From Faecalibaculum rodentium (GTDB taxonomy: Bacteria; Bacillota_I; Bacilli_A; Erysipelotrichales; Erysipelotrichaceae), in the NCBI RefSeq assembly GCF_001564455.1, contig NZ_CP011391.1, positions 1,020,001 through 1,052,000 of the forward strand: 32,000 nt of DNA. Direction: 5' to 3'. The position numbers and the translations under genes were made by a program. The notes beneath the pieces are model-generated. The model made no database searches and was not told the origin of the DNA. It saw only the letters and a list, made by a program, of their open reading frames with translations. Numbering within the stretch: the stretch's first letter is position 1; each line of letters starts with the position of its first letter. Below are positions 1-32,000 of the stretch, piece after piece.

Positions 1-12606: not shown

Positions 12607-12679
12607 TTGTCTGCACCGTTGATGCGGCATCGTTTCAAACCGGCTGAGCCCGGATCCGGCATGGAAGGAGAACGATCAG

Positions 12680-15076
12680 ATGTACGATCACAAAAGCATT
12701 GAAAAGAAGTGGCAGGACCGGTGGCTGAAGGAAAAAACCTTTGCCACAGATACCTCCGACTTCTCCAAACCCAAATACTATGTCCTGGACATGTTCCCAT
12801 ATCCAAGCGGCAATGGCCTGCATGTTGGCCACCCCGAGGGATATACGGCAACAGACATTATCGCCCGCAAAAAGCGCATGGACGGATACAATGTGCTGCA
12901 TCCCATGGGCTTTGATTCCTTCGGACTGCCTGCTGAACAGTATGCCATCCAGACAGGGAATCACCCCTCAGAGTTCACAAAGAAAAACATTGACCATTTC
13001 AGAGATCAGATCCAGGCTCTTGGGTTCAGCTACGACTGGGACAGAGAAATAGCGACCAGCGATCCTGACTACTACAAATGGACGCAGTGGATCTTCCTTC
13101 AGCTGTACGAACAGGGACTTGCCTACATCGATGAAATCCCGGTTAACTGGTGTCCCGAACTGAAGTGCGTGCTTGCCAATGAAGAAGTCATTGACGGCAA
13201 ATCGGAACGTGGCGGATACCCCGTTGTCCGGAAACCCATGCGGCAGTGGGTGCTGAAAATCACAGAGTATGCAGAGCGGCTGCTGAAGGACCTGGATGAT
13301 GTCGACTGGCCTGAGTCCACCAAGGAGATGCAGCGCAACTGGATCGGCAAGTCAAATGGTGCCAATGTGGTCTTTGGAATTGATGGTCATGACAGGGAGT
13401 TCACAGTATTCACCACCCGCTGTGACACACTGTTTGGCGCAACCTATTGTGTTCTGGCCCCTGAACATCCCTTTGTGGATGAAATCACCACACCGGAGCA
13501 GAAAGAAGCGGTAGAAGCCTACAAGAAAGCCTGTGCAACCAAATCCGATCTGGAACGCACGGAACTGAACAAGGAAAAGACAGGTGTCTTCACCGGCGCC
13601 TATGCCGTCAATCCGGTCAACGGGAAAAAAATCCCCATCTGGATCTCCGATTATGTTCTCGCAAGTTATGGCACAGGTGCAATCATGGCTGTTCCGGCCC
13701 ATGACACCCGGGACTATGAATTTGCCAGGAAGTTCGGCCTGGAAATCATACCGGTGCTGGAAGGCGGAAACATTGAGGAAGAAGCCTGGACAGAAGACGG
13801 GGTTCACATCAACTCCGAATGGCTGAATGGCCTGGGCAAAGAGGAAGCCATTGCAAAAATGATTGCCTGGCTGGAGGAAAAAGGCGTTGGCGAAGCCAAA
13901 ACCACCTACAAACTCCGTGACTGGCTGTTTTCCCGGCAGCGGTACTGGGGGGAACCGATTCCCATCATCCACATGGAAGATGGGACCACCCGTACCGTGG
14001 ATATAAAAGACCTGCCGCTGGAACTGCCGGCAACAGACAATTTCCAGCCGGCAGACAATGGCGAGTCCCCTCTGGCCAATGTGCCGGATTTCCTGAATGT
14101 GGAAATTGACGGCGTCAAAGGAACAAGAGAAACGAACACCATGCCCCAGTGGGCCGGATCCTGCTGGTATTACCTGCGGTATATCGATCCCAAAAACCAG
14201 GACACCCTGGCTGACAAAAAGCTGCTGGAACACTGGCTTCCTGTGGATCTGTATGTCGGTGGAGCGGAACATGCCGTTCTGCATCTGCTTTACAGCCGGT
14301 TCTGGCACAAGGTCCTGTATGACCGTGGCGTTGTTCCCACGAAGGAACCCTTCCAGAAGCTGTTCCACCAGGGCATGATCCTGGGGGAGAACGGTGAAAA
14401 AATGTCCAAGTCCCGTGGAAATGTGGTAAATCCGGATGAGATCATTGAGTCTCATGGTGCAGATGCCCTGCGGGTATATGAAATGTTCATGGGTCCTCTG
14501 GAAGCGGGTCTGCCATGGAGTGCCAGAGGCCTCGACGGAACCAGGAAATGGCTTGAGCGGGTATGGCGTGCCTATCATGGTGCAGTGGAAATCACGGAAA
14601 CCAATGACCATGCGCTGGACAAAGTCTACAACCAGACGGTGAAGAAAGTGACAAAGGACATTGATACTCTGAACTTCAACACGGCTGTCAGCGCCATGCA
14701 GATTTTCATGAACGAAGTCTACAAACACAAATCCATGCCGGTTGAGTATGCAGAAGGATTTGTCAAACTTCTGTACCCCTTTGCACCGCACCTGGGAGAA
14801 GAGCTCTGGGAAGAAGTGTTCCACAACAGCGAATCCATTGCCTACACGTCCTGGCCTGAATGGGATGAATCCAAACTGGTGGAGGCAGTCAACACCATCG
14901 TTGTGCAGGTCAACGGAAAAGTCCGCGGCAAATTTGAAGCTGCAGCAGGCACTGATGACAAGGCACTGGAGGAAACAGCCCTTTCTCTGGGTTCTGTACA
15001 GAAACACCTTGAGGGCAAGGATGTCAAAAAAGTCATTGTCATCAAGGGCAGAGTTGTGAATATTGTTGCGAAGTAG
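12680..15076 (+). CDS. leuS: Leucine--tRNA ligase
   Basis: 798 aa. It begins [19 protein letters not shown]-type motif is HVGHPEGY and the KMSKS motif is [17 protein letters not shown] at 12665-12670. Confidence 0.97.
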
Positions 15077-15110
15077 AGAAAATATCTGAATGTTGAACGG
15101 TTTGCCGACC

Positions 15111-15149
15111 GGGGACAGAATGCTGTACCCGCCTGCAGGCCGTTTTTTT
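15111..15149 (+). terminator. Probable leuS terminator
   Basis: GGGGACAG/CTGTACCC hairpin (15111-15130, one mismatch). A GCCTGCAGGC mini-palindrome and T7 (15143-15149) follow. Confidence 0.45.
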
Positions 15150-15317
15150 ATTCTCAGAGCAATGGACAGGTCTGCGAGTCAGGCACAGGGAATCGCAAAC
15201 AAACTGCCTGAAATCAGGACTCGGCTGCCGGGGCTCTCTGAGATAGTCAGGAAAACTGCTGATATATGGCAACAATCGTGCCAGTTAGTGAGATAAGATT
15301 GCTTCATGATCGGCATT

Positions 15318-15341
15318 GAAAAAGACCGGCCAAAGCCGGTC
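15318..15341 (-). terminator. Terminator of the XRE/S24 repressor gene
   Basis: Perfect 7-bp stem GACCGGC/GCCGGTC (15324-15341), loop CAAA. On the plus strand A5 precedes it, which is U5 after the hairpin on the minus strand. Confidence 0.7.
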
Positions 15342-15356
15342 GGCAGGGGAAATCAA

Positions 15357-16004
15357 TCAGGATCCTTTGCGGGTGATCCGAAGCCTGTAGGCGCCAAGGA
15401 TGCGGAATTCATCATCTCCGGTAATGGGGATGGGGTCATAGTCTTCATTGTCTGACATAAGCCAGAATGAGCCGTCAGGTTTCTTTTCGAGTCGTTTGCA
15501 GTAATATGAACCGTTCAGACTGAAGGCGCCAATCTGGCCATAGCGTACATTTTCCGTCTGTTCAAAGATGATGCAGTCTCCATTTTCAATAGTCGGGTAC
15601 ATGGAGTTTCCTTCGGCAGGATTGGCGAAGTAATCCTTGGATGGGCGGAGCATCCAGTCGGGAGCGCCTGTATAAGCTTCCGGCTGCTCATTCACCCAGA
15701 GGCCGGTTCCGCAGGAGATGCAGGAATACACAGGGATCGGCTGCAGCCTGGGAATCGCAAATTCTTCTGAACTGCTGCGAATATCCGAGCGTCCCATCAT
15801 CCAGTCAATGTCGGTGTTGAAGAAATCGGCAAGCCGTACGAGAATATTGCGCCCGGGCTGCCGTTCACCGCGTTCGATATAGGAAATGTAGGCCTTCGAG
15901 ACCCCCAGTTCCTTTCCCAGGGAGTCCAGTGACATGCCGCGTTCTTTGCGCAGCGACTGGATTCTTTCCCCGACGATGTTGTCCTTCAGCTGTTTGTTTT
16001 CCAT
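15357..16004 (-). CDS. XRE-family HTH repressor fused to an S24 (LexA/CI-like) self-cleaving peptidase domain
   Basis: 215 aa. The N-terminal HTH_3-type region is IQSLRKERGMSLDSLGKELGVSKAYISYIERGERQP. The C-terminal S24 domain has catalytic Ser in GNSMYPT and Lys in YCKRL. The linker PVYSCISCGTG sits where LexA/CI carry the Ala-Gly cleavage site. Confidence 0.85.
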   Translation of the reverse strand: MENKQLKDNIVGERIQSLRKERGMSLDSLGKELGVSKAYISYIERGERQPGRNILVRLADFFNTDIDWMMGRSDIRSSSEEFAIPRLQPIPVYSCISCGTGLWVNEQPEAYTGAPDWMLRPSKDYFANPAEGNSMYPTIENGDCIIFEQTENVRYGQIGAFSLNGSYYCKRLEKKPDGSFWLMSDNEDYDPIPITGDDEFRILGAYRLRITRKGS

Positions 16005-16010
16005 GACTGA

Positions 16011-16039
16011 ATTATATCAGGACAACTTTCTGTTTACAA
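16011..16039 (-). promoter_or_regulatory. Promoter of the XRE/S24 repressor (predicted leaderless transcript)
   Basis: Minus strand: TTGTAA (16039-16034), 17-nt spacer, TATAAT (16016-16011), then TCAGTC and the ATG (16004). No SD is present. Confidence 0.6.
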
Positions 16040-16075
16040 TCTGAGATTTAGAGTTTATACTGACATCGTAAACAG
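16030..16075. repeat. Inverted repeat CTGTTTAC ... GTAAACAG (candidate operator half-sites)
   Basis: CTGTTTAC at 16030-16037 and its reverse complement at 16068-16075. Related copies are CTGTTTG at 15990-15996 and TGTTTACA at 16373-16380. Confidence 0.5.
16033..16061 (+). promoter_or_regulatory. Divergent promoter toward the small membrane ORF
   Basis: TTTACA (16033-16038), 17-nt spacer, TATACT (16056-16061). Its -35 overlaps the -35 of the opposing repressor promoter base for base. Confidence 0.5.
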
Positions 16076-16170
16076 TCCGTGAATGGATAGATACAAAATC
16101 AACATATGAAGTATCAAAATAAGTAATACAATCACGCTCTGTTTTCATCAGGAAAGGCAGGTACCACATA

Positions 16171-16347
16171 ATGAACGATGGACTGAAAGTACAGGAATTT
16201 AGAACATATCCGGCAGCTGCAGGCTGCTCACAGCCTCAACATCTTGTATCTTCTGCGAAAGCAGGCCGGATCTTCGATCTGACCGCTCCCTGGCTTGCTG
16301 TGGCAGCAGCTGCAGTGTCATTATGGATCGCCTGCTTTGGTGCATGA
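16171..16347 (+). CDS. Small hypothetical protein (58 aa) with a C-terminal transmembrane helix
   Basis: MNDGLKVQEFRTYPAAAGCSQPQHLVSSAKAGRIFDLTAPWLAVAAAAVSLWIACFGA. It is below the track cut-off. A GC-rich stretch begins at the ATG after an AT-rich spacer. SD is weak (AGG about 10 nt upstream). A hairpin terminator follows. Confidence 0.35.
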   Translation: MNDGLKVQEFRTYPAAAGCSQPQHLVSSAKAGRIFDLTAPWLAVAAAAVSLWIACFGA

Positions 16348-16349
16348 TC

Positions 16350-16377
16350 CAGTCATACTGCGCATGACTGTTTGTTT
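16350..16377 (+). terminator. Terminator after the small ORF
   Basis: Perfect 7-bp stem CAGTCAT/ATGACTG (16350-16370), then TTTGTTT. Confidence 0.55.
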
Positions 16378-16401
16378 ACAGCGAATTCCGATACCGTGTT
16401 C

Positions 16402-17832
16402 CTAAGCGTCGTAGGGTGAAGGAAGTGTCTGGCGGAATTGTGTGAGCCACTCATGGAATGCCGGTGAACATTCTCCGCTGTGCAGGAGATACGCCGAAAC
16501 CGTATCCAGAAACAGAGAACCGGATTGTTTTTGCAGAGCAGTCAGCTCCTTCCGGATGCAGTTTTCAAGGTCCTGACACGGAGACAGCAGATACAGATTG
16601 ACTCTGGCGGCCAGCCTGGACTCTCGTGCCAGGGAATCTTCAGGGTGCAGGGCGAGTACCTGATTGTAAAGAGCCACAGAGTATCTGTAATGACGGGTTC
16701 CCAGGGATCTGTCACTGCTCAGCCGGCCGCGTTCGTTTTCCATCTCTGCCCTTGCAGACAGATAGAAGGCAGGTTCCTTATCCTGCATCTGTTCGAAAAC
16801 AGGCCAGGCTTCCTCGTATAATGCGAGTTTTCTCCGGGTTTCTGTATCCGGAAGGACTGAAGCAAGATAATACGCAGTCCGTGCTGCATGTTCCGGTTTG
16901 TCCTGACCGGAAAGACACAGTTTTTTCTGAACTGTCAGGGCCTGTTCAAACAGGTGTGCAGCCTCGGTGTTTCTGCTTTCATTCAGGGCGAGCAGGCCAC
17001 CAATGTACAGTCTTCTCCCGTGAAAGTAGGATTTCTGTCTGGGCGGATCACCAGCCAGCAGGCGATCCGCCTTGTTCAGAAACTCATGTGCAGTTTCGTA
17101 CTCTTCCATATTGCCAAGACAGTTGGCAACGGACAGTAAAAGCTCTGCTTCGTATCCTGACAGATCGGTCACGGTTCCATCTGTTCTGTGCTGCTGCTTC
17201 ATTTCGCGCATCGCCTGTCTGTAAAGGTCCATGGCCTGATCCGGCCTCTCCATCTGCTCCAGCGAATCTGCCATATTATGAAGGATCAGCATCCGACGCA
17301 GCGGCTGCCAGTTTGAAGGGATACAGGATTCTGTTTCATGCAGCGCCTGCCTGTAAAACCTGAAAGCTGTATCCATATTCTCTTCAAACGAAGCCAGATC
17401 GGCAGTCAGGATCAGCCAGTCCATCCGCAGTCCTCCAGGAGGAAGCTGATGAAGAGAAGAAGACTGCAGGATGTTCCGGGCTCTGGTCACTTCTCCCATT
17501 TCTGCGCACCAGGCAGCCAGCGACAGACAGGCAGCCAGATCACTGGAATCAGTACAAATAGCTGTCAGTCGTTGCCCGGCTTCCTCGGTCTGTCCGGCGG
17601 CAAACAGACATTTCGCCAATTCCAGTTGCGCCCTGGGTGCAGTACCGGCGTTTCGGGCATGATCCAGTGCAGCCCGGCTGTCTGACAGCCCGCGCAGTAT
17701 CCTGGCCATCAGACGGTGCCAATCTGTATCATCCGTCTCCGTTCTCCTGGTTTTCTGCAATAGTTGCAGTGCTGATTTAAAATGCAGCCTGTCTGCTTCG
17801 TGTTCCACTTCTCTGATTTCGTCATCATTCAT
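16402..17832 (-). CDS. Hypothetical all-helical TPR-like repeat protein (476 aa)
   Basis: Long ORF with repeated helix-turn-helix-pair patterns, for example LLLSVANCLGNMEEYETAHEFLNKADRLL and AAHLFEQALTVQKKL. No signal peptide, HTH or catalytic motif was recognised. Confidence 0.7.
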   Translation of the reverse strand: MNDDEIREVEHEADRLHFKSALQLLQKTRRTETDDTDWHRLMARILRGLSDSRAALDHARNAGTAPRAQLELAKCLFAAGQTEEAGQRLTAICTDSSDLAACLSLAAWCAEMGEVTRARNILQSSSLHQLPPGGLRMDWLILTADLASFEENMDTAFRFYRQALHETESCIPSNWQPLRRMLILHNMADSLEQMERPDQAMDLYRQAMREMKQQHRTDGTVTDLSGYEAELLLSVANCLGNMEEYETAHEFLNKADRLLAGDPPRQKSYFHGRRLYIGGLLALNESRNTEAAHLFEQALTVQKKLCLSGQDKPEHAARTAYYLASVLPDTETRRKLALYEEAWPVFEQMQDKEPAFYLSARAEMENERGRLSSDRSLGTRHYRYSVALYNQVLALHPEDSLARESRLAARVNLYLLSPCQDLENCIRKELTALQKQSGSLFLDTVSAYLLHSGECSPAFHEWLTQFRQTLPSPYDA

Positions 17833-17848
17833 GATCCCATTTTAGTGG

Positions 17849-17878
17849 TTGACAACAGAAAGAGCCAGACGGTACTAT
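17849..17878 (+). promoter_or_regulatory. Promoter of the tyrS T-box leader
   Basis: TTGACA (17849-17854), 18-nt spacer, TACTAT (17873-17878). Confidence 0.5.
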
Positions 17879-17884
17879 CGTTGC

Positions 17885-18088
17885 ATAGCGAAGAACGGGA
17901 TCAGTACCCGGAGCGGAATACCTGAAGAGAGCGGCGGTTTGGTGCAACGCTGCGGATTCCACCGGCGAATACACCCGGGAGCATCCCCGAGGGACGCCTG
18001 GCCGGCGTTACAGGCAGAGGGCATGGACAGACTCCATGAACGAAGGTGGTACCGCGCGCAAGCGTCCTTTGACAGGACGCTTTTTTTA
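17885..18088 (+). promoter_or_regulatory. T-box leader (tRNA-Tyr sensing)
   Basis: Stem I elements GAAGAGAGC and TTGGTGCAACG. The specifier is GAA-TAC-A, with TAC at 17970-17972. The T-box core is GAACGAAGGTGGTACCGCG (18038-18056). The terminator is AGCGTCCT/AGGACGCT (18061-18081) followed by T7. Confidence 0.92.
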
Positions 18089-18139
18089 TACCCGGTGCAG
18101 CTGTCGAAAGATCCCGTCAGAATCAGGAGGAGAAATCAT

Positions 18140-19372
18140 ATGGAATTATTTGAAGAACTGCAATGGCGCGGTCTCGTCAACGACGTGACCAGCCCCGATC
18201 TCGAAAATGAAATCAACAACGGGGAACTGACATTTTATATTGGTACAGATCCCACGGCCGATTCCCTGCACATCGGGCACTATTCCAGCCTCCTGATGGC
18301 CAAACGTCTGCAAAAACACGGTCATCATCCCATCATGCTCGTTGGCGGTGCGACAGGATTCATTGGCGATCCTAAGGCTACAGGTGAACGAAGCATGCTG
18401 ACACCGGAGGTCCTTGCACACAACTACGAAGCCCTGCACCGGCAGATCAGCGATCTGTTCGGTTTCCAGATGGTCAACAACCTGGACTGGACCAAAGACC
18501 TGTCCATCATTGATTTCCTCCGGGACTACGGGAAATTCTTCAATGTAACCTATATGCTGAACAAGGAAACCGTCAAAAAGAGACTGGAGTCCGGCATCTC
18601 CTACACGGAGTTTTCCTACATGATCCTGCAGTCCCTGGACTTCCTGCACCTGCTGGAGGAATACAACTGCCAGATGCAGATCGGCGGACAGGACCAGTGG
18701 GGCAACATCACCTCCGGCCTGGAGCTGATCCGGAAGAAAAAAGGTGCTGATGTAAAAGCTTACGGCCTCACCATGCCGCTGATCACCAAAGCAGACGGAA
18801 CCAAGTTCGGAAAATCCGAGTCCGGAACAGTCTGGCTGGATCCCGAAAAGACCAGTCCCTATGATCTGTACCAGTTCCTGTTCAATACAGAGGATGCCAA
18901 AGTGGGCGAGTATCTGAAGAAACTCACCTTCCTGACCCCGGAAGAAATCGACGATCTGGAAAAACAGCAGGCCGAGGCTCCGCATCTGCGTCCGGCACAG
19001 AAAGCCCTGGCAGCGGAAGTGGTACGCGATCTGCACGGCCAGGAGGCGCTGGATACCGCGCTGGCCATCACGGAAGCTCTGTTCCGGGGCAGACTTCAGG
19101 AACTGACACCCAAACAGCGTCATCAGGCAGTGGCACCCATGGAAAAAATGGAGATTGCTGCGAATCTCCCCCTGGAAGATGTGCTGGTGCAGACAGGCAT
19201 TGCCAAGTCAAAGCGCGAAGCCAGGGAATGGACCAAATGCAATTCCATTGCCATCAACGGCGTCAAGGTCACAGATCCCATGCACATTGTAGGCGCAGAT
19301 GACATGTATGCAGATGACTGCGTGATCCTGAAAAAAGGAAAGAAAAACCAGTACTGCCTTCACCTGGTATAA
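18140..19372 (+). CDS. tyrS: Tyrosine--tRNA ligase
   Basis: 410 aa from ATG 18140 (AGGAGG 18126-18131). Starts MELFEELQWRGLV. HIGH motif is LHIGHY and the KMSKS-type motif is KFGKS. A C-terminal S4-like domain is present. The track's start at 17849 reads through the T-box leader. Confidence 0.96.
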   Translation: MELFEELQWRGLVNDVTSPDLENEINNGELTFYIGTDPTADSLHIGHYSSLLMAKRLQKHGHHPIMLVGGATGFIGDPKATGERSMLTPEVLAHNYEALHRQISDLFGFQMVNNLDWTKDLSIIDFLRDYGKFFNVTYMLNKETVKKRLESGISYTEFSYMILQSLDFLHLLEEYNCQMQIGGQDQWGNITSGLELIRKKKGADVKAYGLTMPLITKADGTKFGKSESGTVWLDPEKTSPYDLYQFLFNTEDAKVGEYLKKLTFLTPEEIDDLEKQQAEAPHLRPAQKALAAEVVRDLHGQEALDTALAITEALFRGRLQELTPKQRHQAVAPMEKMEIAANLPLEDVLVQTGIAKSKREAREWTKCNSIAINGVKVTDPMHIVGADDMYADDCVILKKGKKNQYCLHLV

Positions 19373-19394
19373 AACCAGGGAAGACAGAGATATG

Positions 19395-19452
19395 AAAACC
19401 GGCAGTGGCTGCATAGGCAGGCTGCCGGTATTTTTTCAGGAAAAAACTGGTT
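19395..19452 (+). repeat. Left copy of an imperfect ~58-nt direct repeat bracketing the low-GC islet
   Basis: AAAACCGGCAG..CTGCAT..GCAG..CTGCCGGT.TTTTTC.GG.AAAAA.C.GGT. The same blocks recur in the same order at 21180-21235. Confidence 0.65.
19398..19436 (+). terminator. tyrS terminator
   Basis: Perfect 8-bp stem ACCGGCAG (19398-19405) / CTGCCGGT (19422-19429). A and T6 follow. Confidence 0.8.
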
Positions 19453-19696
19453 AACATTATAAAATTGGAAGGCTTCATTCTATGATTAACATTTATAATG
19501 CGATAAAAGCAATGATCGTTGGATCTGAGATGTCGAAAGAGTTTTGTGAAATATATCAGACGAATGCAGCAAGTGTAAACATTAAAAAAATATATATATT
19601 CAAGATATATAAGATAAATATATCGCCAATATAGTGCCAAACGAACTAAAACGCAATCCGTAGCGGAAAGTGACGAATCAAATAACTACAAGTTTC

Positions 19697-19725
19697 TTGA
19701 AAGCCCTTTCTCAGTGTGCTATACC
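19697..19725 (+). promoter_or_regulatory. Candidate promoter of the islet genes
   Basis: TTGAAA (19697-19702), 17-nt spacer, extended -10 TGcTATACC (19717-19725). Confidence 0.45.
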
Positions 19726-19789
19726 TTAATTAAGGAGAGCTCGACTAAGAAAGGAAAACAGCATCTAAAAATGATATTGAATAAATCTG

Positions 19790-20398
19790 GTGAAAAAATT
19801 TAAATATTTGCTCGTTATGGCAACTGCGTTTTTGTTGACGATATTCTCGTTGAATCCTATCCATGCAACGACAGATGAATTCCATGAAATTTATGCAGGT
19901 AATGTAACTGAAGGTGTCACTGTCTTTGAAAACAGCAAAGGGGAGAAAACTGCGATTCTCGATCAAGCTGTATTAAGTGGAACAGTTACATTGTACAGTG
20001 TTGGTGATGAGGTTGTGACATTAGATATCCAGCCAGAATCGGGCATATCTCCTTATGCAACTGGCCCGTGGAGTGCGGGGACAATTCCGAGTGGAACCAG
20101 TACATTAACACCACATTATTCTAACGGCTTTGTAAGCGCTTCGTTTAACGCAACTGTACAAAAATCACCTACAATGATTCGGACTGTGTATAACCCGAGT
20201 ATTACTGGTGCATTAGTGACTATAAATTCTTCTAATTTATCAATCGTTAGAGGTAGTGCTGGCTCTTCAACAGCGATAGCGAGCTTAACATTTATAGGTA
20301 ATGTGACTCAGGATGGCTATACAGCGGTTTCAGGCAGTTGGTATTTAACTTTGGAACTTGATTCAGCGGGCCACACTCGGATATCTTGGAATTATTAA
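19790..20398 (+). CDS. Secreted hypothetical protein (beta-rich, Ser/Thr/Gly-rich)
   Basis: 202 aa with a GTG start. Sec signal peptide (M)KKFKYLLVMATAFLLTIFSLNPIHA|TT. GC is lower than in the flanks. No recognisable family motif. Confidence 0.7.
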   Translation: MKKFKYLLVMATAFLLTIFSLNPIHATTDEFHEIYAGNVTEGVTVFENSKGEKTAILDQAVLSGTVTLYSVGDEVVTLDIQPESGISPYATGPWSAGTIPSGTSTLTPHYSNGFVSASFNATVQKSPTMIRTVYNPSITGALVTINSSNLSIVRGSAGSSTAIASLTFIGNVTQDGYTAVSGSWYLTLELDSAGHTRISWNY

Positions 20399-20413
20399 TG
20401 AAATCTACGTTCG

Positions 20414-21160
20414 ATGAGTAAGTTTGCTAATCTTTCCTGCGGATGTTTATTGATCACCTCTCAGATACTTGGTGGATGTACAGCGAAAGAACCCATCCAG
20501 AAAACATCTACTGTTTCCCTCCAGCCTGTGTATGAAGCCTGCCAGTCCGTGGATGGTGATATGGAATCGACCAATCTGTCTGAAGCTCTGGATTCCCTGG
20601 AGTCCTGTACTGGCGTAGAAGTCAGCAGAGGTGGGTATACCTGGCAGATTCTCCGCGATGATTCAGGTGTTTCAACGGTACAGATTGGTCAGTCTCCTGA
20701 TACAGAAACCTGGACTGTGGATATATACAGTAAAGATGTCCAGTTGAACTTTGTCCTGATCCGGGAAACAGATAAGGAATGGAGTCTCCAGCAGATTCTT
20801 TCTTCAGATAACAAAGAATCTGCTGACTGGGACTGGGATACGATGATCTGGAATCTTCTGTTTCCAGGCATTTCGGTCAGTGACAGGGAAGAGTGTTTGA
20901 AGGAGGCTGAGAAAGCTGGGAGTAATTGGCAGATACCATTTACCAGTGAAAATGGAGCAGACTGCCTGTATGAGGTAACAATGAACAGCTGTGGATTGCC
21001 GGCAACCATCCTGCTGCAGAGTGATGGTCAAATAATCTGGAGCACAGATGTCAAAATCCTAGAGAACGGAACCGATATACAATCGGAGCTTGCCGGGATT
21101 GCTGTTCAAGTGGGATCAGGCGACATCAATACTGGTGAATCGGTAGTTTTACCAAACTGA
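20414..21160 (+). CDS. Putative lipoprotein
   Basis: 248 aa. Lipobox MSKFANLSCGCLLITSQILGG|C. The mature part is acidic. It starts 15 nt after the preceding stop. Confidence 0.65.
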   Translation: MSKFANLSCGCLLITSQILGGCTAKEPIQKTSTVSLQPVYEACQSVDGDMESTNLSEALDSLESCTGVEVSRGGYTWQILRDDSGVSTVQIGQSPDTETWTVDIYSKDVQLNFVLIRETDKEWSLQQILSSDNKESADWDWDTMIWNLLFPGISVSDREECLKEAEKAGSNWQIPFTSENGADCLYEVTMNSCGLPATILLQSDGQIIWSTDVKILENGTDIQSELAGIAVQVGSGDINTGESVVLPN

Positions 21161-21179
21161 TAATCAGATAAACCCCCAT

Positions 21180-21235
21180 AAAACCGGCAGATTTCTGCAT
21201 CAGCAGAACTGCCGGTTTTTTCGGCAAAAACCGGT
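21180..21235 (+). repeat. Right copy of the imperfect direct repeat bracketing the low-GC islet
   Basis: Collinear with 19395-19452. It has identical stem arms, a shared CTGCAT in the loop, a shared TTTTTC and a following AAAAA-CnGGT block. Confidence 0.65.
21183..21221 (+). terminator. Terminator after the lipoprotein gene
   Basis: Same 8-bp stem as the tyrS terminator: ACCGGCAG (21183-21190) / CTGCCGGT (21209-21216). A T-run to 21221 follows. Confidence 0.8.
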
Positions 21236-21349
21236 GCTGAACCGGGATGTTGCTTTTCGTTGCGTGTCAGAAGCCGGCAGTTGCTGATATAAACAGATAG
21301 AGCAGCCCGTGAAATGATCCCGGCTGCCACAAGCAAGGGAGGACCGGCC

Positions 21350-22228
21350 ATGATACAGGATACAATCAGAGATGCCAGAAAACAGGCGGGTATGTCACAG
21401 GAGGAACTGGCACTGCAGATGCATGTAGTCAGACAGACCGTATCCAAATGGGAGCGGGGCTTGTCGGTGCCGGACGCTTCCATGATTCCGGAACTCTCCC
21501 GGATTCTGCATGTACCGGTGAACCGGCTGCTGGAACTGGATGCGCAGGAAGGTCAGGATCCGGATATGAAAGCCAGTCTGGAGACCGCCCGGGCGAAACT
21601 GGAAGAAATGGACCGGGAGCGGAACCGGCAGAAACTCATCACGGGGAAGCGGGAACACATCCTGTTCCTGGCTTTCCTGAGCCTCATGATTGCCCTGGGG
21701 GTCCGCAATGAGATTCTATCGGCCGCCGGCATCAGTCTCTGCGCTCTGGGCAGTCTGGTGATCCTGTACAGAAACCTGCCGCTGATGACCGGTGCATCTT
21801 CAGCGTCTCCGGCGCTTTCCGCTTTCAGAACCGTCACGATATTTTCCATTCTCCTCATCCTTCTGATCACAGCGGGGATCATGGCGACAGAGACGGGATA
21901 CCTGCAGCTGTCGGTGCAGCAGGAGAATCTGGCAGCCTGGCTGCTGATCACTGTTCTGATGGTCTTCTGCGGGTGGATCTGCCCGAAGCTGTCCTGGAAC
22001 CGGTATGTGGGTCTTCGTCTGCCCTGGACGGTATCCCATCCGCAGACCTGGGCGCTGGCCCACCGCATTCTGGGCTGGATTTCACTGCCCAGCGCGGTTT
22101 TCTACACCGCCGCAGTCATGACACTGCCGGATTTTGGCGCAGTCTCGGCCACAGCTGTGATTCTGTGGGTTGCCGTACCCTCAGTGCTGTCTCTGGTTTT
22201 CTGGCTGAGAAAATACAGACACCAATAA
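21350..22228 (+). CDS. Membrane-anchored XRE-family HTH regulator fused to an SdpI-like integral membrane domain
   Basis: Start ATG 21350, 7 nt after AAGGGAGG. The N-terminal HTH_3 region is ARKQAGMSQEELALQMHVVRQTVSKWERGLSVPD. A charged coiled linker follows, then about six TM helices. KLSWNRYVGLRLPWTVSHPQTWALAHRILGW resembles the SdpI/YhfL-family signature (N..G.R.PWT...W...HR..G). Confidence 0.7.
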   Translation: MIQDTIRDARKQAGMSQEELALQMHVVRQTVSKWERGLSVPDASMIPELSRILHVPVNRLLELDAQEGQDPDMKASLETARAKLEEMDRERNRQKLITGKREHILFLAFLSLMIALGVRNEILSAAGISLCALGSLVILYRNLPLMTGASSASPALSAFRTVTIFSILLILLITAGIMATETGYLQLSVQQENLAAWLLITVLMVFCGWICPKLSWNRYVGLRLPWTVSHPQTWALAHRILGWISLPSAVFYTAAVMTLPDFGAVSATAVILWVAVPSVLSLVFWLRKYRHQ

Positions 22229-22335
22229 AGAAGACCCGTGGCTGCCAGCTGCTGTATTGCGGTCAAACCGGGCGGATTTCCGGATGAATTCCTCTACACT
22301 GAGTCTGTAAACATAGATCGATGGAGGTGAAGCGT

Positions 22336-22653
22336 ATGCTTACACAAATTGAATCGACAGAACAGTTTGAATCCGCAGTCAATGGCTACAGTCCGCTGCT
22401 GGTGGAATTTTTCCAGCCCTGGTGCAAGTACTGCCAGGCATTCTTTCCAACGCTGGAAGAATTTGCCGCACAAGGAACCATTCCGGTGATTCAGGTCTCC
22501 GGTGAGGAATTCCCGCAGATTTTTGATGCCTATGGCGTGGATTCCTATCCGACACTGATTGTCTTCCGCGGCGGACAGCCCTTCGCCAAACATGCAGGGT
22601 CCATGCCCATGGAAGAACTGAAGAACTGGGTTGAGGAAGCGCTTCAGGCTTGA
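22336..22653 (+). CDS. Thioredoxin-fold protein with atypical WCKYC active site
   Basis: 105 aa from ATG 22336, 6 nt after GGAGGTG (22323-22329). Motifs LVEFFQPWCKYCQAF and a cis-Pro region SYPTLIVF fit the thioredoxin layout. Confidence 0.8.
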   Translation: MLTQIESTEQFESAVNGYSPLLVEFFQPWCKYCQAFFPTLEEFAAQGTIPVIQVSGEEFPQIFDAYGVDSYPTLIVFRGGQPFAKHAGSMPMEELKNWVEEALQA

Positions 22654-22760
22654 ACCCGGCGGGAATTTCAGCAAAAGCTTTCTGTTTCGACAGCCATCCC
22701 AGGCGGAACCAGAGAGATTTGTTATACACCCAACCTGTATGAATTAACTGCATTCGCAAT

Positions 22761-22805
22761 AAAAGGCGCCCTCATGAACTGATACAGTTCACCGAAGGCG
22801 CCTTT
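22761..22805. terminator. Bidirectional terminator between convergent trx-like and radical SAM genes
   Basis: AAAAGGCGCC (22761-22770) pairs with GGCGCCTTT (22797-22805), with an inner TGAAC/GTTCA stem. An A-run lies on one side and a T-rich tail on the other. Confidence 0.7.
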
Positions 22806-22841
22806 CTTCTTTCCATATCTGAGGGTGACCGGCACAGACAT

Positions 22842-23849
22842 TCACTGTTCTGGTTTGTACCTCTTCCCCTGCCAGGAATCCCGACAGGCCAGCTCCCGGT
22901 CCACGGCATTCATTGTCACTCGTTTCTTGACTGTCCACTCCGGAGCCAGGAGATTGTCAGCCACACCGTCGCCGGTGATCCTCTCCACAACCATCTCCGG
23001 TGGCAGGATCTCGAGCTGGTCGCAGACAATCTGCACATACTCCTCCATGGAAAGAAGCGGGAAGGGGGACTGACGATAGTCCTGTCCCAGGGCACTGTCA
23101 GAAATCACATGCAGCATATGGATTTTCACCGCATCCGGTTTCAGCCTCGCCACCAGTCTGGCGGTCTCCATCATGTCCTCATGGCTTTCACCCGGGAGTC
23201 CGTTGATGATGTGCAGACACGTTCGAATCCCGGTTCCCTGCAGCTGCTTCATACAGGCAACAAGTATTGAGGTATTGTGACCCCGGTTCATGGCAGCCAT
23301 GGTGGCATCCCTGCCACTCTGCAGACCCATCTCGATCCAGACCGGCTTGACACGATTCATCTCTGACAGCCACAGGATCTTCTCTGCATCCAGACAGTCG
23401 GGCCTTGTGGCAATGGAAACTTCCGCCACATCCTCCCAGCTGAATACAGGCTCCAGTATCCGCCTGAGGTCCGGCAGCGGAGCATAGGTGTTGGAATAGG
23501 ACTGGAAATAGGCGATGGCAGATGCATCCGGCCATTTTTTCCGTGCTCTTTCCAGGCCCGCTTCGAACTGCAGCCGCAGATCTTCACCGGAATGCAGAAT
23601 CGTGTCCCCGGACCCCTGAGACGAACAGAAGCGACAGCCACCCCATCCCTTTGTTCCATCCCGGTTTGGACAGGTGAAACCTGCATCCAGAGGAATCTTG
23701 GCCAGCTTTTTTCCGTACTGCTGCTTCAGGGCATAGGAATAGGTGTGGTATCGCTTGTTTGTGTCTGAAAAAGGGAAGGGACTCAGTGTATGCCCTTCAG
23801 AAGGATGCCTGTTTTTTTCAGAAAGTTCATCTGTTTGCGTATGATGCAT
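22842..23849 (-). CDS. TIGR01212-family radical SAM protein (YtqA/YhcC-like)
   Basis: 335 aa. LDAGFTCPNRDGTKGWGGCRFCS is the characteristic CPNRDG...GGCxFC cluster region of this family. AGGAGG lies about 12 nt upstream. Confidence 0.85.
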   Translation of the reverse strand: MHHTQTDELSEKNRHPSEGHTLSPFPFSDTNKRYHTYSYALKQQYGKKLAKIPLDAGFTCPNRDGTKGWGGCRFCSSQGSGDTILHSGEDLRLQFEAGLERARKKWPDASAIAYFQSYSNTYAPLPDLRRILEPVFSWEDVAEVSIATRPDCLDAEKILWLSEMNRVKPVWIEMGLQSGRDATMAAMNRGHNTSILVACMKQLQGTGIRTCLHIINGLPGESHEDMMETARLVARLKPDAVKIHMLHVISDSALGQDYRQSPFPLLSMEEYVQIVCDQLEILPPEMVVERITGDGVADNLLAPEWTVKKRVTMNAVDRELACRDSWQGKRYKPEQ

Positions 23850-23996
23850 ACCAGGATCTGCCCTCCTTCCAGCTTCCGGGAGCTGATTCGATTTTACTCA
23901 GTATAGCCACAGCTTCCCTGATCGCGCAAATGCTCGTTGAGACCACCCATCCGAAAGTGCCCTGGGCAGGCCATCCGGGGTCCAGTGGACAGACAG

Positions 23997-24031
23997 CAAA
24001 AAAGGACCACCTGCATCTGCCAGGCAGTCCT
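23997..24031 (-). terminator. Terminator of the aroE/aroK-aroF operon
   Basis: Minus strand: AGGACUGCCUG, loop GCAGAUG, CAGGUGGUCCU (11 bp including two G-U pairs), then U6. Confidence 0.75.
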
Positions 24032-24150
24032 GGTATCAGGATTGATCAGCTGATCCCGTTCGTCTGTATCCCATCAATGACCGGAAAACAGCCGGCTTTG
24101 CCAGCATCCGCAGCGGGAGAACGATCCTGACACTGTTCCGAAAGCACGCC

Positions 24151-25164
24151 CTACAGACTTCGGCCAATGACCTCCGCGATCTTCCTGCCTTTTTCCACCA
24201 GCGAGGCGTAGTTTTCCGGCTTCAGCGACTGAGCGCCATCGGAAAGGGCATTCTGGGGATCGCAATGCACCTCTATGATCAGCCCGTCGGCACCGGCAGC
24301 GATCGCCGCCAGGGACACAGCCTCCACCAGCTTCCAGTCACCCGTTGCGTGGGAAGGATCGATCACGATCGGCAGATGGGTGCGTTCCTTGATGATGGGA
24401 ATCACTGACAGATCTAGGGTGTTCCGGGTGAATTTCTCGAAGGTCCGGATCCCGCGTTCGCAGAAGATCACATTCGGGTTGCCCTCCGACATGATGTATT
24501 CCGCGGCCATGATCCATTCTTCGATCGTGTTGGCCAGACCGCGTTTCAGCAGCACCGGCTTCTTTGTGCGTCCGACTGCTTTCAGCAAGTCGAAATTCTG
24601 CATGTTTCGGGCACCGATCTGAATGATGTCCACGTTTTCCACGAATTCATCCAGCTTGTCTGCCGACATCAGTTCTGTCACAACCGGCAGGCCGGTTTCC
24701 CTGCGGGCTTCAGTCAGAAGTTCGATTCCCTGGGTTCCCAGGCCCTGGAAGGCATAAGGCGAGGTCCGGGGTTTGTAGGCTCCACCCCGCAGCATATCCG
24801 CACCGGCATCCTTCACGGCCCGGGCAGCAGACAGGATCGACTCCCGGTTTTCCACCGCACAGGGACCGGCCATCATGATCACCTTGCTGCCGCCGATCTT
24901 CAGACCATTGACATCCACGATTGTATCCTCGGGATGGAACATCCGGTTGGCCAGCTTATAGGGCTGAGCCACGCGCTTCACATCATAGACGATGGGATTC
25001 GCCAGCAGGGACCGGTCGTCGATGACCGAAGTGTCGCCTACCAGACCAAAGACATCGTAGTTTTCGCCTACGATTTTTGTCGTCTTCAGACCCTTTTTCT
25101 CCAGGTTTTCAATCAGCCGTGAGACTTCCGCCTCAGGGGCTGTCTTTTTCAGTGTAATGATCAT
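24151..25164 (-). CDS. aroF: 3-deoxy-7-phosphoheptulonate (DAHP) synthase, type I-beta with an N-terminal regulatory domain
   Basis: 337 aa. Motifs GPCAVE, RGGAYKPRTSPYAFQGLG, IGARNMQNF and DPSH are diagnostic of the KDOPS-like DAHPS class. A roughly 70-aa N-terminal extension resembles the ferredoxin-like regulatory domain. Confidence 0.92.
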   Translation of the reverse strand: MIITLKKTAPEAEVSRLIENLEKKGLKTTKIVGENYDVFGLVGDTSVIDDRSLLANPIVYDVKRVAQPYKLANRMFHPEDTIVDVNGLKIGGSKVIMMAGPCAVENRESILSAARAVKDAGADMLRGGAYKPRTSPYAFQGLGTQGIELLTEARRETGLPVVTELMSADKLDEFVENVDIIQIGARNMQNFDLLKAVGRTKKPVLLKRGLANTIEEWIMAAEYIMSEGNPNVIFCERGIRTFEKFTRNTLDLSVIPIIKERTHLPIVIDPSHATGDWKLVEAVSLAAIAAGADGLIIEVHCDPQNALSDGAQSLKPENYASLVEKGRKIAEVIGRSL

Positions 25165-25306
25165 ATGTTCGGTTCCTTTCCTTTTATCTGTTTATCTGTA
25201 CTCTGTCTGCCTGTTTTTCAATCTTGTGATTCCGTTCAGGACCGCCGTTTTCCTCTTCCGGACTCGTCGTATCCCTCAGACTGTTCCGGATTTCGGCCGG
25301 ACTCTG

Positions 25307-26566
25307 TCATCCAGATGATGCAGGTCCATCGACTTGCAACCCCAGCGCCCGGCACACAGCTTCCAGTCCTTCTTGCAGACTGCCGTCATTGGTCACTGTC
25401 AGATCCGCCCAGGACGCATAGACAGGAGCCCGCCTTCCATACAGCGAGTCAAAGCCCTGTTTCAGCATCGGCCTGTCTGCATCCTCATGCACCATCAATG
25501 CGGGGTCGCGCTTCAGCCACAGGATGATGCCGTTGCGGTGAAGCAGATCCAGGTTCTCCGGCCGTTCGATGATGCCCCCGCCGCATGCGATCACCTGACC
25601 GGTGTCCAGGCCCGCCTGACGGGCAGCTTCCGTTTCCCGCCTCCGAAACCCGGCCTCCTGTTCCTGCCTGAATATTTCGGGGATGGACAGACCGGCAGCC
25701 GCTTCGATCTCTGCGTCCAGATCCGTAAAGGACAGACCCAGCGTTTGGGCCAGCCGTTTCCCCAACGTGCTTTTTCCGCAGGAAGACATCCCAATGAGGA
25801 CAATGTTCCGCCGCTGTCTCACAAGATCCGCCAGTACCTGTTCCGTGATGGCATCAGGCACCTGGACATCAAAGAAGATCTCATGAGCCCGCACCGCCTG
25901 CGTCACCAGCATCCGCAGACCGTTGTCATGGGGAATGCCCAGAGACCCGGCCTGCAGCAGCAGACGGGTCTTCAGCGGGTTGTAGACCAGATCGAACACA
26001 AATTCCAGCTGGTCAAACCCCGACAAGTCCAGTGCCTGGCTCTCCACATCCGGATGCATCCCAGCGGGGGTGGCATTGATCACCACCGCTGCATCCGGAT
26101 ACATCCGGGCTGCCTGTTCTGGCAGGACGCAGCCTTCCGCCTGCTTCCGGTAGACCGTCACCGGACGGCCACCCAGGGACTCGATCACCGCCTGTACAGC
26201 TGTGGCAGCTCCGCCACGTCCGAGCACCAGGACAGTTTTGTCCCTTACGTCAATCCCGGCATGTTCCAGAGTCGCCAGGATCCCCGCGCAGTCGGTGTTC
26301 TCGCCATACAGCCTTCCGCCGCGGTTGACCACACAGTTCACCGCCTGTGCCCGCTTCGCCAGATCCGATACCTCGTCACACGCAGCCAGAGCTGTCTTCT
26401 TGTAGGGAATCGTCACATTGATCCCCGAAAATTCCCGGGTCTCAAAAAATTCATCCACCCTGTCCCTGGGCACTTCCCGCAGAATGTATCTGTCGTTTCC
26501 AAGCCCGCTGTGAATCTGTTTTGAAAACGAATGGCCAAGGTGCTCGCCAATCAGTCCATACTCCAT
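25307..26566 (-). CDS. aroE/aroK: Bifunctional shikimate dehydrogenase / shikimate kinase fusion
   Basis: 419 aa. The N-terminal half is AroE-like (GLIGEHLGHSFSKQIH, NVTIPYKK, ENTDCAGI, VLGRGGAA). The C-terminal third is AroK-like (Walker A IGMSSCGKSTLGK, DLD, FRRRE, ACGGG). Confidence 0.9.
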   Translation of the reverse strand: MEYGLIGEHLGHSFSKQIHSGLGNDRYILREVPRDRVDEFFETREFSGINVTIPYKKTALAACDEVSDLAKRAQAVNCVVNRGGRLYGENTDCAGILATLEHAGIDVRDKTVLVLGRGGAATAVQAVIESLGGRPVTVYRKQAEGCVLPEQAARMYPDAAVVINATPAGMHPDVESQALDLSGFDQLEFVFDLVYNPLKTRLLLQAGSLGIPHDNGLRMLVTQAVRAHEIFFDVQVPDAITEQVLADLVRQRRNIVLIGMSSCGKSTLGKRLAQTLGLSFTDLDAEIEAAAGLSIPEIFRQEQEAGFRRRETEAARQAGLDTGQVIACGGGIIERPENLDLLHRNGIILWLKRDPALMVHEDADRPMLKQGFDSLYGRRAPVYASWADLTVTNDGSLQEGLEAVCRALGLQVDGPASSG

Positions 26567-26605
26567 TGCATTGCCGCCTCCTGTCAGGACCTGAATCCAG
26601 TCCGC

Positions 26606-26636
26606 AAAAAAGGCATTCCGAATCCAGAATGCCTTT
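26606..26636 (-). terminator. Leader terminator T2 upstream of aroE/aroK
   Basis: Minus strand: AAAGGCAUUC, loop UGGAUUCG, GAAUGCCUUU, then UUU. The stem is a perfect 10 bp, and 40 nt separate it from the ATG. Confidence 0.75.
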
Positions 26637-26637
26637 G

Positions 26638-26685
26638 AAAAAACGCCTGAACAAAATCACCGGACTGTGCCGATGTGTTCAGACG
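26638..26685 (-). terminator. Leader terminator T1 upstream of aroE/aroK
   Basis: Minus strand: CGUCUGAACA ... UGUUCAGGCG (10 bp, one G-U pair; an inner CAUCGG/CCGGUG stem), then U6. The stem starts directly after the mini-ORF stop codon. Confidence 0.7.
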
Positions 26686-26718
26686 TCAGATAAATCGAAA
26701 ATACTGAAACATGTTCAT
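26686..26718 (-). CDS. Candidate leader peptide MNMFQYFRFI (10 codons, 3 Phe and 1 Tyr)
   Basis: ATG AAC ATG TTT CAG TAT TTT CGA TTT ATC TGA on the minus strand. The ATG lies 6 nt after the TAGACT -10 and has no SD. Confidence 0.35.
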   Translation of the reverse strand: MNMFQYFRFI

Positions 26719-26724
26719 GACGCC

Positions 26725-26753
26725 AGTCTACTCAATCTGAAAACTGTTTTCAA
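26725..26753 (-). promoter_or_regulatory. Candidate promoter of the aro leader
   Basis: Minus strand: TTGAAA (26753-26748), 17-nt spacer, TAGACT (26730-26725). Confidence 0.5.
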
Positions 26754-26899
26754 CCCCAACTTTGAATTTTCATAAAAGATTTTCATACCACTGTATCTTG
26801 TCCCTTCCATGCCGATGACGGCTGTGCAGTCCTGAAGCTTCCACCATTCTGATTCTGCCTTGCATCACTCCAGGCTGCATTCTCCGGACGTATTCGGGA

Positions 26900-26928
26900 T
26901 TGAAAACCACCCCTGATTGTGATGTGAT
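26900..26928 (+). promoter_or_regulatory. Candidate aroD promoter (predicted leaderless)
   Basis: TTGAAA (26900-26905), 17-nt spacer, TGTGAT (26923-26928), then GAGACC and ATG 26935. No SD. An in-frame TGA at 26920-26922 excludes an upstream start. Confidence 0.4.
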
Positions 26929-26934
26929 GAGACC

Positions 26935-27630
26935 ATGATTACAATCGTACCGTTGTTTGTAGATGACACTGAAACATTTCAGAGCGCCTTTGAAGAAGCG
27001 GTCCATTCCCGCTGTGACTGGATTGAACTGCGTCTGGACAGGGCATTGAATGATCTGGATCCATTCCGGCTTCTGGAGATCCTGGCTGTCCTGGATCCCG
27101 GGGACAAAAGACTGCTGTATACCATTCGCACGGACAGGGAAGGGGGAGAGATCTCCCTGACAGATACAGAGTACAAAGAACTGGTCCGTCATCTGTGCAG
27201 GCTGAATGGACTGGTGGATGTGGAGCTCTCGCGTCTGGACCACGAGGAACCGCTGGCCTCTTTCAGCAACCCGGAACAGACTGTCCTGTCCTTTCATGAC
27301 TTCGATCAGACCCCGGCGGACCTGGATGTCATCTGGCATGCCATGGAGACGCACCATCCCCTGGTCCAGAAACTCGCCATTATGCCCCGTGATAAACAGG
27401 ATGTGGACCGGCTGCTGGAAAGCTGCCGTCAGCACCGGACAGAGTCAAGGAAAATTGCCATCGCCATGGGGGAACAGGGGACTGTCTCCAGACTCTGGGG
27501 AGATGCCTGGGACAGCTTTGCTGCCTTCTGCACCCTGTCGCAAAGCAGTGCACCCGGGCAGCTTTCTCTGGAAGAATGGCTTGTCAAGCGAACCGGAAAA
27601 AATGGCCCCTCAGACGGCACAAACTGTTAA
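26935..27630 (+). CDS. aroD: 3-dehydroquinate dehydratase, type I
   Basis: 231 aa. Motifs WIELRLD, YTIRTDREGGE, LSFHDF, KLAIMP (Schiff-base Lys region), AIAMGEQGTVSR and APGQL match type I DHQase. Confidence 0.88.
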   Translation: MITIVPLFVDDTETFQSAFEEAVHSRCDWIELRLDRALNDLDPFRLLEILAVLDPGDKRLLYTIRTDREGGEISLTDTEYKELVRHLCRLNGLVDVELSRLDHEEPLASFSNPEQTVLSFHDFDQTPADLDVIWHAMETHHPLVQKLAIMPRDKQDVDRLLESCRQHRTESRKIAIAMGEQGTVSRLWGDAWDSFAAFCTLSQSSAPGQLSLEEWLVKRTGKNGPSDGTNC

Positions 27631-27686
27631 TTGAAGATGAATAATACCGGCGGTGGTATACTGAAATCACCAAGGAGGTATCTCAT

Positions 27687-32000: not shown

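Follow-up and report, generated by a model that had tools for sequence, protein, structure and literature searches.

A conserved leader with a Phe/Tyr-rich mini-ORF and two terminators ahead of the aro genes of Faecalibaculum rodentium

The aro locus and its leader

The window, a stretch of 32,000 nucleotides from the genome of Faecalibaculum rodentium, carries aro genes on its minus strand behind a leader composed of a promoter, a very short open reading frame (ORF) and two terminator hairpins, T1 and T2. The features of the locus are listed below in order of coordinate.

22842..23849, minus strand: radical SAM gene (Pfam PF04055 and PF16199)
24151..25164, minus strand: aroF, DAHP synthase with an N-terminal ferredoxin-like regulatory domain (Pfam PF00793 and PF18152), the second gene after the leader
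25307..26566, minus strand: aroE/aroK fusion, shikimate dehydrogenase plus shikimate kinase (Pfam PF08501, Shikimate_dh_N, and PF01202, SKI), the first putatively regulated gene
26577..26582, minus strand: Shine-Dalgarno sequence AGGAGG of aroE/aroK, by sequence inspection
26606..26636, minus strand: T2 with its U-run, AAAGGCAUUC...GAAUGCCUUU, by folding and orthologue comparison
26635-26610, minus strand: T2 hairpin, AAGGCAUUCUG-GAUU-CGGAAUGCCUU, -15.1 kcal/mol, with a U-run (U6) to 26606
26638..26687, minus strand: T1 terminator, outer stem GACGUCUGAACA/UGUUCAGGCGUU, hairpin 26687-26642, -22.9 kcal/mol, with U6 to 26638
26658..26675, minus strand: T1 inner hairpin, CAUCGG-CACAGU-CCGGUG followed by AUUUUGUU, terminator-like by scan
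26686..26718, minus strand: mini-ORF MNMFQYFRFI plus TGA, candidate leaderless, with its ATG at 26718
26725..26730, minus strand: -10 hexamer TAGACT, after a 17-nt spacer and 6 nt (GGCGTC) ahead of the ATG
26748..26753, minus strand: -35 hexamer TTGAAA, by sequence inspection and promoter scan
diverging at 26935, on the strand opposite to the leader: aroD, the upstream neighbour; a gene for an HPF protein adjoins it, and this protein has 100% identity to the one named for Faecalibaculum rodentium

An earlier note on this DNA had described the promoter, mini-ORF, T1, T2, Shine-Dalgarno sequence and aroE/aroK start codon, and each lies on the minus strand where it had been placed. The promoter scan of the window matches the leader promoter at 9 of 12 positions. 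The mini-ORF reads ATG AAC ATG TTT CAG TAT TTT CGA TTT ATC TGA and contains three UUU codons, one UAU codon and the rare Arg codon CGA; the T1 stem begins within its stop codon. No gene precedes the leader on the same strand, as had also been proposed: aroD diverges, and a 221-residue minus-strand ORF at 26770-27435 was rejected as a gene, having no Pfam match and lying antisense to aroD.

The 166-nt leader folds more stably than all 200 of its shuffled versions (z = -3.3). T2 is a canonical terminator and the better conserved of the pair. The consensus terminator scan flags only the inner T1 hairpin (26675-26658) here; in our reading, the outer T1 stem is missed because its loop is too large, and T2 because its A-tract pairs with part of its own U-run. 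The inner hairpin is also a possible polymerase pause site. On the plus strand no T-run follows either hairpin, in line with the earlier view that T1 and T2 work in one direction only; bidirectional terminators serving aroD were rejected on the same ground. Inspection and the promoter scan found no promoter-like sequence in the window between T2 and the aroE/aroK ATG, again as first described, and the aro genes therefore depend on read-through.

Rfam covariance models applied to the leader gave nothing at gathering score (T-box, Phe, Trp, His, Leu and Thr leaders, riboswitches) and only chance-level matches at E <= 10 (RydC at 17.5 bits, snoRNAs), which fits the reported lack of a T-box core. 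The three T-boxes noticed elsewhere in the window are real: those of leuS and tyrS score above gathering, and the third, at 29729-29998, reaches 74 bits (E = 1e-14).

Orthologous leaders and their link to aro genes

Nine leaders were compared, that of the window and eight from relatives; eight are full-length and one, L048, ends 11 nt past the stop codon. The relatives' leaders were recovered through protein neighbours and not through the motif, except for L048, which came from a DNA pattern scan of metagenomes (TTGAAA-N17-TANNNT-N4-9-ATGAAY-N5-22-CGATTTW). Among the matches listed for that scan nearly all were AT-rich noise, and L048 was the sole real leader. A contig search with AroE/K yielded two distant Treponema loci only and no close relative. 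The leader is kept across AroE/K identities from 100% to 55%, including Faecalicoccus and loci led by DAHP synthase, and in the relatives it precedes either the aroE/aroK fusion or, immediately, DAHP synthase.

Exactly 6 nt separate the -10 hexamer from the ATG in all nine leaders, and none of the nine has a Shine-Dalgarno sequence for the mini-ORF. The -35 hexamer TTGAAA is identical in seven of nine despite diverged spacer sequence, and the first T, second A and sixth T of the -10 hexamer are invariant in an alignment of eight leaders. Both hairpins with their U-runs, followed by a Shine-Dalgarno sequence, are found in every full-length leader (8/8), and a nested hairpin with its own U-run lies inside T1 in seven of these. 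Between the stop codon and the T1 core there are 0-1 nt in five of six lineages; the sixth has 5 nt. Read by eye, four positions of the T2 stem differ among orthologues in both bases of the pair, and the stem sequence GCAUUC/GAAUGC is kept in distant leaders; formal pair counting on alignments was dropped, as MAFFT had put the arms of the more distant leaders out of register. The earlier note had proposed a comparison of orthologues, and these leaders retain, along with the two terminators, a mini-ORF with aromatic codons whose stop keeps its place relative to T1. The inverted repeat TGAA..TTCA that spans the start of the ORF was rejected as a DNA operator, since its halves stand 2 to 5 nt apart depending on the leader. 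A 69-residue GTG ORF at 26660-26451 was likewise set aside; it has no Shine-Dalgarno sequence and shifts its frame relation to aroE between relatives.

The arrangement is not a product of chance. A scan of 1.68 Mb on both strands for a -10-like hexamer, 6 nt, an ATG opening a 6-20-codon ORF with at least two aromatic residues, and a hairpin with a U-run returned the aro leaders and four unrelated matches, none of the four with a second terminator.

The relatives' peptides are MNTFQYFRFI, MNTFQYFRFM, MNKFHSYFRFI, MNLHRFTRF, MNPTHVFRFNN, MNPTKSFRFIH, MNPSKYYRFYN and MKVYSSNYFYFFNS. The ORFs are 9-14 codons long, and their length differences preserve the frame; L006, for example, has one extra codon together with the synonymous differences TAT/TAC and ATC/ATT. 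The N-terminal half of the peptide is not conserved, and only its aromatic content and an F-R-F core are kept, the latter in seven of nine leaders (L135 has Y-R-F-Y, and the core is absent in L137). Motifs among the leaders include Y-F-R-F, Y-Y-R-F-Y and Y-F-Y-F-F, with Phe and Tyr exchanging for each other (YYRFY versus YFRFI), and Trp is absent from every leader ORF. Phe and Tyr make up 32 of the 88 in-frame codons over the nine leaders, compared with 15/79 and 13/79 in the other two frames and a 6.2% share in the genes of the window. The in-frame enrichment is about twofold over the other frames, a figure held down by the T-richness of the region, and per-sequence shuffles give P values from 0.007 to 0.45.

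Codon choice is narrower still than the peptide. All 22 Phe codons are UUU (TTT is 41% of Phe codons in the genes of the window), and Arg, where present, is always CGA (6% of Arg codons in those genes; L137 has no CGA). UGA is the stop in seven of nine leaders, and L137 (YFYFFNS) ends in UAG. Synonymous sites are near-invariant among the three closest leaders, and codons kept beyond the need of the peptide may reflect a role at the RNA level. UGA read-through into a longer ORF was rejected by sequence reading: the frame is open in the three closest leaders and closes after 6 codons in L006.

From the invariant 6-nt distance we infer that the first transcribed base is probably the A of the ATG at 26718 or its neighbour, and the mini-ORF, judged by its sequence, is probably translated. 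TANNNT followed by 6 nt and an ATG without a Shine-Dalgarno sequence marks 4 of about 18 real genes of the window versus 1.1% of all ATGs, and the aroD start shows the same spacing. Leaderless gene starts thus appear to be common in the F. rodentium genome.

The genes behind the leader change places between loci. In L129 and L135, where the locus is rearranged, the leader is followed at once by DAHP synthase; the leader is absent in L131 and L133, where aroE has split off, and in L138, where the aro genes are gone. In every related locus aroF is followed by the radical SAM gene, which may close the operon and which is still there, with no leader, in loci that lack the aro genes. The leader tracks the aro genes through these rearrangements, and the genes that it would regulate belong to the pathway of the amino acids that it appears to sense. 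This linkage bears on a very improbable reading, in which an independent small gene acts in trans through a 9-14-residue aromatic peptide or a tandem-terminated small RNA and the aro genes are expressed by unregulated leak. A short ORF between a promoter and two strong terminators does resemble a self-contained unit, and attenuator-derived RNAs and peptides with roles in trans have a precedent in rnTrpL and peTrpL of Sinorhizobium (PMC6614838, PMC7298713). However, the unit moves with the aro genes and vanishes with them, those genes need read-through for want of a promoter behind T2, and the N-terminal half of the supposed peptide is variable.

Ribosome position and termination at T1 and T2

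The conserved layout, the preserved frame, the Phe/Tyr exchanges, the linkage to aro genes and the common leaderless starts together make a Phe/Tyr-sensing attenuator a well-supported reading. With a probability of roughly 0.7, the leader is a cis-acting, ribosome-mediated attenuator that senses charged tRNA-Phe and tRNA-Tyr and governs the expression of aroE/K-aroF, perhaps with that of the radical SAM gene. Most likely it would raise aro expression when charged Phe- and Tyr-tRNA are short. The orthologous leaders bear out the core of the earlier note, namely a leaderless Phe/Tyr mini-ORF serving as ribosome sensor before terminators.

In the proposed mechanism, transcription would begin at or next to the A of the ATG, giving a leaderless RNA on whose 5′-terminal AUG a 70S ribosome loads before reading the ten codons. 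As long as charged tRNA-Phe and tRNA-Tyr are in supply, the ribosome would reach the UGA and depart, allowing T1 to close and polymerase to halt at the U-run; T2, some 35 nt past T1, would stop polymerases that escape. When either charged tRNA is scarce, the ribosome would be parked on UUU-CGA-UUU with its front edge at the base of the T1 hairpin. The lowest T1 pairs, beside the U-run, could then be blocked from closing in the polymerase exit channel, leading to read-through into aroE/K. T2 is provisionally viewed as a constitutive, partly efficient second terminator that would cut basal expression. Bacillus RNA polymerase outruns ribosomes, which would make ribosome-based attenuation hard without a pause; here the inner T1 hairpin and its U-run may pause polymerase and let the ribosome catch up.

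The geometry constrains this mechanism. Counted from the P-site codon of a ribosome starved on the final aromatic codon, T1 has its first pair at +11 to +16, so that such a ribosome just abuts T1; a ribosome at the stop codon would cover 6-10 nt of the T1 5′ arm. The earlier claim that a ribosome on the last codons covers this arm therefore stands as regards the stop codon, which adjoins T1, but not as regards the last aromatic codon. Since a ribosome that terminates normally at the stop codon would mask T1 more than a starved one, the sign of the response would rest on dwell time and not on geometry. The same positions lend something to a reading in which the nascent chain is an arrest peptide (...F-R-F-x-stop) of the TnaC or SpeFL kind: a small molecule would halt the ribosome on the stop codon or close to it, and T1 would be masked. 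In its favour, the stop abuts T1, F-R-F is the best-conserved part of the peptide and UGA prevails as the stop. Nevertheless, such an arrest is extremely improbable. The FRF-x motif is missing in L137 (YFYFFNS, with UAG) and L135 (YYRFYN), 9-14 residues barely fill the exit tunnel, and the signal would have to be an unusual one if a stall induced by a metabolite were to raise the expression of biosynthetic genes.

No conserved antiterminator was found across the leaders. A helix between the 3′ arm of T1 and the 5′ arm of T2 would have -0.6 to -6.8 kcal/mol, and 10-75% of shuffles do equally well. A classical 2:3 antiterminator, joining the T1 3′ arm and U-run to the T2 5′ arm, was accordingly rejected as weak, not conserved and equal to shuffles, and the GCGUUU/AAAGGC pairing by which the earlier note had tentatively explained bypass of T2 fails in the same way. 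By eye, pairings of the ORF UUUCAG with CUGAA of the T1 5′ arm, of the ORF UCGAU with AUCGG of T1, of the T1 5′ arm with the T2 loop and of the ORF with the Shine-Dalgarno sequence each occur in one or a few leaders only, and were rejected. The in silico folding that had been suggested gave no mutually exclusive pairing, and T2 persists in every fold in which a ribosome footprint on the stop codon or on the final Phe/Tyr codon is masked. In these models, direct steric occlusion of T1 is left as the sole ribosome-dependent route, and a possible one.

The failure to find an RNA-only route past T2 would suit a protein or RNA factor that acts in trans, responds to aromatic amino acids and controls (anti)termination at T1 and/or T2, with UUUCGAUUU serving as a binding site instead of codons. 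So would the conservation at the level of nucleotides, wobble positions and the invariant UUU and CGA included, and the T2 stem sequence kept in distant leaders. A binding site has no need to hold its frame across ORFs of different length, to keep its ATG at the expected transcription start, or to tolerate Phe/Tyr swaps that alter nucleotides while keeping aromatics (UAU UAC CGA UUU UAC in L135; no CGA in L137). In addition, no TRAP- or RAT-like repeated motif was seen by eye, and no candidate regulator gene is linked at any of the loci; we regard a trans-acting factor as improbable.

A post-transcriptional explanation has similarly little chance of being correct. Here, a ribosome stalled on the 5′-terminal ORF would block 5′-end-dependent decay of the RNase J type and stabilize leak-through transcripts, the terminators being constitutive dampers. 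A stalled ribosome stabilizes mRNA in this manner at the ermC leader in Bacillus. The insensitivity of T2, and largely of T1, to ribosome position in every fold is consistent with such protection, as is the location of the ORF at the extreme 5′ end, where one stalled ribosome would cover nucleotides 1 to ~37. It offers no reason, however, for the closeness of stop codon and T1 core (0-1 nt in five of six lineages), and leaves the conservation of two strong terminators unexplained.

Returning to attenuation in cis, a more specific design without any antiterminator can be proposed, although it is more doubtful than the attenuator as such and, on balance, unlikely. The parked 70S ribosome would be a steric clamp at the foot of T1, and T2 would be a delayed checkpoint, or the ribosome would also shield the 5′ end from decay. 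If true, productive aro mRNA would arise only from long-lived, starvation-type stalls, and ribosome-timed control with two checkpoints would operate in a Bacillota lineage where coupling of polymerase and ribosome is not expected.

Comparison with known systems

Control by amino acids in Bacillota is mostly put down to T-boxes, TRAP and riboswitches, and ribosome-mediated attenuation in this phylum is expected to suffer from fast "runaway" polymerases. Classical attenuation by the ribosome is considered rare there (PMC1262725). The principle of attenuation is already known; the leader family of the Erysipelotrichaceae aro genes is not catalogued. It provides a conserved case without an Rfam match in a cultivable mouse-gut bacterium, and a handle for annotating aromatic amino acid regulation in the Erysipelotrichaceae, for which it also points to frequent leaderless mRNAs. 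With a leaderless sensor ORF, aromatic codons, two terminators and no visible antiterminator, it is a compact system in which to ask how a ribosome on a 33-nt ORF influences termination.

T-boxes (RF00230) are the functional counterpart in the same genome, where those of tyrS, leuS and probably ileS in the window read tRNA charging. The aro leader differs in having no T-box sequence or structure, and sensing would go through the ribosome instead of direct tRNA binding. Occlusion by the ribosome without an antiterminator helix recalls E. coli pyrE and pyrBI, in which the ORF ends at or runs into the terminator 5′ arm, the ribosome itself prevents closure of the hairpin, and the signal is polymerase speed, set by the UTP level. 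Close coupling leads to read-through in pyrE and pyrBI, whereas the presumed signal in the aro leader is ribosome dwell time on hungry codons.

Enterobacterial pheL-pheA and pheM-pheST are regulated by charged tRNA-Phe (PMC11802643). They share with the aro leader a Phe-codon-rich leader peptide, an intrinsic terminator and Phe-related genes. Their ORFs are led by a Shine-Dalgarno sequence, the run of Phe codons lies inside region 1, and 1:2, 2:3 and 3:4 pairings are clear; in the aro leader, by contrast, the first hairpin comes after the aromatic codons, which include Tyr, and no 2:3 pairing was found. Closer in lineage are the His-leader attenuators predicted in the Erysipelotrichales, the Bacillus cereus group and the Peptostreptococcaceae, which follow the same order of a short leader peptide, an "attenuator hairpin" and a "terminator hairpin" (PMC9413887). 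These leaders carry His codons and precede his operons, in the genera Catenibacterium, Coprobacillus, Eggerthia and Erysipelatoclostridium; in the published figures a leader ribosome-binding site is labelled in the Bacillus and Peptostreptococcaceae groups, and antiterminators are proposed (PMC9413887).

Leaderless leader peptides are known from Deinococcus deserti and mycobacteria (PMC4007540; bioRxiv 10.1101/834739). There, too, ORFs at the 5′ end are enriched in the relevant amino acid and precede amino acid or tRNA-synthetase genes, as with a 10-residue cysS leader peptide; the phyla and the amino acids are different.

The attenuators of Corynebacterium glutamicum are leaderless transcripts, as Neshat et al. 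reportedly found in 2014. The ilvB leader of this species has a leader peptide formed without a ribosome binding site, going by the title of a paper in a reference list (PMC4046766). The aroR leader encodes a Phe-Tyr-Phe peptide upstream of the DAHP synthase gene aroF, and ribosome stalling under Phe limitation leads to higher expression (PMC11802643, PMC4046766, PMC7356990). The earlier suggestion that a leaderless version before shikimate-pathway genes is undescribed is wrong, given the publication of aroR (PMC11802643, PMC4046766). By its published description, aroR resembles the present leader in its short ORF, its Phe-Tyr-Phe type of motif and its place directly before a DAHP synthase operon. 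As in the aroR-aroF pair, DAHP synthase directly follows the leader in L129 and L135, and it is the second gene in the window. Differences are the two full tandem terminators and the lack of an evident antiterminator in leaders of the F. rodentium type, and a first regulated gene that is mostly the aroE/aroK fusion. Since aroR belongs to the Actinomycetota and the present leader to the Bacillota (class Erysipelotrichia), the two probably arose independently.

Layout and distribution of the aro leader

The minus-strand leader ahead of the shikimate dehydrogenase/shikimate kinase fusion gene (aroE/aroK; protein, AroE/K) contains a promoter, a Phe/Tyr-rich mini-ORF and two terminators, T1 and T2. 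A fresh reading of that strand found these elements, the Shine-Dalgarno sequence and the aroE/aroK ATG where an earlier note had placed them.

Features of the leader
26753-26725, minus: promoter, TTGAAA (26753-26748), 17-nt spacer, TAGACT (26730-26725); sequence reading and promoter scan
26718-26686, minus: mini-ORF MNMFQYFRFI from the ATG at 26718 (ATG AAC ATG TTT CAG TAT TTT CGA TTT ATC TGA)
26687-26642, minus: T1, long hairpin then U6, -22.9 kcal/mol; stem starts within the stop codon
26635-26610, minus: T2, second hairpin then U6, -15.1 kcal/mol
26582-26577, minus: Shine-Dalgarno AGGAGG; sequence reading
26566, minus: ATG of the downstream fusion gene (Pfam)
26935, plus: start of aroD, type I dehydroquinase, divergent from aroE/aroK (Pfam)

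The mini-ORF ATG lies 6 nt past the -10 hexamer TAGACT. According to Pfam, the next gene after the fusion encodes a DAHP synthase that carries a ferredoxin-like regulatory domain, and a radical SAM gene comes after it. The leader fold is better than that of 200/200 shuffles (z = -3.3), the only match of a terminator scan in the leader is a small hairpin nested in T1, and an Rfam search of the leader matched no family.

Related loci were gathered via homologues of AroE/K and of HPF, the ribosome hibernation factor encoded beside aroD, without use of the motif itself; L048 was added by a DNA pattern scan. The window's HPF shows 100% identity to the protein named for Faecalibaculum rodentium (Erysipelotrichaceae).

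Related loci compared with the window
L003: AroE/K identity 80%
L004, L005: AroE/K identity 70%
L006: AroE/K identity 60%
L007: AroE/K identity 55%
L129/L130, L135/L136: DAHP synthase first after the leader
L137: Faecalicoccus, AroE/K fusion
L048: sequence ends 11 nt past the stop codon
L131 (4310-5922), L133 (4404-6000): aroE, aroD (opposite strand) and aroK-aroF as separate genes

Every leader shares a -10 hexamer (TAGACT, TACACT, TATGCT, TAAAAT or TATTAT), exactly 6 nt and an ATG with no Shine-Dalgarno sequence, opening an ORF of 9-14 codons. In the eight full-length leaders two hairpins come next, the first with a U-run and the second with a strong one, and then a Shine-Dalgarno sequence. 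The alignment shows divergence in the promoter spacers and the loops of the hairpins, while hexamers, ATG and stems are kept, and the T2 stem carries both-sided pair changes at four positions (G-C/A-U twice, U-A/C-G, C-G/U-A). When 1.68 Mb of unrelated DNA was scanned for the complete layout, just four chance matches appeared, all with a single terminator.

The leader element tracks the aro genes. It sits before aroE/K or before DAHP synthase, depending on the locus; L131 and L133, where aroE is split from the operon, have no mini-ORF or terminator leader, and L138 lacks the leader along with the aro genes. The radical SAM gene (PF04055 and PF16199; window 22842-23849) lies behind aroF in every related locus. 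It is retained in L138 (6935-8000), still adjoining the HPF gene and with a leaderless-type start.

A short, apparently leaderless ORF rich in Phe and Tyr codons

The comparison of orthologous leaders, suggested by the earlier note, found the mini-ORF, its aromatic codons and both terminators kept in all eight full-length leaders. Peptides in the relatives read MNTFQYFRFI, MNTFQYFRFM, MNKFHSYFRFI, MNLHRFTRF, MNPTHVFRFNN, MNPTKSFRFIH, MNPSKYYRFYN and MKVYSSNYFYFFNS. The frame is preserved despite differences in length; the L006 ORF has one codon more and shows synonymous differences (TAT/TAC, ATC/ATT). Exchanges between Phe and Tyr alter nucleotides yet keep aromatic codons (L135 YYRFY, L137 YFYFF), and Trp is absent from all the leader ORFs. 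In frame, 36% of the codons are aromatic; the two alternative frames give 17-19%, and genes of the window 6.2%. Together, these sequence patterns favour translation of the ORF.

Codon choice is uniform. All Phe codons (22/22 in nine leaders) are UUU, never UUC, whereas TTT accounts for only 41% in window genes, where TTC is the commoner Phe codon. The Arg codon beside the last Phe is always CGA (window 26697-26692; L003, L004, L006, L007, L129, L135, L048), the rarest Arg codon in window genes (13/204, 6%). Such codon choice hints either that slow decoding is selected for or that the RNA itself is under constraint.

The comparative evidence supports the interpretation of the earlier note: the leader is probably (about 0.7) a Phe/Tyr-sensing, ribosome-mediated attenuator. 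Other roles were considered: the conserved UUUCGAUUU stretch or the T2 stem could be the binding site of a trans-acting factor, the unit could be a gene in its own right for a small peptide or RNA, or its product could be a TnaC-type arrest peptide. Against each of these stand the preserved frame, the exchange between Phe and Tyr, and the fact that leader and aro genes are gained and lost together.

The start without a Shine-Dalgarno sequence has parallels in the window, where 4/~18 real genes, encoding a His phosphatase, a HAD hydrolase, a LexA-like repressor and a TPR protein, lack a Shine-Dalgarno sequence and have a -10-like hexamer at exactly 6 nt from their ATG, compared with 1.1% of all ATGs. 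F. rodentium therefore seems to make leaderless mRNAs commonly.

Leaderless-type starts in the window
6130, plus: TAGAGT
6804, plus: TACAAT
16004, minus: TATAAT
17832, minus: TAAAAT

aroD has the same spacing (TTGAAA-17-TGTGAT-6-ATG, no Shine-Dalgarno), a geometry kept in L003 and L004 as TTGAAA-17-TGNNAT-6-ATG. The aroE gene of L131 and L133 also looks leaderless (TACAAT, 6 nt, ATG).

The RNA switch

The logic judged most likely is that scarcity of charged tRNA-Phe or tRNA-Tyr would hold the ribosome on the ORF and let polymerase pass. The RNA switch itself differs from the textbook type. Constrained folds that mask a ribosome on either the final aromatic codon or the stop codon disturb just the outer stem of T1, partly or fully, and T2 stays in every case. 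The earlier note had offered a weak pairing between the 3′ side of T1 and the 5′ arm of T2 as a route past T2. As long as the 3′ arm of T2 has yet to be transcribed, its 5′ arm can pair only weakly with the 3′ arm and U-run of T1 (-0.6 to -6.8 kcal/mol), no better than composition-keeping shuffles, and neither these comparisons nor the constrained folds revealed a conserved antiterminator. In 5/6 lineages 0-1 nt separates the stop codon from the T1 core; counted from the P-site codon of a ribosome starving on the final aromatic codon, the first T1 pair falls at +11 to +16.

Since T2 is always kept, no conserved antiterminator was found and the stop codon abuts the T1 core, direct steric occlusion is proposed, with lower confidence than the attenuator overall. 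A ribosome parked at the foot of T1 would stop its lowest pairs, which adjoin the U-run, from forming within the exit channel of the polymerase; T1 would otherwise close because a normally terminating ribosome departs quickly. In 7/8 leaders a hairpin nested within T1 has a separate U-run and may pause polymerase, giving the ribosome time to arrive. T2 is treated as a constitutive second terminator that would lower basal expression and catch polymerases slipping past T1. In a further alternative, modelled on ermC, a ribosome parked near the 5′ end would stabilise leaky read-through mRNA; this may well operate in addition to attenuation.

In some relatives, predicted pairing of a U-run with the AAGGAG Shine-Dalgarno sequence may add a translational layer; it involves T2 in L129 (~5655-5690) and L135 (~3785-3815) and T1 in L006 (~165-225), and is not seen in the window.

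T-boxes and known attenuators

The three T-boxes that the earlier note reported elsewhere in the window were recovered with Rfam.

T-boxes in the window
12399-12591, plus: before leuS (12680-15076)
17882-18072, plus: before tyrS
29729-29998, plus: third T-box, 74 bits, under the Rfam gathering score of 93, E = 1e-14

By synteny with L129, L131 and L135, the third probably precedes an ileS gene that extends past the window end. A 610-residue ORF at 29994-31826 (minus) has no Pfam match and is probably spurious; a complete 16S-23S rRNA operon occupies 1276-5931 (plus). Tyr-tRNA charging is thus apparently read two ways in one genome, through a T-box at tyrS and through what seems to be a leader peptide ahead of the aro operon.

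The earlier note took a leaderless attenuator before shikimate genes to be undescribed. In Corynebacterium glutamicum, aroR encodes a Phe-Tyr-Phe leader peptide ahead of aroF, the gene for DAHP synthase, and reacts to a shortage of Phe (PMC11802643, PMC4046766, PMC7356990). Deinococcus deserti (one peptide of 10 residues) and mycobacteria have documented leaderless leader peptides (PMC4007540; bioRxiv 10.1101/834739), and in other Erysipelotrichales genera His-leader attenuators have been predicted in which an ‘attenuator hairpin’ precedes a ‘terminator hairpin’ (PMC9413887). The claim therefore fails, and the attenuation principle is already known, for the aromatic pathway too. Within the collection of papers searched, none described an aromatic leader-peptide attenuator in Bacillota. 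The leader resembles aroR in placing a Phe/Tyr leader ORF before aromatic-pathway genes, DAHP synthase included. What is new is a conserved Erysipelotrichaceae family that combines a very short, apparently leaderless ORF with tandem terminators and no evident antiterminator; its main interest lies in a switch without a classical alternative helix, found in a lineage that would not be expected to use this kind of control.
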